From NCBI GenBank assembly GCA_050015075.1, contig JBEKCB010000001.1, forward strand, positions 160,001 to 224,000: DNA of 64,000 nt, written 5' to 3'. Below the pieces are notes generated by a model. It was not told the origin of the DNA. It saw nothing but the letters and a program-made list of their open reading frames with translations, and searched no databases. A program made the translations under genes and the position numbers. Positions within the stretch are counted from its first letter, which is position 1, and the number at the start of each line of letters is the position of its first letter. The DNA comes from Candidatus Brocadiia bacterium (lineage in GTDB: Bacteria > Planctomycetota > Brocadiia > CAIUPP01). Shown here one piece after another: positions 1-64,000 of this stretch.

Positions 1-39
1 GCCGCGAGCGTTTCAACCGCAGCCGCAGCGCCGGCACGT

Positions 40-68
40 TTGAAGATTGAACGTCGAACGGCTATGAT
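40..68 (+). promoter_or_regulatory. Putative sigma70 promoter of prfB
   Basis: TTGAAG (40-45), 17-nt spacer, TATGAT (63-68), upstream of the ATG at 110. Confidence 0.55.
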
Positions 69-109
69 AGGGTTTTAGCCGTGCCTCGCGGCGCGCAGGG
101 AGACCACCC

Positions 110-1214
110 ATGGCGACGGGCGTTCCGGCGGCGTTGCAGACCCTCTCCGAGCGAGTCGAGACGCTCCGGAGGTCTCTTTGACTTGCCGGCGAAGGCCGCG
201 CTGCGCGACAAGCTCGAAGCGCGCATGGCCGAGGCCGATTTCTGGACGAACCGAGAAGCCGCCCAGGCGACCGTCTCGGAGCTGAAGGCGCTCAAGGCGG
301 TCATTGAGCCGCTCGACGAGATCGCCACCCGCCTGGAAGACCTCGAAGTCCTCGCCGAGATCGTCGAGGAGGACCCGTCCGCCGAGCCGGAACTGGTCAT
401 CCAACTTGCCGAGACGGAGAAACTCGTCGCCGCGTTCGAGTTCCAGCGGATGCTCAGCGGCCCCGACGATTCCTTGAACGCCTACCTCGACGTGCACGCC
501 GGCGCCGGCGGAACCGAGTCGTGCGACTGGACCGAGATGCTCCTGAGGATGTACCTGCGCTGGGCCGACCGCCGTGGATTCAAGACGGAGACCATTGACG
601 TGATCGCCGGCGAGGAGGCCGGCCTCCGCCGTGCCACGCTCCACGTCATCGGCCGCTGGGCCTACGGCTACCTCAAGGCGGAAATCGGCGTCCACCGCCT
701 GGTCCGCATCTCGCCCTTCGACGCCAACAAGCGCCGCCATACCTCTTTCGCCGCCGTGGACGTCACGCCCGAACTGCCCGAGGAGGCGGAAATCGCGATC
801 AAGGAAGACGATCTCAAGGTGGATACGTTCCGCTCCGGCGGCGCGGGCGGGCAGCACGTCAACAAGACGGAGTCCGCCATCCGCATCACGCACATTCCCA
901 GCGGCATCATCGTCCAGTGTCAGACCGACCGCTCGCAGCACAAGAACCGGCGGATCGCGATGAAGATGCTCATGGCCAAGCTTCACGCGGTGCAGGAATC
1001 GAAGCGGCAGGCGGACATTTCCGCGGCGTACGACGCCAAAGGCGAGGTCTCGTTCGGATACCAGATCCGGTCGTATGTCCTTCAGCCGTACCAGATTGTG
1101 AAGGATCTGCGCACCGATGTCGAGACCGGGAACGTCGAGGCCGTGCTCGACGGCGAGATTGACCAGTTCATCGAGCCGTACCTGAAGCAGCTCGCAGCAA
1201 AGAAACCAGGGTAG
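110..1214 (+). CDS. prfB: Peptide chain release factor 2, programmed +1 frameshift at CTT-TGA-C
   Basis: ATG110 opens MATGVPAALQTLSERVETLRRSL, which stops at TGA 179-181. GGAGG (168-172) lies 3 nt before CTT TGA C. The +1 frame carries the SPF and GGQ motifs (RISPFD, GAGGQHVNKTES). Confidence 0.97.
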
Positions 1215-1223
1215 GCGGTTTTC

Positions 1224-1318
1224 TTCACCACCAAGGCGCCAAGACGCCAAGTACGACGGAACTGAGAACTCTGAAACCTCTCTTCACCGTTCTTGGTGGC
1301 TTGGTGCCTTGGTGGTAA
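1224..1318. repeat. Intergenic inverted repeat with 8-nt periodic arms (CCAAGRCG / CTTGGTGS)
   Basis: Left arm caccaccaaggcgccaagacgccaag, right arm cttggtggcttggtgccttggtggt, about 40-nt loop, just after the prfB stop. Confidence 0.85.
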
Positions 1319-1339
1319 AACTTCGGGGTAGACGTCCGG

Positions 1340-2344
1340 ATGGAGACGAAGAACATATCGCTGCTCGGCGACGGCGGCTGGGGGACGGCGCTCGCGTGCC
1401 TGCTGGCCGGGAACGGCCACCGCGCGACCCTCTGGGGATTCTTCCCCGAGATCATCGCCGAGACGCGCCGCCTCCGCGAGAACCGGAACTTCCTGCCGGG
1501 CGTCCGCATCCCCGAAACCGTTCAAGTGACCGCCGATCTCTCCGAGGCGCTCCTCGGCGCGGACCTCGTCGTCTTCAGCACGCCGGTGCTCCATCTGCGC
1601 TCGGTCGCGGAGTCGGCCGCGCCGATCCTGAAGAAGGCGCCGCCGCGCCGCGTGATGACGGTGGCCAAGGGGATCGAACGCGACACGCTCCTCCGCGGCA
1701 GCGAGATCCTCCGGCAGGTCCTCGGAGTCGCCGACGTGGGCCTGCTCCTCGGCCCGAGTCACGCCGAGGAGGTCGCGCGGCGACTGCCCTGCTCGGTGGT
1801 CGCGGCCGCGGCGGACGAGACGTTCGCGCGCGAAATCCAGCGCGCGTTCATGAACGAGCGCTTCCGCGTCTATACGAGCACCGACACGACCGGCGTCGAG
1901 ATCGGTGCGGCCGTCAAGAACGTCATCGCCATCGCCGCCGGCCTCTGCGACGGGCTCGGCTTCGGCGACAACGCCAAGGCCGCCCTGCTCACCCGCGGGC
2001 TGGCGGAGATCACGCGCCTGGGCACAGCCATGGGCGCGCGGCGCGAGACGTTCTTCGGCCTGAGCGGGCTGGGCGACCTGATCACGACCTGCATCAGCCC
2101 TTACGGTCGCAACCTGAAGGTAGGACAGAAGATAGGCAAAGGGAAGAATCTCGAGGACGTCCTTGCCGAGATCGCGCCGATGGTGCCCGAAGGCGTGTGG
2201 ACCACGCGGGCGGTCTGCGCGCTGGCGGAGCGGCACCGCGTCGAGATGCCCATCGCGCAGGCGGTCCGCAGCGTGCTGTTCGAGAACAAACCCGCGCTGC
2301 TCGCGGCGCAGGCGCTCATGACCCGCGAGCCGAAGGCGGAATAA
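1340..2344 (+). CDS. gpsA: NAD(P)H-dependent glycerol-3-phosphate dehydrogenase
   Basis: GDGGWGTALA Rossmann motif, GPSHAEEV, KNVIAIAAG, GLGDLITTC. Confidence 0.96.
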   Translation: METKNISLLGDGGWGTALACLLAGNGHRATLWGFFPEIIAETRRLRENRNFLPGVRIPETVQVTADLSEALLGADLVVFSTPVLHLRSVAESAAPILKKAPPRRVMTVAKGIERDTLLRGSEILRQVLGVADVGLLLGPSHAEEVARRLPCSVVAAAADETFAREIQRAFMNERFRVYTSTDTTGVEIGAAVKNVIAIAAGLCDGLGFGDNAKAALLTRGLAEITRLGTAMGARRETFFGLSGLGDLITTCISPYGRNLKVGQKIGKGKNLEDVLAEIAPMVPEGVWTTRAVCALAERHRVEMPIAQAVRSVLFENKPALLAAQALMTREPKAE

Positions 2345-2345
2345 C

Positions 2346-2437
2346 GAAATGACAAAGTTCCAAGTTCCAATTCCCAATTTCCAAACGCGGGCCGTCCTGC
2401 GCAGATTGGACATTAGAAATTGGGATTTGGAAATTTC
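2346..2437. repeat. Intergenic inverted repeat with 7-nt periodic arms
   Basis: agttcca-agttcca-attccca-atttcca ... attggac-attagaa-attggga-tttggaa, AT-rich, starts directly after the gpsA TAA. Confidence 0.85.
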
Positions 2438-2454
2438 GGAGAAAGCTGAACAGA

Positions 2455-3834
2455 ATGCCCGAGCCGCTGATCCAGACCCACGATGACGCGATGCGCTTTC
2501 TTCTCGAATTCGTGGATTACGAGAAGGTGACGAAGTTCAAGTACGACCTGCGCACGTTCAACCTCGGGCGCGTCGAGGAGTTGATGGCGGCGGTCGGGAA
2601 CCCGCAGCGCGCGTTCCGCTCGATCCATATCGCCGGGACGAAGGGCAAGGGCTCGACGGCGGCGATGGCGCAGTCCATCCTCACCGCGGCCGGCTTCCGC
2701 ACCGGGCTGTACACCTCGCCGCACCTTTCCCGGATCGAGGAGCGGATGACCGTGGACGGCGAGATGATGCCGGAGGAGGAGTTCGTTCAGATTGTGAACG
2801 AGCTGGCGCCGTACACCCTGCGGCAGCGCGAGGAGCGCCCGAACGAGTCGCCGACCTTCTTCGAGCTGGTCACCGCCGCGGGCTTCCGCCATTTCGCCCG
2901 CCGCAAGGCGGAGTTGGCGGTGGTGGAGGTCGGCATGGGCGGCCGGCTCGACGCGACGAACGTCATCCGGCCGGAGGTCAGCGTGATCACGCGCGTGGAC
3001 TACGACCACGAGGAGCGCCTGGGCCACACGCTCGACCGGATCGCGTTCGAGAAGGCGGGCATCATCAAGCCGGGCGTGCCGGTCGTCTGCGCGCCGCAGG
3101 AGCCGGAGGCGCTGGCGGTCGTGGCGGAAACCGCCGAGCGGCGCGGCTCGCCCTGGGTGCGGATCGGGTCGGATTACCGGGTCGAGAACGTGCGGACCGG
3201 GCTCGACGCGCAGAAGGCGCCGTTCTGCCGGTTCGACCTGTCCGGGCGCGGCGGCGCGCACCGCGGCCTGGAGCTCCACATGCTCGGCGAGCACCAGGCG
3301 ACGAACGCGGCGTGCGCGGTGGCGGCGGTGGACCTCCTCGCGGAACGATGCGGGCTGAAGGTCGGCCCGGAGGCGGTGCGGCGCGGGCTGGATTCGGCGC
3401 GCAGCCCGGCGCGGCTGGAGGTCTTCGCCGGGGAACCGCTGGTGCTCCTCGACGGGGCGCATAACCCGATCTCGATGCGGGCGCTGTGCGCCGCGCTCGA
3501 CGGCGCCTTCGCGGGCGCGCGGCTGGTGCTGCTGATGGGCGTCTCGCGCGACAAGAACGTGGAGGAGATTTTCAAGCTCATCCTGCCGCGGGCGGCGGCG
3601 GTGATCTTCACGCGGTCGGACAGCCCGCGCGCGGCGGCGCCGCTGGCGCTGGCGGAACTGGCGCGCGACCTCTGCGGCGTCCGCGCCGAAATCTGCGAAG
3701 ACGCGCACCAGGCGCTCGACCGCGCCCGGGCGCTGGCGCGGCCGGACGACCTGCTCTGCATCACCGGATCGTTCTTCCTGGCGGGCATGCTCAGGCCCGC
3801 GCTGCTGGCCGGCGACGGGCCGGCGCGAGGCTGA
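2455..3834 (+). CDS. folC: Bifunctional folylpolyglutamate synthase/dihydrofolate synthase
   Basis: HIAGTKGKGST, GLYTSPHL, EVGMGGRLDATN, LDGAHN. Confidence 0.96.
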   Translation: MPEPLIQTHDDAMRFLLEFVDYEKVTKFKYDLRTFNLGRVEELMAAVGNPQRAFRSIHIAGTKGKGSTAAMAQSILTAAGFRTGLYTSPHLSRIEERMTVDGEMMPEEEFVQIVNELAPYTLRQREERPNESPTFFELVTAAGFRHFARRKAELAVVEVGMGGRLDATNVIRPEVSVITRVDYDHEERLGHTLDRIAFEKAGIIKPGVPVVCAPQEPEALAVVAETAERRGSPWVRIGSDYRVENVRTGLDAQKAPFCRFDLSGRGGAHRGLELHMLGEHQATNAACAVAAVDLLAERCGLKVGPEAVRRGLDSARSPARLEVFAGEPLVLLDGAHNPISMRALCAALDGAFAGARLVLLMGVSRDKNVEEIFKLILPRAAAVIFTRSDSPRAAAPLALAELARDLCGVRAEICEDAHQALDRARALARPDDLLCITGSFFLAGMLRPALLAGDGPARG

Positions 3835-3840
3835 CCGGCG

Positions 3841-4170
3841 ATGAAGACGATTCTCCTGCTCACCATCTCGAACATGTTCATGACGGTCGCCTGGTACGGT
3901 CACCTGCGGTTCAGGGAAAAGCCGCTTTTCGTGGTGATCGTCGTGAGCTGGCTGATCGCGTTCTTCGAGTACTGCTTCCAGGTCCCGGCGAACCGGATCG
4001 GCTCGTACCAGTTCGCCACGGCCCAGTTGAAGACCATCCAGGAGGTCATCACGCTGGTGGTGTTCTGCGTCTTCTCCGTGGTCTATCTCAAAGAGCCGCT
4101 GCGCTGGAATTACGTGGTCGGGTTCGCGTTCCTGCTGGGGGCGGTGTTCTTCGTATTCAAGAAGTGGTAG
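3841..4170 (+). CDS. DMT family small membrane protein (DUF486-like)
   Basis: SNMFMTVAWYGHL, FEYCFQVPANRIG, QLKTIQEVITL; hydrophobic. Confidence 0.88.
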   Translation: MKTILLLTISNMFMTVAWYGHLRFREKPLFVVIVVSWLIAFFEYCFQVPANRIGSYQFATAQLKTIQEVITLVVFCVFSVVYLKEPLRWNYVVGFAFLLGAVFFVFKKW

Positions 4171-4192
4171 CGGGCGGATTTCGCGGGCGGCG

Positions 4193-4222
4193 CTTGCAAT
4201 CGCGGGCGCGGAGTGCTAATTA
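4193..4222 (+). promoter_or_regulatory. Putative promoter overlapping a degenerate CIRCE-like inverted repeat
   Basis: TTGCAA-17 nt-TAATTA with an upstream TG; CTTGCAATC-N9-GAGTGCTAA matches the CIRCE consensus at 15/18 positions. Confidence 0.4.
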
Positions 4223-4261
4223 ACCGTTCGGGGGCGGCGTCGGTTCCATTAAGAGAAGGGC

Positions 4262-4876
4262 ATGGAGATGCGCAAGACCGCGGCGATGGCGGCGTGCGGA
4301 TTGCTGGTCGCGTGCCTGGCCGGATGCAGGAGTTCGGCCCCGGCCGTTGCGGCGGAGCCGATGGCGGTGACCACGAGCCCGGACGAGCCCAAGTGGGTTT
4401 CGGAGGGCGCGGGCGCATTCCCTGAAGACGCCGGCAGGGCGTTTTACGGCGTCGGCATCGCCGGGGCCAACCGCTTCCCGGCGGATTCGTTCATGTTGCG
4501 CAAGACCGCCGCGCAACACGGGCGCCTGGAAGTCGCCGGACAGCTCCGGACCATGGTCGCGTCGGTGTTCATGGACTATGCCGCGGCCTGCTTCATTCCG
4601 GGGATGAAGCAGGACGAAATGGACAGCATGAGCGAGAACGTGCAGGAGTCCGTCTCGGAGGCGGTGCTCCTGGGCGCGGAGCCGACCGCCTCGTGGAAGG
4701 ACCCGCAGACCGGCGCGATGTACGTGCTCATCAAGCTCAGCATGGACGACGTAGCCAAGCAGATCCGTGAAAACATCATCGCGGCCGAGGACGGCGAGCT
4801 CAACATGGATGCCACCGCGGCACACCAGGCGCTGGACGGCATCATCGAGAAGAACCGCCAGCGGCCGGTCAAATAA
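4262..4876 (+). CDS. Lipoprotein, LPP20-like
   Basis: Lipobox LAGC; PKWV...AFYGVG...A pattern typical of LPP20-type lipoproteins. Confidence 0.7.
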   Translation: MEMRKTAAMAACGLLVACLAGCRSSAPAVAAEPMAVTTSPDEPKWVSEGAGAFPEDAGRAFYGVGIAGANRFPADSFMLRKTAAQHGRLEVAGQLRTMVASVFMDYAAACFIPGMKQDEMDSMSENVQESVSEAVLLGAEPTASWKDPQTGAMYVLIKLSMDDVAKQIRENIIAAEDGELNMDATAAHQALDGIIEKNRQRPVK

Positions 4877-5027
4877 TTGCCGAAGGCCGATTGCTGATTG
4901 CCGAATGATGTGGAAGGAAGAATGACGATTGATGGGCGATCAGGGCGTTTTCAGCCCGATTCGCCCACCCTTCTTCATTCACTCCTTCAACATCATTCGG
5001 CAATCGGCGTTCGGCCTTCGGCATTAT
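4875..5027. repeat. Long hairpin (about 65-bp arms, 7-nt units such as TTGCCGA); empty twin of the 8019-8524 cassette
   Basis: Arms 4876-4939 and 4961-5025 are near reverse complements; 4896-4928 matches 8038-8070 at 31/33 nt; the right arm overlaps the pilT 3' end. Confidence 0.9.
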
Positions 5028-6099
5028 CTTTTTGTGTCTGGTGGCGCTGGGCGAACATCTTCGGGTCGGTGCAGTAGGTCAGCGCGGTGTCGTAGCTGAT
5101 CTCGCCCTGCTCGTAGAGCGCCATCAGGCAGGAATCCATGGACTGCATTCCCTCGCGCACGCCGAACTGCATGACGTTGACGAGCTGGTGGAACTCGTGG
5201 TCGCGGATGTGGGTGCGGGCGGCGGTGTTGATGATGAGCACCTCGCAGGCGAGGATGCGGCGGGTCTTGTCGGCCGAGGGGACCAGCCGCTGGGCGACGA
5301 TCCCGTGCAGGCAGTTGGCCAGTTGCGAGATGACCTGCGCCTGCTGCGTGGCGGGGAAGACGGACATGATGCGCTCCATCGTCTGGAGCGAGTTGGGCGT
5401 GTGCAGCGTGGCGATGACCAGGTGGCCGGTCTCGGCGGCGGTGAGCGCGGTGGCGGTCGTCTCGTAGTCGCGCATCTCGCCCACGCAGATCACGTCCGGG
5501 TTCTGGCGCAGCACGTGGATCAGCGCGGAGGAGAACGACTTCACGTCGGTGTAGAGTTCCTGCTGGATGATGATCGCCTTCTTGCGCTCGTGGACGTACT
5601 CGATCGGGTCCTCGATGGTGATGATCTTGCAGCGGCGCTCGCTGTTGATCAGGTCAATCATGTAGTTAAGCGTGGTGGTCTTGCCGGAGCCGGTCGGGCC
5701 GGTGACCAGGACCAGCCCGCTGGGGAAGCGGGTGAACCGGTCCACCGCCTCGGGCAGGGCGAGCTGCGCGCGCGATTTGATCTCCTTGTTGCACATGCGG
5801 ATGGCCAGTTCCGGGTTGCCGCCGTGGTAATAGACCGAGACGCGCATGCGGCCGTAGTCCTCGGAAAAGACCGAGCAGCAGAGTTGCCACTCGCGCTCGA
5901 AGGTCTTGATCTGCTCCTCGTTCAGCAGGCCGTAGACGAGGCGCTTGGTGTCCTCGCGCGAGAGCGGCGGCGCGCTGGCGAGGATGATCTCGCCGTTGAT
6001 GCGGAAGGTCGGCGGCAGCCCGGCGACGATGTGAATGTCCGAGGCCTCCGTCTTGCGCGCGAGCCGGAAAACGCGGGCCATATCCTCGGAGATCGGCAT
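4993..6099 (-). CDS. pilT: PilT/PilU family type IV pilus retraction-type ATPase
   Basis: Walker A GPTGSGKTTT, TIEDPIEY, LRQNPDVICVGEMRD, His box AAETGHLVIATLH. Confidence 0.92.
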   Translation of the reverse strand: MPISEDMARVFRLARKTEASDIHIVAGLPPTFRINGEIILASAPPLSREDTKRLVYGLLNEEQIKTFEREWQLCCSVFSEDYGRMRVSVYYHGGNPELAIRMCNKEIKSRAQLALPEAVDRFTRFPSGLVLVTGPTGSGKTTTLNYMIDLINSERRCKIITIEDPIEYVHERKKAIIIQQELYTDVKSFSSALIHVLRQNPDVICVGEMRDYETTATALTAAETGHLVIATLHTPNSLQTMERIMSVFPATQQAQVISQLANCLHGIVAQRLVPSADKTRRILACEVLIINTAARTHIRDHEFHQLVNVMQFGVREGMQSMDSCLMALYEQGEISYDTALTYCTDPKMFAQRHQTQKDNAEGRTPIAE

Positions 6100-6100
6100 G

Positions 6101-6880
6101 CTATTCCCTCTTGGGCTTTCGCAGGAAGTTCTGGACGCGCGAGAGCAGGCCGCGGTTCTGGAAACGGTTCAGGGCCTCGCGCGCCGGCGGCCAGTTCGGC
6201 CGCAGCGTCAGGCATTGCGAGAGCGTCATCGCCGTCTCGGGGAATCCGAGCGCCGCCTGGCAGCGGCCGAGCTCGAGCCACGCGAGCGCGGACCCGGGCA
6301 GCAAGCCCGCCGCCTTGCGCAGGTATCCGAGCGCCGTCGCGCAGTGGCCCGCGCGCAGCAGCGTGCGGCCGGCTTCCAGCTCCACTCGGGGTGACGCGTT
6401 CCCGGCGGCCACGGCGTTGCTCACGCAGTGCGCCGCCGTCGCGCTCCGGCGTTCGAGCAGCACCTCCGCGCGCGCGAGCCAGACGTACGACGAGCAGCCC
6501 TTCTGCGAGAGCGCGTTGTCCGTGTACGCCATCGCCTTCTCCAGGTGGCCGGTGCGGCTCGAGGCGACCGCCTTCGCGGCCAGCAGGTCCGGGTGCTCCG
6601 GGTAGTACTCGAGCGCCTTGTCTGCCCAGAGGAGCGCCTCCTCGTATTCGGCCAGCTCGATCAGCATCCGCACCTGGCCGAACCAGCCCTCGTACTCGGC
6701 CGGGTTGTGCTCGAGCGCCCGCGAATAGTTCCGCAGCGCCAGCTCGAAATCGCCGGCCAGGTACAGCTTCTCCGCCTGCTCCAGGAAGTATCCCGCGCTG
6801 CGGATCGGCGTGCCGTCCGCGCCGGCCTTGACCGGGCGGGATTTCGCGTCGCCGAACTCCAGGTTCCCGAAACGGCTCAT
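6101..6880 (-). CDS. Tetratricopeptide repeat protein
   Basis: Repeated A..Y..AL...P helical units; the start MSRFGNLEF overlaps the upstream stop (ATGA). Confidence 0.85.
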   Translation of the reverse strand: MSRFGNLEFGDAKSRPVKAGADGTPIRSAGYFLEQAEKLYLAGDFELALRNYSRALEHNPAEYEGWFGQVRMLIELAEYEEALLWADKALEYYPEHPDLLAAKAVASSRTGHLEKAMAYTDNALSQKGCSSYVWLARAEVLLERRSATAAHCVSNAVAAGNASPRVELEAGRTLLRAGHCATALGYLRKAAGLLPGSALAWLELGRCQAALGFPETAMTLSQCLTLRPNWPPAREALNRFQNRGLLSRVQNFLRKPKRE

Positions 6881-8013
6881 TCGAACTCTTTCAAAAAACC
6901 ACGCTTCCAGAACGGGGACCAGCGCATCACGCCGCGCGCCAGCACGTCCTCGCGGCGGTAAACGCAGTTGCCGGCGGCCACTTCGGGGGTAACTTGGACC
7001 CCGTGCACCTGCGCGCGCCACTCCATAGTAACAAAATATTCGTCTTTTCCAAGTCCCAGCGAGGCGGACTGGCCTCGCAACGAGGCCGAGAGCGGGAATT
7101 GCCGGACGTCGAGCGCGCTGCCGTTGACGATGAAACCCGCCTGCGTCACCCCCACGCGATCGCCCGGCAGCGCGATGAGCTGACCGACCATCTCGCCCGC
7201 GTAGCTGCCGGGCATCCCTGTTCCGCCGTCCGCGGCGAGCAATTCGCGGACGTGGACCAGGACCAGGTCGCCTCGCTTGAGCGTCAGCGGCTCCAGGTCC
7301 GCCGGCAGGAAATGACAGAGGATGACATCGCCCCTCGCGACCCGGTCCTCCGGGACCGTGACGCCCGCGACGCCGACGGTGAAGCCGACCACGCGCTGGA
7401 CCTGACCGTATGCCGCGTAAAGCAGGATGACGAGGAAACCGATGCCGCAGAGCCGCCAGCCCACCTTCTCGAGCGCGGTCATCTGATCCTTGAACCGCTT
7501 CGTGGCGACCACGGCGTCCATCGCGATCCACGCATGGAGCACGAAGGCGCAGGCCATCGAGGCCGCGCCGAGGCTCTGCCCGAAGAACAGGATGCCCATC
7601 ACGAGCGAGACGAGCCAGGAGATGACGTAGCTGGAGATCGCGCCGAACTGGTGCCGAAGCGCGTGCGCCAGGCCCGGCACGATCGAGAGCGCCAGCGCGA
7701 CGGCCGCATCATGGAGCGCAAGCCAAAGCTCACGCCAGCGCGGCTCGTTCGCCGCACGCGACGGGCCCGGCAAGCCGAGGCGTCCGAAGGCGGAGGCGGT
7801 GCGATCGCCAGAGCGCCGGGCGAGTCCTTCGGCCGCGCGGAGCGCGCTGTAACGGCGCATCCGGCGCGCGACCTGCCGGAACGGCTTCTTCCAGGCCGGC
7901 GCCCGCGGCGGGTGCACTTCCACCGCGCCGGCCTTCGCTTCCAGCAGCGACCCGCAGCGGAAGCAAGCGGCCTGGCCGGGCATGTTCTCAAATTGGCAGC
8001 GAGGACACTGCAC
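6877..8013 (-). CDS. Zinc-ribbon + multi-TM + signal peptidase I (S26)-like domain protein, catalytic residues apparently absent
   Basis: CPRC...CFRC N-terminus; 3-4 hydrophobic segments; S26-like boxes RGDVIL, KRGDLVLV, LIALPGDRV...FIVNG, DEYFV; no GSMxPT serine, and KR replaced by GQ. Confidence 0.7.
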   Translation of the reverse strand: MQCPRCQFENMPGQAACFRCGSLLEAKAGAVEVHPPRAPAWKKPFRQVARRMRRYSALRAAEGLARRSGDRTASAFGRLGLPGPSRAANEPRWRELWLALHDAAVALALSIVPGLAHALRHQFGAISSYVISWLVSLVMGILFFGQSLGAASMACAFVLHAWIAMDAVVATKRFKDQMTALEKVGWRLCGIGFLVILLYAAYGQVQRVVGFTVGVAGVTVPEDRVARGDVILCHFLPADLEPLTLKRGDLVLVHVRELLAADGGTGMPGSYAGEMVGQLIALPGDRVGVTQAGFIVNGSALDVRQFPLSASLRGQSASLGLGKDEYFVTMEWRAQVHGVQVTPEVAAGNCVYRREDVLARGVMRWSPFWKRGFLKEFE

Positions 8014-8018
8014 CTTTG

Positions 8019-8524
8019 TTTCCGAATGGCGAATGCCGATTGCCGAGTGATGAGGAAGGAAGAATGACGAATGGTCCTATGCCTTGGGGGCTTTCAGCCT
8101 GTTCTCCGCGGTTTTTCGGGATTGCACCATGATCGCGACGATCTCTTCGGCCTCTTGCCACAAGGGAGCGACCCGTTCGCGCCGCAGGAGCCGGCCTTCC
8201 ATGATGAGCTCCAGCCAGAAGGCGGACTCATCGGCCTCTTCGATCACCGTGCCGAGTTTGGCGATGAACTCGCTCTTGGACCGCGCGCGACAGGCCGCGC
8301 GGTAATTCGCGCCGACGGACGTCCCCGCGTCCGCCAACTGCTGGCTGACCACGCGGCCTTTCACCGTAAGCGGAATGGCATCAACGAGATTCAGTATGCG
8401 AAGAGCAAATTGCTTGGTTCGCTCCTTCAAGTCGCGTTTGTCCAAGGAAACCTCCTTCTCCTGCCGACCATTCGTCCTTCAACCATTCCACAGAATTCGG
8501 CATTCGCCATTCGGCAATCGGAAA
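8019..8524. mobile_element. Hairpin cassette: about 58-bp inverted arms of 7-nt units enclosing a four-helix-bundle gene
   Basis: Arms 8019-8076 and 8466-8524 are about 80% reverse-complementary by eye, with a perfect inner gacgaatggtc/gaccattcgtc pair and outer tttccga/tcggaaa pair; mobility is inferred, not shown. Confidence 0.55.
8077..8445 (-). CDS. Four helix bundle protein (TIGR02436 / 23S rRNA IVP / bAvd-like family)
   Basis: DLKERTKQFALRI...QLADAGTSVGANYRAACRARSKSEFIAKLGTVIEEADESAFWLEL; TTG start with AAGGAGG RBS. Confidence 0.93.
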   Translation of the reverse strand: MDKRDLKERTKQFALRILNLVDAIPLTVKGRVVSQQLADAGTSVGANYRAACRARSKSEFIAKLGTVIEEADESAFWLELIMEGRLLRRERVAPLWQEAEEIVAIMVQSRKTAENRLKAPKA

Positions 8525-8731
8525 TTATTTACCCTGCTTCTGCTCCACCCGTATCGCCGCCTTCTCCTCCGGCTCGTAGTATTCGCTCGTGAGCTGCTGC
8601 GACTTGACCTTGCCGACGACTTCGGCCAGGAAGGCGCCGAGCTTCGTGCAGGCCTTGCCTTTGTAGCCCTTGATGTGGACCTTCACTTCGCCGCTCTTGC
8701 TGATGCTGATCTCGACATCGCGTTGCGGCAT
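8525..8731 (-). CDS. DUF2997-like small protein
   Basis: VEISISKSGEVKVHIKGYKGKAC...LTSEYY pattern; follows a DUF1257-like gene. Confidence 0.8.
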   Translation of the reverse strand: MPQRDVEISISKSGEVKVHIKGYKGKACTKLGAFLAEVVGKVKSQQLTSEYYEPEEKAAIRVEQKQGK

Positions 8732-8734
8732 GGC

Positions 8735-9220
8735 TCAGCCCTCCCACTGGCGGACGCGGATGTTCACCGTCTCGTCCTTCGCGCGCTCTTCGCTCATCAC
8801 CTGGAATCCCTTCGCCTTCAACTCGGTCATCACGCGGTTGTACACGAAGCACTGCGTCATGCGCTCGGTGAACCGTTCCGCGAACGCCCGGAGTTCGGCC
8901 TTCGTTTTGCCCATGCCCGAGGCGCAGACCACGCAGCGGCCGCGCGCGTCGCGCTTCACGCGGACCTCGACGCCCTCTTTGCCCTGCAGGACGATCTGCT
9001 GCTCCGTGCGGACGTTCTCGAGGACCTCGCTGTTCTTCACTTCGACCTCGACCGAGTTGCGAGCCGCGACTTTTTCCTCCTGCTCGGCCTCCGCGATCTC
9101 TTCCTTGGCCGCGGACCGGACGGTCAGCCCCAGCGCGACCGCCGCGCCGGCCGCGGCGGCGGAGATCGCCGTCCACCCGCCGCCGACGATCAGCGGCGTC
9201 AGGATCAATACTGCGCTCAT
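8735..9220 (-). CDS. DUF1257 (Ycf35)-like protein with hydrophobic N-terminus
   Basis: C-terminal Q..VY..V..EL...GF....E......I..RV..W pattern; AGGAGG RBS; lies between the AAA and DUF2997-like genes. Confidence 0.7.
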   Translation of the reverse strand: MSAVLILTPLIVGGGWTAISAAAAGAAVALGLTVRSAAKEEIAEAEQEEKVAARNSVEVEVKNSEVLENVRTEQQIVLQGKEGVEVRVKRDARGRCVVCASGMGKTKAELRAFAERFTERMTQCFVYNRVMTELKAKGFQVMSEERAKDETVNIRVRQWEG

Positions 9221-9270
9221 GGCTGCGCCTCCTAGTAAGACGAAACACCTGAAAAGGCAGCCCGATAATT

Positions 9271-9425
9271 CACCACCAAGACACCAAGGCACAAAGAGAC
9301 AACGGCTTCCACCACGGAATACACGGAGCACACCGAATGACTTTCCTAAACAGCTTCAGTGTCTTCCGTGTGTTCCGTGGTTGCAATATCAGTTGGCGTT
9401 TTGGGCGCCTTGGTGCCTTGGTGGT
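9271..9425. repeat. Nested inverted repeats: an 8-nt-unit element containing a 9-nt-unit element
   Basis: Outer caccaccaagacaccaaggcacaaag ... ttgggcgccttggtgccttggtggt; inner accacggaatacacggagcacaccgaa (9311) ... ttcagtgtcttccgtgtgttccgtggt (9381). Confidence 0.88.
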
Positions 9426-9436
9426 CCATGCGGCGT

Positions 9437-11122
9437 TCACATTTCCAGTTTCCGTTTTCCCTGCGCCGTCTCGATCCCGGCGGCGTCGGTCGTGGCGGGG
9501 CGGGCGCGGCCATCGGCCCAGCGGCGCAGCTCGGCGATGTCCTCGCTCATCGTCTTCGAGAGCGGCACGCTGGCGCGCAGGCTCTTCACCAGCGCCTCGG
9601 TCGTCAGGTCCTTCTTCTCGTAATAGACGTCGAAGAGCGCGCTGACGATGCTCTCCTCGATCTCCGCGCCGCTGAACCCGAGCGACGCGTCGGCCAGCTC
9701 GTCGAGGTCGAACTTCGCCGGGTCGCGTTTCCGTTTCAGGAGATGGATCGAGAAAATCTCCCGCCGCTCGGCCGCCGCGGGCAGGTCAATGAAGAAGATC
9801 TCGTCGAACCGGCCCTTGCGCAGCAGCTCCGGCGGCAACTGCGTCACGTCGTTGGCCGTCGCCACCACGAAGACCGGCGCGGTCTTTTCGGAGAGCCAGG
9901 TCAGGAACGTGCCGAACACGCGCGCCGAGGTGCCGCCGTCGGTCGAGCCGCCGCTGCCGCGCGACCCGCGGAAGGCCTTGTCAATCTCGTCCACCCACAG
10001 GATCGCCGGCGCGACCGACTCGGCGACGCGGATGGCGCGCCGCACGTTCTCCTCCGACGAGCCGACCAGGCTGCCGAAGACGCGGCCCACGTCGAACCGC
10101 AGCAGCGGCAGGCGCCAGAACTGGCTGACCGCCTTCGCGAGCAGGCTTTTGCCGCAGCCCTGAACGCCCAGGAGCAGAATGCCCTTCGGCGCGGCCAGCC
10201 CGAACGCCCGCGCCTCGTCGCGGAACGCGATCGAGCGTTTCTTCAGCCACTCCTTCAGCGCGTCCACCCCGCCGACCGTCCGCAGGTCCTCCGCCGAATC
10301 GTAGTACTCCAGCAGCCCGCTCTTGCGGATGACCTGCTTCTTCTCGCCGAAGATCACCTCCACGCACCGCTCGTCGAGCCCGCCGCGCATCACCAGCGTT
10401 TTGGCGAGCACGTTCTCCGCCTCGGCCAGCGTCAGGCCGAGGAGCGAATGGACGACCTTCTCGCGCCCGGCGGGCGTCAGACCCAGCTTGATCTTCGGGT
10501 TCCCCTTGACCTCCACGGCGATGCGGTCGAGCAGCTCGTGGAAATCCGGCGCGCGCGGCAGGTCGAAATCCACCACCGTCACGTCCTTCTCCAGCTCGGG
10601 CGGGATCTCCAGCATCGGCGAGACGAGCAGGATCGTCTTGTAGCTGTTCTTGAGGAACGCGGCGATCTCGCGCAGGCGGCGGATGACCGCCATGTTCGAG
10701 CGCGCCAGGAACGGGTGGAAGTCCTTGAAGATGTAGATCGCCGGGTCAAGCTGCTCGACGACGCGGTCGAGCGCGACGAGCGGGTCCTGCGTCGCGGTGT
10801 CGCGATGCTTCTGCGACTGGATCGAAGTGCCGCCCGGCACCAGCCCGGTGGTGATGGACCACTCGAAGATCTTCTTGTCGCGCTGCGCGGAGAGCGCCGT
10901 CACCTGCGCGAGCACGCGCCCTTCTTCCCAGGTGAGCACGTAGATCAGCGGATAGCGCGCGCGGATGAGCACGTCGAGTTCCGACAGCCGCGCCCGCACG
11001 CCTTCCGGGCGCTTGCCCTGAGCCGCATCGAAGGGCGCGGCCGGTCGGGCCGGCGCGGGCGGCGCGACGGAGGCCGGACGCGCCCTGGGCGCTTCAGCGG
11101 GCCTGGGCGCCTCGGGAGTCAT
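9437..11122 (-). CDS. AAA+ ATPase, Ycf46-like (degenerate N-terminal module plus active AAA domain)
   Basis: Walker A GVQGCGKS, Walker [26 protein letters not shown]; N-terminal [10 protein letters not shown] and IFKDFHPF. Confidence 0.9.
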
Positions 11123-11288
11123 TTTTCGATTTCCCCTTTCTTCGCTTGACGAGCACCGGGTTGTTCGGATCGAGCGCCTGGCACACGTCCAGCATCGCCT
11201 CGTCCGCCTCGGCGATATACACCCGGCCGTCCGGGCGGATGCGGATTTCCAGGTCGCCGGGCCTGCGTTTGCCGGGTGCGCGGCTCAT
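11094..11288 (-). CDS. Small hypothetical protein (64 aa)
   Basis: ATGA overlap with the radical SAM stop and overlap with the AAA start; DLEIRIRPDGRVYI beta-hairpin-like segment. Confidence 0.7.
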   Translation of the reverse strand: MSRAPGKRRPGDLEIRIRPDGRVYIAEADEAMLDVCQALDPNNPVLVKRRKGKSKNDSRGAQAR

Positions 11289-12115
11289 TGGATCATCCTC
11301 AGATCGAGCGCCCGGGCGCGGTCGAACGCGGCCTTGAATTCGAGGTCCCGCAGGAACTCCGCCGGCGCGTTGCGCGCCTCCGGCGGCGGCATGTACTCGC
11401 CGCGCAGGCTCAATTTCACCTGCGGGATATTCTCCTTAAGCCACCGCAGCACCGGCTCCCGGCAGCACTCCGCGTGCCCGGGCAGCACCAGGTGCCGCAC
11501 GATCAGGTCGGCGGAGCCCTTCGCGAACAGCAGGTTGCGCCGGACCGTCTCGAGGTAGTCGTCCACCCCGAGCAGCTCTTTCGCGCACTTCGCGCTGCCG
11601 CACTTGAAATCGGCCAGGTAGACGTCCACGACGCCGTCGAGGAGCCGGCCGCATTCTTCGGAGAAATACATGTTCGAGTTCCAGACGACGCGCAGCTTCG
11701 AGCGGATCGGGGCGATCAGCTCGAGCAGAGCGCAGAGGCTGACGCTCGGCTCGCCGCCGAGGAAGTTCAACGTGCGCGCGCCCGCGCGGAGGCGTTCGAG
11801 GATGCGCGCGCGCGTCTTCGGCAAATCCATCTCGGCGACCTCCAGCGGCGCCTCGTTCCACTCGTTCACCAGGCAGAACTCGCAGCGCAGGTTGCAGCCG
11901 GTGAGGAACAGCATGTGCGACGGGATCAGCTCCGACTCCTCGTGGTAGTACAGCGCCTCGCGGAAGCAGTGAGCCGAGTCGCCCAGGCCGCAGAAGCCTT
12001 TCTCCCCGCGCGTCCGGTCCACGCGGCAGTCGCGCGGGCACAGGGTGCAGCGCTCCAGCATGCGCCGCGCCTCCTCCGCGTGCTTTTCGACTTCCGCATC
12101 CGCGATCCGCTTCAC
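11285..12115 (-). CDS. Radical SAM protein, PflX-like
   Basis: N-terminal CTLCPRDCRVDR...GFCG; CX3CX2C (CNLRCEFC); GGEP, WNSNMY, DVYLADFK, IVRHLVLPGH. Confidence 0.9.
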   Translation of the reverse strand: MKRIADAEVEKHAEEARRMLERCTLCPRDCRVDRTRGEKGFCGLGDSAHCFREALYYHEESELIPSHMLFLTGCNLRCEFCLVNEWNEAPLEVAEMDLPKTRARILERLRAGARTLNFLGGEPSVSLCALLELIAPIRSKLRVVWNSNMYFSEECGRLLDGVVDVYLADFKCGSAKCAKELLGVDDYLETVRRNLLFAKGSADLIVRHLVLPGHAECCREPVLRWLKENIPQVKLSLRGEYMPPPEARNAPAEFLRDLEFKAAFDRARALDLRMIQ

Positions 12116-12128
12116 GCCGCCTCTCCGA

Positions 12129-12794
12129 TCAGCCCAGGTCCTTGAAGCGCGCCTGCCGGGCGGGTTTGCCGCCGCTGGTGAACCCCTCGCGCAGTTTCCA
12201 GATCACCTTCAAGTAAAGATAGCCCACGCCCGCGCCGGCCACCCAGATCCACGTGATCGGGTGCGCAATCCCCAGGATCAGCCCGATCGCGACCAGAATC
12301 AGGACGACGTACTGCGCTTCCATCCCCCAGAAGAAGAAGAGGAACCGCTTCCGCCGAAACGCCAGCCCGAACGCGCCCAGGAATCCGTAGACGGCGCTGT
12401 CGGCCGAGCAGCCGATAAATTCCCTGCCCGCCACGAGCGAAACCGCCATCCAGATCAGCGCGCACGAGATGCCCGCCAGGAACCAGAGCGCGACGACCGA
12501 GCGCGTCCGCCATTCCCGCTCCAGCGCGCTCCCGATGATCAGCACGCAGGAGCAGTTCCACACCAGCGACCAGCCGCTCGGGTCCACGAACAGATACGTC
12601 ACCAGTTGCCAGATGCGCCCGTGAAGGACGCCGGTCGGATTCAGCGCGAGCTGCCCCAGCGCAAAATCGCTCCAGTGGACGGATACGGCGTAGCCGGCGA
12701 TCATCAGCAGAATGAACGTCACGCCCGCGCGGGTGAAATACATGGCCGGCGACTGGATGGTGATCTCGTAATGCTGTTCCTGGCCGTAAGGCAT
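12129..12794 (-). CDS. Rhomboid-like membrane protein, possibly catalytically inactive
   Basis: GRIWQLVTYLF, IGSALEREW, IGCSADSAVYG; the TM6 AHxGG histidine is not seen. Confidence 0.75.
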   Translation of the reverse strand: MPYGQEQHYEITIQSPAMYFTRAGVTFILLMIAGYAVSVHWSDFALGQLALNPTGVLHGRIWQLVTYLFVDPSGWSLVWNCSCVLIIGSALEREWRTRSVVALWFLAGISCALIWMAVSLVAGREFIGCSADSAVYGFLGAFGLAFRRKRFLFFFWGMEAQYVVLILVAIGLILGIAHPITWIWVAGAGVGYLYLKVIWKLREGFTSGGKPARQARFKDLG

Positions 12795-12837
12795 TTCAAG
12801 CCCTCCCGCAGAAAGCCTTGGACCACGGCGCCGGCTA

Positions 12838-12866
12838 ATTCTAGGCCCGCTCGCGAGGAGTGTCAA
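12838..12866 (-). promoter_or_regulatory. Near-consensus sigma70 promoter heading the rhomboid-to-pilT operon
   Basis: Minus strand TTGACA-17 nt-TAGAAT, 44 nt upstream of the rhomboid ATG. Confidence 0.8.
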
Positions 12867-12908
12867 GCCGCCGCATGGAGAGAAGGCGTCCGCGCAGCGA
12901 CTCCCTGA

Positions 12909-12993
12909 ATCGTCCTCGTCCTCGCTCTCGTCCTCGTCCTCGATTGGCATCTCCGAACGGACGGCCGAGGACGAGGACGAGGACGAGTACGAT
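12909..12993. repeat. Inverted repeat with 6-nt periodic arms (GTCCTC / GAGGAC)
   Basis: atcgtcctcgtcctcgctctcgtcctcgtcctcg ... cgaggacgaggacgaggacgagtacgat. Confidence 0.85.
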
Positions 12994-13035
12994 ACTGATC
13001 TCGGCGCATGCGACCCGGGACACCCGACGCGCTTT

Positions 13036-14805
13036 TCAGACGCGAGTGTCCAGCCGTTGCACCGGCGCCGGTTGGGCCGCCTCGCGGATGACGATCGTCC
13101 GCGCCGCCATGTCGCCCACGCGCTGCCGGTTCGCCGTGCACGCGATCACCAGCGCACCGAAGCTGAAATTCAGGAAGCCGTCCGCGAACAGGAAACCGTC
13201 CACGATCAGCAGCAGGGTCCTGAGCAGCGCCCGCCCGAAGCCGCAGGGCGCCAGTTCCATGCCGATCACGCGGATGCCCATCGCCCACTTGCCCGGCGTC
13301 CGGCCCCATCGCCCAAGGGTGTAGCAGAAAATGAGAAACCCCGCGACCGCCCACAGCGCCCCGCCGAAAAGCAGCGGCGTCAGGTAAGTCACCCCGCGCG
13401 GGTCCGGCTGGTCCTCGATCCCCGGCAGAATCCAGAACAGGCCGAACATGCCCGCGACCAGCGGGCCGAGGACCAGCGTCGCATCCAGGAACAGCGCCAG
13501 TGCCCGGCGCGTGAGCGACGCGCACGGCGCCGACCAGCCCTGCCCTGAGCTTCCGGCCGAAGGGACCTGCCCTGGGTTCCCGGCCGAAGGGGCCGGCCCG
13601 GAAAAACTGTCCGTCCGGTAAATCTTCATGAGGCCGGAAAGGACGAACGCCAGCGCCAGCGAGAGCACGCCGGATGCCACCGTCGGAAGTATCCCCAGCA
13701 ACGCCCGAACGCGGTCGGCCGGATTCATGTCGCCGTACCGCCGCGCCGAAACCACCTTCTCGTCCTCGAGGTGGACGACGTTCACCGTCCATTGAAGCGC
13801 CTGGTACACCACGCGGCAGCCGCGGGCGGCGTCCGACGCCGCGCCCAGCGTGCGCAGCGGGAACGGCGAGATGCGCGAAAAGCTCGGCTTCCACGATGCC
13901 GCGGGTTTCCCGGCTGAACCGGCCGCCGCGCTCCCGGCCGCCGGTCCTTCAGCCTCGTAGCGCGCCAAGCCGACGATCTCCACGGAAATGCGGTCCTTCT
14001 CCGCCTTGAAGGTGAACGCCTCGGGCCGGCCTTCGTTCTCCGCCACCGCCCACAAGTCGCCGACTGGACCGACCGTCTCCCAATCGGCCGGGAAGCGCGC
14101 GTCTTTCCCGGGGAATCCCGCATGGCAATACAGCGTGTCGCCCTTCGGGCAGAAGACGTAGGGCTGCGCGCCGATCTCCAGCACCTTCAACCCTCTCGCC
14201 GCGGGCGCGTCCTTCGGGTCGCCGAAGAACAACTGCGCCTTCTCGACCCACTGCCCGTTCTCCAGCGCCATCGCGCGGCGCTCGCCGGGCGCCTCCTGCA
14301 CGGCCGCCGGCAACCCGTCGAGCAGGAACGGCTGCGATGCGGATTCGGTGAGCTGCTTCGCCGGGACCTGCTCAGCCGTTTTTCCGTCGTAGTGCGACAC
14401 GCCGTCGCTGGCGAAGATCCACAGCGTGTCGCCCTGCGCCAGGAGCCAGGCCGCGCCCGGCGCGAGCATGAGCACCGTCTTCGGCCCTTGCTCGGTCAAC
14501 TGGACCAGTTGGTTATTCCCGCGGTTCTCGGGACTTTCGAACCCGCTCGTGATTTCGCTGGTCACGTACCAGAGGTCGCCGCGCCAGACGGCTGCGCTCT
14601 CGGCGTGGACGTTCTCCAGCCGCACGCCCCATCGCGGTTCGCCGGCGGAGGGAAACTGGCTGGTCAGCCAGAGCCACAGCAGCGCCTGCAGCGCTACGAC
14701 CGCCGTCGCGGCCAGGGCGGCCAGGAGGAAGAAATTCCTGCGCGCCTTCGGCGATTTGAATCCCGGCGGCGGCGCGACGCCCGGCGGTGGAACCGATCCT
14801 TCCAA
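13036..14805 (-). CDS. RDD family membrane protein with a large extracytoplasmic domain
   Basis: C-terminal RRALALFLD...GRTPGKWAMGIRV...RQRVGDMAARTIV; N-terminal TM and beta-rich domain; start uncertain. Confidence 0.85.
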   Translation of the reverse strand: MEGSVPPPGVAPPPGFKSPKARRNFFLLAALAATAVVALQALLWLWLTSQFPSAGEPRWGVRLENVHAESAAVWRGDLWYVTSEITSGFESPENRGNNQLVQLTEQGPKTVLMLAPGAAWLLAQGDTLWIFASDGVSHYDGKTAEQVPAKQLTESASQPFLLDGLPAAVQEAPGERRAMALENGQWVEKAQLFFGDPKDAPAARGLKVLEIGAQPYVFCPKGDTLYCHAGFPGKDARFPADWETVGPVGDLWAVAENEGRPEAFTFKAEKDRISVEIVGLARYEAEGPAAGSAAAGSAGKPAASWKPSFSRISPFPLRTLGAASDAARGCRVVYQALQWTVNVVHLEDEKVVSARRYGDMNPADRVRALLGILPTVASGVLSLALAFVLSGLMKIYRTDSFSGPAPSAGNPGQVPSAGSSGQGWSAPCASLTRRALALFLDATLVLGPLVAGMFGLFWILPGIEDQPDPRGVTYLTPLLFGGALWAVAGFLIFCYTLGRWGRTPGKWAMGIRVIGMELAPCGFGRALLRTLLLIVDGFLFADGFLNFSFGALVIACTANRQRVGDMAARTIVIREAAQPAPVQRLDTRV

Positions 14806-14850
14806 CTTTTTGACCCTTAGACTCTTAGACTTTCGGACTCTTGGAACTTG
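14806..14850. repeat. Single-arm 8-nt tandem repeat (CTTAGACT-like)
   Basis: ttttgacc-cttagact-cttagact-ttcggact-cttggaac. Confidence 0.7.
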
Positions 14851-14866
14851 CAGACCGGCTCAGCGC

Positions 14867-15925
14867 CTACAGCGGCAGCCCGATGCTCTGCCCTGACTGA
14901 GCGCTGCGGAGGACGGCCTCGGTGAACTCCATGTACCGCACGCCGTCCTCGAACGTCGTGCGCGTCACGGGCTGCTCGCCGCGGATCGCGCGGACGAATT
15001 CCTCCTCGACGCGCCATCCGTCGCCCTGGACCGCCGGCAGCTCGATCTCCTTCAGCGCCGCATCGCCGCGCCGGCCGCCGCAGAGCTTCCGCGAGGCCGC
15101 GTCAAACCGCAGCGTTCCCTCGCTCCCGAACAGCCAGGCCTCGTCCGGCGGCGGCAGCCCGGTCACCGCGCTGATGCGCAGGTGCGCCGCCGCGCCGCAG
15201 GCCATCATCGCCAGCGCGTCCACGTGGTCGGGCACCGTCACCGCGCGCATCAGCCCGTCCGCGCCCTTGCGCCGGTGCACGAAGACCTTCGCCATCGCCG
15301 TCACGCGCGTCGCCGGGCCCACCCAGCGCATCAGCGCCTCGTACCAGATCCCGAGCGTCAGCGTATTGAACCCGCTCAGCTCCGCGTCCTGCCGCCAGTG
15401 CAGCGGGCTCTCGCGGTCCACGAAATTCCGCTGGAGCGCGCGGACCTCCACCGCCAGCACGTCGCCCAGGAACCCCTCCGCGATCAGCTTCTGGATCGTG
15501 CCGTCGGCGGTCAGCGTCATCGGCGCGGGCACGAGCTGCGCCACCAGGTGCGGCCGGCGGCGCGCGCCCTCGAGCATGCCGTGCGCCTCGCCCGCGTTCA
15601 TCGCCATCCGCGCCTCGCAGAGCACGTGCTTGTTGCACTCGAACGCCTCGAGCATCACCTGGCAGTGCATCACCGGCCAGGTGCCGATGATGATGGCGTC
15701 CGTGTCGTCGGCGTCCACCAGCTCGGTCCAATGGTCGTAGACCTTCGGGATGCCGAACTCGGCCGCGACGCGCTCGGCCGACTCGCGCGTCCGGTTCGCC
15801 ACGCTGACGATCTCGACGCCGGGAATCGCCTTCAGCCCCGGCAGGTGCCGCAGCCGCGTATTCGCCCCGGCGCCGACGATCCCGACGCGGATGGTCTCCA
15901 CCGACGACTTCCCGCTTCTCTTCAT
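14867..15925 (-). CDS. Gfo/Idh/MocA family oxidoreductase
   Basis: IRVGIVGAG, KHVLCEARMA. Confidence 0.9.
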   Translation of the reverse strand: MKRSGKSSVETIRVGIVGAGANTRLRHLPGLKAIPGVEIVSVANRTRESAERVAAEFGIPKVYDHWTELVDADDTDAIIIGTWPVMHCQVMLEAFECNKHVLCEARMAMNAGEAHGMLEGARRRPHLVAQLVPAPMTLTADGTIQKLIAEGFLGDVLAVEVRALQRNFVDRESPLHWRQDAELSGFNTLTLGIWYEALMRWVGPATRVTAMAKVFVHRRKGADGLMRAVTVPDHVDALAMMACGAAAHLRISAVTGLPPPDEAWLFGSEGTLRFDAASRKLCGGRRGDAALKEIELPAVQGDGWRVEEEFVRAIRGEQPVTRTTFEDGVRYMEFTEAVLRSAQSGQSIGLPL

Positions 15926-16054
15926 GCGCTCGCCTTTCAATGGGACACACCGATTCTATCAAGTCCGAGTCCGCCGCGAAACCGGAATGGCCGACCTCGC
16001 TTGACACGCGCCGCGCGAACGTGTTCTGCTATGGAAACCAACGACGTCATTCAA

Positions 16055-16139
16055 AACCACGGAAGACGCGGAAAACACGGAAATGGCTGCACTAAACTTG
16101 ACATCTGCTTTTTTCGTGTGCTCCGTGTCTTCCGTGGTT
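16055..16139. repeat. Inverted repeat with 9-nt periodic arms (CACGGAA-type)
   Basis: aaccacggaagacgcggaaaacacggaaa ... ttttcgtgtgctccgtgtcttccgtggtt. Confidence 0.85.
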
Positions 16140-16180
16140 AAAAACTCCGCTGTTTTTGTTGCACGGAAGTCAGTAGTACC

Positions 16181-16840
16181 ATGGTCCGAGTGAAGATCTG
16201 CGGCATCACGGACGTCCACGACGCGCGGCTGGCGGCGCGGCTCGGCGCCGACGCGCTCGGGTTCAATTTCTGCCCGCAGAGCCCGCGGTACATCCGCCCC
16301 GAACGGGCGAAGGCCATCGTCGCCGTCCTGCCGCCGCTGCTGACGACCGTCGGCGTCTTCGTCAACGAACGGCCGGAGACGGTGATGGAAATTTGCCGCA
16401 AGGTCGGACTCGACGCCGCGCAGCTCCACGGCGACGAGCCGCCGCTGGCGGTGGACGCCGTGCAGGGCGTGCGCCGCATCAAGGCCATCCGCGTCGCGTC
16501 CGAGGCGGACATCGTCCTCTGCCGACGCTACCGCGTCGAGGCGTTCCTGCTGGATGCCTACGATCCGGGCCGGCGCGGCGGCACGGGCCGGACGTTCGAC
16601 TGGAAGCTTGCGCGCGCGGCGGCGCAGTTCGGCCCGATCATCCTCGCCGGCGGCCTCACGCCCGAGAACATCGAGGAAGCCATCGCCGCCGCAGCGCCGT
16701 ACGGAGTGGACGTCGCCTCCGGCATCGAGTCCGAGCCGGGCCGCAAAGACCGGGTCCTCATGGCGAACTTCATCTACCGCGCCAAGACCGCAGGCCTTCG
16801 GCTGGCCGAGGGCGGCGAGAGACCCGAGCGCCCGGAATGA
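16181..16840 (+). CDS. trpF: Phosphoribosylanthranilate isomerase
   Basis: VKICGIT, VGVFVN, QLHGDE, GGTGRTFDW, LAGGLTPENI, GVDVASGIE. Confidence 0.96.
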   Translation: MVRVKICGITDVHDARLAARLGADALGFNFCPQSPRYIRPERAKAIVAVLPPLLTTVGVFVNERPETVMEICRKVGLDAAQLHGDEPPLAVDAVQGVRRIKAIRVASEADIVLCRRYRVEAFLLDAYDPGRRGGTGRTFDWKLARAAAQFGPIILAGGLTPENIEEAIAAAAPYGVDVASGIESEPGRKDRVLMANFIYRAKTAGLRLAEGGERPERPE

Positions 16841-17000
16841 CGCATCGCGCGATTTCGCGCTGCCGCCCGCCAAAACGCAGCCCCGCCTAACCTGCTGCCG
16901 CACAGCGTGTTACGCTCGGACAAAACTCCGCCTGCCGCGGCATATTGTATACTTTCCTTAGAAGATACTTTCGGTGGGCAACAATCAGGAGGGCACAAAA

Positions 17001-17366
17001 ATGATTACCACAATGGTGAACGAGGTGAAGAAGTTTACGGCTCCGGACGAAGTGCGCACGGTCCCGAACGGGCGGGTGGAGTTGCTGCACTTCGGCGATC
17101 ACGTCATCGCCAAGATCGTCCTTCAGCCGGGATGGCGCTGGTCGAAGGACGTCAAGCCGATCGCCAAGACGGAATGGTGCGAGGCGCCGCACTTCCAGTA
17201 CGCCATTTCCGGCCGGTTGCATTTCCTCAGCTCCGACAAGCGCTCGTTCGACTTCGCCGCGGGCGATGTCCTCTGCGTGGGCGGCGGCCATGACGCATGG
17301 GTGGTCGGCAACGAGCCGTTCGTGGCGGTAGACTGGGCGGGCATGGCGGAGTACGCGAAGGAGTGA
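17001..17366 (+). CDS. Cupin domain protein
   Basis: QPGWRWSKDVKP, CEAPH...SGRL, GHDAWVVG; AGGAGG RBS. Confidence 0.88.
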   Translation: MITTMVNEVKKFTAPDEVRTVPNGRVELLHFGDHVIAKIVLQPGWRWSKDVKPIAKTEWCEAPHFQYAISGRLHFLSSDKRSFDFAAGDVLCVGGGHDAWVVGNEPFVAVDWAGMAEYAKE

Positions 17367-17462
17367 TCGGTTTCATGAACCGGCCGGCGCCAAAGCTGGA
17401 ATCAACCAGCTTCGACCGCCGGCCGCGTCATTGAAGGTCGTCTATCGGCACTCGCAGAAGGA

Positions 17463-18818
17463 TCAGTTATGAGCGTCCGGCGCGGGGCTTTGGACTTCGT
17501 TGCGGTAATGCTCCAGGTAACTGGCCTGTATCTTGAGCGTTAGCGCCATGCTCATCCGGCAATCCGAGGCACTTAGTTCCTCAAGCAAGGACGCGGTTGG
17601 TTGCGCCGTCACGGTCGGAAGCTGCTCTTCCAGGGCGTAGAGGAAGTCCTTCCCGGTGAAAGGATCTTTTGGAAAGCCGGCTGGAAAATACGTGGACAGT
17701 GCATTGAGCGAAGCCGGGTATTCGCCTTTCCGTGCCTCGAAGAGCGCGGCGGCGCAGAGAATTCGGGCCATCTCCAAGCGGCCGTTCTCGAACGCGAAAA
17801 CCGCGTAAGCGTGGATCACAACCTCCGGCCACAACGTAAGGAAAGGATTCCCGGAAAAGTCCTGCGCATCGGCCGGGATACAGAGCCGCCGCATTCGCTC
17901 GACCTCGGCGCGGATGAGCGGTTCGGATTGATACGGCGGCCCGTCGCAGGCCCTCGCGACCGCGTTCAGTTCATCTCCGAGCTGCGTCGTCCAACCTTCG
18001 AGCAGACCTTGGCGCTCTTCGGGCGTCTTAGATCGCAGCATCAGCCAGACGTTTTCCCACGCCGGGCCGAAGCAATCCTGGAACTGGCCTTCCTCGGTCG
18101 CGGCAAGTACTTGGTCGAGGTCCTTGTCGGACAGGAGCAGCACCTTCTTCAGCAGCGCCGGCTCGAACTTTGCCGCATAGCTCATGCAACGGGAGAATGA
18201 CAGTGGGTTCGGAGGAATTCGATCGAGCCGATCCATAAGCGCGCGGAGCGCTATAGGTCCCGGCTTGCGCGCTAGAAACGCCTCCATTTGCGGCAGGCTA
18301 ACCGACAACAACCCGTCGCCGTTGAGTGCGTATGCGAAGTAAGGGCACTGGCTGAGGTGCGCGGAGAACTGAAGCACATCCGCGCGAAGCTGCGCTGCGC
18401 GGAGCGCGTGACCTTCTCCTTCCAGCACGACCGCCGCGGCGAAACTGCGCCGGGCCAGTTTTCGAAATGAGTCCAAGTTAAGATCGCGGACTTCGCCGGT
18501 CAGCCGGTCAGTGTCGAAATCGCATTGCGAGCAGCCCGCGCCGACGTGAAGAAAGTCCATGGCTCCGCCGGCCTTGATGTCTTCCTTGAGAAAACTCACC
18601 GCTTCGCCGCGCTCGATGAAGACTTTCGGCGGCAGATGGCACCACTCTTCGATGTAGTCGAGAAGTTTCTGCTCCTGGTCGTTGGCCGGACGCTTCATTG
18701 CGGCCGCGGCGCACCAGTAATGAATCGCGGCGTTGCCGGGCTCGGCGGGTTCCTCGGCACGGGCGGGAAGCGCCGCGAGGGCGAGGATCAGCCAGAGAGT
18801 TGCGCGCGGAAGACGCAT
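17463..18818 (-). CDS. Secreted hypothetical protein with a pseudopilin-like C-terminal motif
   Basis: Signal peptide (ARA-EE), NAA..Y..A motif, GEYPASLNAL...PKDPFTGKDFLY; visibly lower GC than its neighbours. Confidence 0.7.
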   Translation of the reverse strand: MRLPRATLWLILALAALPARAEEPAEPGNAAIHYWCAAAAMKRPANDQEQKLLDYIEEWCHLPPKVFIERGEAVSFLKEDIKAGGAMDFLHVGAGCSQCDFDTDRLTGEVRDLNLDSFRKLARRSFAAAVVLEGEGHALRAAQLRADVLQFSAHLSQCPYFAYALNGDGLLSVSLPQMEAFLARKPGPIALRALMDRLDRIPPNPLSFSRCMSYAAKFEPALLKKVLLLSDKDLDQVLAATEEGQFQDCFGPAWENVWLMLRSKTPEERQGLLEGWTTQLGDELNAVARACDGPPYQSEPLIRAEVERMRRLCIPADAQDFSGNPFLTLWPEVVIHAYAVFAFENGRLEMARILCAAALFEARKGEYPASLNALSTYFPAGFPKDPFTGKDFLYALEEQLPTVTAQPTASLLEELSASDCRMSMALTLKIQASYLEHYRNEVQSPAPDAHN

Positions 18819-18833
18819 GGGAAATCCTCCGAG

Positions 18834-19484
18834 CTATTTCAAATTCGGCTTGACGAGCTTGTCGAAGACTTCCTCGACGGCCCGGCGCAAATCTTCGAGT
18901 GTGCCGTGGTTCGCGATGCGGACGTCGGCCAGGCGGATGCAGTCGCCGACGTTGGGCGCGTTTTTGCCCGGTGCGCCGGTCAGTTCCTGTTCGAGCAGGC
19001 GGACGGCGCCGTCCTCGGAGCGCAACGCGTCGGGCGATTCGTCCGGGCGGCGGCGGGCGATGAGGCGGCGGACGATCTCGCGCGGCTCGGCCTCCACCGC
19101 GACGAGGATGAAGCGCTTCCCGAACGCGGCGCGCAACGCTTGCACCTCGCCGGGATGCCGCACGCCGTCGCAGACGAAGACTTCCGGGCGTTTTTCGCCG
19201 GGCCAGGCTTCGATCTTCCCTGCGATGCGCGCGGCCAGCACGCCGGGCCCTTCCTTCGCGCGCAACTCCGTCCCGATCCGCGAGAGGATTTCGCGCGTGA
19301 ACGCCTTCTCCGGAATGCCGCGCGACTGGGCTTCGTCCTTGATCTGGTCGCTGAAGGAGATCGAGGCCAGCCGCCAGCCGCGCTCCGCCGCGAGGCCGGC
19401 GAGCGCGCAGGCGACTTCGCCTTTCCCGACCGAGGGAAGGCCGGTCAGGCCGATGATATGACTCGCTTCGCTCGTGATTTCCAA
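18834..19484 (-). CDS. P-loop nucleotide/dephospho-CoA kinase-like protein
   Basis: IIGLTGLPSVGKGE, DGVRHPGEV, IANHGTLEDL; start (TTG) uncertain. Confidence 0.8.
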   Translation of the reverse strand: MEITSEASHIIGLTGLPSVGKGEVACALAGLAAERGWRLASISFSDQIKDEAQSRGIPEKAFTREILSRIGTELRAKEGPGVLAARIAGKIEAWPGEKRPEVFVCDGVRHPGEVQALRAAFGKRFILVAVEAEPREIVRRLIARRRPDESPDALRSEDGAVRLLEQELTGAPGKNAPNVGDCIRLADVRIANHGTLEDLRRAVEEVFDKLVKPNLK

Positions 19485-19508
19485 ATCCGAATTTCCAATT
19501 TCCAATTG
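19477..19508. repeat. Single-arm 7-nt tandem repeat (ATTTCCA)
   Basis: atttcca-aatccga-atttcca-atttcca; same unit as the element at 2346. Confidence 0.7.
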
Positions 19509-19530
19509 TCCGTTCGGCAATCCGTCGGCA

Positions 19531-20475
19531 TTACGCGAGCAGTCCTTCGACGTGAGCGGCGGCGCACCGGGCCAGGCCGACGTGGTGATAGCCGCCTTCC
19601 AGGACCGAGACCACCCGCCCGCCGCACAACTGCCCGGCAAGGTCAGTGATCATGTCGGTCAGTGGCCGGAAATGTTGCGGCTCGAGCCCCATCGGCGCGA
19701 CGGGGTCGTCGCGCACCGCATCGAACCCGGCTGAGATGAGGACGAACTCGGGGCGGAAGTCCCACATCGGCCCGTCGACGACTTTGCGGGCCACGTCGAG
19801 GTATTCCTCGGGCGTGGCGCCGTGCGGAATCGGCCGGTTCACGATGCAGCCGAGGCCGGGACCCTCGCCGGTTTCCTCGCGCGCGCCGGTGCCGGGCCAG
19901 TGCGGCCAGAGATGGAGCGACGCGTAAAAGACCGAGCCGTCGCGGTAGAAGACCTGCTGCGTGCCGTTGCCGTGATGCGCGTCCCAGTCGAAGATCGCGA
20001 TGCGGCCGACGCCCAGGCGCTCGCGAAGATATTTCGCGGCGATCGCGACGTTGTTGAAGATGCAGAAGCCCATGCCCGCGTCGGAAATGGCATGGTGGCC
20101 GGGCGGCCGGACCGCGCAGAAGGCATTGTTTATTTCGCCGCGGAAGACGGCCTCGACGGCGGCGAGTCCCGCGCCCGCCGCGCGCACGGCGGCGGCGTAG
20201 GTCGCCGCGGACACGAGCGTCTCCGGGTCGAGCGTGCCGCCGCCGGACTCGGCCATTTCGCGCACGCGCCACACGTACGCCGGGTCGTGAACGAGGCACA
20301 ATTCCTCGACCGTAGCGTCGCGGCAGGCCGGATGCAGGCACCGGTCCCAAAGCCCCGTCCGCTGAAGCTCGGCGACGATCCACGCGAGCCGGTCCGGGTT
20401 CTCCGGATGCAGCCCCGTCTCATGCTTCAGGAACAGCGGGTCGTAAAAAATGCCGGTGTTCATCGGCCTCTCCAT
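19531..20475 (-). CDS. Histone deacetylase family (Zn-dependent amidohydrolase)
   Basis: HPENPDRL, RPPGHHA, GFCIFNN, DWDAHHGNGTQ, SAGFDA, LEGGY. Confidence 0.95.
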   Translation of the reverse strand: MERPMNTGIFYDPLFLKHETGLHPENPDRLAWIVAELQRTGLWDRCLHPACRDATVEELCLVHDPAYVWRVREMAESGGGTLDPETLVSAATYAAAVRAAGAGLAAVEAVFRGEINNAFCAVRPPGHHAISDAGMGFCIFNNVAIAAKYLRERLGVGRIAIFDWDAHHGNGTQQVFYRDGSVFYASLHLWPHWPGTGAREETGEGPGLGCIVNRPIPHGATPEEYLDVARKVVDGPMWDFRPEFVLISAGFDAVRDDPVAPMGLEPQHFRPLTDMITDLAGQLCGGRVVSVLEGGYHHVGLARCAAAHVEGLLA

Positions 20476-20514
20476 CGCTCGCCACGGATTACCACTACGA
20501 CAACAACGAAATTC

Positions 20515-20622
20515 TTGCCACGGATTTCACGGATGGCCACGGATTAACGAGAAACGAAAAATATTCCATTCTTAACTTTGCAGTCGTCGATAATCCGTGT
20601 AAATCCGTGAAATCCGTGGCAA
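20515..20622. repeat. Inverted repeat with 9/10-nt periodic arms (CACGGATT)
   Basis: Arms 20515-20546 and 20591-20622 are reverse-complementary at 29/32; an extra gccacggatt unit lies at 20481. Confidence 0.9.
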
Positions 20623-20647
20623 AAAATCCGTTCGTCCTCCGAGCTCT

Positions 20648-21919
<1,272 letters not shown>

Positions 21920-22038
21920 GGCGCTTCGGAACCTCCAGAGAGCAACGCGGAATCGCATCGGCGCGGCGCCCGGATTTTATCCCCAAACCCGGCGCGGCGC
22001 AAACGAATCGCCGGCTTTCACCACGACAACGGCGGTTC

Positions 22039-22129
22039 TCACCACGACGACACGACGAGCACGACGTGCGGCCAAGAGGATAATTCCAATTGAACTCCGT
22101 ACGTCGTGCTCGTTGTGCCGTCGTGGTGA
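22039..22129. repeat. Inverted repeat with 8/9-nt periodic arms (CACGACG)
   Basis: Arms 22039-22071 and 22097-22129 are reverse-complementary at 30/33; an extra caccacgac unit lies at 22019. Confidence 0.9.
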
Positions 22130-22148
22130 AGCATGACTTACGCTCAGG

Positions 22149-24152
22149 TCAAGGGCTCGGCGGCGCGGCTTGCGTTAGGGCCTGGAGGAACTGCGGGGAC
22201 GGCTCGGCGCCGAGGTACCGCACCGCCTGGATGTCCGCCCAGGCCCGGCGATAGTCCTTCTTGTAAAACCAGGCGACAGCCCGGTTGTAGTAGGCTTCGC
22301 GGTAATCAGGTCTCAGCGCGATCGCCCGCGTGTAATCGCTGATGGCGCGGTCGTAATCTTCCCGGTCAGAGTAAGTGTTCCCGCGGTTGAAGTAGGCGCC
22401 GGGGTAATCGGGTTTCAACGCGATGGCTTTCGAGTAATCCGCCAGCGCCTCGTCCAGGCGCCCCGTCTTTCCGCAGGCGACGGCGCGGTTCATGTACGAG
22501 GGTGCGAACGACGGATTCAAATCGGTGGCCTTGTCGTATTCCCGGATGGCCTGATTGTAGTCGCCGGCGGCCTTGTTGTATTCATGGATGGCCTGCTCGT
22601 ACTCGCCCCGGTGCGCGAGCACCACGCCGCGCGTGTCGTGGAAGACCCAGTAATTCGGGTCCAGCCGGACCGCCTCGTCACAGTCCCTGAGCGCGTCGTC
22701 GAACCGGCCCAGTGCATTGTAGGCGATCGCGCGGCCGTTGTATGCGGGCTCATAGTTCGGATTCAGCCGGATTGCGGCGGTATGGTCCTCGATCGCCCGG
22801 GCGTAGTCATGGTTCTCGAAGTACGCCATCCCGCGGCCTTCGAGCGCGCGCGGGTTGTTCGGCGCCTTACGGACCGTATCGTTCCAGATCGAGAACTCCG
22901 ACCGATAGTCCAGGTTGCGCAGGGCCGTCAGGAACCCCAGCACGACAACGGCGAGGACCACCGCCACCGCCGGACCGCCCGGCGCGCGCCGCCGGCCTCC
23001 GCCGAGCCGGCCGAGCAAGAGATAGCCTCCGATCACCACGAAGGCCGCCACCGCCGCCAGCGACAGGTACATCCGGCGCTCGGCCGCCGCGTCGGCGATC
23101 GGATAGAAGCTGGAGGACGGCGCCAGAGTCAGGAAGAACCACGCGCCCAGAAACCCCCACGCCGGCCGCAACGCCAGCGCCGCCGCCGTCGCCGCGAAGA
23201 GCGCTCCGACGACGACCGCGCCGGGCAAAATCGCCGCCGCGCTCTTCGCCACCGGCCAGTTGTAGTCCAGGCACAACCCGGCCGGCCAGAACGAGAGCCT
23301 CAGATAGTGCAGAATCACGCCCAGTTGCGTCACGGCATAACTCATCCAGGTGACGCCGCCCACCTGGAAACCCGCCGACGCGTGCTGCGCGTTGGCCTGC
23401 GGCGCAAACGACGGGATCAGCAGCAGCCACGTCGCGGCCAGCGCAACGTACACCGGCCACCGGCGGCGCAACGTATCGAGGAGAGATCCGGAGAGGAAAA
23501 TCCAATCGTAGAGAAAGACCACCAGCGGCGCGGTGGCGGCCGTCTGCTTGCTCAGCATTCCCAGGACGCAGGCGGCGAACGCGGCGATATGCCAGCGCGG
23601 CGGCCGCTCCGAGAGCGCGCCGCGCGCGACGCAGTAGACGGTGAGCAGGCAGAAGAGCCCCGCGAGCGACTCCTGGCGCTGGATGATGTAGGTCACCGCC
23701 TCAGTCTGGAGCGGGTGGACCTCCCAGATCAACGCCGTCGCGAGCGCCAGCGCCGTCGCCGCGCCCTCGAAGCGCTCGCGCAGGGCAGGCAGATTCAGCG
23801 TCAGGCGGACCAACCCGAACAGCGTCAGCGCCGCCAGAATGTGCACGACGATGTTGAAGGCGTGAAACGATGCCACGTCCGGCGCACCGCCCGAGAGGGC
23901 GCAATTGATCGCCAGGGTCAGGTTCGGGATCGGCCGGTTCAGCGACACGAAGAACTTCCACGGCGGCCAGAGCTGCCGGATCGCGGGGTTCGAGACGATC
24001 TGGTCAATATCGTCGAAGACGAACGCGTCCGACAGGCTGTTGGCGTACGCCGCCAGACCGGCGAGGATGATGACCAGCACGGCGAGCCGGTGGAACCTCT
24101 CGCGGGCGAACCGCTGGGCGTTCGGGAGTGCGGAAGGCGGCGGCGCATTCAT
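22149..24152 (-). CDS. TMTC-like multi-TM glycosyltransferase-type protein with C-terminal TPRs
   Basis: FVFDD...IVSNP, HPLQTEAVTYI.QR, SK..A, ERRMYL; more than 10 TMs followed by TPR repeats. Confidence 0.85.
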   Translation of the reverse strand: MNAPPPSALPNAQRFARERFHRLAVLVIILAGLAAYANSLSDAFVFDDIDQIVSNPAIRQLWPPWKFFVSLNRPIPNLTLAINCALSGGAPDVASFHAFNIVVHILAALTLFGLVRLTLNLPALRERFEGAATALALATALIWEVHPLQTEAVTYIIQRQESLAGLFCLLTVYCVARGALSERPPRWHIAAFAACVLGMLSKQTAATAPLVVFLYDWIFLSGSLLDTLRRRWPVYVALAATWLLLIPSFAPQANAQHASAGFQVGGVTWMSYAVTQLGVILHYLRLSFWPAGLCLDYNWPVAKSAAAILPGAVVVGALFAATAAALALRPAWGFLGAWFFLTLAPSSSFYPIADAAAERRMYLSLAAVAAFVVIGGYLLLGRLGGGRRRAPGGPAVAVVLAVVVLGFLTALRNLDYRSEFSIWNDTVRKAPNNPRALEGRGMAYFENHDYARAIEDHTAAIRLNPNYEPAYNGRAIAYNALGRFDDALRDCDEAVRLDPNYWVFHDTRGVVLAHRGEYEQAIHEYNKAAGDYNQAIREYDKATDLNPSFAPSYMNRAVACGKTGRLDEALADYSKAIALKPDYPGAYFNRGNTYSDREDYDRAISDYTRAIALRPDYREAYYNRAVAWFYKKDYRRAWADIQAVRYLGAEPSPQFLQALTQAAPPSP

Positions 24153-24217
24153 GCGGACATTCTACGTTCCGCCGCGCCGCGGGGCAAGTTTTCCGGCGCG
24201 GGGCCGGCCGCGGGACG

Positions 24218-24253
24218 AAAAAAAAGAAGCGCTCCCCGAAAGGAGCGCTTCTT
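24218..24253 (-). terminator. Rho-independent terminator of the PEP-CTERM gene
   Basis: Minus strand aagaagcgctcc-tttcgg-ggagcgcttctt running into a T8 tract. Confidence 0.85.
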
Positions 24254-24282
24254 CGAATGCAGGGAAGACGGAGGCTGACGGA

Positions 24283-24972
24283 TTACCGGCTCTTCCGCCT
24301 TGAGAGCTTCGCGACCAGGCCGGCCAGCCCGAGGCCCAGCAGCGTCATCGTCGCCGGCTCAGGCACGAAACCCGTAACGGGACCGCCGCTGGTCAAGTTG
24401 AACGCCAGTCCGTTAGCCTCAGGACCAGCCCAGGATGCGTCAGGGGTGTAGTAAGACCACGCATCGGTTTCCGTTTCATCGCTCGTGACCCAGCCATACG
24501 TATTATTGGGGTTGGCGATCGTGCCGTAAATGGTGAGGAAGTACGATCCGGCCGGGAGCGAGATGCTCGTCGAGGCATTGAATTCGTAGAGGTCATAAGA
24601 ACCAAAAGGGAAAACCTGAGTGCCCGTGTCTACGGGGCTGCCGCTGCCCAGCGAACCGGCGTCGGAGTCAACCTCGCCGCTGGGCTGTGCGTTGCCGCCG
24701 GGATTCGACTGGATCTCGTAGTCGAAGACGTTCCCGCCGGCCGGCGGCGTATTATCGCCGTAGTAAGCGCCCCACCATTCGATTCCAGTGATCGTGCTGG
24801 CGGATCCCAGCGTGAAATAGTCATACGCCTCGTAACCGTTGTCTGGGATGTCGCTGAAATAAATGTTGTTGTAATCCGGCGTTCCATTGTTGTAGAGGAC
24901 CACGGCCGACGCCGGCGCGGACCAGACAGCCAGAACTCCCCCGATGACCAAAGCAAGCCATGCCTTGCGCAT
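24283..24972 (-). CDS. PEP-CTERM sorting domain protein
   Basis: Signal peptide (ASA), S/T/G/Y-rich body, C-terminal VPEPATMTLLGLGLAGLVAKLSRRKSR. Confidence 0.93.
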   Translation of the reverse strand: MRKAWLALVIGGVLAVWSAPASAVVLYNNGTPDYNNIYFSDIPDNGYEAYDYFTLGSASTITGIEWWGAYYGDNTPPAGGNVFDYEIQSNPGGNAQPSGEVDSDAGSLGSGSPVDTGTQVFPFGSYDLYEFNASTSISLPAGSYFLTIYGTIANPNNTYGWVTSDETETDAWSYYTPDASWAGPEANGLAFNLTSGGPVTGFVPEPATMTLLGLGLAGLVAKLSRRKSR

Positions 24973-25357
24973 CGCTTTGACCCCCTTCTTTTCCGATAAA
25001 AAACCCATGTTGACCCGCCGAGTCCGCCGCAATTCGCGTGCCGAGGTGCCGACTTCGCGCCTCCTGGCCGCTGGATTGCCCAATGAATACGCGGAGTTTA
25101 ACGCTGCGGGAGAAGTTTTCGCGCCGATTCGGAGATCGGGTCTGCTGTTGTCATATCTCGACACGCCGAGACCGCTGCGCATGCGATGTAGGAGGAAAAT
25201 CCTTGCCGCCATAGGAGAATCTCGCATGTTGCGCCGGCGCTACACGACTCGTCGAAAATTAACTTCGGAACGGCGCTTTATGCTATCATTGCGCGCCGCC
25301 TCTTCGGCCGCGGGCAAGCTGGTGCTCTGTGACAGGTGATTCGATATTCTGGTCATC

Positions 25358-25426
25358 GTCATTCCCGCGAAAGCGGGAATCCAGCGATGCGCGCTGAACG
25401 TGGAATCCCGCTTTCGCGGGAATGAC
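25358..25426. repeat. REP-like doublet GTCATTCCCGCGAAAGCGGGAATCCA
   Basis: Two 26-nt internally palindromic units in inverted orientation, 1 mismatch. Confidence 0.9.
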
Positions 25427-25495
25427 AAATGGACGCTGATGGCAATGCCGTAGCCTATGCGTATCATTTCTAAGGAAGCACTAAAGGTCCACGGA

Positions 25496-26659
25496 ATGCC
25501 GCAGGAATTTCGCATGGTCGCCAAGACGCTCTTCGGGCTGGAGGGCGTCCTCGCCGAGGAGCTGCGCGGCCTCGGCGCGCGGGAAATCCAGCCGTTCAAC
25601 CGGCTCGTCACGTTCAAAGGCGACCACCGTCTCCTCTATCGCGCGAACCTCTGCTGCCGCACCGCGATCCGCGTCCTCAAGCGCATCCGGAAATTCAACG
25701 CCGCCGACGAGAAGGAACTCTACGCCGAGGTCCGCAAGACAGACTGGTCGCGCTACCTCGACGAGACCGGCTCCCTGGCGATTGACCCGGTGGTCACGCG
25801 CTCGACCTTCACCAATTCCCTCTACGTGGCGCAGCGGGCGAAGGACGCCATCGTGGACCAGTTCCGCGAGCGCACCGGCGCGCGGCCCTCGGTGCGCCTG
25901 GAGAACCCCGACCTGCGGCTGAACCTGCACATGAACGAGAACATCGTTACGCTGTACCTGGACTCGTCCGGCGACTCGCTCCACCGGCGCGGGTACCGCA
26001 CGGAGGCCAACATCGCGCCGATGAACGAGGTGCTCGCGGCGGGGATCATTCAACTGAGCGGATGGGACTGCGCCTCGCCGTTCGCCGACGGCATGTGCGG
26101 CTCGGGCACGTTCGTCATCGAGGCGGCGCTGATGGCGCGGAAAATTCCGCCCGGCGCGTTCCGGAAGCAGTTCGGGTTCGAGCGCTGGAAGGATTACGAC
26201 CCGGCGCTCTATCGCGAGGTGTTCCAGGAGGCGACCGCCGAGGAGACGGAGAAGCTGCCGTTCGAGATCCTCGGCTCGGACCTGGACGCCCAGAGCGTCC
26301 GCATCGCAGAGCGGAACGTCCGCAACGCCGGACTGGAGAACGACGTGCGGATCGAGCGCCGCTCGTTCGAGGAGCAGACGCCGCAGCGCGGCCGCGGCAC
26401 GCTGATCCTCAACCCGCCCTACGGCGCGCGGATCGCCGTGCAGCAGATCAACACGCTCTACCGGATGATCGGCGATACGCTCAAGAAAAAATACGCCGGC
26501 TGGACCGCGTGCGTCGTCTCGGGCAACCCCGAGGCGCTCGACAGCCTGGGTCTGCGCCCGTCCAAAGTCACCCCGCTCTTCAACGGCCCCATCGAGTGCC
26601 GGCTGCTCGAGTTCCAGGTGCAGCGGCCGAAACAATACCGCAGCCGCAAGAGTGGCTGA
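25496..26659 (+). CDS. THUMP-domain RNA methyltransferase (RlmL-like)
   Basis: DSSGDSLHRRGYR, DGMCGSGTFVIEAA, ILNPPYG. Confidence 0.92.
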   Translation: MPQEFRMVAKTLFGLEGVLAEELRGLGAREIQPFNRLVTFKGDHRLLYRANLCCRTAIRVLKRIRKFNAADEKELYAEVRKTDWSRYLDETGSLAIDPVVTRSTFTNSLYVAQRAKDAIVDQFRERTGARPSVRLENPDLRLNLHMNENIVTLYLDSSGDSLHRRGYRTEANIAPMNEVLAAGIIQLSGWDCASPFADGMCGSGTFVIEAALMARKIPPGAFRKQFGFERWKDYDPALYREVFQEATAEETEKLPFEILGSDLDAQSVRIAERNVRNAGLENDVRIERRSFEEQTPQRGRGTLILNPPYGARIAVQQINTLYRMIGDTLKKKYAGWTACVVSGNPEALDSLGLRPSKVTPLFNGPIECRLLEFQVQRPKQYRSRKSG

Positions 26660-26731
26660 CGGCCGCGTCATCGCTTGCATTCCGAGCGCTCTTGTCCCAT
26701 AATAGCCGCCTTGGAATCCCGAAAGAGATTC

Positions 26732-26760
26732 CACCACGAAGTTCACGAAGGGCACGAAGA
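26732..26760. repeat. Single-arm 9-nt tandem repeat (CACGAAG)
   Basis: cac-cacgaagtt-cacgaaggg-cacgaaga. Confidence 0.7.
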
Positions 26761-26806
26761 ACAGCCGGGATTGTCAACGCTTTTAAACGATTGGAAAGGG
26801 CGGACG

Positions 26807-27919
26807 ATGGCGGATGGAAAAATCAAAATCGGGATCATCGGCACCGGCGCGATCAGCGGGGCATACCTGAAGCGGCTGCCGATGTTCGAGAACCTGGAAG
26901 TCGCGGCGTGCGCGGACCTCGACGCCGCGCGCGCGAAGGCCAAGGCGGCGGAGTTCAAAATTCCCAAGGCGTGCTCCGTGCGCAAGCTGCTCGCCGACCC
27001 GGAGATCAGCATCGTCCTGAACCTGACCGTGCCGAAGGCGCACGCGAAGGTGGCCCTGGCCGTGTTGAAGGCGGGCAAGTCGGTGTACTCCGAGAAGCCG
27101 CTGGCGGTCACGCGCAATCACGGCAAGCGCATCCTGGCCCTGGCCGCGGAAAAAGGGCTGCGCGTGGGCAACGCGCCGGACACCTTCCTCGGCGCGGGCT
27201 TTCAGACCTGCCGGAAGGTCATTGACGACGGGCTCATCGGCGAGCCGGTCGCGGCCACGGCGTTCATGCTCAGCCACGGCGTGGAGACCTGGCACCCGAA
27301 CCCGCCGTTCTATTATGAAGTCGGCGGCGGCCCGATGTTCGACATGGGACCGTACTACCTGACCGCGCTGATCAGCCTCATCGGCCCGATCAAACGCGTC
27401 ACCGCCTGCACGCGCATCACGTTCCCCGAGCGCACCGTCACCAGCGAGCCGCTGAAGGGCACGGTCATCAAGGTCGAGACGCCCACGCACGTCGCCGGCG
27501 TGATGGAGTTCGCCAACGGCGCCATCGGCACGCTCGTCACCAGCTTCGACGTCTGGGGCGGAAAGACCATCCCGCGGATCGAGATCTACGGCACGAAGGG
27601 CAGCCTCTCCTGCCCCGACCCGAACACCTTCGGCGGCGACGTCTTCATCCGCCTCTCAGGCGACAAGGAATGGTCGCCCGTGCCGCTCTCGCACGTCTAT
27701 TCCGAGAACTGGCGCGGCATCGGCGTCGCGGACATGGCCTGCGGCCTGCAGAGCGGCCGCAAGCACCGCGCGAACGGCCAGATGGCCTACCACGTCGTGG
27801 ACGTCATGCAGTCGTTCCTGGATTCCGGCGCGAAGGGCCGGCACATGACGCCGGCCAGCACGTGCGAGCGCCCCGCCGCGTTGCCGACGGGCCTGGTCGA
27901 AGGAAAGCTGGACCGGTAA
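26807..27919 (+). CDS. Gfo/Idh/MocA family oxidoreductase
   Basis: [29 protein letters not shown]. Confidence 0.92.
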
Positions 27920-27956
27920 ATCTCATCGCCCTGCACGGGCTTTAAAGGAGTTTTCG

Positions 27957-28586
27957 ATGAAACAAGCCTTGGTCGTCTGGGGCGGCTGGCTGGGCCATAC
28001 GCCGAAGGAAGGCGCGGAGCTTTTCGCGCCCTGGCTGCAGAAGCAGGGCTACGAAGTCACCGTCTCGACCACGCTCGACTCGTACCTGGACAAGGACAAA
28101 ATGCTGGCGCTCAGCCTGATCGTGCCGATCTGGACGATGGGCAAGATCACGCGGGAGCAATCGGAGGGGCTGCGCAACGCGGTCGCCTCCGGAGTGGGCA
28201 TCGCCGGGTGGCACGGCGGCATGGGCGATTCGTTCCGCGAGGACACCGATTACCAGTGGATGGTCGGCGGGCAATGGGTCGCCCATCCGGGCGGCTGCAT
28301 CCCGTCGTATCGCGTGAACGTCACCCGGCCCGACCACACTATCATGCGCGGGATCAAGGATTTCACGATGCTGAACACCGAGCAGTACTACCTGCACGTG
28401 GATCCTTCCAACGAGGTGCTGGCGACGACGACTTTCGCCAGCGGCTGCGTGATGCCGCAGGTCTGGACGCGGATGTGGAGCAAGGGGAAGGTGTTCTATA
28501 GCGCGCTGGGGCACACGTTCAAGGACTTCGAGATCCCGCAGGCGCTGGAGATCATGCAGCGGGGAATGCTCTGGGCGAGCCGGTGA
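27957..28586 (+). CDS. ThuA-like (class I glutamine amidotransferase-like) domain protein
   Basis: WGGWLGH.P, GWHGGMGDSFR, GGQWVAHPG, EQYYLHVDP, GKVFYSALGH. Confidence 0.9.
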   Translation: MKQALVVWGGWLGHTPKEGAELFAPWLQKQGYEVTVSTTLDSYLDKDKMLALSLIVPIWTMGKITREQSEGLRNAVASGVGIAGWHGGMGDSFREDTDYQWMVGGQWVAHPGGCIPSYRVNVTRPDHTIMRGIKDFTMLNTEQYYLHVDPSNEVLATTTFASGCVMPQVWTRMWSKGKVFYSALGHTFKDFEIPQALEIMQRGMLWASR

Positions 28587-28590
28587 GGCT

Positions 28591-28645
28591 GCTCGTAGTG
28601 TGCCCGTCAGGGCATACGGAGTAGCGCCTTACGGCGCCACTACAA
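28591..28645 (+). repeat. GTAG-type REP doublet (REPIN-like), copy 1
   Basis: GTAGTG-TGCCC-GTCA-GGGCA ... GCGCC-TTAC-GGCGC-CACTAC; four copies in the window. Confidence 0.9.
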
Positions 28646-28646
28646 A

Positions 28647-29009
28647 CTATTTCTGCGCGGCCGCCTCCGAATCCGTCTGGCCCGGCGAAAGCGCCTGCTG
28701 AATCGCCTTATTGACCCGGTTCATCAGCTCCATATAGTCCGCCTGGGCGCGGACGAGTTCCTGGAGTTTCGGGGCGCTGTGGACCGCGTCGCTCAGCCGG
28801 ATCATCTCGTGTTTGTCTTCCGGCTCGACGGGCTTGCGGTCGCCTTCGAGGGCTTCGATCTTCCGGCGCTGGCGCTCGAACTCTTCCAGGATTTTCTGCG
28901 AGGCTGCGTCGCTCTGGACGGCGCCCTCCGCGGCGCGCAGGCGCTGAAACGCCTCGTCCTGCGCTATCTGTCTTCCAAGCTCCGCAGCGGCGGCAAGGGC
29001 TTTTTCCAT
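28647..29009 (-). CDS. YlbF/YmcA (Com_YlbF) family protein
   Basis: A.ELG..I...E.F..L..A...V..D helical pattern; 120 aa. Confidence 0.8.
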   Translation of the reverse strand: MEKALAAAAELGRQIAQDEAFQRLRAAEGAVQSDAASQKILEEFERQRRKIEALEGDRKPVEPEDKHEMIRLSDAVHSAPKLQELVRAQADYMELMNRVNKAIQQALSPGQTDSEAAAQK

Positions 29010-29422
29010 GACCCCTCTTCTACCGGCGGGCGCGATTTAGCGTTGGGCGACAAGGCCGGGATCACGAGGATCGGCCTGGCGCCGGCGGCGTCCGGCGCGG
29101 CCGGGTCGGGAATGTGGATGATCACCTGGTCTTTGGGGCCGCCGGCGACCGCGCCAGGAGCCATGCCTTCGGTCTGCTTCCGCATCGCGGCGCTCGCGCG
29201 GTCTTCCGCGCTCGGGGCCGGCTCCATCGGGCGCGTGACCGAGGCGGACTCGGAAACGTACAGCGTGCTCTCGAGGCCGGTCACCTGGGAGATGTCCATC
29301 AGGGTCGGAGCGGGCGCGCTGGCCTGCGCCTGCGCCGGCGCCGGGGCGCTTGAGCACCCGGACAACATCATCCATCCTGCGACGGCCGCGCACGCGGCGT
29401 AACCGGCTGTGTTCCTGTTCAT
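28964..29422 (-). CDS. Hypothetical lipoprotein
   Basis: Lipobox LSGC; Pro/Ala-rich; abuts the upstream gene. Confidence 0.6.
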   Translation of the reverse strand: MNRNTAGYAACAAVAGWMMLSGCSSAPAPAQAQASAPAPTLMDISQVTGLESTLYVSESASVTRPMEPAPSAEDRASAAMRKQTEGMAPGAVAGGPKDQVIIHIPDPAAPDAAGARPILVIPALSPNAKSRPPVEEGSWKKPLPPLRSLEDR

Positions 29423-30066
29423 TATTCAGCCTCATCCGCTTCAAGACGGTACGGGGGTTTCTCCGCCTGCTCGGCGTTCTTTTCCTCGTCTTCGGCGTAC
29501 CGGACCAGCGGCGCGGCCGCCTCGGGCGCTGAGCCGGCGGGATCGGGCTGTTTCGTCGCCGTATCGTTGAGCATCCGGTACACGCTGCCCTCGCCATCCA
29601 GGATCCGGTCCTGCGCCATGCTCTTGCTGTCCACGAACGCCTGGATATCCTCGATCCGCTCGATGCCGCGCAGCAACTCGGACTTCATCTCTTCGAGGAT
29701 CGAGGAGACGGTCTTGTCGAACGAGTCGAAGACCGACTTGAGCTCGACCTCGAAGAACTCCTTGAGGTACTCTTCGAGCTTGATCAGCCGCTCGCGCGTG
29801 CCGGTGGCGACCTTTTCGAACTGCTCGACGCGGTCGCTGGTGGCGCTCTCGAACCGCGCGAAGCGCTCGGCAAGCCGCTGGCGCTCGTCGGCCTCGCGGG
29901 TCGAGAACTTTTCCCAGTCCTCCATCACGCGCGAGGCCACCTCGTAGCTTTTCTTGCTCTGGCGGCGGATGCTGCTGAGGATCGCGAAGACGGCGATGGC
30001 GGTGGCGATGGATATGACGAGAGCCGCGATGGCCAGGATCAGGACAAGCAACGGCATTGCTCGCAT
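29422..30066 (-). CDS. Membrane-anchored coiled-coil hypothetical protein
   Basis: N-terminal TM, charged helical body, AAGGAGG RBS. Confidence 0.75.
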   Translation of the reverse strand: MRAMPLLVLILAIAALVISIATAIAVFAILSSIRRQSKKSYEVASRVMEDWEKFSTREADERQRLAERFARFESATSDRVEQFEKVATGTRERLIKLEEYLKEFFEVELKSVFDSFDKTVSSILEEMKSELLRGIERIEDIQAFVDSKSMAQDRILDGEGSVYRMLNDTATKQPDPAGSAPEAAAPLVRYAEDEEKNAEQAEKPPYRLEADEAE

Positions 30067-30200
30067 TCCTCCTTCGGCGCACGAGCCCGCGCGGCCCCGG
30101 CGCAGCCTCGAAGTATAGTCGCTGGCCGAAGCGGAAGTCAAATTGTTTTCGCCGCCGCCGCGCGCTATCATGGAGGGGAAAAGGCCCATGGAGCTGCGAG

Positions 30201-30464
30201 ATGCCGACCTATGTCTACGAGGCCGCACCCGGCGAGAAAGGCTGCCCGGCGTGCCGGGCGGGGTTCGAGGTCTTCCACGGCATGAATGAGCCGCCGCCGC
30301 CGGGATGCCCGCGCTGCGGCGGACCCATCCACCGCCGCTTCACCGCGCCGGGCATTATCGGCCGCTTCAGCGAGAAGAGCACGCTGAGCGACTCGAACCT
30401 CAAGCGCCACGGTTTCAAGAAACTCGTCAACGAGGGAGACGGGAAGTTCAAGGTCACGCTTTAA
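30201..30464 (+). CDS. FmdB family zinc-ribbon protein
   Basis: MPTYVYE...CPAC..GFE..H.M.....CPRCGG. Confidence 0.88.
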   Translation: MPTYVYEAAPGEKGCPACRAGFEVFHGMNEPPPPGCPRCGGPIHRRFTAPGIIGRFSEKSTLSDSNLKRHGFKKLVNEGDGKFKVTL

Positions 30465-30466
30465 AT

Positions 30467-30508
30467 ATTGACGATTGACGAGCGACGATGGACGATCGCT
30501 GATGGGTG
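30467..30508. repeat. Single-arm 7-nt tandem repeat (ATTGACG)
   Basis: attgacg-attgacg-agcgacg-atggacg-atcgctg-atgggtg, immediately after a TAA stop. Confidence 0.75.
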
Positions 30509-30552
30509 AGCGCATTTTTTCAGTTAATTAAATGGATTTTCGGCCGATATGC

Positions 30553-30581
30553 TTGACAGATGAAATTACAGGTGGTAAATT
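30553..30581 (+). promoter_or_regulatory. Sigma70 promoter about 390 nt upstream of the KamA-like gene
   Basis: TTGACA-17 nt-TAAATT with extended -10 TG and AT-rich upstream sequence. Confidence 0.75.
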
Positions 30582-30971
30582 CTACGGAGATGGCGGAGGC
30601 GTCACGATTTTGACTGCGCTGTCCGCGGCCCGAGCCGCGCACCTTGACGCCGACGGCCGGTTATTTCGGGTCTCATATAGATAAGTGGAAATCGAAGAGC
30701 CTCCGTCCTGTCGCGCGAGGCAAAGCGCGGCTGGAACGCTGGTGCAAGTTCAACGGGGCGCGCCGGTCAGTCTGACAGGGGCCGTTTCCCGCAGCAGACT
30801 ATCCCTTCGTCATCCGAATCCACATCTCATCGGTTTTTCCTTTCGCAGTGCCCACACGGTCGCGGGCGGAGCCTGTCAACTCTGCGGCGGTCTGCGGTGT
30901 GATCAGCGTAGGGCCGGGCGCGTGAAAGATGCTTTCGCGCGCCGCGTGCCCGCGGGTTTTTGAGGAGACGC

Positions 30972-32255
30972 ATGATGGACACCTCTTCACAGAGGTTGAG
31001 CAGTGAGCAGTCGGGCAAGGAACTCGAGAGCGCGGAAGGGACGTCCGCGCCCGAGGAAGTTCCGGAACCTCCGGGCGCGGCAGCGCGCCCTAAAGTTTTA
31101 GCGGTCATGGAAGCACCGTCTCCCGCGCGTGCCGTCGAAGCCGCGCCCTCTCTCCGTCTCGTCGGACGGCAGGCCTTCAACGCAACCCCCGAACAATGGG
31201 ACGATTGGCGCTGGCAGTTGGCGCATCGCCTCCGGACGCTGGAGGATTTCCAGTCCGTCCTGACCCTCAGCGGCGAAGAAGCGGACGGCCTCACCATCGC
31301 GTGCAAAAAATTCGCCGTCGCCGCGACGCCTCATTTCGTCTCGCTCATGGAGCGCGACAACCCCGCTTGCCCGATCCGCCGGCAGGTCGTCCCCACCGTC
31401 AAGGAACTCATCAGTTCCCCGACGGACATGGAAGACCCCTGCGGCGAAGATCACGACATGAAGGTCCCCGGCCTGGTGCATCGCTATCCGGACCGGGTGC
31501 TGTTCCTGGCCTCGGACCGCTGCGCCTCGTACTGCCGGTACTGCACGCGCAGCCGGCTGGTCGGCAACGGCGACCTGCGCCCGGTCTCGGAACGCGTCGA
31601 GCCGGCCGCGCAGTACGTCGCCGCGCATCCGGAAGTCCGCGACGTGCTCATCAGCGGCGGCGACCCGCTGCTCCTGGGTGAGCTGGCCCTCGGCGCGATC
31701 ATCCGCCGGTTCCGGGCCATCCCGCACGTCGAGATCGTCCGCATCGGCACGCGCGTGCCGGCCTACCTGCCGCAGCGGATCACCCCGCGGCTCATCCGCG
31801 CCCTGCGCATGAGCGGCGCGTACTTCCTCTCCATGCACTTCTCGCATCCGAGGGAGATCACCCCGGAAGTCGAGCGCGCCCTGGCGGTCATCGCCGACGG
31901 CGGCATCGTCATGGGCTCGCAGACCGTGCTCCTGCGCGGGATCAACGACCACCCGGAAACCCTCAAGCGGCTCTTCCACAAGCTGCTCAAGAACCGCGTG
32001 AGGCCGTACTACCTCTACCAGTGCGACCCGGTCCTCGGCGCCTCGCACTTCCGCACCTCGGTGGCCGCCGGGATCGAGATCATGCACAAGCTGCGCGGCT
32101 TCACCAGCGGCTATGCCGTGCCGACCTACGTCATTGACGCCCCCGGCGGCGGCGGCAAAACGCCCGTCACCTCCGAATACATCACCGAGCGCACCGCGCA
32201 GCAAGTCACTATGCGCAACTACGCCGGCAACCTTTATACCTATCCGGAAGTCTGA
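30972..32255 (+). CDS. KamA family radical SAM aminomutase (lysine 2,3-aminomutase-like)
   Basis: WDDWRWQL, HRYPDRVL, CASYCRYCTR, SGGDPL, RPYYLYQCD, PLP-lysine motif DAPGGGGK. Confidence 0.93.
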   Translation: MMDTSSQRLSSEQSGKELESAEGTSAPEEVPEPPGAAARPKVLAVMEAPSPARAVEAAPSLRLVGRQAFNATPEQWDDWRWQLAHRLRTLEDFQSVLTLSGEEADGLTIACKKFAVAATPHFVSLMERDNPACPIRRQVVPTVKELISSPTDMEDPCGEDHDMKVPGLVHRYPDRVLFLASDRCASYCRYCTRSRLVGNGDLRPVSERVEPAAQYVAAHPEVRDVLISGGDPLLLGELALGAIIRRFRAIPHVEIVRIGTRVPAYLPQRITPRLIRALRMSGAYFLSMHFSHPREITPEVERALAVIADGGIVMGSQTVLLRGINDHPETLKRLFHKLLKNRVRPYYLYQCDPVLGASHFRTSVAAGIEIMHKLRGFTSGYAVPTYVIDAPGGGGKTPVTSEYITERTAQQVTMRNYAGNLYTYPEV

Positions 32256-32290
32256 GCGAGCGCCGCATCATTCGCTCGCCGTGTGCTGGA

Positions 32291-32326
32291 AACCTTGCGC
32301 CCCGTCCATGGACGGGGCGCAAGGTT
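32291..32326. terminator. Perfect 36-bp palindrome downstream of the KamA-like gene
   Basis: aaccttgcgccccgtcca-tggacggggcgcaaggtt followed by cttcgttt. Confidence 0.7.
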
Positions 32327-32387
32327 CTTCGTTTAACAGCCCGTTGAGAAATGTGGCACACGCCCCTTGCATGTGCGAGTGCGCTGA

Positions 32388-32442
32388 TTGTAGTGGCGCC
32401 GTCAGGCGCTACTTCGTATGCCCTTGCGGGCACGCTACGAGC
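32388..32442 (-). repeat. GTAG-type REP doublet, copy 2 (reverse orientation)
   Basis: Reverse complement of the 28591 element; supplies the TAG stop of the 32435 gene. Confidence 0.88.
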
Positions 32443-32872
32443 GGTTTCGGGACAGGTCCACCAGGGCCAGCAGGCGGGCGGTCAGCGCCTCGATGCGCGG
32501 GTCAAGGCACTCCTTGAGAGCGGGTGTGACTTCGCCGTAACGGCGCAGGTACCTGCTTTGCGTCTCCACGAGCACTTCCCAAAAGGCCGATGCCCGCCCC
32601 CAAATTTGTTGCGCGACTTCGTCCCGGCGGCCGCTCAGCCTCAGCGCCTCCTTGAGTTCCCGGATTGTCTGGCGCATGGCGGCGACTTCGGCCTGAATGC
32701 CTCGGCGCTGCTTATCCGACAGGGAGTTGCGCTCGTGGTACAGCACGCCGTGGCGCTCGCGGCCCTGCGCGTATTCCTCGAACTCGCAGAGCATCTCATC
32801 GAGGAGCGTCAGCGTCGCGCTGACCGCGCGCTTATGATTTTCACCCACATCCACTGCCTTCTTTTGCGTCAT
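32435..32872 (-). CDS. Hypothetical helical protein
   Basis: 145-aa ORF from MTQKK with a GGAG RBS and normal codon usage. Confidence 0.7.
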   Translation of the reverse strand: MTQKKAVDVGENHKRAVSATLTLLDEMLCEFEEYAQGRERHGVLYHERNSLSDKQRRGIQAEVAAMRQTIRELKEALRLSGRRDEVAQQIWGRASAFWEVLVETQSRYLRRYGEVTPALKECLDPRIEALTARLLALVDLSRNRS

Positions 32873-33031
32873 CGGCGGTTCTCCACAGCACCGGTTTACG
32901 ACGGCAAACTGGGGCCCACAGATAACTATTTCCACGCGTGCTTTTTCGGCCCGTGTTTCCGCCTGCGCATAACTCTGCCGGCAAGGCACCCCGCGTCCGG
33001 CGGATATTTCTGAGCGAATTCCGAGGACGCC

Positions 33032-33385
33032 CTACTCATCTCCCGCCGGCGACCGCAGCGCCTCGCGCAATCGCGCCTTGAGTGGCGGCAGATCGTCCTG
33101 GATCGTTTTCCAAACGGTGGGCAGATCCACTCCGAAGTACGCATGGGCGAGGACATTCCGCATTTCACGCGCCTTCTTCCACGGAACTTCCGGATGACGA
33201 GAAGCCACGTCTTCCGGAACGTTTCGTGCCGCCTCGCCCATGATTTCCAGATTTCGGATAATTGCGTCGGAAGTCCTGCGGTCCTTGAGGAAGGCGTCAA
33301 CATCAATGCCATGAACGGACTCTTCGATTCGTTCAATGGCTTCCAGCATGTCCTCGACCCGCAACCGCCATTCTCTAGATCGCAC
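33032..33385 (-). CDS. HepT-like HEPN ribonuclease toxin (DUF86)
   Basis: LEIMGEAA, HPEVPW, RX4H motif RNVLAHAY. Confidence 0.92.
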   Translation of the reverse strand: MRSREWRLRVEDMLEAIERIEESVHGIDVDAFLKDRRTSDAIIRNLEIMGEAARNVPEDVASRHPEVPWKKAREMRNVLAHAYFGVDLPTVWKTIQDDLPPLKARLREALRSPAGDE

Positions 33386-33665
33386 TGACCGCCTCTGCAA
33401 GTATGCGGTCGCGCAGTTGCGGCTTCAGCGCTCGGCGCATCACGAGGTCAACAGGCTGGCCTAGGAGGGTTTCGAGATAGTCTTTCACTTCGAGGAACCC
33501 GAAGATGCTGACGGGCTCTTCGAAGTCGACCAGGATATCCACATCGCTGTCGCGCCGTTCTTCTCCGCGCACGCAGGAGCCGAAAACGGCCAGGCGCGCG
33601 ACTCCATGCGCCTTTATTTCCGCCACGTGTTGCCGAAGAACGTCCAGAACTTCGTCACGTTCCAT
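33375..33665 (-). CDS. Minimal nucleotidyltransferase antitoxin (MntA-like)
   Basis: FGSCVRGE...DSDVDILV, VDLV; overlaps the HEPN gene. Confidence 0.93.
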   Translation of the reverse strand: MERDEVLDVLRQHVAEIKAHGVARLAVFGSCVRGEERRDSDVDILVDFEEPVSIFGFLEVKDYLETLLGQPVDLVMRRALKPQLRDRILAEAVSAI

Positions 33666-33676
33666 TGAAGCGCCCC

Positions 33677-34414
33677 TCAGAACTTCACGCCCCAGACCTT
33701 GTGCAAGCGGCGGACGGACTTGCGCGGGGCCAGCTTCGGCGGATATTTCGGGTCCGGGTTGACCGAGACCATCTCGACCTGGTTGCCGCGGTAGTACACG
33801 CGCTTGAAGTAGAGTTCGTCGTCCTCCGCGACCTCGATCACCGCCAGGTCGCCGCTGGCCGGCTCGTCCTTCGTGCAGAGGACGTACTGTCCAGGCAGCG
33901 CGACCGGGACCATCGAGTCGCCCTCGACGCGGATCAGGTGCAGGTCGTCCGGAAGTTTCTCCCGGCCGGGCGCGTGCTCCGAGTTGTAGGCGACCCGGTC
34001 ATGTCCGGCGGCGGACGCCGTCGCCAGGACCCGCAGGTACCGGCCACGATCTTCCTCGCGCGCCCCGGGCGATTTGCCGCCGGCCGCGTCGCGGCCGGCT
34101 TCGCGCTCGACCAGCTCGTTGATCAGATCTATCGCCTTCCGGCCTTCGGGGAACTGCACGCCCTCTGGCAGGAACGGTTCGCCCGCGCCGCTGTAGAGCC
34201 ACTTGGGATGAACGCGCGTCAGCTCCATGACGCGCGGCAGCGATTCCAGCGGCAGCGCCGCGCGGCGCTCGTAGTAGTCGTACTGCATCAGCGTCATGCC
34301 GAGCTTCCGCGCGAAAGCCGTTTTGCTGCGCCGCCCGAAAATGTTCTCGCGGACCCAGCGGAGGCGCTCCGGGGTGCTCGCCAGATGACGCCGGGATTTT
34401 TCTGACTTGTCCAC
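33677..34414 (-). CDS. XRE-HTH + S24 peptidase repressor (LexA/CI-like)
   Basis: HTH (FARKLGM...YE...WLYSGAGEPF), catalytic Ser in RVEGDSMVP and Lys in YFKRV; GTG start inferred from a GGAGAGG RBS. Confidence 0.88.
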   Translation of the reverse strand: MDKSEKSRRHLASTPERLRWVRENIFGRRSKTAFARKLGMTLMQYDYYERRAALPLESLPRVMELTRVHPKWLYSGAGEPFLPEGVQFPEGRKAIDLINELVEREAGRDAAGGKSPGAREEDRGRYLRVLATASAAGHDRVAYNSEHAPGREKLPDDLHLIRVEGDSMVPVALPGQYVLCTKDEPASGDLAVIEVAEDDELYFKRVYYRGNQVEMVSVNPDPKYPPKLAPRKSVRRLHKVWGVKF

Positions 34415-34579
34415 TTGACGTGCCTCTCCATTGTTCTCTGGATTGCCGGCCCGATCGGCGGCGGACGGACTGCGCCCGGAGGGTGCGCGCGGCCGCGCGC
34501 GGGTTCGGGCGGAGCCGATTCCGCTCCTCCGTCGGAAGCTTGCCCCGACACGCATCGGGGATCGGCACTCAGCAATAGG

Positions 34580-34608
34580 AGCCTATCAATATCGCCTGTG
34601 CCAGTCAA
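34580..34608 (-). promoter_or_regulatory. Putative promoter of the S24-MNT-HEPN unit
   Basis: Minus strand TTGACT-17 nt-TAGGCT. Confidence 0.5.
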
Positions 34609-34784
34609 GAAGAAAAATGACAGGGCCGTGACGAGTAAGGAATGCTGAATTGAGAAGTCGCAAGATGGCAGCAGGAAAGAAGATGCCGCGCAAAAGCGAT
34701 TTGAAAAAAACGAATCCCGTTTGAGGACAGGGATGAACGCGGAAGGACGCCGGGACGGCGGCGGCGGATGACGGGCCGTCTTCC

Positions 34785-34819
34785 CCTTCATCCTTCACCC
34801 TTCATCTTTCATCCTTCCC
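34785..34819. repeat. 7-nt tandem repeat (CCTTCAT) with a degenerate partner arm near 34730
   Basis: ccttcat-ccttcac-ccttcat-ctttcat-ccttccc. Confidence 0.75.
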
Positions 34820-34941
34820 TCCGTTCCCGCCTTGTCCGCGAGTGGTGGATTATGTTATAGATTCTTCGCACGGGAGTTCTCGCCTGCCGGTTTCCGGCGT
34901 TCCCACTGTCGGGCGCTCCCGCTCTTTCAGGAATTGGCGGC

Positions 34942-35943
34942 ATGAGAATCGGCCTGACGTTCGACCTGCGCACCGAGTACCTCGCCCTGGGCTGGTCGGC
35001 CGAGGACGCGGCGGAGTTCGATACCGAGGCGACCATCCAAAGCATCGAGTCGGGCCTGCGCGAGCTGGGCCACGAGGTGGTCCGCATCGGCCGCTGCCCG
35101 GCGCTGGCCGGGCGGCTCGCCGAGGGCGAACGATGGGAGCTGGTCTTCAATTTCTGCGAGGGCGCGCGCGGCCGCAGCCGCGAGGCGCAGGTCCCCGCGC
35201 TGCTCGAGTGCTTCGACATCCCGTACACCTTCTGCGACCCGCTCACCGCCGCCCTGACGCTCGACAAGGCGCTGGCCAAGCGCGTGGTCCGCGACGCGGG
35301 CCTGCCGACGCCGGACTTCCTGCTGGTGGAAGAGATCGAGGACCTTCGGTCGCTCTCCATGCCGTTTCCGCTCTTCGCCAAGCCGGTGGCCGAAGGGACT
35401 GGAAAAGGGATTGACGCGGACTCCATCTGCCGCGACCGCGCCGCGCTCGAGGCGACGTGCCGGCGGCTGATCGAGCGTTTTCGGCAGCCGGCGCTGGTCG
35501 AGGAATTCCTGCCGGGCCGCGAGGTGACCGTCGGCCTGGTCGGCACCGGCCGCGACGCCCGCGCGCTCGGCGTGATGGAAGTGCGCCTGCTCCAGTCGGC
35601 CGAAAAAGGCGTCTATTCCTATCAGAACAAGGAACAGTGCGAGCAGCGCGTGGAGTACCGGCTCGTCGAGCCGGGCCCGTTCCGCGACGAGGCGGCGCGC
35701 GTGGCGCTCGAGTGCTATCGGCTGCTCGGCTGCCGCGACGCGGCGCGCCTGGACCTCCGCGCCGACGCGCAGGGCCGGCCGAATTTCATCGAAGCGAACC
35801 CGCTCGCCGGCATGAACCCCTCGCATTCGGACCTGCCCATCCTCAACGGCCTGCTCGGGAACACGTATCAGGATCTCCTCTCCGAGATTCTCCGTTCCGC
35901 CATGAAACGCGCAGGGACACGACCGGGAGGACCGCTCCGATGA
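34942..35943 (+). CDS. D-Ala-D-Ala ligase-like ATP-grasp ligase 1
   Basis: FNFCEG, DK..AK, FAKPVAEGTGKGI, EEFLPGRE, IEANPLAG. Confidence 0.9.
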   Translation: MRIGLTFDLRTEYLALGWSAEDAAEFDTEATIQSIESGLRELGHEVVRIGRCPALAGRLAEGERWELVFNFCEGARGRSREAQVPALLECFDIPYTFCDPLTAALTLDKALAKRVVRDAGLPTPDFLLVEEIEDLRSLSMPFPLFAKPVAEGTGKGIDADSICRDRAALEATCRRLIERFRQPALVEEFLPGREVTVGLVGTGRDARALGVMEVRLLQSAEKGVYSYQNKEQCEQRVEYRLVEPGPFRDEAARVALECYRLLGCRDAARLDLRADAQGRPNFIEANPLAGMNPSHSDLPILNGLLGNTYQDLLSEILRSAMKRAGTRPGGPLR

Positions 35944-36941
35944 AAGTGGCCGTGGCGCACAACGCGATCGCGGAGGGCGAGAAGGACGAAGCCACGCTCG
36001 ACGTCATCGAGCAGGCCGACCACGTCGCCGCTTCCCTGCGCGCGGCCGGCCACGCCGCCAGGCTCTTCCCGCTCGACCGCGACGTCGCGAAGACGCTGCG
36101 GAAACTCAAGCTGTACCGCCCCGAGTGCATCTTCAACCTGGTCGAATCCGTCGAAGGCCACGCCGTGCTCCACCCGTGCGCGGCGGCGCTCTGGGAACTG
36201 ATCGGCGTGCCGCACACCGGCTCGCCCTCGTGGGCGCTCGACCACACCACCGACAAGGCGCTCGCGAAGACCCTGCTCGCCGACGCCGGAATCGCCACGG
36301 CCGAATGGGCCATCTGCCGGCAGATGTCCGATAGCTGGCGCCGCGTGCCCGGGCCGTGGATCCTGAAACCGGCGATGGAGGACGCCTCGATCGGCATTGA
36401 CGAGGACTCCGTCGTGCGCGACCCGGCGGCCGTTCCGGGCAAGCTGCTCGCCCTCAAGAGCCGGTTCCCGAACCAGGCCGTCCTCGTCGAGCGGTTCGTA
36501 GATGGGCGCGAGTTCAACATCTCGCTGCTGGCGGACGAGCGCGGCGCGCAGGTGCTGCCGCCGGCGGAGATGACCTTCATGGACTATCCGCCCGGCAAGG
36601 AGCGCGTGCTCGGGTACCGGGCGAAGTGGGAGCCGACGGCGTTCGAGTACGAGCACACCGGGCGGCGCTTTGACTTCCCTCCCGATGAATCGGGACTCAT
36701 CGAGCAGATGAAACAGATTGCAAAACGCTGCTGGGCGCTGTTCGATCTGCATGGCTACGCCCGCGTAGACATGCGCGTGGACGCGGATTCACGCATCTTC
36801 GTCCTCGAGATCAACGCCAATCCCTGCCTGACACCCGATGCCGGGTTTGCCGCGGCCGTCGCCCGCGCGGGCATTTCCCCGGCCCAGATGGTGCAACGCA
36901 TTTTGGAGGATACCGTGTGTGTGCCGCCGCTGCCGCGCTGA
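35940..36941 (+). CDS. D-Ala-D-Ala ligase-like ATP-grasp ligase 2
   Basis: ATGA-coupled; FNLVES, ILKPAMEDASIGI, ERFVDGRE, GYARVDMR, LEINANPCL. Confidence 0.9.
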   Translation: MKVAVAHNAIAEGEKDEATLDVIEQADHVAASLRAAGHAARLFPLDRDVAKTLRKLKLYRPECIFNLVESVEGHAVLHPCAAALWELIGVPHTGSPSWALDHTTDKALAKTLLADAGIATAEWAICRQMSDSWRRVPGPWILKPAMEDASIGIDEDSVVRDPAAVPGKLLALKSRFPNQAVLVERFVDGREFNISLLADERGAQVLPPAEMTFMDYPPGKERVLGYRAKWEPTAFEYEHTGRRFDFPPDESGLIEQMKQIAKRCWALFDLHGYARVDMRVDADSRIFVLEINANPCLTPDAGFAAAVARAGISPAQMVQRILEDTVCVPPLPR

Positions 36942-37420
36942 ATATTCAAATCCGCGACGAACTGCTTCCCGCAGACCGGGAGCCGCTGGAGAACATCGTG
37001 CGCTCCTGCAAGTTCTTCCGCGAGGACGAAATCGCCATCGCCCTCGAGCTCATTGACGAGCGCCTGTCCCATGGCAAGGCCTGCGAGTACCACTTCCTCA
37101 TCGCCGTGAACGGCGACCGCGTGGTCGGCTACTGCTGCTACGGCCTGGTCCCGTGCACCATCCACAGCTACGACCTCTACTGGATCGTCGTGGACCCGAC
37201 GATGCACCGCGGCGGCATCGGCCGCAAGCTCGTCGCCGCCGCCGAGGAGCACATCCGCAAGCTCGGCGGAAAGCGCGTCTACATCGACACGTCGAGCCAG
37301 CCGCGCTACGAACCCACGCATCATTTCTATTCCTCCTGCGGATACCGCGTGGAAGCGACGCTGCGCGAGTTCTACGCCCCCGGCGACAACAAGGTCATCT
37401 TCAGCAAGGTGCTCACGTGA
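36917..37420 (+). CDS. GNAT family N-acetyltransferase
   Basis: DLYWIVVDP...RGGIGRKL, FY..CGY; start uncertain, overlaps the upstream gene. Confidence 0.9.
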   Translation: MCAAAAALNIQIRDELLPADREPLENIVRSCKFFREDEIAIALELIDERLSHGKACEYHFLIAVNGDRVVGYCCYGLVPCTIHSYDLYWIVVDPTMHRGGIGRKLVAAAEEHIRKLGGKRVYIDTSSQPRYEPTHHFYSSCGYRVEATLREFYAPGDNKVIFSKVLT

Positions 37421-37448
37421 GCGGCGGGCGCCGCAGGCCGGACCGGCC

Positions 37449-38315
37449 ATGAAAGCCCGCGTCGGCTGCATTCCGTGCTTCGTCAAGCAGGGCCTGAGCG
37501 CCGTGCGGCTTTCGACGCAGGACCCCGCCGAGCAGCAGCGCGTCCTCGACGAAGTGCTGCGGCGGATTCAGGGCCTCTCGCTCGACGAGACGCCCGCGCT
37601 CCTGAGCCAGATCGTCTACGCGGCCGCTCGCGAGATGACCGGCGTCGCCGACCCGTTCGCCGAGGCGCGCCGCCGGACGAATCAGCTCGCGCTGGCGCTG
37701 CTGCCCGACCTGCGCCGCCGCATCGCCGCCTCGCCCGACCCGCTGCATACCGCCATCAAAGTGGCGCTCATCGGGAACGTCGTGGACCTGGGCATCGCCG
37801 GGCACGCATTCGACCTCGAGCGCGACATCGCCCAGGGGCTCGACGCCGCCCTGGCCGTGGACGATTACCCCGCGTTCCTCGCCGCGCTGAATGGGTGCCA
37901 ACGGCTGCTCTACATCTGCGACAACTCCGGCGAAATCGCGTTCGACCGGCTGCTCATCGAGGACCTCCGCGCGCGCTGCCGGGTCACCGCCTCGGTCAAA
38001 TCGCGGCCGATCATCAACGACGCGACGATGCAGGACGCCGAGGAGGTCGGCCTGCCCGCCGTCGCCGAGGTGATCGAGACCGGCTCGGACGACATCGGCG
38101 TCAACTGGAAGCGCGCCTCGCGCCAATTCGTCGAGGCGTTCCGCGCCGCCGACCTGGTGCTCGCCAAGGGCCAGGGGAATTTCGAGACGCTCGACGAGAC
38201 GCCCGGCGAGATTTTCTTCCTGCTCAAAGCCAAATGCCCCGAGGTCGCCGCAGAGCTCGGCGTAGCCGAAGGCGCCCACATCTTCCTCCGCAGCCGCGCA
38301 CGCCGTCCTCGCTAG
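37449..38315 (+). CDS. DUF89/ARMT1-like metal-dependent phosphatase
   Basis: C.PC, GNVVDLG, DNSGEIAFD, PIINDAT, AKGQGNFETL, KAKC. Confidence 0.92.
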   Translation: MKARVGCIPCFVKQGLSAVRLSTQDPAEQQRVLDEVLRRIQGLSLDETPALLSQIVYAAAREMTGVADPFAEARRRTNQLALALLPDLRRRIAASPDPLHTAIKVALIGNVVDLGIAGHAFDLERDIAQGLDAALAVDDYPAFLAALNGCQRLLYICDNSGEIAFDRLLIEDLRARCRVTASVKSRPIINDATMQDAEEVGLPAVAEVIETGSDDIGVNWKRASRQFVEAFRAADLVLAKGQGNFETLDETPGEIFFLLKAKCPEVAAELGVAEGAHIFLRSRARRPR

Positions 38316-38523
38316 GATTCCAGGTTCGAGTTCTGGATGCTCAGCCATCCAGTGCGGTACGGTAAACCGGAACCTTGCGGAGGAACGTCTCTATGGCGAT
38401 CTGGTCTGGTTGGACGGTGAGGCGTTCTACGCCGACGCGGAGCCAGCCTCGGCGCTCTTCGGGTGTGCCGTTAACGGGGCCAGGTCTCACGTCAAACTGC
38501 AATCCTTTTGCCGAAGCAGGGCT

Positions 38524-39552
38524 CTACGGTTTGCCGGTCTGCGCGTCGCGGAAACTTCGCCAATGGAAGTCGAGCACCATTTCGCTCGCGTCGCGCCAGA
38601 AAGGCCATTCATGCTTGCCGGGCGACTCCATGGAGAGGAAGTTGATCCTGCGCGCCGCCAGCAAGTCAGCCGTCAGCTTGTCCCGCTTCTCCTTGTCGGG
38701 CTGGTTGGCGGCCTCCTTCGCCGCCTCGTCGGCGATGATCCGGTTCTGCTCGACAAGGAACCGTGCCATTTCCCGGTTCTCCGCCAGCAGGCCGTAGCCG
38801 TCCTCCGTGCTACACCAGAGCATCATGGGCGGCAGCTTGACGTGCTTTTTCACAGCCTCTTCAATGCGGCTGGGGATGTCGAGCCTGGCGTATTCCTCCT
38901 TGTTCTGATCAGGATCGCCCAGCAGGGCCACCAGGTCGTAGCCGGCCTTGGCCGCCTTGTCGCTCAGGCGAAAGTAGTCCGAGCTGAGCGCGCTCACGGA
39001 GGCGAACAGCGCCGGCTTGCAGAGCATGTAGTGTAAGGCCCCAAAACCGCCCATGGAGAAGCCGGTCACGCCGCGGAGGCCGCTGGTGCGGTAATGGGTC
39101 TCGACGTAGGGTAGAAATTCGTCGAAGAAGAAGGTAGCGAACTTGGAGTCGGGTTTTCGCGTGGCGTCGATGTACCAGCCGAGTTGGTCGCCGTCGAAGC
39201 TGGCGACGATCATGGGCCGCAGCCGCAGGGCCCGGCGGAGCGGGGCCATCTCGCTCCAGCAGGCGTATGGCGCGAACCCGCCGTGGAGGGCGTAGAGAAC
39301 GGGGTAGCGCTGGTTGAGGTTATCCTTGTACTCCGGCGGCAGCACGACCAGGGCGCGAATCGGTCGCTTCATCGAGGGCGATGGCACGTCGAACCGTTCG
39401 ACGATGCACCCCTCGGACATGACCGTAACCGCTGGGGGCGCCGGCGCGGAAGCGGAGGGCACCTCCCTTGCGGACTGTGCCGCCGCCTGCGAGAACGCTC
39501 GCGAGAACAGCGCGCTGCATACAACCGAGACGAGAATGATCGGGATCTTCAC
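38524..39552 (-). CDS. Secreted alpha/beta-hydrolase (putative esterase)
   Basis: Signal peptide, YPVLYALHG, nucleophile motif GFSMGG, PGKHEWPFW. Confidence 0.9.
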   Translation of the reverse strand: MKIPIILVSVVCSALFSRAFSQAAAQSAREVPSASAPAPPAVTVMSEGCIVERFDVPSPSMKRPIRALVVLPPEYKDNLNQRYPVLYALHGGFAPYACWSEMAPLRRALRLRPMIVASFDGDQLGWYIDATRKPDSKFATFFFDEFLPYVETHYRTSGLRGVTGFSMGGFGALHYMLCKPALFASVSALSSDYFRLSDKAAKAGYDLVALLGDPDQNKEEYARLDIPSRIEEAVKKHVKLPPMMLWCSTEDGYGLLAENREMARFLVEQNRIIADEAAKEAANQPDKEKRDKLTADLLAARRINFLSMESPGKHEWPFWRDASEMVLDFHWRSFRDAQTGKP

Positions 39553-39692
39553 CCTGGATTCTCCCCATCCGACCTTTCCTATTTGACCGTCCTCCATAGG
39601 ACAATCAGCTTTCAAACGTGAGACTGTACTTTCAAAGTGCCCGCTGCCAATGCGAATTCGCCAAGGACTATACAAAGCTTATGTGGCGTCGC

Positions 39693-40775
39693 CTAGCCCT
39701 CCGCCTGTCCGTAGGCCGTGGGCAGACGCGGGCTGAAGCGTTCCTTGCAGCCCCAATCGAGGAATGTTTCGACGGCGACATAAAATGTCTCGAGCGCCTC
39801 CTCGAACGTCCATCCGCCGGTGGAAGCCTGCTCAAAGGTGGCCGCCAGCGCGCCGCTAGCCATGCCGCAGCAGGCATCAATATTCAGCGCACAGCGTTGG
39901 ATCATCGGATGGACCGGCGCCGGCCGCAGACCGGCCGCCTGGAGAGCATCGAAGACCCGCTGTTTGTAGGCGTGAACCCTCTCGACGTGCAATGGATAGG
40001 CCAGGAGCGACGCCCCGAGGAGTTGGCCGCCCATCCCATGCGAGTGCATGTTCAGGAAGAGATCGGCCTGCTCCTCGGCCACCAGCTTCAGGATCCCCGC
40101 GGCCTCCTTCGTTTGCAGTTGCCCCGGATTGGCGTCGTGCTGGATGTTGAACCCATCGCCGTTGGGATAGCCGCCCGGATGGGCGACCCGGTCGAGAGGC
40201 AGCGGTGCCCACTCCTTGCAGCCGGGATACCCGATCAGCCGCCCGTCCAGCCAGGAGCCCTGATTGGACCGGACGAATTCCTCGTCGGAGGCGCCACGGA
40301 GGTGATCCGGGCTTACCGCGCGGCCGTCCATGTTGATGCAAGGGATAATAATGAAGCGGTACCCGGCGATCAACTCGACCAATCCCGGCCGCTCCCGCCC
40401 GCGCAGGTCTTGGCTCGTTTCCAGCAGCGTAATCAGGTTAACCGCCCCGGCGGCGGACTCGGACTCGGCCCCATGTATGCAGCAGCCCAGGATGACAACC
40501 TGTGGGCCGGCCTCGTCGGTCTTGTAGGTCGCCACATTGCCGGAGGCTGAGCTGCTGGCCCACGTCGCCGTGCCGGCCTTGGCCCGCGGCGGACCGTAGG
40601 CGACCGACCAGACGGGGAAGCCGCCGGGCGTCTCGGCGATCTGCTCCGCGTGGCCTCTTTTTACGCCCTTGACGACCTTGATGATCTCCTCGGGGCGAAC
40701 CTGCCACCACCCCGGTCGCTCCGCCAGGCCGGGAATCTCGTGCCGCAAGAACTTCAATTTCACCCTCTTCGCCAC
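39693..40775 (-). CDS. M14 family zinc carboxypeptidase-like protein
   Basis: HxxE (IHGAESE), IPCINMDGR, LNMHSH, C-terminal TFE. Confidence 0.82.
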   Translation of the reverse strand: MAKRVKLKFLRHEIPGLAERPGWWQVRPEEIIKVVKGVKRGHAEQIAETPGGFPVWSVAYGPPRAKAGTATWASSSASGNVATYKTDEAGPQVVILGCCIHGAESESAAGAVNLITLLETSQDLRGRERPGLVELIAGYRFIIIPCINMDGRAVSPDHLRGASDEEFVRSNQGSWLDGRLIGYPGCKEWAPLPLDRVAHPGGYPNGDGFNIQHDANPGQLQTKEAAGILKLVAEEQADLFLNMHSHGMGGQLLGASLLAYPLHVERVHAYKQRVFDALQAAGLRPAPVHPMIQRCALNIDACCGMASGALAATFEQASTGGWTFEEALETFYVAVETFLDWGCKERFSPRLPTAYGQAEG

Positions 40776-40808
40776 GATGTCTTCTCCGCTGTGATCGGAA
40801 ACACCCGG

Positions 40809-43091
40809 TTACTGTTTGAACTGATACGCTCCGATGTCGGGAGCCTGGCCCGCCGGAATCTTGACCCCGGCCTTGTCTTCCTTCAGCCCCAAGTCCGCAC
40901 CGGCCTTGATGGCCGGGCTGCCCGCCCGCAGATGGAAGTCGCCGTGCTCCGGATCGACGAAGATTTTCTTCAGGTCCGCTTCGAAAAGTTCACCCTCGCT
41001 GAGCTTGTGGTCGGCCTGGCGGTTGCCCCATTTGGTGTAGAGGTTGTGGTCGAAGGTGGCGATCAGGTGGGTCGGTCTATCGGCGCCGAGGCCGTCGATG
41101 ATGTTGTTGCGGAAGACGACGTTTTCGAACTTGCTGTTGTTGGAGAAGACGGCGGTTTCCCAGTCGCTGCCGAGGTTGGCGCGGACCAGAGTATTGTTCA
41201 GGAACTGGACGTTCTTCAGGCCTATATCGTCCGCGGACCAGATGCCGACGGCGAAGGCCTTGTTGCTGCCGTCTAAAATATTGTTGCGGACGATCACGTT
41301 CTCGGCGTCTTTGATGGTCATGGCGACGTTGGAGTCGTGGACTTCGTTGCGCTCGATGACGATGTTTTTGTTGCCCACGTAGAACGTCAGGCCGTTGGAA
41401 TGCATGCCGCGGATGTCGGTGACCAGGTTGTCCTGGACCTTGCCGTCGGTGCAGGTGTAGTAATCTACGGCTGTTCCCGTGGTCTTGACGATGCGGCAGA
41501 AGCGCGTGACCGCGTTGTGGCACTTGTAAATGACCATACCGCGGCAATCGGGGCCGCCGCAATGATGGATGTAGCACTTTTCGACCACGACGCCGTCCGT
41601 ATTGCTGACGCCCAGCGCCGGCGAACCCTGGACCAGGGTGATCTCGCAATCGGCGATGGTCAGGTCGGCGCCGCCCTCGGCGCTGATGCCGCTGACTCTG
41701 CTGCCGTGCCCCTGGTGCCGCACGATGAAGCCCCGCAGGGCGACGTGTGCAGCGCCGGTCAGCGCGAAGCCGTGCGACCGGACCGAGTTGTAAACCTGCG
41801 CCGGCTGGTCGCCCTCAACCTGTTCCGGCAGATAGAAGACCCGCCAGACCTTCTTGTCCGCCGTTGGTTCGAGGCTGTATTCGCCGGGCCGGCCGATCAG
41901 CCGCACCGAGTTGTAGAAGCTGTACCTCGAGGTATTGTAGGTCACTTCCGGAAAATAGGTGAAGCATAGCCGGTGCGCCGCCGGGTCGAACTTCTTCACC
42001 TCCTGAAAGGAGACCCAGTTGTTGCCCCCGTGCACTCCGACCGTCATGCCGTCGTAATAGTGCGGATCGGCCTGGGTCAGCACCTTCGTGTCGGTGATGG
42101 TCGTCAGCAGTTCGCCCGCTTCGAAAACGTTTTTGCCCTCGGGCGTCCAGGCCCCGACCCGGGCGATCTTGGTCCAGTCGTCCTTCGCGCCCTCATAGGC
42201 CGAGAGCAGCTTGAAGGTCAGTTTCTTCACCGTCACCGGCGCCGGCAGATCGAACTTCTGAATCTCCTTGGCGTCGCGGGCCAGCGTCACCTTCAGCAGT
42301 TCCTTGCCGTCACCCAGGAAGGCCACTTCCTTCACCGCCGGGTAATTCGGCTGCGGCTCGATGCCCACCGTCTTCACCGTCACCGACTTGTTCAGTTCCA
42401 CGGTGAAGGCGCCGCCGGTAATCGGCTGGACCACCGCGGGCTGGCCGATGATTACACCGCTCAGCGGCGAGTCAGAATTGCCCATCGTTCCAGGTTCATA
42501 ATAGATTTTTCCCGGAAAAGTCGACGCCATTCTGCCCGGGGCCTCGTAGAACTCTTTCACCGTCTCCTGAAAGAACGGGTCCGACATCTTGGGTTCCTGG
42601 GCCACGGCCACGGCCTTGTCGGCGGCGCAGAGGTTGAAATTCTTCCAGTCGGCCGGCCCGGGCACGTCCGTATAGAAGATCTCCTTCCACTTCGGATTGC
42701 CCTTGGCCTCCTCGGCTGAAGCCGGGTGCTTCCAGCCCGCCAGCGGCGCCCCGCCGTCGATAATCGCCCGGCCCGTGCCGAACTTGCCCGCCGTGTTGCC
42801 GTCGAAAGTGATCGGTTTGCCGGCCTCGCCGCTCGAAGTGATCGCAATCTCACCGTAATAGGTCACGCCGCCCTTGAAGATCACCGTATCGCCGGGCGCC
42901 AACGTGGTCGTCTTGGCCGTGCCCGTGGCCGCCGCGTCGCCGGGAGAGTGTTTGAAAGCCTTCTCGGCCGCTGTCCCGGCGTTGGTGTCGTTGCCGCCGT
43001 TGAAATCAACGTAGTAGGCGGCCGCGTGGGACAGGCCACAAAGTCCCAACAGCAAAACCACGACCAGACCAAAACGCCAGGCAATCCTCAT
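40809..43091 (-). CDS. Secreted right-handed parallel beta-helix protein with a discoidin-like insert
   Basis: Signal peptide; YYVDF.GGND.NAGT, LAPGDTVIFKGG, repeated .I.NN. strands, DFHL..GSPAI.AG, PDIGAYQ. Confidence 0.85.
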   Translation of the reverse strand: MRIAWRFGLVVVLLLGLCGLSHAAAYYVDFNGGNDTNAGTAAEKAFKHSPGDAAATGTAKTTTLAPGDTVIFKGGVTYYGEIAITSSGEAGKPITFDGNTAGKFGTGRAIIDGGAPLAGWKHPASAEEAKGNPKWKEIFYTDVPGPADWKNFNLCAADKAVAVAQEPKMSDPFFQETVKEFYEAPGRMASTFPGKIYYEPGTMGNSDSPLSGVIIGQPAVVQPITGGAFTVELNKSVTVKTVGIEPQPNYPAVKEVAFLGDGKELLKVTLARDAKEIQKFDLPAPVTVKKLTFKLLSAYEGAKDDWTKIARVGAWTPEGKNVFEAGELLTTITDTKVLTQADPHYYDGMTVGVHGGNNWVSFQEVKKFDPAAHRLCFTYFPEVTYNTSRYSFYNSVRLIGRPGEYSLEPTADKKVWRVFYLPEQVEGDQPAQVYNSVRSHGFALTGAAHVALRGFIVRHQGHGSRVSGISAEGGADLTIADCEITLVQGSPALGVSNTDGVVVEKCYIHHCGGPDCRGMVIYKCHNAVTRFCRIVKTTGTAVDYYTCTDGKVQDNLVTDIRGMHSNGLTFYVGNKNIVIERNEVHDSNVAMTIKDAENVIVRNNILDGSNKAFAVGIWSADDIGLKNVQFLNNTLVRANLGSDWETAVFSNNSKFENVVFRNNIIDGLGADRPTHLIATFDHNLYTKWGNRQADHKLSEGELFEADLKKIFVDPEHGDFHLRAGSPAIKAGADLGLKEDKAGVKIPAGQAPDIGAYQFKQ

Positions 43092-43306
43092 TTTCGTTCC
43101 CGTTCTCTTTAGGTTCTGTGCGCCAGGTTTAACCCCATCGTCGTTCAGGCGGTAAGCCTTCAGCATGGCTGTGTCAGGCCATGCGCCATCGAGCCGGACG
43201 TAACGGGGAAAAGTTTCTCCCCGCAGTTGCTGCGTTGTGTCACGAGTGAAACGCTACCGTCGGGATTTGCTCATCGCGCACATAGCGGTCGGCCTTCAAA
43301 TGTCGG

Positions 43307-43335
43307 ATTCTGAACTTCGCAATCCCGCCTGTCAA
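43307..43335 (-). promoter_or_regulatory. Putative sigma70 promoter of the beta-helix gene
   Basis: Minus strand TTGACA-17 nt-CAGAAT. Confidence 0.55.
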
Positions 43336-43512
43336 GCGCAAGCCGGCCGGCGTGTTCCAGGAAGTTGCCCGCCAACAGATGCGTAAGCCGATGTTCTGTA
43401 ATAGGATACGCACCTGCGCACCCCTCGCACGCCTGTGGGGAAAGAGGAGCCGGAGTAGTTTATCGTAGGAGCTGTTTAGCCAGCCATTCGGGACCACTGA
43501 CCGCCTGCGCTA

Positions 43513-44388
43513 TCACCTGCTTCTGGGGTCAAGCGCGTCGCGCAGGCCGTCGCCTAGCAGGTTGAACGCCAGCACGGTCAGAGCGATGGCGGCGCCGGGG
43601 AAGGCGCACATCCACCAGTAGTGCGTCATGCTCTGGCGCGCCTCGGCGAGCATTCCGCCCCAGGACGGATGCGGCGGCTGAACGCCGATGCCCAGGAAGC
43701 TCAGCCCCGCCTCGCCGAGGATGTTGCCCGCCACGAGCAGCGTCGCGGTCACGATCACCGGCGCGAGGCAGTTCGGCAGGATGTGCCGGAAGAGGATCCG
43801 CAGCCGGCCCGCGCCGAGGGCCGCCGCAGCGGTGACGAATTCTTCCTCGCGCAGCGCCAGCACCTGGCCGCGCACGATCCGCGCCACGCCGCTCCAGCCG
43901 ACCAGCCCGAGCGCGACGAACACCACCGCCAGCGACGGCCGCCGGAACGCCGCCGTGATCGCCACCGCCAGCAGGATTCCGGGGAACGCGCTGAAGACAT
44001 CCGCCGTCCGCATCAGCGCCTCGTCCGTCCATTTCCCGAAGTAGCCGGCCAGCGCGCCCGCGACGACGCCGATCAGCACCGACACCGCCGTCGCCGTGAC
44101 CGCCACATCGAGCGACACCCGCGCGCCGTAGAGCACGCGGCTCAGCAGGTCGCGCGCGAGCGGGTCCACGCCCATCCAGTGGCGCGCGCTGGGTCCCTGC
44201 TCGGCGTCCTCGCGGAGCTGCGCGTCGTAGGCATACGGCGCCAGCGCCGGCGCCAGCAGCGCCGCCAGCGCCATCGCGCCGACGATGACCGCGCCGGCCA
44301 GCGCCGTCCGGCTGCGCCGGAATTTCCGCCAGCCCAGCCGCCACGGGCCGATCCCGCGCGGCTCAATCTTGCACTCCGCACTCCGCAT
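43513..44388 (-). CDS. Peptide ABC transporter permease (OppC/DppC-like)
   Basis: HWMGVDPLARD, ARIVRGQVL..RE.EFV.AA.ALG, EAGLSFLGIG, NLLGDGLRDALDP. Confidence 0.93.
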   Translation of the reverse strand: MRSAECKIEPRGIGPWRLGWRKFRRSRTALAGAVIVGAMALAALLAPALAPYAYDAQLREDAEQGPSARHWMGVDPLARDLLSRVLYGARVSLDVAVTATAVSVLIGVVAGALAGYFGKWTDEALMRTADVFSAFPGILLAVAITAAFRRPSLAVVFVALGLVGWSGVARIVRGQVLALREEEFVTAAAALGAGRLRILFRHILPNCLAPVIVTATLLVAGNILGEAGLSFLGIGVQPPHPSWGGMLAEARQSMTHYWWMCAFPGAAIALTVLAFNLLGDGLRDALDPRSR

Positions 44389-44403
44389 TCCGCACTCCGC
44401 ACT
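44371..44403. repeat. Single-arm 7-nt tandem repeat (ACTCCGC) at the permease junction
   Basis: actccgc-actccgc-attccgc-actccgc. Confidence 0.8.
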
Positions 44404-44406
44404 TGA

Positions 44407-45333
44407 CTACTCGTATCGGATTCTCGGGTCCAGCCACACATAGACCAAGTCCACGATCAGATTCACGACGACGAACGTCGCCGCGAGCCACATGACCGCG
44501 CCGACGACCACCGGGTAATCGCGCCCGGAGATGGCGTCCAGGATCGCGCTGCCGATGCCGGGGATGTTGAAGACCGTCTCCGTCAGCACCGCGCCGGAAA
44601 GAAGCCCGGCGAGGGACGAGCCGATGAGCGTCACGATCGGGATCAGCGCGTTGCGCAAGCCGTGCCGGAGCACCACCCGCCATTCCGCCAGTCCCTTGGC
44701 GCGCGCGGTGCGGATGTAGTCGCGGCCGAGCGTCTCGAGCAGGCTCGATCGCGTCAGCCGCGCGATGCCCGCCGCCGTCACCGACCCGAGCGCCGCGCAC
44801 GGCAGCGCGAAATAGCGCAGGTTCAGCGGCTCGTAACCGCTCACCGCGAAGAACGATCCCGGCCCGGTCAGCAGCAGGATCAGCAGCATCCCGAGCCAGA
44901 AGACCGGCAGCGAGACGCCCGCGAGCGCCGCGAGCATGCAGGCCGCGTCCACGACCGATCGCGGACGCGCCGCGCTGAGCACTCCGGCCGCGATCCCAAG
45001 CGCCAGCGCGAAGAGCAGCGAGCCGAGCGCGAGCTGGAGCGTCGGCAGGAAACGCTCGAGCAGGATGCCCGCGACCGGCTGGTCGCTGCGGATGGACTCG
45101 CCCAGGTCGCCGCGGACCGCGCGGCCGAGGAAGAACAGGTACTGCGTCCCGAGCGGCGCGTCGAGGTGGTGGCGCGCGCGGATCGCCGCCAGCGCGCGCG
45201 CGTCGGTCCCCTGCGGCGAGAGCAGCGCCGCCGGGTCGCCCGGCAGCACGTACATCACCGCGAACGCGGCCAGGCTGATCCCGAGCAGCACCGGCACCAG
45301 GTTGAGCAGCCGCCGAAGGATGAATCGTTTCAT
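44407..45333 (-). CDS. Peptide ABC transporter permease (OppB/DppB-like)
   Basis: FILRRL, GDLGES, DYIRTARAKGL, H.LRNALIP, ETVF..PGIG, LDPRIR. Confidence 0.94.
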   Translation of the reverse strand: MKRFILRRLLNLVPVLLGISLAAFAVMYVLPGDPAALLSPQGTDARALAAIRARHHLDAPLGTQYLFFLGRAVRGDLGESIRSDQPVAGILLERFLPTLQLALGSLLFALALGIAAGVLSAARPRSVVDAACMLAALAGVSLPVFWLGMLLILLLTGPGSFFAVSGYEPLNLRYFALPCAALGSVTAAGIARLTRSSLLETLGRDYIRTARAKGLAEWRVVLRHGLRNALIPIVTLIGSSLAGLLSGAVLTETVFNIPGIGSAILDAISGRDYPVVVGAVMWLAATFVVVNLIVDLVYVWLDPRIRYE

Positions 45334-45432
45334 GGAAACAGTATACTCGGCCCGCGAGGCCGCGCAATAGAAGCCGGCTGCTTGAGCGGCGCGGGCGGAC
45401 GATTGGGGCGCATCGTCAGGCGGCCTTGCGGA

Positions 45433-46323
45433 CTACGCCAACGCGAGGTTCGAGCCGACGCGGGTCGCCTTGTCGTGGAACTCGACGACGCGCGACATCT
45501 CGGCATCCATCGCGGGGTTGCCCAGGTGCTCGATCAACTCGCACGTCGCGAAGCTCTCCGCCTTTCTGGAGTAATCGTCGCACCAGGTTTTCACTTTCTG
45601 CACTGTGGCCTCGTCCGGCCAGGGATAATGAATCCTCAGCGGCTTCATTCCGCAGCGCCACGGTTTGGGCGTCAGCCGCGCTCGGAAGGAACCCTGCGTC
45701 TTGCAGAGCGCTACGTATCGCGGATCGGCGCCGAGCGCTTCCATCGCCCTGAGCGCGCCCTCGGAATCCGGCTCCATGCGGCCGTGCGTCATCAGGTATC
45801 TCAGCCCGCCGCGCGTCTGGTACACTCGCACACCGAAGTCGGGCGCCTGGGCGACCGTGGACCGGATTTTGCCGAGAGCGTTGTCCCGCTCGCGCTCCGC
45901 CCGACTGGGTGCGCCCAGGCCGACCAGCCGCTTGAGCCCGCCCGTGAAAACATCCCAGACTGAATCTTCCGGCAGGTCAATGTCCACGAACATGATCGCC
46001 GCCGTATTGAGCACCTCGCAACCGTAGACGTTGCGAGTGACCGCCGCCCAGGTCTCGCCTGCATCATTTTTCCACTCGTCGAGCACCGCCTCGTGGACCG
46101 GCCGGTCGCCATAGGAATACCGCTTGGGAGGATGCCGGGCATCGAACGCCCCCGTCGGCCACATTGCCGCGATGGCCCTGGCTCGCTGGTTGCCTCTCTC
46201 TATCGCATCGCTCAGGCTCACATCGGACCAGCCCCAGCAGGTCAAACGCGTGGTTTTCAAGTCTATGTTGCTTCTGCTCGGGAACGTCGTGGTGCTCTTC
46301 GCCCAGTATCGCGGAATTTTCAT
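45433..46323 (-). CDS. Hypothetical protein with possible AEP/primase-like motifs
   Basis: 296-aa ORF; MFVDID, RVYQTRGGLR, DPRY...FRARL. Confidence 0.7.
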   Translation of the reverse strand: MKIPRYWAKSTTTFPSRSNIDLKTTRLTCWGWSDVSLSDAIERGNQRARAIAAMWPTGAFDARHPPKRYSYGDRPVHEAVLDEWKNDAGETWAAVTRNVYGCEVLNTAAIMFVDIDLPEDSVWDVFTGGLKRLVGLGAPSRAERERDNALGKIRSTVAQAPDFGVRVYQTRGGLRYLMTHGRMEPDSEGALRAMEALGADPRYVALCKTQGSFRARLTPKPWRCGMKPLRIHYPWPDEATVQKVKTWCDDYSRKAESFATCELIEHLGNPAMDAEMSRVVEFHDKATRVGSNLALA

Positions 46324-46436
46324 CTTGCGGTCCTCCGCATTTTATCCGCGACGGCGCGAAAGGCGGCCCGCTGCAAGCCCGCGCTGAAAAAACCGTTCGC
46401 GCTTTCGCGGTCCATAAAATCGCGAGTGGGCCGGCG

Positions 46437-47333
46437 CTATCGCAGTTCGTCTTCGAGGGCGGCGATCCGCTGCTTCGCCTGCTCGACGACGGCCGGCGGG
46501 GCCGACGCGGAGAGCTTGACCACCTTGCGATATTCCTCCAGCGCCTCGCTGCGGCGACCGAGGAACTCGAGGATGCGCGCCCTGTCCGCGTGCGCCACGG
46601 GCTGATGGGGATCCACGTCAAGCGCCCGGTCCATGTCCGCCAGCGCGCGGGCCAGGTCGGTTTTTTCCTCGAGGTACGCCAGGCCGCGCTCGTGGTAAGC
46701 GGTGTAATCGCGCGGGTTCAGCTTGATGGCCTCGCTGAAGTCCGCAAGCGCCAGGTCGTAACGCGCGGTCTGGGCATACGCCATCCCGCGGCCGCAGAAC
46801 GCCTCGGCGCGCTGCGGGTCCAGCGCGATGGCGGCGGTGTAGTCCGCGATGCTGCGGTCGTCCTGCTGGTCCATCCGGTCCACGTCGCCGCGCCGGCAGT
46901 ACGCCAGCGCGTTCTCCGGATCCAGGGCGAGCGCTTTCGAGTAGTCGGCGCGGGCGAGCGCCGGATCGCCGGCGAGCTGGTGCAGCATCCCGCGGTTCAC
47001 GTAAACCTGCGAAACCCCGGGCGCCAGCTCGATGGCCTTGTCATAGTCCGCCAGCGCGCGCGGATAGTCCTTCTTCGCGTCCCGGTAAATCGTGGCGCGG
47101 TTCGAGTAATACACCGCGATGAGGGTCCCCGTCGATGTGACGGGGATGGCCTGGTCGAGCGCGGCGAGCGCCGCGTCCGCGTCGAGGCCGGGCGGCAGGC
47201 TTGAAACGAGTTCGGTCATTATCTCCGACAACGCCGCCTTGGAATCCGGGGCCGTCCTGCAGCCGCCGATGAACGCGCACGCCGCGCAGAGGATCGCGAG
47301 GACCGTCGCGCGCCCGAGGATGCCCTTCGTCAT
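46437..47333 (-). CDS. TPR lipoprotein
   Basis: Lipobox IGGC; repeated ALADY.KAI.L.P TPR units. Confidence 0.88.
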   Translation of the reverse strand: MTKGILGRATVLAILCAACAFIGGCRTAPDSKAALSEIMTELVSSLPPGLDADAALAALDQAIPVTSTGTLIAVYYSNRATIYRDAKKDYPRALADYDKAIELAPGVSQVYVNRGMLHQLAGDPALARADYSKALALDPENALAYCRRGDVDRMDQQDDRSIADYTAAIALDPQRAEAFCGRGMAYAQTARYDLALADFSEAIKLNPRDYTAYHERGLAYLEEKTDLARALADMDRALDVDPHQPVAHADRARILEFLGRRSEALEEYRKVVKLSASAPPAVVEQAKQRIAALEDELR

Positions 47334-47458
47334 GCCGTTTGACCCTTTCCGGACTTCAGCCGGGCTCCGGCGGCGGCGCGAAACGGCCTGCGGCCGCCGC
47401 GAGCGCTGTTCCAATATTTTACCGGCCCCGTATAATTTCACAAGCCTTGTGCGCGTTC

Positions 47459-47487
47459 TTGACGCGGCTGGAAGGAGAAGCTATTCT
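47459..47487 (+). promoter_or_regulatory. Putative promoter of the sdh operon
   Basis: TTGACG-17 nt-TATTCT. Confidence 0.6.
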
Positions 47488-47525
47488 GCAAGTATCCTCG
47501 CAGCGCTGAATTGGGGAAGCGGGCA

Positions 47526-47867
47526 ATGCGCTATAAAATGCAGGAAGGCGAGATCGCGTGGATCCTCCACCGCGTCACCGGCGCGGGTGTGGCGGCTTTC
47601 CTGCTGCTGCATATCTCCGACATCACGCTCATCGGCTGGGGACCGGGCCTGTTCGACAAGCTGCTCTTCTTCTACCGCGCCCGGCCGTTCCGGGTGATGG
47701 AGGTCTTCCTGCTGGCGGGGGTGCTGTTCCACGCCTTGAACGGGGTCCGGATCATCCTGATTGATTTCTGGCCCGCCGCGGCGGGCATCCAGAGGAAACT
47801 TTTCTACGGCGAGATGGCGCTTTTCATCGTGGCGTTCATCCCCGCCGCGTACCTGATGCTGCGCTGA
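47526..47867 (+). CDS. sdhC: Succinate dehydrogenase cytochrome b556 subunit
   Basis: WILHRVTG, FHALNGVRIILIDFW. Confidence 0.92.
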   Translation: MRYKMQEGEIAWILHRVTGAGVAAFLLLHISDITLIGWGPGLFDKLLFFYRARPFRVMEVFLLAGVLFHALNGVRIILIDFWPAAAGIQRKLFYGEMALFIVAFIPAAYLMLR

Positions 47868-47882
47868 GCGCAAGGGAGAGCG

Positions 47883-48266
47883 TTGCACGTGGAACCCGAG
47901 ATCGTCCGCAGGCCCAAAGCGTCGGAGCGGTTCGAGACCTATGCCTGGCTCTACATGCGCGTCTCCGGACCGCTGCTGATCCTGATGGTGCTGGTGCATT
48001 TCGGGGTCATGCACCTCTATTACGGCGTGGAGCACATTGATTTCAGCGTCGTGGCCGCGCGCTACGCGACGCCGTTCTGGCGGATCTACGACCTGGTCAT
48101 GGTGGCGGTGGCGGTCACGCACGGAATGAACGGGGCGAAGATGATCCTGGACGATTACATCCATCCGAGAAGCTGGCGCACGGCCGTCCTCTGCCTGGTC
48201 TGGGCGATCGGCCTCATTTTTCTGGCGATGGGCGGATTCACGATCCTGACGTTCGGCGTCAAGTGA
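47883..48266 (+). CDS. sdhD: Succinate dehydrogenase membrane anchor subunit
   Basis: WLYMRVSG, HGMNG...ILDDY. Confidence 0.9.
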   Translation: MHVEPEIVRRPKASERFETYAWLYMRVSGPLLILMVLVHFGVMHLYYGVEHIDFSVVAARYATPFWRIYDLVMVAVAVTHGMNGAKMILDDYIHPRSWRTAVLCLVWAIGLIFLAMGGFTILTFGVK

Positions 48267-48273
48267 GGCGGCG

Positions 48274-50019
48274 ATGGCTTCGCTCTATCACAAGCAGTCG
48301 CACGAGGCGGACGTGGTCGTGGTCGGGGCCGGCGGCACGGGGCTGATGGCGGCGCTGGAGCTCTCCGCGCACGTGCGCACCGCGGTCATCAGCAAGCTCA
48401 TCCCGGTCCGCTCGCACACCGGCGCGGCGCAGGGCGGCATCGGCGCCGCGCTCGGGAACGAGGAGCCGGACAACTGGCTCTGGCACATGTTCGACACGGT
48501 CAAGGGCAGCGACTACCTCGCCGACCAGGACGCGGCCGAGGTCCTGACGCACGACGCGATCGAGGCGGTTTACCGGCTCGAGCACTGGGGCCTGCCCTTC
48601 GATCGCACGCCCGACGGCCGCATCGCGCAGCGGCGGTTCGGCGGCCACACGCGCGACTTCGGCAAGGCCGCGGTCAAGCGCTCCTGCTACGCCGCCGACC
48701 ACACCGGGCACGGCATCCTGCAGACGCTCTACCAGCAATGCATCAAGAACGGCGTGACCTTCTTCGACGAGTACTTCCTGCTCGATCTGCTCGTGCGCGA
48801 CGGCGTCTGCTGCGGCGTGGTCGCCATGTGCCTCGCCCGCGGCGACATCCACGTCTTCCACGCGAAGGCGGTGCTCTTCGCCACCGGCGGCTGCGGGCGC
48901 ATGTACAAGATCACCAGCAACGCGCTGAGCTTCACCGGCGACGGGCCGGCGGTGGCCTTCCGGCGCGGCGCGCCGCTGGAGGACATGGAGTTCTTCCAGT
49001 TCCATCCGACCGGCATCTACAAGCTCGGCATCCTGATCAGCGAGGCGGTCCGCGGCGAGGGCGGCATCCTGCGCAACGGCCAGGGCGAGCGGTTCATGGA
49101 ACGCTACGCGCCGACGCTGCTCGACCTGGCGCCGCGCGACATCGTCGCCCGCGCGATCTACCAGGAAATCCGCGAGGGGCGCGGCGTGGACGGAAAGGAT
49201 TACATCCTGCTCGATGCCACGCCCATCGGCCGCGCGACGCTCCGGGCCAAGCTGCCCGACATCAGCTCGTTCGTGCAGACCTACCTCGGCATAGACCCGG
49301 CGGAAACGCCGATCCCCGTTCAGCCCACGGCGCACTACGCGATGGGCGGCATTCCGACCGACCTGGACGGCCGCGTGATCCTGGACGAGAAGAAGACGCC
49401 GATGCCCGGGTTCTACGCCGCCGGCGAATGCGCCTGCGTCTCCGTCCACGGCGCGAACCGCCTGGGCACGAACTCGCTCGTGGACATCCTCGTCTTCGGC
49501 CGGCGCTCCGCGGCGCACATGCTCGAATTCGTCCGCGCGAACCCCTGGACGCCGCTTCCGCCGGAGCCCGCCGCCGAGAGCGAGCTGCGGCTGGCCGCGA
49601 TCCTCGATCGCTCCAAAGGCGAATCGCAGGCCGGCATCCGCGACGCTCTGCGCGAAGTGATGATGGACAAGGTCTCCATCTTCCGCGAGGAGAAGGGCCT
49701 GCGCGAGGCGCTCCAGGCGATCCGCGGATTGAAAGAGCGCTATGCCCGCGTCAGCATCAGCGACCACGGGCATTGCTTCAACCAGGAATTGCAGGAGACG
49801 CTCGAGCTGGGGAACCTGCTCGACCTGGCCGAGGTCACCGCGCTCAGCGCGCTCGGCCGCACCGAGAGCCGCGGCGCGCACAGCCGCGAGGACCACCCGA
49901 AGCGCGACGATGCGAACTGGCTCAAGCACACGCTGGCCTGCCGGTCCGCCGAGGGCATTATTCTGAAGTACAAACCGGTCACCATCTCCCGCTTTCAGCC
50001 TAAGGAGAGAAAGTATTGA
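48274..50019 (+). CDS. sdhA: Succinate dehydrogenase flavoprotein subunit
   Basis: GAGGTG, RSHTGAAQGG, QFHPTG, HYAMGG, HGANRLGTNSL, RTESRGAH. Confidence 0.96.
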   Translation: MASLYHKQSHEADVVVVGAGGTGLMAALELSAHVRTAVISKLIPVRSHTGAAQGGIGAALGNEEPDNWLWHMFDTVKGSDYLADQDAAEVLTHDAIEAVYRLEHWGLPFDRTPDGRIAQRRFGGHTRDFGKAAVKRSCYAADHTGHGILQTLYQQCIKNGVTFFDEYFLLDLLVRDGVCCGVVAMCLARGDIHVFHAKAVLFATGGCGRMYKITSNALSFTGDGPAVAFRRGAPLEDMEFFQFHPTGIYKLGILISEAVRGEGGILRNGQGERFMERYAPTLLDLAPRDIVARAIYQEIREGRGVDGKDYILLDATPIGRATLRAKLPDISSFVQTYLGIDPAETPIPVQPTAHYAMGGIPTDLDGRVILDEKKTPMPGFYAAGECACVSVHGANRLGTNSLVDILVFGRRSAAHMLEFVRANPWTPLPPEPAAESELRLAAILDRSKGESQAGIRDALREVMMDKVSIFREEKGLREALQAIRGLKERYARVSISDHGHCFNQELQETLELGNLLDLAEVTALSALGRTESRGAHSREDHPKRDDANWLKHTLACRSAEGIILKYKPVTISRFQPKERKY

Positions 50020-50020
50020 C

Positions 50021-50116
50021 GGGTGATTAGGAGATTGGGAAATTTGGAAATTGGGGATAGATGTTGCGCCATCCGATAAGTCCTAATCTCCCAATCTCCT
50101 AATCACCCAATCACCC
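50021..50116. repeat. Inverted repeat with 8-nt periodic arms (GATTRGGA / CCYAATCW) between sdhA and sdhB
   Basis: gggt-gattagga-gattggga-aatttgga-aattgggg ... cctaatct-cccaatct-cctaatca-cccaatca-ccc. Confidence 0.88.
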
Positions 50117-50134
50117 CCAAGGAAGGAGTTGCAA

Positions 50135-50830
50135 GTGAAAGTCGCTATCGAGATCCTGCGGTTCAACCCGGAGAAAGACGCGGCGCCGCACTGGGCTTCG
50201 TATGAAGTCGAGGTCGAGCCGAGCGACCGCGTGCTCGACGCGCTCCATGCGATCAAGTCGTACCAGGACGGCACCCTGGCGCTGCGAAGCTCCTGCGCGC
50301 ACGGCGTCTGCGGCTCGGACGCGATGCAGATCAACGGTCTGAACCGGCTGGCATGCAAGACGCTCGTCCGCGACGTCGGCGAGAAGATCGTGATCGAGCC
50401 GCTCAAGGGATTCCCGGTCATCAAGGACCTGGTCGTGGACATGGACGGGTTCTTCGAGCAGTACCGCGCCGTGCACCCGTACCTGGTCAACAAGGACCTG
50501 CCGCCCGCCGACGAGCGGCTGCAACTGCCCGAGGACCGCGCGCGGATCGAGGACACCACTCGCTGCATCCTCTGCGCGAGCTGCACTTCGTCGTGTCCTT
50601 CCTTCTGGGTGAACCGCAACTATCTCGGCCCGGCGGCGATCGTCAATGCGCATCGCTTCCTGTTCGACAGCCGCGACCACGGCAGCCACGAGCGGCTCGA
50701 CGCGCTCAATTCGCGCAACGGTGTCTGGCGCTGCCGCACGATCTTCAATTGCAACGCCGCCTGTCCGCGCGACATCAAGATCACCCAGGCCATCGGCCAG
50801 ACGAAGCGCGCGCTGCTTCTGGAGCCCTGA
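50135..50830 (+). CDS. sdhB: Succinate dehydrogenase iron-sulfur subunit
   Basis: SCAHGVCGSDA, CILCASCTSSCP, CRTIFNCNAACP. Confidence 0.96.
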   Translation: MKVAIEILRFNPEKDAAPHWASYEVEVEPSDRVLDALHAIKSYQDGTLALRSSCAHGVCGSDAMQINGLNRLACKTLVRDVGEKIVIEPLKGFPVIKDLVVDMDGFFEQYRAVHPYLVNKDLPPADERLQLPEDRARIEDTTRCILCASCTSSCPSFWVNRNYLGPAAIVNAHRFLFDSRDHGSHERLDALNSRNGVWRCRTIFNCNAACPRDIKITQAIGQTKRALLLEP

Positions 50831-50859
50831 TCGGCCGCCTGCCACCCAAATGCCGTCCC

Positions 50860-50916
50860 GCTCGTAGTGTGCCCGTCCGGGCATACGAAATAGCGCCTTA
50901 CGGCGCCACTACAAGC
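50860..50916 (+). repeat. GTAG-type REP doublet, copy 3
   Basis: gctcgtagtgtgcccgtccgggcatacgaaatagcgccttacggcgccactacaagc. Confidence 0.9.
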
Positions 50917-51026
50917 GGCGACAAACGCCTAACTGGAATTAATCGCTTGCATTGGGGAGACAGTTTAGGTATCCTTCTTCAGGGCAAGCTAGCTTGGCGT
51001 ACCGGAAATAAGTTGCGTAACGTTTT

Positions 51027-51112
51027 GTCATTCCGAGCGGAGCGAGGAATCTCATACGCCGCGCGTTGGTAATGGTTTAAGGTGTGAGATGCTTCGCTGC
51101 GCTCAGCATGAC
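51027..51112. repeat. REP-like element GTCATTCCGAGCGGAGCGAGGAATCTCA ... TGAGATGCTTCGCTGCGCTCAGCATGAC
   Basis: Imperfect inverted arms with GTCAT/ATGAC termini, as in the element at 25358. Confidence 0.8.
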
Positions 51113-51224
51113 GCGGGCTGGACTTATTTACGTTATCTCTGGGACACTGCGCTAGAATATCACGCGATCCTGTGGCGCGACGCACTTAGGTCAGGAGTTT
51201 CTTGGTTTCAGGAAAGGGCTGCAA

Positions 51225-51638
51225 ATGCCGAGGCCGAAATTGGAGAAGGTGACCGTTGAGGAACTCAAGAAGGAAATCGCGCGGCGGCAGAAAAACCTGG
51301 CGAAACTCGCCGCCAAGCGCGACGCGCTGAATTGCCAGATCGCGGAATTGGAAGGCCTGGGCATTGTCGCCAAGCCCGCCGCGAAACGCGGCAGGAAACC
51401 GGGCCGCAAGCGCGGGCGGAAAGCCGGTCGCGCGCCGCAGCCGGGCAGCCTGATCAACCTGCTGGTGCAGGCCCTGGAAGCCAAAGGCAAGCTGACAGTC
51501 GCCCAAGCCGTGGACGCGGTCCTGGCGGCCGGTTACAAGAGCAAGTCCAAGCTGTTCAAGCTCATCGTCAACCAGGCTCTCGCCAAGAACAAGCGGTTCA
51601 AGCGCGTCGGCAAGGGCGTCTATAAACTGCGCGGCTGA
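51225..51638 (+). CDS. Basic coiled-coil + winged-helix putative nucleoid-associated protein
   Basis: N-terminal heptad coiled coil, KRGRKPGRKRGRK linker, C-terminal wHTH-like FKRVGKGVYKL. Confidence 0.8.
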   Translation: MPRPKLEKVTVEELKKEIARRQKNLAKLAAKRDALNCQIAELEGLGIVAKPAAKRGRKPGRKRGRKAGRAPQPGSLINLLVQALEAKGKLTVAQAVDAVLAAGYKSKSKLFKLIVNQALAKNKRFKRVGKGVYKLRG

Positions 51639-51653
51639 CGGATCGGAACGAGC

Positions 51654-51697
51654 AAGCCTTGCGAAGGTTTTCACCCGCCTTCGCAAGGCTTTGTTTT
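51654..51697 (+). terminator. Rho-independent terminator
   Basis: aagccttgcgaagg-loop-ccttcgcaaggctt followed by tgtttt. Confidence 0.8.
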
Positions 51698-51724
51698 ACA
51701 GCTCTCGCTTAGGAGAGACAACCC

Positions 51725-52081
51725 ATGGTCAAGTCCGTCAAGACATACTTCCAAGAGCAGGGAATGGCCAGCGAGCTGGCGCTCCAATTGGATGAAGTCA
51801 CTTCCGCGATGCATAGCCGCATGCACCGGTTCAACAAGCAGGGCGTCTCCAAGAACCTGGTCATGATTGATCTGGGCAAGTACCGGCACATGGAGACGCG
51901 GAATCCCAAAAGCAATCTTGAGTTGCTCCGGACCACCCTGGATGGAATGCTGCTGGTGCTGAACGTGGAGGACCGGTTCCGCCTCCTCGAGCATCACGAC
52001 ATAATCAAGCTGAATTACGTGACGGCCGAATACGAATTCACCGCATTCGGAAAGCAATTCTTCGAGCCGGCCAAGGTCTGA
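51725..52081 (+). CDS. Hypothetical protein
   Basis: 118-aa ORF with an AGGAG RBS, followed by a GC hairpin. Confidence 0.7.
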   Translation: MVKSVKTYFQEQGMASELALQLDEVTSAMHSRMHRFNKQGVSKNLVMIDLGKYRHMETRNPKSNLELLRTTLDGMLLVLNVEDRFRLLEHHDIIKLNYVTAEYEFTAFGKQFFEPAKV

Positions 52082-52126
52082 CCGCCGGCCGCCTCAACCG
52101 GCGGCCGGCAGTCCCGACGATCACTT

Positions 52127-53272
52127 TCAGCGAGGCCGCCTCGGCGAAGGCGGCAGCGGGACCGGGGCCGGGGCTGGCGACGGGTTGTCATACATGACCG
52201 GCCCGCCGTCCACGATCGGCTTGGCCGGCGTCGCCAGCATGTGCGTGTCCTGGACGGAAAGGTGGATCAGCATTTCGCCCGCTGAAACGCCCTTGCCGCG
52301 CAGGGTGCCGCTGGTCAGTTCCACGCCGCGGCCGCTGCCGGGAGTGCGCTCGTACTGGCTGCTGCCCGCCAGCGCCTGCCGGATGAACTCGGCCACCTCC
52401 TTCTCGCCGATAACCGTCTTCGAATCGGGCGCGGGGTCGCCGGCCGTCAGGACCAGGTCCACCGCGTAGCCCTCGACGAGCTTATCCTGCAGGTTCTCGA
52501 ACAGGTCGCGCCGCCCAAAGACCTCAAGCCCGACGACGCGGCCGGTGCGCGCGTCGGCGATGGCGATGCCGACCGTTTCAGGCGGGCTGAAATGGCCGAG
52601 CGCCTTGTGCGCCTCGCTGAAATCCTTCTGGGCCTGTTCCGAGTTCAGCGATTCGTCCAGATTGCCGGTGGCGTTGGGCGCGTTCAGCGCGTTGGACCGC
52701 TCCGCGGCCCGTTCCCACACCTCAGACTGATCGGCGCCACCCTGGATCGCGTTCCGGACGCTGGCGGGCGCGAGGTTCCTGGAACCCTCGAACTCGCGCT
52801 TGCCGGTCCAGCGATGCGGCTCCACGCAGAACACCGGCACCGACGCCCTCTGCTTCGCCTCGATCACCGTGTCCTGGCGGATGACGCGCGTCTGCTGACC
52901 GCCCTTGATGATCTCGCCGCTCATGAGGAACACCGTCGCGTCGCCGACGTTCTCCATCTGCACCTCGGAGACCTGCGCCTGCGCTTTCTCGACGATCCTC
53001 AGGTGGCCCGCCTCCACGGCCTTGTCCATCGTCTCCCAATTGCCCGGCGCCTGCAGGCCCTCGTAGCGGATGGGGAAAACGAGCATGTTCTTGTAAATGC
53101 GCGCCTTATCCACGACCAGGCCGCCCAGGAGCGTCTTAACTTCGGGCGCCTGCCCGGCCTTGTCCGCAAGCGGCTGGCTCTGCGCCTGGACCGGACGCAC
53201 CGGCGCGCCGAACGCGTAGAGAACCGCCACGCCTGCCAGCAACGCCATCACTGCCGATATTCCGTGCCTCAT
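52127..53272 (-). CDS. ARPP-1/DUF6569-like secreted protein
   Basis: Signal peptide; LMSGEIIKGGQQTRVI and VPVFCVEPHRW, typical of the family. Confidence 0.75.
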   Translation of the reverse strand: MRHGISAVMALLAGVAVLYAFGAPVRPVQAQSQPLADKAGQAPEVKTLLGGLVVDKARIYKNMLVFPIRYEGLQAPGNWETMDKAVEAGHLRIVEKAQAQVSEVQMENVGDATVFLMSGEIIKGGQQTRVIRQDTVIEAKQRASVPVFCVEPHRWTGKREFEGSRNLAPASVRNAIQGGADQSEVWERAAERSNALNAPNATGNLDESLNSEQAQKDFSEAHKALGHFSPPETVGIAIADARTGRVVGLEVFGRRDLFENLQDKLVEGYAVDLVLTAGDPAPDSKTVIGEKEVAEFIRQALAGSSQYERTPGSGRGVELTSGTLRGKGVSAGEMLIHLSVQDTHMLATPAKPIVDGGPVMYDNPSPAPAPVPLPPSPRRPR

Positions 53273-53379
53273 GCGCCGCCTCCTTTCAATAGAGCTTGTT
53301 CACCTGTCACACTCTATTGGACGCATGAACCGGCCTGCGGTTCTCGCACGGACGGAAAATTCTCGCGCTCGGGGCGGCG

Positions 53380-54204
53380 TCAGAAGAGGTGCAGTTCCTG
53401 CAGCCGGCCGGCCAGTTGCGGAACCTGCGTGCGCAACACCTGCTCGTCGGTGCGCGCTTCGTAGCCGGGTCCGACGCCGCCGTATTCGAAGGCGATGATC
53501 TGCGGCGCGGGCCATTCGCCGCGCGCGATGCGAGCGAGCGCCCATTCGGCCAGCCGCCAGTCGTCATCGCTCAGCGGACGATGGTCGAGCCAGAGGCCGT
53601 CTTCGCAGAGCCGCGTCCCCGATAGGTGCATCTCGGAAAGCCGTTCCATGGGGAGCGAAAGGACGTACTCCTCCACGTTCATGCCCAGCCGGCGCGCCGA
53701 GATGCCGGCGTGCGAGATGTCCAGCAGCAGGCGGCAGCCCGTCCGCTCGAGCACCTCGCGGATGACCTGCGGCTGGAAGGCCCACAGCGGAATCTGCCAT
53801 GGCGGGCGCGGGTCCCACATCAGGTTCTCCAACGCGATGCGCTCCGGCGGGAACTCGCACTGCGCGAAAAGCACGTCGCGAACCATGGCCTCGACCAGCC
53901 GGTGCCGGTCGCGCGGGTCGGTGGAATCGAGCGCCAGGCCCGGAAAGTCCGTCACGCACGGGCCGAGATGGAGGTTGAAGTGCGGCGCGTGCGTCAGGTC
54001 CATCAGCCGGTGGACCAGGCCCCAATCGGCCTTCTGCACCTGCCCTCTTCCGGCCAGAAATGCGAAGTGCGGATAACAGGGCCTCTGCTTCAGCACCTCG
54101 ACGATCAGGTCGGGCCATTCGGGACACTTGAACAGGGCCACCTGGATTTCGCCGGCGCGGAGCAGCTTTGCGGCGGCGTTGGAGTAGTTTAGAGCGAAGC
54201 TCAT
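53380..54204 (-). CDS. DUF692-like (MNIO/TIM-barrel) protein
   Basis: HFNLHL, IALENL, LLLDISHA, EMHLSG, LDH, AFEYGG metal-ligand pattern. Confidence 0.78.
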   Translation of the reverse strand: MSFALNYSNAAAKLLRAGEIQVALFKCPEWPDLIVEVLKQRPCYPHFAFLAGRGQVQKADWGLVHRLMDLTHAPHFNLHLGPCVTDFPGLALDSTDPRDRHRLVEAMVRDVLFAQCEFPPERIALENLMWDPRPPWQIPLWAFQPQVIREVLERTGCRLLLDISHAGISARRLGMNVEEYVLSLPMERLSEMHLSGTRLCEDGLWLDHRPLSDDDWRLAEWALARIARGEWPAPQIIAFEYGGVGPGYEARTDEQVLRTQVPQLAGRLQELHLF

Positions 54205-54236
54205 TTCTCAGGGTCTCGAGAGGATCGCCGGCGGCG

Positions 54237-55424
54237 TCAGAACTCCAGCGGCGCCTTGAACTCCGAGGTGGGTTCCTCGTCCGAGCGCGCCGGATGAGGC
54301 TTCGCCTCGCCGGTCTGCCCGGCGGCGGGATGCGGCATCCATGGGCCGGTCGGCTCGTGCTCGCCGGGGCCGAACTCGGCCGAGGCGCGGAGTTTTTCCT
54401 CGAGCTGCCGGAGTTCGTCGGCGGCCTGGAGCGCGCTCTGCGGCCGGCGGTCCGGCTCCTTGGCGGCCATGCGCCAGACCATCGCGGAGGCTTCCTCCGA
54501 CAGGTTCGGGTTCACGTCGGCGGGCCACTCGAGCAGGCCGCGGATGTGCTCGAGCATCACCTCCTCCTTCGGCACGTCGGAGAAGGGCGGCACGCCGGTG
54601 AGCATGAAGAAGAGCGTCAGTCCGAGCGAGTAGATGTCGCTGCGCGCGTCAATGCTCTCGAGTCCGCGCGCGTGCTCGGGCGACATGTACCGGCGGCTGC
54701 CGAGCGTGGTGCCCGGCTCGTAAAGCTCCGATTCGTCCACGTTCCGGATGCGCGCCAGGCCCAGGTCGCAGAGCTTCGGCATGCCGTTGCTTGCGATCAT
54801 GATGTTCCCCGGCTTGATGTCGCGGTGGATGACGCCGTTCTCGTGCGCGGCGGCGAGCGCCTCGGCCACCTGGCGGGTGATGTGGATGCCCTCGAGCTCG
54901 GAGAAAGCGCCGTTCTCGCGCACCGCGCGCGTGAGCGTCGGGCCGTCCACGTATTCCATCGAGAAGTAGTGCCAGCCGTCGGCGGTCCCCACGTCGAACG
55001 CGGCCACCAGGCAGGGATGCCGGATCTGCGCGCAGGCGCGGCCCTCGCGCCGGAAGCGGTCCACGAACTTCTGGCTCATCTCGCGGCGGATCAGCAGCTT
55101 GAGGGCCACGTTGCGCTTCAGGCTCAACTGTTCGGCGAGGTAGACGACGCCCATGCCTCCGCGGCCGACCTGGCCGATCAGCTCGTACCCGCCGATCTTC
55201 GCGCGGCCGCGCCGCCGCAGGACGTGCCGGATGAGCTGCTCGACGAGCGGACGCGAGAGGAAGCCCATCTCGTGAGCGAGCACCGGCAGCGCGCGCTCGA
55301 TGCCCTGGTCGGCCAGGCCCATCTGCCCGCCCAGGAGCTCGTTCGTCTGCGCCTCGGTCAGCCGCTTCTCCGCCAGCGCCTGGCGCACGAACTCCCGGTC
55401 GAATTCGGTCCCGCGAAAAGGCAT
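54237..55424 (-). CDS. Hanks-type Ser/Thr protein kinase
   Basis: GRGGMGVVY, VALK, HRDIKPGN, DLGLA, YMSPE, SDIYSLG. Confidence 0.95.
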   Translation of the reverse strand: MPFRGTEFDREFVRQALAEKRLTEAQTNELLGGQMGLADQGIERALPVLAHEMGFLSRPLVEQLIRHVLRRRGRAKIGGYELIGQVGRGGMGVVYLAEQLSLKRNVALKLLIRREMSQKFVDRFRREGRACAQIRHPCLVAAFDVGTADGWHYFSMEYVDGPTLTRAVRENGAFSELEGIHITRQVAEALAAAHENGVIHRDIKPGNIMIASNGMPKLCDLGLARIRNVDESELYEPGTTLGSRRYMSPEHARGLESIDARSDIYSLGLTLFFMLTGVPPFSDVPKEEVMLEHIRGLLEWPADVNPNLSEEASAMVWRMAAKEPDRRPQSALQAADELRQLEEKLRASAEFGPGEHEPTGPWMPHPAAGQTGEAKPHPARSDEEPTSEFKAPLEF

Positions 55425-55426
55425 GT

Positions 55427-57337
55427 CTATTCCTGCTTCCGATTCGCGCATCGCGCGACGCCGCAGCTCTGGCAATGAGCGCGCCGGCAGTCGGGCGTGA
55501 ACTCTCCGCGCAGCGCCCGCTCGCGCTCGCGCCAGAGGAACTCCGTCGAGACGCCGGCGTCCACGTGCGACCAGGGAAGCCATTCCTCTTTCCCGCGCGC
55601 GCGGTAGGCATAGTCCTCCGCGCCGACGCCGGCCGCCGCGAACGCCTGCTTCCATTTTACATTATCGAATGTCTCATCCCAAGCGTCAAATCGGCAACCG
55701 AGGCGGTGCGCCTCGAGCAGCACCTTCCCGAGCCGCCGGTCGCCGCGCGCGAACACGCCCTCGAGGAAGCTCCGGTCCGGCCGGTGGAAGGCCAGGCGGA
55801 CCGCGCGGCTGCGCAGGCGGCTCCGCAGGAGCGCGCGCATCTGCTCGATCCGCGCGATCGGCGCCATCGGCTCCCACTGGAACGGCGTGTGCGGCTTGGG
55901 CACGAACGGCGCCACGGACAGGTTCACCGGCGCGGGCCCCTTGCCGGTCCTGCGGCGCAACTGGCTGACGCGCGTGGCCAGGTCGCAGATCGCGGCGACG
56001 TCCTCATCCGTCTCGGTCGGCAGGCCGACCATGAAATAAAGCTTGACGTGGCTCCAGCCCTGCGCGAAGGCCGCCTCCGCGCCGCGCATCAGGTCCTCCT
56101 CGGCCAGGTCCTTGTTGATCACGCCGCGCAGCCGGTGCGTCGCGGCCTCCGGCGCCATGGTCAGCGTGGACTTGCGCACGCCGCCGATCAGCTCGGGCAG
56201 CTTCTCGAGCTGGTCGTCCACCCGCAGCGAGGGCAGGCTGAGGCTGACCTTGCGGCCGGCGAAGCGCGCGGCGAGCTCGCGGATGAGGCGCGGCAGCTCG
56301 GGATAATCGCTGCTGCTGAGCGAGGCGAGCGAGATTTCCGAGTGGCCGGTGGCCGCGTACTGCGCCTCGCACAGCTTGACGATCGTCTCGACCGAACGCC
56401 AGCGCACGGGCCGGCGCGTCATGCCGGCGTGGCAGAAGCGGCAGCCGCGCGAGCAGCCGCGCATGATCTCGATCGTGATGCGGTCATGCACGACCTCGAC
56501 GAACGGCAGCAGCGGCCGGTCGGGGGCGAAGGCGCCGTCGAGGTCCTCGATCATCGCCGCGGAGACCTTCGCGGGCGGCTCGGGGCGGACGTCGCGGCGC
56601 GGGCGAAGGCTCTCCAGGCGGCCGTCGGGGCGCCATTCCAGATCGTACAGCGCCGGCGCGTAGCTGCCGGGCACCCGCGCGGCCAGCTCGGCGAGGAGAT
56701 CGAGCCGCTTCTGCGGCCGATGGCGTTTCAGGGCGATGCAGGCGTCGGCCAGGTCGTGGATGCGCTCCTCGCCGTCGCCGATCACGAACAGGTCCACGAA
56801 ATCGGCCACCGGCTCCGGGTTGCCGGCGCAGCTTCCGCCGGCCACGACGATCGGGTCCTGCGCGGCGCGCTCCGAGGCGAGCAGCGGGATGCCGCCGAGC
56901 TCGAGCATGTCCAGCATGTTGGTGAAGCCCATCTCGTATTGAAGGGAGAACCCGACCACGTCGAACTCACGCAGCGGCGTGCAGGTCTCCAGGCTGCACA
57001 GCGGCGCGCCGGCGCGCAGGCGCTCCTGCATGTCGAGCCACGGCGCGAAGGCGCGCTCGGCGTACACGTCCTCGCGCCGGTTCAGGATTCCGTAAAGCAC
57101 CTGCATGCCCGCCGAGGACATGCCGATGGAGTAGGTGTCCGGAAACGCCAGGCAGAACCGCAGCGCCACGGCCGCCGGGTCTTTGCGGACGCTGTTCCAT
57201 TCGCCGCCGACGTATTGCCCCGGCGTCCGCACGTGCGGCAGCGCGCACGACCAGAGCGTTTCTTTCCAGTGATCCAAGTTGCCCTTCCTGATGAAAGCGG
57301 TCTTCAGCCCGGCGAGCCGGCAAAGATTTGAATCCAT
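55427..57337 (-). CDS. TIGR03960-type B12-binding radical SAM protein
   Basis: YVGGEWN, AFPDTYSIGMS, EIMRGCSRGCRFC, KLYFMVGLPTE, FVPKPHTPFQW; lies next to rodA; start uncertain. Confidence 0.9.
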   Translation of the reverse strand: MDSNLCRLAGLKTAFIRKGNLDHWKETLWSCALPHVRTPGQYVGGEWNSVRKDPAAVALRFCLAFPDTYSIGMSSAGMQVLYGILNRREDVYAERAFAPWLDMQERLRAGAPLCSLETCTPLREFDVVGFSLQYEMGFTNMLDMLELGGIPLLASERAAQDPIVVAGGSCAGNPEPVADFVDLFVIGDGEERIHDLADACIALKRHRPQKRLDLLAELAARVPGSYAPALYDLEWRPDGRLESLRPRRDVRPEPPAKVSAAMIEDLDGAFAPDRPLLPFVEVVHDRITIEIMRGCSRGCRFCHAGMTRRPVRWRSVETIVKLCEAQYAATGHSEISLASLSSSDYPELPRLIRELAARFAGRKVSLSLPSLRVDDQLEKLPELIGGVRKSTLTMAPEAATHRLRGVINKDLAEEDLMRGAEAAFAQGWSHVKLYFMVGLPTETDEDVAAICDLATRVSQLRRRTGKGPAPVNLSVAPFVPKPHTPFQWEPMAPIARIEQMRALLRSRLRSRAVRLAFHRPDRSFLEGVFARGDRRLGKVLLEAHRLGCRFDAWDETFDNVKWKQAFAAAGVGAEDYAYRARGKEEWLPWSHVDAGVSTEFLWRERERALRGEFTPDCRRAHCQSCGVARCANRKQE

Positions 57338-57338
57338 C

Positions 57339-58439
57339 CTACGGCGCGAACACCGCCTTGCGGTGCATGCCGACGTTGAGGACCAGCGCGGCCATGACGA
57401 AGCAGATCAGCAGCGACGATCCGCCGTAACTGACGAACGGCAGCGTGATGCCGGTGATCGGGCAGAGCCGCACGGTCATGGCGATGTTGACCAGCGCCTG
57501 AAAGCCCAGCGAGGTCAGCACGCCGACGACGACGAGCCGGCCGAACGGCTCCCGCGTCGAACTGGCGATCTCTATTCCTCTCGAAAGGATGAGGAACAGC
57601 AGCAACAGCACCGCCAGCGCGCCGAGAAAGCCCCACTCGTTCGCGATCACCGCGAAGATGAAGTCCGTGTGCGCCGCAAAGCCGCGGTTGAGCACCACCG
57701 GCGAGCCGCTGGAGAAGCCGATCCCGGTCACGCCGCCGGAACTCACCGCCGCGAGCGACTGCCGCAGGTGCCAGCCGGCGCCGCGCAGGTCCGCCTGGGG
57801 CGACAGGAACGCGGTGACGCGGCCCCGCTGCGCCTTGCCCATGACGAAGAACCACATCACCGGCGCGGCGGCGAACCCCATCGCGACCAGGGCCAGCAGG
57901 TGCCTCGGCCGCGCGCCCGCCACGTAGAGCATGGCGAACAGCGTCGGCAGCAGCACCAGGGCCGTGCCGAGGTCCGGCTCGGCCAGGATCAACGCCATCG
58001 GCACGAGCCCGATGAGCAGCGGCGCGACGAGTTCGCCCGCGCCCCGGCCCAGCTTGCGGTACATCAGGCACCGCGCCAGCGCCAGGACCACGGCGACCTT
58101 CATGAACTCCGACGGCTGGATGGAGAACCCGCCGTATTCGATCCAGCGCCGCGCGTTCTGGTGCTCGACGCCGATCCTCGGGACCAGCACCAGCGCCAAC
58201 CCAACGGCCACGAGGAGATAGACCGGGTACGCCAGATAGGTCAGCCGCGAATAATCGAAGGACAGGAACGCGAGCAGCGCGAGCAGGCTGACGCCGAACC
58301 ACCGGAACTGCTGCGCCGCCGGGGCGCCGCTGCGCGCGGGGTCCCAGTGCGTGGAACTCCAGATGAACGCGATGCCAAGCGAGGTCAAAATGAGCGCGGC
58401 CGCCAGCAGCAGCCAGTCGAAGTTCTTGATGGCCCTCAC
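57339..58439 (-). CDS. rodA: SEDS family peptidoglycan polymerase RodA
   Basis: ARRWI, QPSEFMK, EPDLGTA, HTDFIFA, PITGITLPFVSYGGSS. Confidence 0.9.
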   Translation of the reverse strand: MRAIKNFDWLLLAAALILTSLGIAFIWSSTHWDPARSGAPAAQQFRWFGVSLLALLAFLSFDYSRLTYLAYPVYLLVAVGLALVLVPRIGVEHQNARRWIEYGGFSIQPSEFMKVAVVLALARCLMYRKLGRGAGELVAPLLIGLVPMALILAEPDLGTALVLLPTLFAMLYVAGARPRHLLALVAMGFAAAPVMWFFVMGKAQRGRVTAFLSPQADLRGAGWHLRQSLAAVSSGGVTGIGFSSGSPVVLNRGFAAHTDFIFAVIANEWGFLGALAVLLLLFLILSRGIEIASSTREPFGRLVVVGVLTSLGFQALVNIAMTVRLCPITGITLPFVSYGGSSLLICFVMAALVLNVGMHRKAVFAP

Positions 58440-58502
58440 GTTCCGCTCTCAAAGCCCGGCCGACCCCGCCCGGAGCACAGTCGAGGGGCGCGGCTCTGCG
58501 CT

Positions 58503-58706
58503 CTATTCGCGGAGCGCGTAGATTGGCCTGTTCTTCTGGCTGTGATCAATCACGAGCTTTCCTTCGCGCGCGAGCCAGCCGATGGCCTGATTCGTCGCTG
58601 CGGGGTTCTCGCTGATGCCCTTCTGTATCTGGTGCAATGGCGCCGGCCCGTTCGTCTTCAGAAACTGCCAGACCTTGCCTGCCGTCTCGCCAATGATCTC
58701 GCTCAT
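58503..58706 (-). CDS. Winged helix-turn-helix protein (DUF2582-like)
   Basis: IGETAGKVWQFL...AIGWLAREGK. Confidence 0.88.
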   Translation of the reverse strand: MSEIIGETAGKVWQFLKTNGPAPLHQIQKGISENPAATNQAIGWLAREGKLVIDHSQKNRPIYALRE

Positions 58707-58791
58707 TCGAATCCCTTTCAATAACCCCTTGCCTTGTCTTCCCTGATTGGACGGACTCCCCTGGTCCGCGTAAAGCCGCGTCGAGAGACAT

Positions 58792-58828
58792 CGTGTGCTA
58801 AATTAGCACACGCCGGGCGGGCAGTCAA
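58792..58828 (-). promoter_or_regulatory. Promoter with a perfect palindromic operator over the -10 box
   Basis: Minus strand TTGACT-17 nt-TAATTT; CGTGTGCTAA-A-TTAGCACACG (58792-58812). Confidence 0.65.
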
Positions 58829-58874
58829 GAACAGGGAGAATTCCGAGCTCTGTCTTCTGCAGTTCGGCTCCGGC

Positions 58875-59438
58875 CTACTTCTTCTCCGCCTGGATCCTGG
58901 CGCGCGCCTGTTGCACGGCTTTCTGAATGTCGGGCGGCAGACTGATGACGGCCATGGCGCGGCCATCGGCATAGAGCAGCAGGTATCGGTCCGGCGCCGG
59001 CACGCCCGGATCGGCGATGAACGCCGCCATGTCAATCAGCAGCCAGGTGTCCTTCGGCAGGTTGCTGATGTCCCGGCCGTTGACCGCGTCGTTCCAGACG
59101 AACGTCAGCCCTTTCGTCTTGAGCTCCTCAGGCGCGAAGGGCGAGACGAACAGCCCGGGCAGCGCGCCCTGAATGAGGTTCATGATGGACTTCGGGTCTG
59201 TGCGCGGGTCGCCCTTCGGGTAGAACGCCGCATCGGGCAGCGGCTCGCTGGTGGTCTGCGCCACGAGGAGCATGTAGATCTGCCGGAGGTTCTCGCGCCC
59301 CTGGGTCTCCTTGGCCGCATTGAACGCGTACCGGAAGCCGCCCGCCTGATTGCTCATCGAAGTCATGATCGCGCTGACCATCATCACCTCGATCAACCCG
59401 AACGCCAGCGACCCGGGACGACGGCGGATTCGGAACAT
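58875..59438 (-). CDS. Small prepilin-like protein
   Basis: Basic leader then A|FGLIEVMMV, NLRQIY, C-terminal LLYADGRA. Confidence 0.65.
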   Translation of the reverse strand: MFRIRRRPGSLAFGLIEVMMVSAIMTSMSNQAGGFRYAFNAAKETQGRENLRQIYMLLVAQTTSEPLPDAAFYPKGDPRTDPKSIMNLIQGALPGLFVSPFAPEELKTKGLTFVWNDAVNGRDISNLPKDTWLLIDMAAFIADPGVPAPDRYLLLYADGRAMAVISLPPDIQKAVQQARARIQAEKK

Positions 59439-59551
59439 GGCCCTCTCCTTTAAAAATTCCCTGCAACTTCATTCTACCATGGTGTCTAGGAAATAACTCA
59501 CACACGTCCAGCCCGCGTCATGTCGCGCGCAGTACGCTGCGCGCTCTGGCC

Positions 59552-59608
59552 GCTCGTAGTGTACCCGTCAGGGCATACGAAGCAGCGCCTCACGGCGCCA
59601 CGACAAGC
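59552..59608 (+). repeat. GTAG-type REP doublet, copy 4 (degenerate)
   Basis: gctcgtagtgtacccgtcagggcatacgaagcagcgcctcacggcgccacgacaagc. Confidence 0.85.
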
Positions 59609-59634
59609 CATTCTACCACGCGCGAGGCCCGGCG

Positions 59635-60732
59635 CTAAACGATCAGCGCTTCCGTCTGCGGATCGTAGAAGTGCGCCTTCTGCATGTCCAGGCGCACCGC
59701 AATCGTCTGTTCCGGGGTCGGCCGCGCGCCGTGGCGCAGCGGCGGGACGCGCGCGATGACGGTCAAGTTCTCCGCGGAGAGGTACACCCAGGTCTCCGAG
59801 CCCATCGGCTCGACGACTTCGACCCGCAGGTTCGAGGTGCCGGCCTCGCCCGGCCCCGCCAGCGAGAGGTCCTCCGGCCGGATGCCGAGCACCACCTCGC
59901 GTTCCACATAACCGGCCAGGCGCGCGGCCGCGGGAGCGGGCACGGCAGCACGGATGGCGCCGCGCTCGAACGTGCAGCCGCCCTGCGACCTGATCCGGCC
60001 GCGCACGAAGTTCGTCGGCGGCGTCCCGACGAACCCGGCGACGAACTGGTTGCGCGGCTCATCGTAGAGCGTCAGCGGGTCGGCCACCTGCTGGATCACG
60101 CCGTGGTCGAGCACGGCGATGCGGTCGCCCATCGTCATCGCCTCGGCCTGGTCGTGGGTGACGTAGACCATCGAGGTCTGGAGCCGCCGGTGCAGGCGGA
60201 CGAGTTCCGCGCGCATGGCCACGCGCAGTTTCGCGTCGAGGTTCGAGAGCGGCTCGTCGAGAAGGAAGACCTTCGGCTTGCGCACGATCGCGCGGCCGAC
60301 GGCCACGCGCTGGCGCTCGCCGCCGGAGAGCGCCTTGGGTTTCCGTTCGAGCAGCCGCGAGATGTCGAGCATCTCCGCCGTCTCCTGCACGCGCTTGCGG
60401 ATTTCCGCCTTGTCGTAGCCGCGCCGCCGCAGGCCGAACTCCATGTTCTGGTACACCGTCATGTGCGGGTAGAGCGCGTAGTTCTGGAACACCATCGCCA
60501 CGTCGCGGTCCTTCGGCGCCACGTCGTTCACCAGGCGCCCGTCAATGGAAATCTTCCCGCCCGTCGGCGCCTCGAGCCCGGCGATCAGCCGCAGCAGCGT
60601 GGTCTTGCCGCAGCCGGACGGCCCGACGAGGACGACGAACTCCTTGTCGTGCACCGTCAGAGAGGCGTCGCGCACGGCATGCACGCCGCCGGTGAAGACT
60701 TTCGAAACGTTTTCGAGAATGACTTCAGCCAT
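59635..60732 (-). CDS. Carbohydrate ABC transporter ATP-binding protein (MalK/UgpC-like)
   Basis: GPSGCGKT, VFQNYALYPHM, LSGGERQRVA, DEPLSNLDAKLR. Confidence 0.95.
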   Translation of the reverse strand: MAEVILENVSKVFTGGVHAVRDASLTVHDKEFVVLVGPSGCGKTTLLRLIAGLEAPTGGKISIDGRLVNDVAPKDRDVAMVFQNYALYPHMTVYQNMEFGLRRRGYDKAEIRKRVQETAEMLDISRLLERKPKALSGGERQRVAVGRAIVRKPKVFLLDEPLSNLDAKLRVAMRAELVRLHRRLQTSMVYVTHDQAEAMTMGDRIAVLDHGVIQQVADPLTLYDEPRNQFVAGFVGTPPTNFVRGRIRSQGGCTFERGAIRAAVPAPAAARLAGYVEREVVLGIRPEDLSLAGPGEAGTSNLRVEVVEPMGSETWVYLSAENLTVIARVPPLRHGARPTPEQTIAVRLDMQKAHFYDPQTEALIV

Positions 60733-60771
60733 CGGTGACCTCGAATCTTTCTCAGCCAAGAAACCGCGCGA

Positions 60772-62088
60772 TCATCCTTTGACGCTTCCCAGCCGGATGC
60801 CCTCGATGATGTACCGCTGCCCGATGAGGAAGACGACGATCACCGGGCCCAGGACCATGAGCGTGCCGGCCATGAGCAGCTCCCACTGCGTCTCGGTGAT
60901 GCCCATGAACGCCTGCAGCATCACCGGCAAGGTCTGCATCTCCGGCGTGGAGGTGGTGACCATCGGCCACATGAAATCGCTCCAGGCGCCCATGAAGGTC
61001 AGGATGGCGAGCACCGCCAGCGCCGGTTTCGACAGCGGCACGATGACGTTCCAGTACACGCCCCACGCGCCGCAGCCGTCAATGCGCGCGGCGTCCTCCA
61101 GGTCCTTCGGGATCGTCAGGAAGAACTGCCGCAGCATGAACGTGCCGTACGCGCTGAAGAGGCCCGGCACGATCAGCGCGAAGTACGAATCCAGCCCGAC
61201 CAGGCGGCCGGCGTAGAACGTGCGCACCGGCGAGGCCAGCCAGAATTTCACGAAGAGCTGCACGCCGAACCAGTCCGTGTGGAAGAGGAAGTTCAGCACC
61301 GTCGGCAGCGACTTGAGGATGACGAACAGCGGGATCATGGTCACCGCGCCGGGGACCATCATCGTCGCCAGGTACGCCATGAAGAGCTTGTCGCGGCCGG
61401 GGAACTCCAGGCGCGCGAAGGCGTACGCGGCCAGCGAACTGGTGAAGACCTGCCCGAGCGTGATCAAGATGCAGACGGACAGGCTGTTGATGAACGCGCG
61501 CCCGAACACGCCGGACATCGTCCAAGCACTCCGGAAGTTGTCCCACTGCGGCGAGATCCGGGTGATGATGCGCGTCTCGTCCATCGTGGCCGTGACGGGC
61601 TCCTGGCCCGCGCCGCCGTCGTAGTGCACCTCGAACTTCTCCGGCACGAGTTTTTTGATCAGCTTCACGCTCGTCGTGCCGGTGGCGGAGCCTTCGCCGG
61701 TCGTCAGCAGGAAGTGCGTCTCGCTGCCGCCCACTGGGATCAGCCGGTCCGTCGAGACCTCAATCTCCCGGGCTCCATCGGCGGCCGGCGCCGGCAGCCG
61801 CACCCGGTAAACCCCGGCGCCGTCCTTCAGCCGGGCGCGCTGCGTGACCACGCGCTCGCGGCCGTCCACGACGACGTAGTCGCGCGTCGGCAGCCAGTTG
61901 CCCTGCATGGCCTGGCCGGGCGGCTTGAGCGCCGTGAGCACCATCCAGACGAACGGCGCGAGCATCGTTACGGCCACGACGATCAGGAAGCTGTGGCTGC
62001 AGAGCGCCAGGAATCGCCGCCGCCGCCGCGCCGAGGGCGGCGCCGCCGTGTCCTCGAGCGGCCCGAGAACCTTCGCGGGGTCAGTCAT
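60772..62088 (-). CDS. Carbohydrate ABC permease (MalG-like) with a large inserted domain
   Basis: AAYAFARLEFPGR, EAA loop DLEDAARIDG; about 115-aa soluble insertion after TM1. Confidence 0.9.
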   Translation of the reverse strand: MTDPAKVLGPLEDTAAPPSARRRRRFLALCSHSFLIVVAVTMLAPFVWMVLTALKPPGQAMQGNWLPTRDYVVVDGRERVVTQRARLKDGAGVYRVRLPAPAADGAREIEVSTDRLIPVGGSETHFLLTTGEGSATGTTSVKLIKKLVPEKFEVHYDGGAGQEPVTATMDETRIITRISPQWDNFRSAWTMSGVFGRAFINSLSVCILITLGQVFTSSLAAYAFARLEFPGRDKLFMAYLATMMVPGAVTMIPLFVILKSLPTVLNFLFHTDWFGVQLFVKFWLASPVRTFYAGRLVGLDSYFALIVPGLFSAYGTFMLRQFFLTIPKDLEDAARIDGCGAWGVYWNVIVPLSKPALAVLAILTFMGAWSDFMWPMVTTSTPEMQTLPVMLQAFMGITETQWELLMAGTLMVLGPVIVVFLIGQRYIIEGIRLGSVKG

Positions 62089-63016
62089 AGTGGATCCTCG
62101 ACCCAGCGTAGCGCCAGTTGATCAGCGTGAAGACGAACACGAAGAGGAACAGGAACCAGGAGATCGCGCTCGCGTAGCCCATTTGATAGAAGTGGTACGC
62201 GTTCTCGTAGATGTAGTAGTCAATCGTGGTCACCGCCTCCTGCGAGTTCGTGTCGCGCGCGAGGAGGTAGACCGCGCTGAACCCGGACTGGAACCCGCCG
62301 ATGATGCTGATGATGATAATGAAAAAAGTCGTCGGCGAGACGAGCGGCCAGGTGATGTGCCGGAACCGGTCCCACCAGCTCGTGCCATCCACCGCCGCCG
62401 CCTCGTAGAGTTCCGGGTTGATGTTCTGGAGCGCGGCGAGGTAAAGGATCATGTTGTAACCGCCGACGCCGGTCCAGAACCCCATCAGCACGAAAGCGAA
62501 CCGCGCCGCCCAGGGGCGGTTGAGCCAGTCCACGCCGCTGAAGCCCACCGTGGTCAGGCACTTGTTGATCAGCCCGTAGTCGGTGTTCAGCAGCCAGCGC
62601 CAGACCATCAGCAGCGCCACGCCGGCGGTGAAGGTCGGCATGAAGAAGACCGTCCGGTAGAGGTTCCGCAGGCGCAGCTTCTGGTTGAGCAGGATCGCCA
62701 GCATCAGCGAGCCGAAGATGCCGAACGGAATGCCCAGCATGAAGAAAGTGGTGTTGAACACGTAGTGCCAGAAGGCTTTGTCGGCGATGAGGTTGCCGTA
62801 GTTCTGCAGGCCGATGAAACGCGGCGGCCAGGTCAGCAGGTTCCACTCGCAGAAGCTCAGCACCAGGCTGAAGAGGATCGGCAGGAGCAGGAAGAGCAGG
62901 AAGCCGGAGAAGTTCGGCAGCAGGAACAGGTACCCTGCGAGCGTGCGCCGGCCGGCGGCGCCGCGTTCGAGGGAGCCGGCCAGTTGCGGCTGGACGCCGA
63001 TCGGGTTACCGGGCAC
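62081..63016 (-). CDS. Carbohydrate ABC permease (MalF/UgpA-like)
   Basis: FIGLQNY, ELYEAAAVDG, FRHITWPLVSPT, MGYASA. Confidence 0.93.
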   Translation of the reverse strand: MPGNPIGVQPQLAGSLERGAAGRRTLAGYLFLLPNFSGFLLFLLLPILFSLVLSFCEWNLLTWPPRFIGLQNYGNLIADKAFWHYVFNTTFFMLGIPFGIFGSLMLAILLNQKLRLRNLYRTVFFMPTFTAGVALLMVWRWLLNTDYGLINKCLTTVGFSGVDWLNRPWAARFAFVLMGFWTGVGGYNMILYLAALQNINPELYEAAAVDGTSWWDRFRHITWPLVSPTTFFIIIISIIGGFQSGFSAVYLLARDTNSQEAVTTIDYYIYENAYHFYQMGYASAISWFLFLFVFVFTLINWRYAGSRIHYD

Positions 63017-64000
63017 GCTGGGCGCTCCTGGCTTGCCACGCGACCGCGCCGCCGGCGGCGCAGGCCGCCAGTCCCAGCGCGAGCGCGAAGGCCGGGATCG
63101 AGGGCTTCACCGGCGGCGCGGTCCGCTCGGCGTAGATCGCGTTCAGGTTGTCCTCGAGTCCCTTGAGCAGCTTCGGCAGGTCCGCATCCGGCTGGTCGAA
63201 GTCGGCCTGGAACCGCAGCAGGGCCAAATCAACCTCAGCGGCGGTAAAGCGCGGATTGTGCAAATCCGCATCCATGGCGACCGTCGCGTCGTCCATGCCG
63301 CTGAAATAGGCGGCGTTCTCGCCTTTCGGCCGCTTGGGATCGTTGAGGAAATACGCGTTCTCCTCCGGCCCGTAATGGATCGGGATGGACTCGCCCGCCT
63401 CCACGAGGTGCCTGATCTGCTCCGGCGAGGTCAGGAAAAGCAGGAGCTGAAACGCGATGTCCGGATACTTGCTCTGCGCGCTGATGACAAAGGTGTTGCC
63501 CTCCATCATACAGAGGTGGCGGCCCTGGAAGGAGCGCCCCAGCGGCGCAACGCGCCAGGGGACGTTGCTGAGGTTTTGGAAGTGCGAGGTGGACCAGCGC
63601 CCGCTGATGTACATCGCCGTGGCGTTGTTGATGAAGGTCACTTCGGCGTTGGAATCGCGCTGCTGCGCGAACGTCGGGCAGACGCGATACTTGAATTGCA
63701 GGTCGTGGAGGAACTGCAGCGCCTGGAGCGCCTCCGGCGAATTGACGATGCAGCGCGTGCCGTCGGGCGTCCAGAACCGGCCGTGGTTCCACAGGACCCA
63801 CTCCCAGTAGTCGCACGGCATCAGGCCGGACTGCACCAGGTTGCCTGCCGCGTCGCGCTTCGTCAGCCGCTGCGCCGCCGCGAGCATGTCGTTCCAGGTC
63901 CAGTCCGCCGTCGGGTACGGCATCTTCTCGCGGTCGAACAGCGTGGGGTTGTAGTAGAGCACGTCGGTGTTGAGGCTGATCGGCAGGCCGTACAGGCGGC
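63006..64000 (-). CDS. Sugar ABC solute-binding protein, 5' end outside the window, with a C-terminal hydrophobic tail
   Basis: YGLP...VLYYN..LFD, WTWNDML..A..LT, F.....AMYISGRW; C-terminal AFALALGLAACAAGGAVAW. Confidence 0.85.
   Translation of the reverse strand, partial: RLYGLPISLNTDVLYYNPTLFDREKMPYPTADWTWNDMLAAAQRLTKRDAAGNLVQSGLMPCDYWEWVLWNHGRFWTPDGTRCIVNSPEALQALQFLHDLQFKYRVCPTFAQQRDSNAEVTFINNATAMYISGRWSTSHFQNLSNVPWRVAPLGRSFQGRHLCMMEGNTFVISAQSKYPDIAFQLLLFLTSPEQIRHLVEAGESIPIHYGPEENAYFLNDPKRPKGENAAYFSGMDDATVAMDADLHNPRFTAAEVDLALLRFQADFDQPDADLPKLLKGLEDNLNAIYAERTAPPVKPSIPAFALALGLAACAAGGAVAWQARSAQRAR

Follow-up and report, generated by a model that had tools for sequence, protein, structure and literature searches.

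In the genome of a Candidatus Brocadiia bacterium, a gene for a small four-helix-bundle protein lies between inverted arms made of heptameric repeats at the junction of two operon genes. This cassette is real, inserted and widespread, a unit of the type of the rRNA intervening sequences (IVSs) that lives in operons. The window (the whole 64,000-nt stretch of DNA analysed) and its relatives provide evidence for cognate gene-repeat pairs and for an exchange of elements at fixed junctions. Our preferred reading, to which we give a probability of about one half, is that the system resembles the REPtrons: the protein would bind its own periodic arms, and gene-bearing and gene-free units would turn over as DNA, with enzymes provided in trans.

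On the minus strand the DUF2997 stop codon (TAA, 8525-8527) is followed by the 59-nt arm, 20 nt, the gene, the 58-nt arm, 5 nt and the GTG at 8013 (Table 1). The sequence-only reading had stated that the arms enclose only a ribosome-binding site (RBS) and the 122-aa gene, adjoining the DUF2997 stop at one end and lying 5 nt from the next start at the other, and this is confirmed. GTG 8013 as the downstream start is backed by the M-x-C..C N-terminus of homologues at compact junctions. The outer heptamers of the arm read in register ATTTCCG ATTGCCG AATGGCG AATGCCG AATTCTG, and the inner, purine-rich part consists of degenerate GAATG units. The two arms are complementary at 47 of 59 positions, with a pair score of 68 (random mean 15.8, maximum 38) that was reached by none of 20,000 pairs of genome windows at the same spacing. 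The hairpin proposed from the letters was recovered by folding a 526-nt transcript, in which the arms form the closing stem (z = -4.35; 0/100 shuffles equally stable). A function of heptamers as suppliers of stop codons in three frames does not work for the unit of the cassette, which contains no stop triplet. A scan of 7900-9500 for promoters and terminators gave nothing beyond chance, and 7000-9500 contains no long direct repeat that could be a template or variable repeat, differing at adenines, of a diversity-generating retroelement (DGR).

Table 1. Positions in the window of the cassette, its flanking genes and a gene-free hairpin of the same repeat family
Feature	Positions	Strand	Remarks
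5' arm, 59 nt	8466..8524	-	five ATTGCCG/AATGCCG-type heptamers, then purine-rich inner part; starts one base past the DUF2997 stop
Shine-Dalgarno-like AAGGAGG	8451..8457	-	5 nt ahead of the TTG start, in the loop beside the stem; putative RBS
Four-helix-bundle gene, 122 aa, TIGR02436/PF05635	8077..8445	-	TTG start, TAG at 8079-8077
3' arm, 58 nt	8019..8076	-	complementary to 5' arm; first base directly after the gene's TAG
5-nt spacer from 3' arm to GTG start of next gene	8014..8018	-
Upstream host gene DUF2997, 68 aa	8525..8731	-	outside the cassette
Downstream host gene, 378 aa	6877..8013	-	N-terminal CxxC..CxxC; weak Peptidase_S26 match below cut-off; outside the cassette
Gene-free hairpin, 147 nt, arms of the same heptamer family	4877..5023	.	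between two convergent genes

The host operon is conserved (4993-12115, minus strand); it encodes a radical SAM protein, an AAA ATPase, a DUF1257-like protein, DUF2997, a Cys-rich/S26-like membrane protein, a TPR protein and PilT, and its gene order is the same in G010, a class-level relative of the window's genome (G000). The description of this operon as otherwise tightly packed is true in part, as three further junctions within 7 kb hold repeat hairpins too (4877-5023, 9248-9436 and 2345-2454). The hairpins at 1215-1339 and 9248-9436 are built of 8-9-nt units; the latter has homologues at other junctions (contigs C17 and C27), and in place of the former G001, a congener of the same genus, has a different element, which also supplies the last codons of the gene.

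The protein scores 74.1 bits against TIGR02436 (cut-off 24) and 48.1 bits against PF05635 (cut-off 33.8), and its pI is 9.7. Its predicted model (pLDDT 94.7) has four helices and is closest to 2RLD and 2GSC (TM 0.8-0.9 to 2RLD), followed by the DGR protein Avd (4DWL, 8UB7) at TM 0.73-0.80, a weak Foldseek E of 0.04-0.09 and 14% identity; the model comparison thus bears out the fold shared with Avd that had been suggested. 2RLD has five chains, 2RLD and 2GSC are pentameric, and a homopentamer is reported for a Xanthomonas structure, as cited in PMC4990558. The protein matches only TIGR02436 and PF05635 and its fold is a helix bundle; no known transposase or HUH-tyrosine transposase (RAYT/TIRYT) was recognised in it, and profile and fold searches found no GIY-YIG nuclease domain. 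Over ten pairs of five orthologues dN/dS is 0.08-0.16, so the gene evolves under purifying selection. Its dS against G001 is high, at 0.44, while 13 neighbour genes have 0.05-0.19.

At the same place G001 carries the cassette, with a protein 88% identical and a 45-nt palindrome nested in the 3' arm; G010 has the same operon and the cassette is absent. A survey of the junction found 80 metagenome loci with the DUF2997 protein. In 56 of them the junction is compact, only 2-14 nt separating the upstream stop from the first Cys codon of the following gene; of the other 24, nine were too short to score, four had no Cys-rich gene, five had a four-helix-bundle gene and six something else. The five gene-bearing loci, two of them identical to the window, are all among nine loci at 85-100% DUF2997 identity, and no four-helix-bundle gene occurs at this junction in the other 71. 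Wherever the gene is present at the DUF2997 junction, it sits inside the arms, and the 5' arm is conserved in five orthologous cassettes. In the same clade, L286 and L287 have kept the outer arms and lost the gene, L288 has decayed arms around an unrelated 106-aa ORF, and the sequence of L284 ends within the arm. The ORF of L288 (334-654), in the loop of orthologous arms, has an RBS and two hydrophobic stretches; Pfam gave no match for it, and a search of four genomes did not find it. Two distant loci (L291 and L315) hold other heptamer elements at this same junction, and no close empty allele was present among the 80 loci.

The ancestor of one small clade therefore evidently acquired gene and arms at the DUF2997 junction and passed them on, and some descendants evidently kept the arms and lost or replaced the gene. 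The comparison of orthologous operons that had been suggested thus supports the view of the cassette as an inserted, IVS-like unit with its gene in a hairpin, by its presence in one clade and by the compact homologues. It is not a fresh and clean insertion, however: the unit is inherited within a clade whose members vary in the content of the arms and in the opening two codons of the downstream gene. Clade inheritance, low dN/dS and the states of L286, L287 and L288 make it an old, stable insertion, with a gene that is maintained and a loop that can lose its contents or take up new ones. In many of the loci L292-L361 the compact spacer, including the last base of the stop codon, resembles a single ATT-type unit; such a spacer may mark a target or scar, or may simply be rich in A and T.

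The arms accompany the protein family far beyond this clade. Among relatives from many phyla (79 loci, 77 with full flanks), period-7 arrays were found upstream in 68/77, downstream in 69/77 and on both sides in 62/77, against 3% of control windows, and any other period in at most 3; the family is thus enriched for periodic inverted arms, as had been suggested. In 63 relatives the inverted match lies above the 99th percentile of the 2,984 controls, and in 53 of the 77 the gene's own arm pair ranks in the top tenth of all pairings. Arms contain about 4-5 units and still flank the gene in different phyla, where the proteins are 53-67% identical. The 3' array lies within the translated end of the gene in 32/77 relatives; an earlier count in which half of the relatives (39/76) lacked a 3' arm was an artefact of anchoring at the stop codon, the arm being often inside the end of the ORF. 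In 71 of 75 relatives a sense-strand ORF stops no more than 200 nt upstream, and in 54 of 63 the array starts at most 11 nt from the upstream stop. Long antisense frames are present in 33/75. Of the 79 loci, 12 were flagged for short flanking ORFs, and an Rfam scan of ten of these gave no rRNA and one tRNA. The ATT-type unit occurs in 55/68 relatives and in 44/189 arrays of G000, a comparison in which the register rule favours this pattern.

In G000, for which our own hexamer-score script called 3,839 genes with approximate starts, there are 220 period-7 arrays in 176 clusters and only three genes of the family; other periods give 47, 46, 31 and 28 arrays (4, 5, 11 and 13, respectively), 144 (8) and 89 (10). 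The unit of the cassette occurs at 25 sites of this genome, including the hairpin at 4877-5023, and gene-free 147-nt copies containing it are found there and on two other contigs. G001 has seven TIGR02436 genes with seven different units (five heptamers, two hexamers), each of which has 4-49 sites in G000 and no site in the reversed control. Of the seven genes, one is shared with G000 and one swapped, three have no counterpart at the orthologous site, and two gave an ambiguous comparison. Each paralogue thus evidently has its own repeat unit, which is also scattered gene-free at other junctions. Single arms show no strong bias of polarity relative to transcription (68 vs 51), in a count in which one family carried the reverse 5'/3' label.

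The length of the unit follows the protein subfamily. Period 7 is found upstream in 70/77 members of the cassette protein's subfamily, period 6 in 19/30 loci found with a DHEKL-type protein, and period 9 in 12/27 upstream and 20/27 downstream of the TIGR04258 type (3/30 loci had no core match). On a quick tree of 69 rows the period changes 6 times against a shuffled mean of 34, the groups having been sampled as three clades. A fourth type (L102, L097, L100) also has heptamers, and a search with the L102-type subfamily gave one match in 201 genomes, too small a number for a count of periods. A unit for each paralogue and a period set by subfamily indirectly support recognition by the protein of its own arms, a pattern that shared descent can explain as well.

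Junctions also evidently exchange one element for another. After the gene that we take to be a Tad prepilin peptidase, G000, G001 and G002 each have their own four-helix-bundle cassette; the cassette proteins are 50-53% identical and each has a different unit, whereas G000 and G001 share 92% and 87% identity in the proteins on either side. At this junction G003 has a gene-free hairpin. Further along the operon, another junction is clean in G003; it is occupied by a cassette in G002 and by gene-free hairpins in G000 and G001. Where the window has a gene-free heptamer hairpin at 2345-2454, G001 carries a GxxExxY gene (TIGR04256) with repeat arms on both sides; in this counterpart (L008, G001:C5, about 10955-11837) the last ~15 bases of the upstream gene occur twice.

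For a count of such swaps, 58 sites of three G001 units were taken, of which four could not be mapped and one was the second arm of the cassette described here. In the 53 that were scored, the classifier found in G000 the same family at 38, another element at 9 and none at 6, and inspection by eye 36, 12 and 5. Elements occupy 402 of 3,773 background junctions (10.7%), or 378 of the 2,264 with a gap of at least 50 nt (16.7%), so that 9 of 15 changed sites compare with 10.7-16.7% of junctions. This large excess is inflated, because a site chosen for its element in one genome is by that choice a permissive one. The ends of changed sites are ragged and take in the last or first codons of the flanking genes, and no clear case of target duplication was seen at them between the congeners. 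The earlier proposal that the cassette spreads as a unit gains support from these exchanges at orthologous junctions, as far as turnover as a unit is concerned.

To the insertion, inheritance, emptying and swapping of units, and to the pattern of one unit per paralogue, all established by these comparisons, the REPtron-like reading adds inferred steps as to binding, the role of the pentamer and the route of movement. The pentameric ring would bind the single-stranded or hairpin form of its own unit, repeated about 4-5 times per arm, and such binding could couple expression of the protein to the stem beside its RBS; the protein would also act in trans on gene-free copies. Movement would occur as DNA, through repaired breaks or gene conversion among dispersed arms, with enzymes of the host or of a nuclease cassette in trans. 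Surviving copies would be those at stop codons, as arms can provide or accommodate a stop, a start and a few codons; on the mRNA, the stem would return the upstream stop and the downstream start to within about 5 nt. RNase III may cut this stem, which we take as a side effect. Several points count against this reading. Arrays maintained by slippage keep their period by descent alone, and three subfamilies make only three independent comparisons; swapped sites differ by several codons at either gene end, as they would if homologous recombination had brought in the entire junction from a relative; the search for an enzyme, a target duplication and exact ends of the cassette found none; and this copy is old and stable, with a high dS.

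It is fairly unlikely, in our judgement, that the cassette works instead at the level of mRNA, as an IVS transferred to an operon, in which RNase III would cut the stem without religation, split the transcript and free the gene as a separate RNA, the protein being a chaperone of the stem RNA. The build is that of the Coxiella IVS, with heptameric repeats and cut by RNase III in vitro (PMC4990558), an RNase III gene is present in 5/5 genomes searched, the stem has ~45 pairs with 88% of cells paired over the five orthologues, and the upstream gene is nearly always co-directional in relatives, as counted above. Against it, mismatches in the arms show no excess of G-U over A-C (86 vs 69, p 0.20) and the sense strand is the more stable in just 29/63, which gives no strand bias by a weak test; covariation over five orthologues, also a weak test, is not above shuffles (365/500); the 3' array often lies in the translated gene end; and swapping is left unexplained. 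The one RNA run that holds part of the stretch (share 0.12) is available as contigs only, and one of these, of 221 nt, is identical to 8192-8412; its contigs contain no joint spanning the cassette, a weak test in that they show neither ends nor level. A joint of 8294-8399 in one contig, with a short side of 35 nt and 80% likeness allowed, probably comes from a homologue of another organism. Nothing here favours an RNA-specific role, cleavage being compatible with the data, and the suggestion that the cassette is excised or processed as RNA found no support in these tests of strand bias, covariation and joints, all of them weak. Splicing or circularisation out of the mRNA, with the compact junction restored, is very improbable: the base of the stem does leave 5 nt between stop and start, much as in compact homologues, but no ribozyme or RNA family of Rfam matches at the cassette (two chance-level microRNA matches fall on the gene-free hairpin only), the RNA contigs hold no such joint, and known IVSs are cut without religation. 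No rRNA match was found in 4500-10000.

That gene and repeats have no functional link, the arms being ordinary dispersed tandem repeats kept by slippage and conversion and the gene a co-inherited one with an unrelated host function, seems to us unlikely. Such a view accommodates the great excess of period-7 arrays over family genes in the genome, a conservation of period that requires no protein, the unrelated GxxExxY genes with similar arms (period 8-10) and the one cassette with an unrelated ORF; it fits poorly with arms that persist around the gene across phyla, with paralogues of one genome that do not share a dominant unit, and with the preponderance of the ATT-type unit in relatives over G000 arrays, subject to the register rule. 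Retro-mobility, in which the Avd-like protein would load the arm-bounded RNA on a reverse transcriptase in trans and the cDNA would integrate at stop-codon junctions, is more doubtful still. The structural match to Avd, the homology of PF05635 and Avd noted in PMC10053308 and the co-directional placement speak for it; on the other side, no reverse transcriptase was found among the eight neighbouring proteins scanned, PF00078 was not found in G001 and G002 (91% and 94% complete, with 7 and 11 family matches, respectively), its sole match in G000 is on another contig (C17), and the stems lack strand asymmetry.

Among known systems, the helix 45 IVS of Coxiella burnetii (S23p), as described in PMC4990558, has an ORF of the same protein family in the loop of its terminal stem, a similar size (428-444 nt, 506 in the cassette) and heptameric repeats, there in the 5' part. 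Unlike it, the cassette lies between protein-coding genes, has many gene-free copies, and has a strong RBS and a gene under purifying selection, whereas the Coxiella ORF is described as decaying. REPtrons, TIRtrons and REPINs with their RAYT/TIRYT proteins (PMC3733652, PMC3686654, PMC3116915) are alike, in what these papers describe, in that the gene lies between inverted repeats of its own class, each gene having one such class; doublets and singlets of the repeats are dispersed as hairpins without the gene, and one orthologous site can hold different classes (cf. 'orthoswitch'). The cassette differs in having no HUH/tyrosine transposase and a fold without known catalytic activity, in arms of tandem heptamers and not GTAG/CGTC-tagged palindromes, and in that at one junction the protein is exchanged along with the arms. 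The Ssn GIY-YIG nucleases (PMC11893778) are likewise encoded by small genes with hairpin-repeat flanks (SRM/NTS) whose repeats are abundant elsewhere, and the nuclease is reported to recognise its flanking repeats as ssDNA; our protein, a candidate for recognising its arms, has no GIY-YIG domain and a fold without known nuclease activity. With DGR Avd the predicted four-helix-bundle fold and basic character are shared, and the low identity and the lack of an adjacent reverse transcriptase set the two apart. The TAACTGA repeats of Beggiatoaceae (PMC4679880) are likewise tandem heptamers found between genes, close to starts and stops, and the paper treats them as direct repeats whose origin is unknown; its main text describes intergenic heptamers without this gene and contains none of the terms 'S23', 'intervening' and 'four helix'. 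REPtron-type and Ssn systems are thus the closest working models, but their defining enzymes are absent here. A literature search that covered main texts and few subscription papers found no paper describing these cassettes outside rRNA, none on TIGR02436 with four helix bundle, and for PF05635 only the DGR paper PMC10053308.

A large family of unknown function, annotated as '23S rRNA intervening-sequence protein', gains in its own arms a concrete candidate ligand, with other paralogues of other units and periods as built-in specificity controls. The cassette ties together three open questions: the origin of ORF-bearing IVSs, the excess of intergenic heptamers in bacteria and the origin of DGR Avd. 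More tentatively, and with less confidence than we place in the REPtron-like reading, we propose a class of transposase-free mobile cassettes in which a ring-shaped Avd-like protein would read a repeat of subfamily-set length (6, 7 or 9 nt) and paralogue-private sequence, and would drive or license the spread of gene-free hairpins and the replacement of older hairpins at stop-codon junctions; rRNA IVSs would be copies landed in rRNA, the bacterial heptamer excess their footprint, and DGR Avd a recruit. The series of junctions, compact, gene-bearing, emptied, re-loaded and swapped, provides natural alleles for studies of movement without transposase.

Some further elements were observed beside the cassettes. 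A palindrome of 30-45 nt is inserted inside ATTGCCG arms (L127, L128 and the 3' arm of L005), in L127 exactly between two units; its copies in G000 include C5:109061, C5:182043 and C29:8285, and 6 of 9 counted copies are followed by an ATTGCCG-type unit. In G068:C1 there are 21 matches to the hexamer-type protein, many equal in score and with an internal TGA, which are possibly carried by a multi-copy element. The GxxExxY genes of five genomes (L374-L385) lie between inverted arms of period 8, 9 or 10, and these units are a parallel kind of cassette with a nuclease-like gene, presumably of nuclease fold. The loop of the 147-nt gene-free element has opposite orientations in G000 (C9:28849-28995) and L132 (G001:C93), as if inverted between the arms. 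Finally, in L102 (G001:C25) a small hairpin is present as two direct copies with the gene between them, while G000 (C18:58250) has one copy and no gene, the pattern expected from recombination between hairpin copies.
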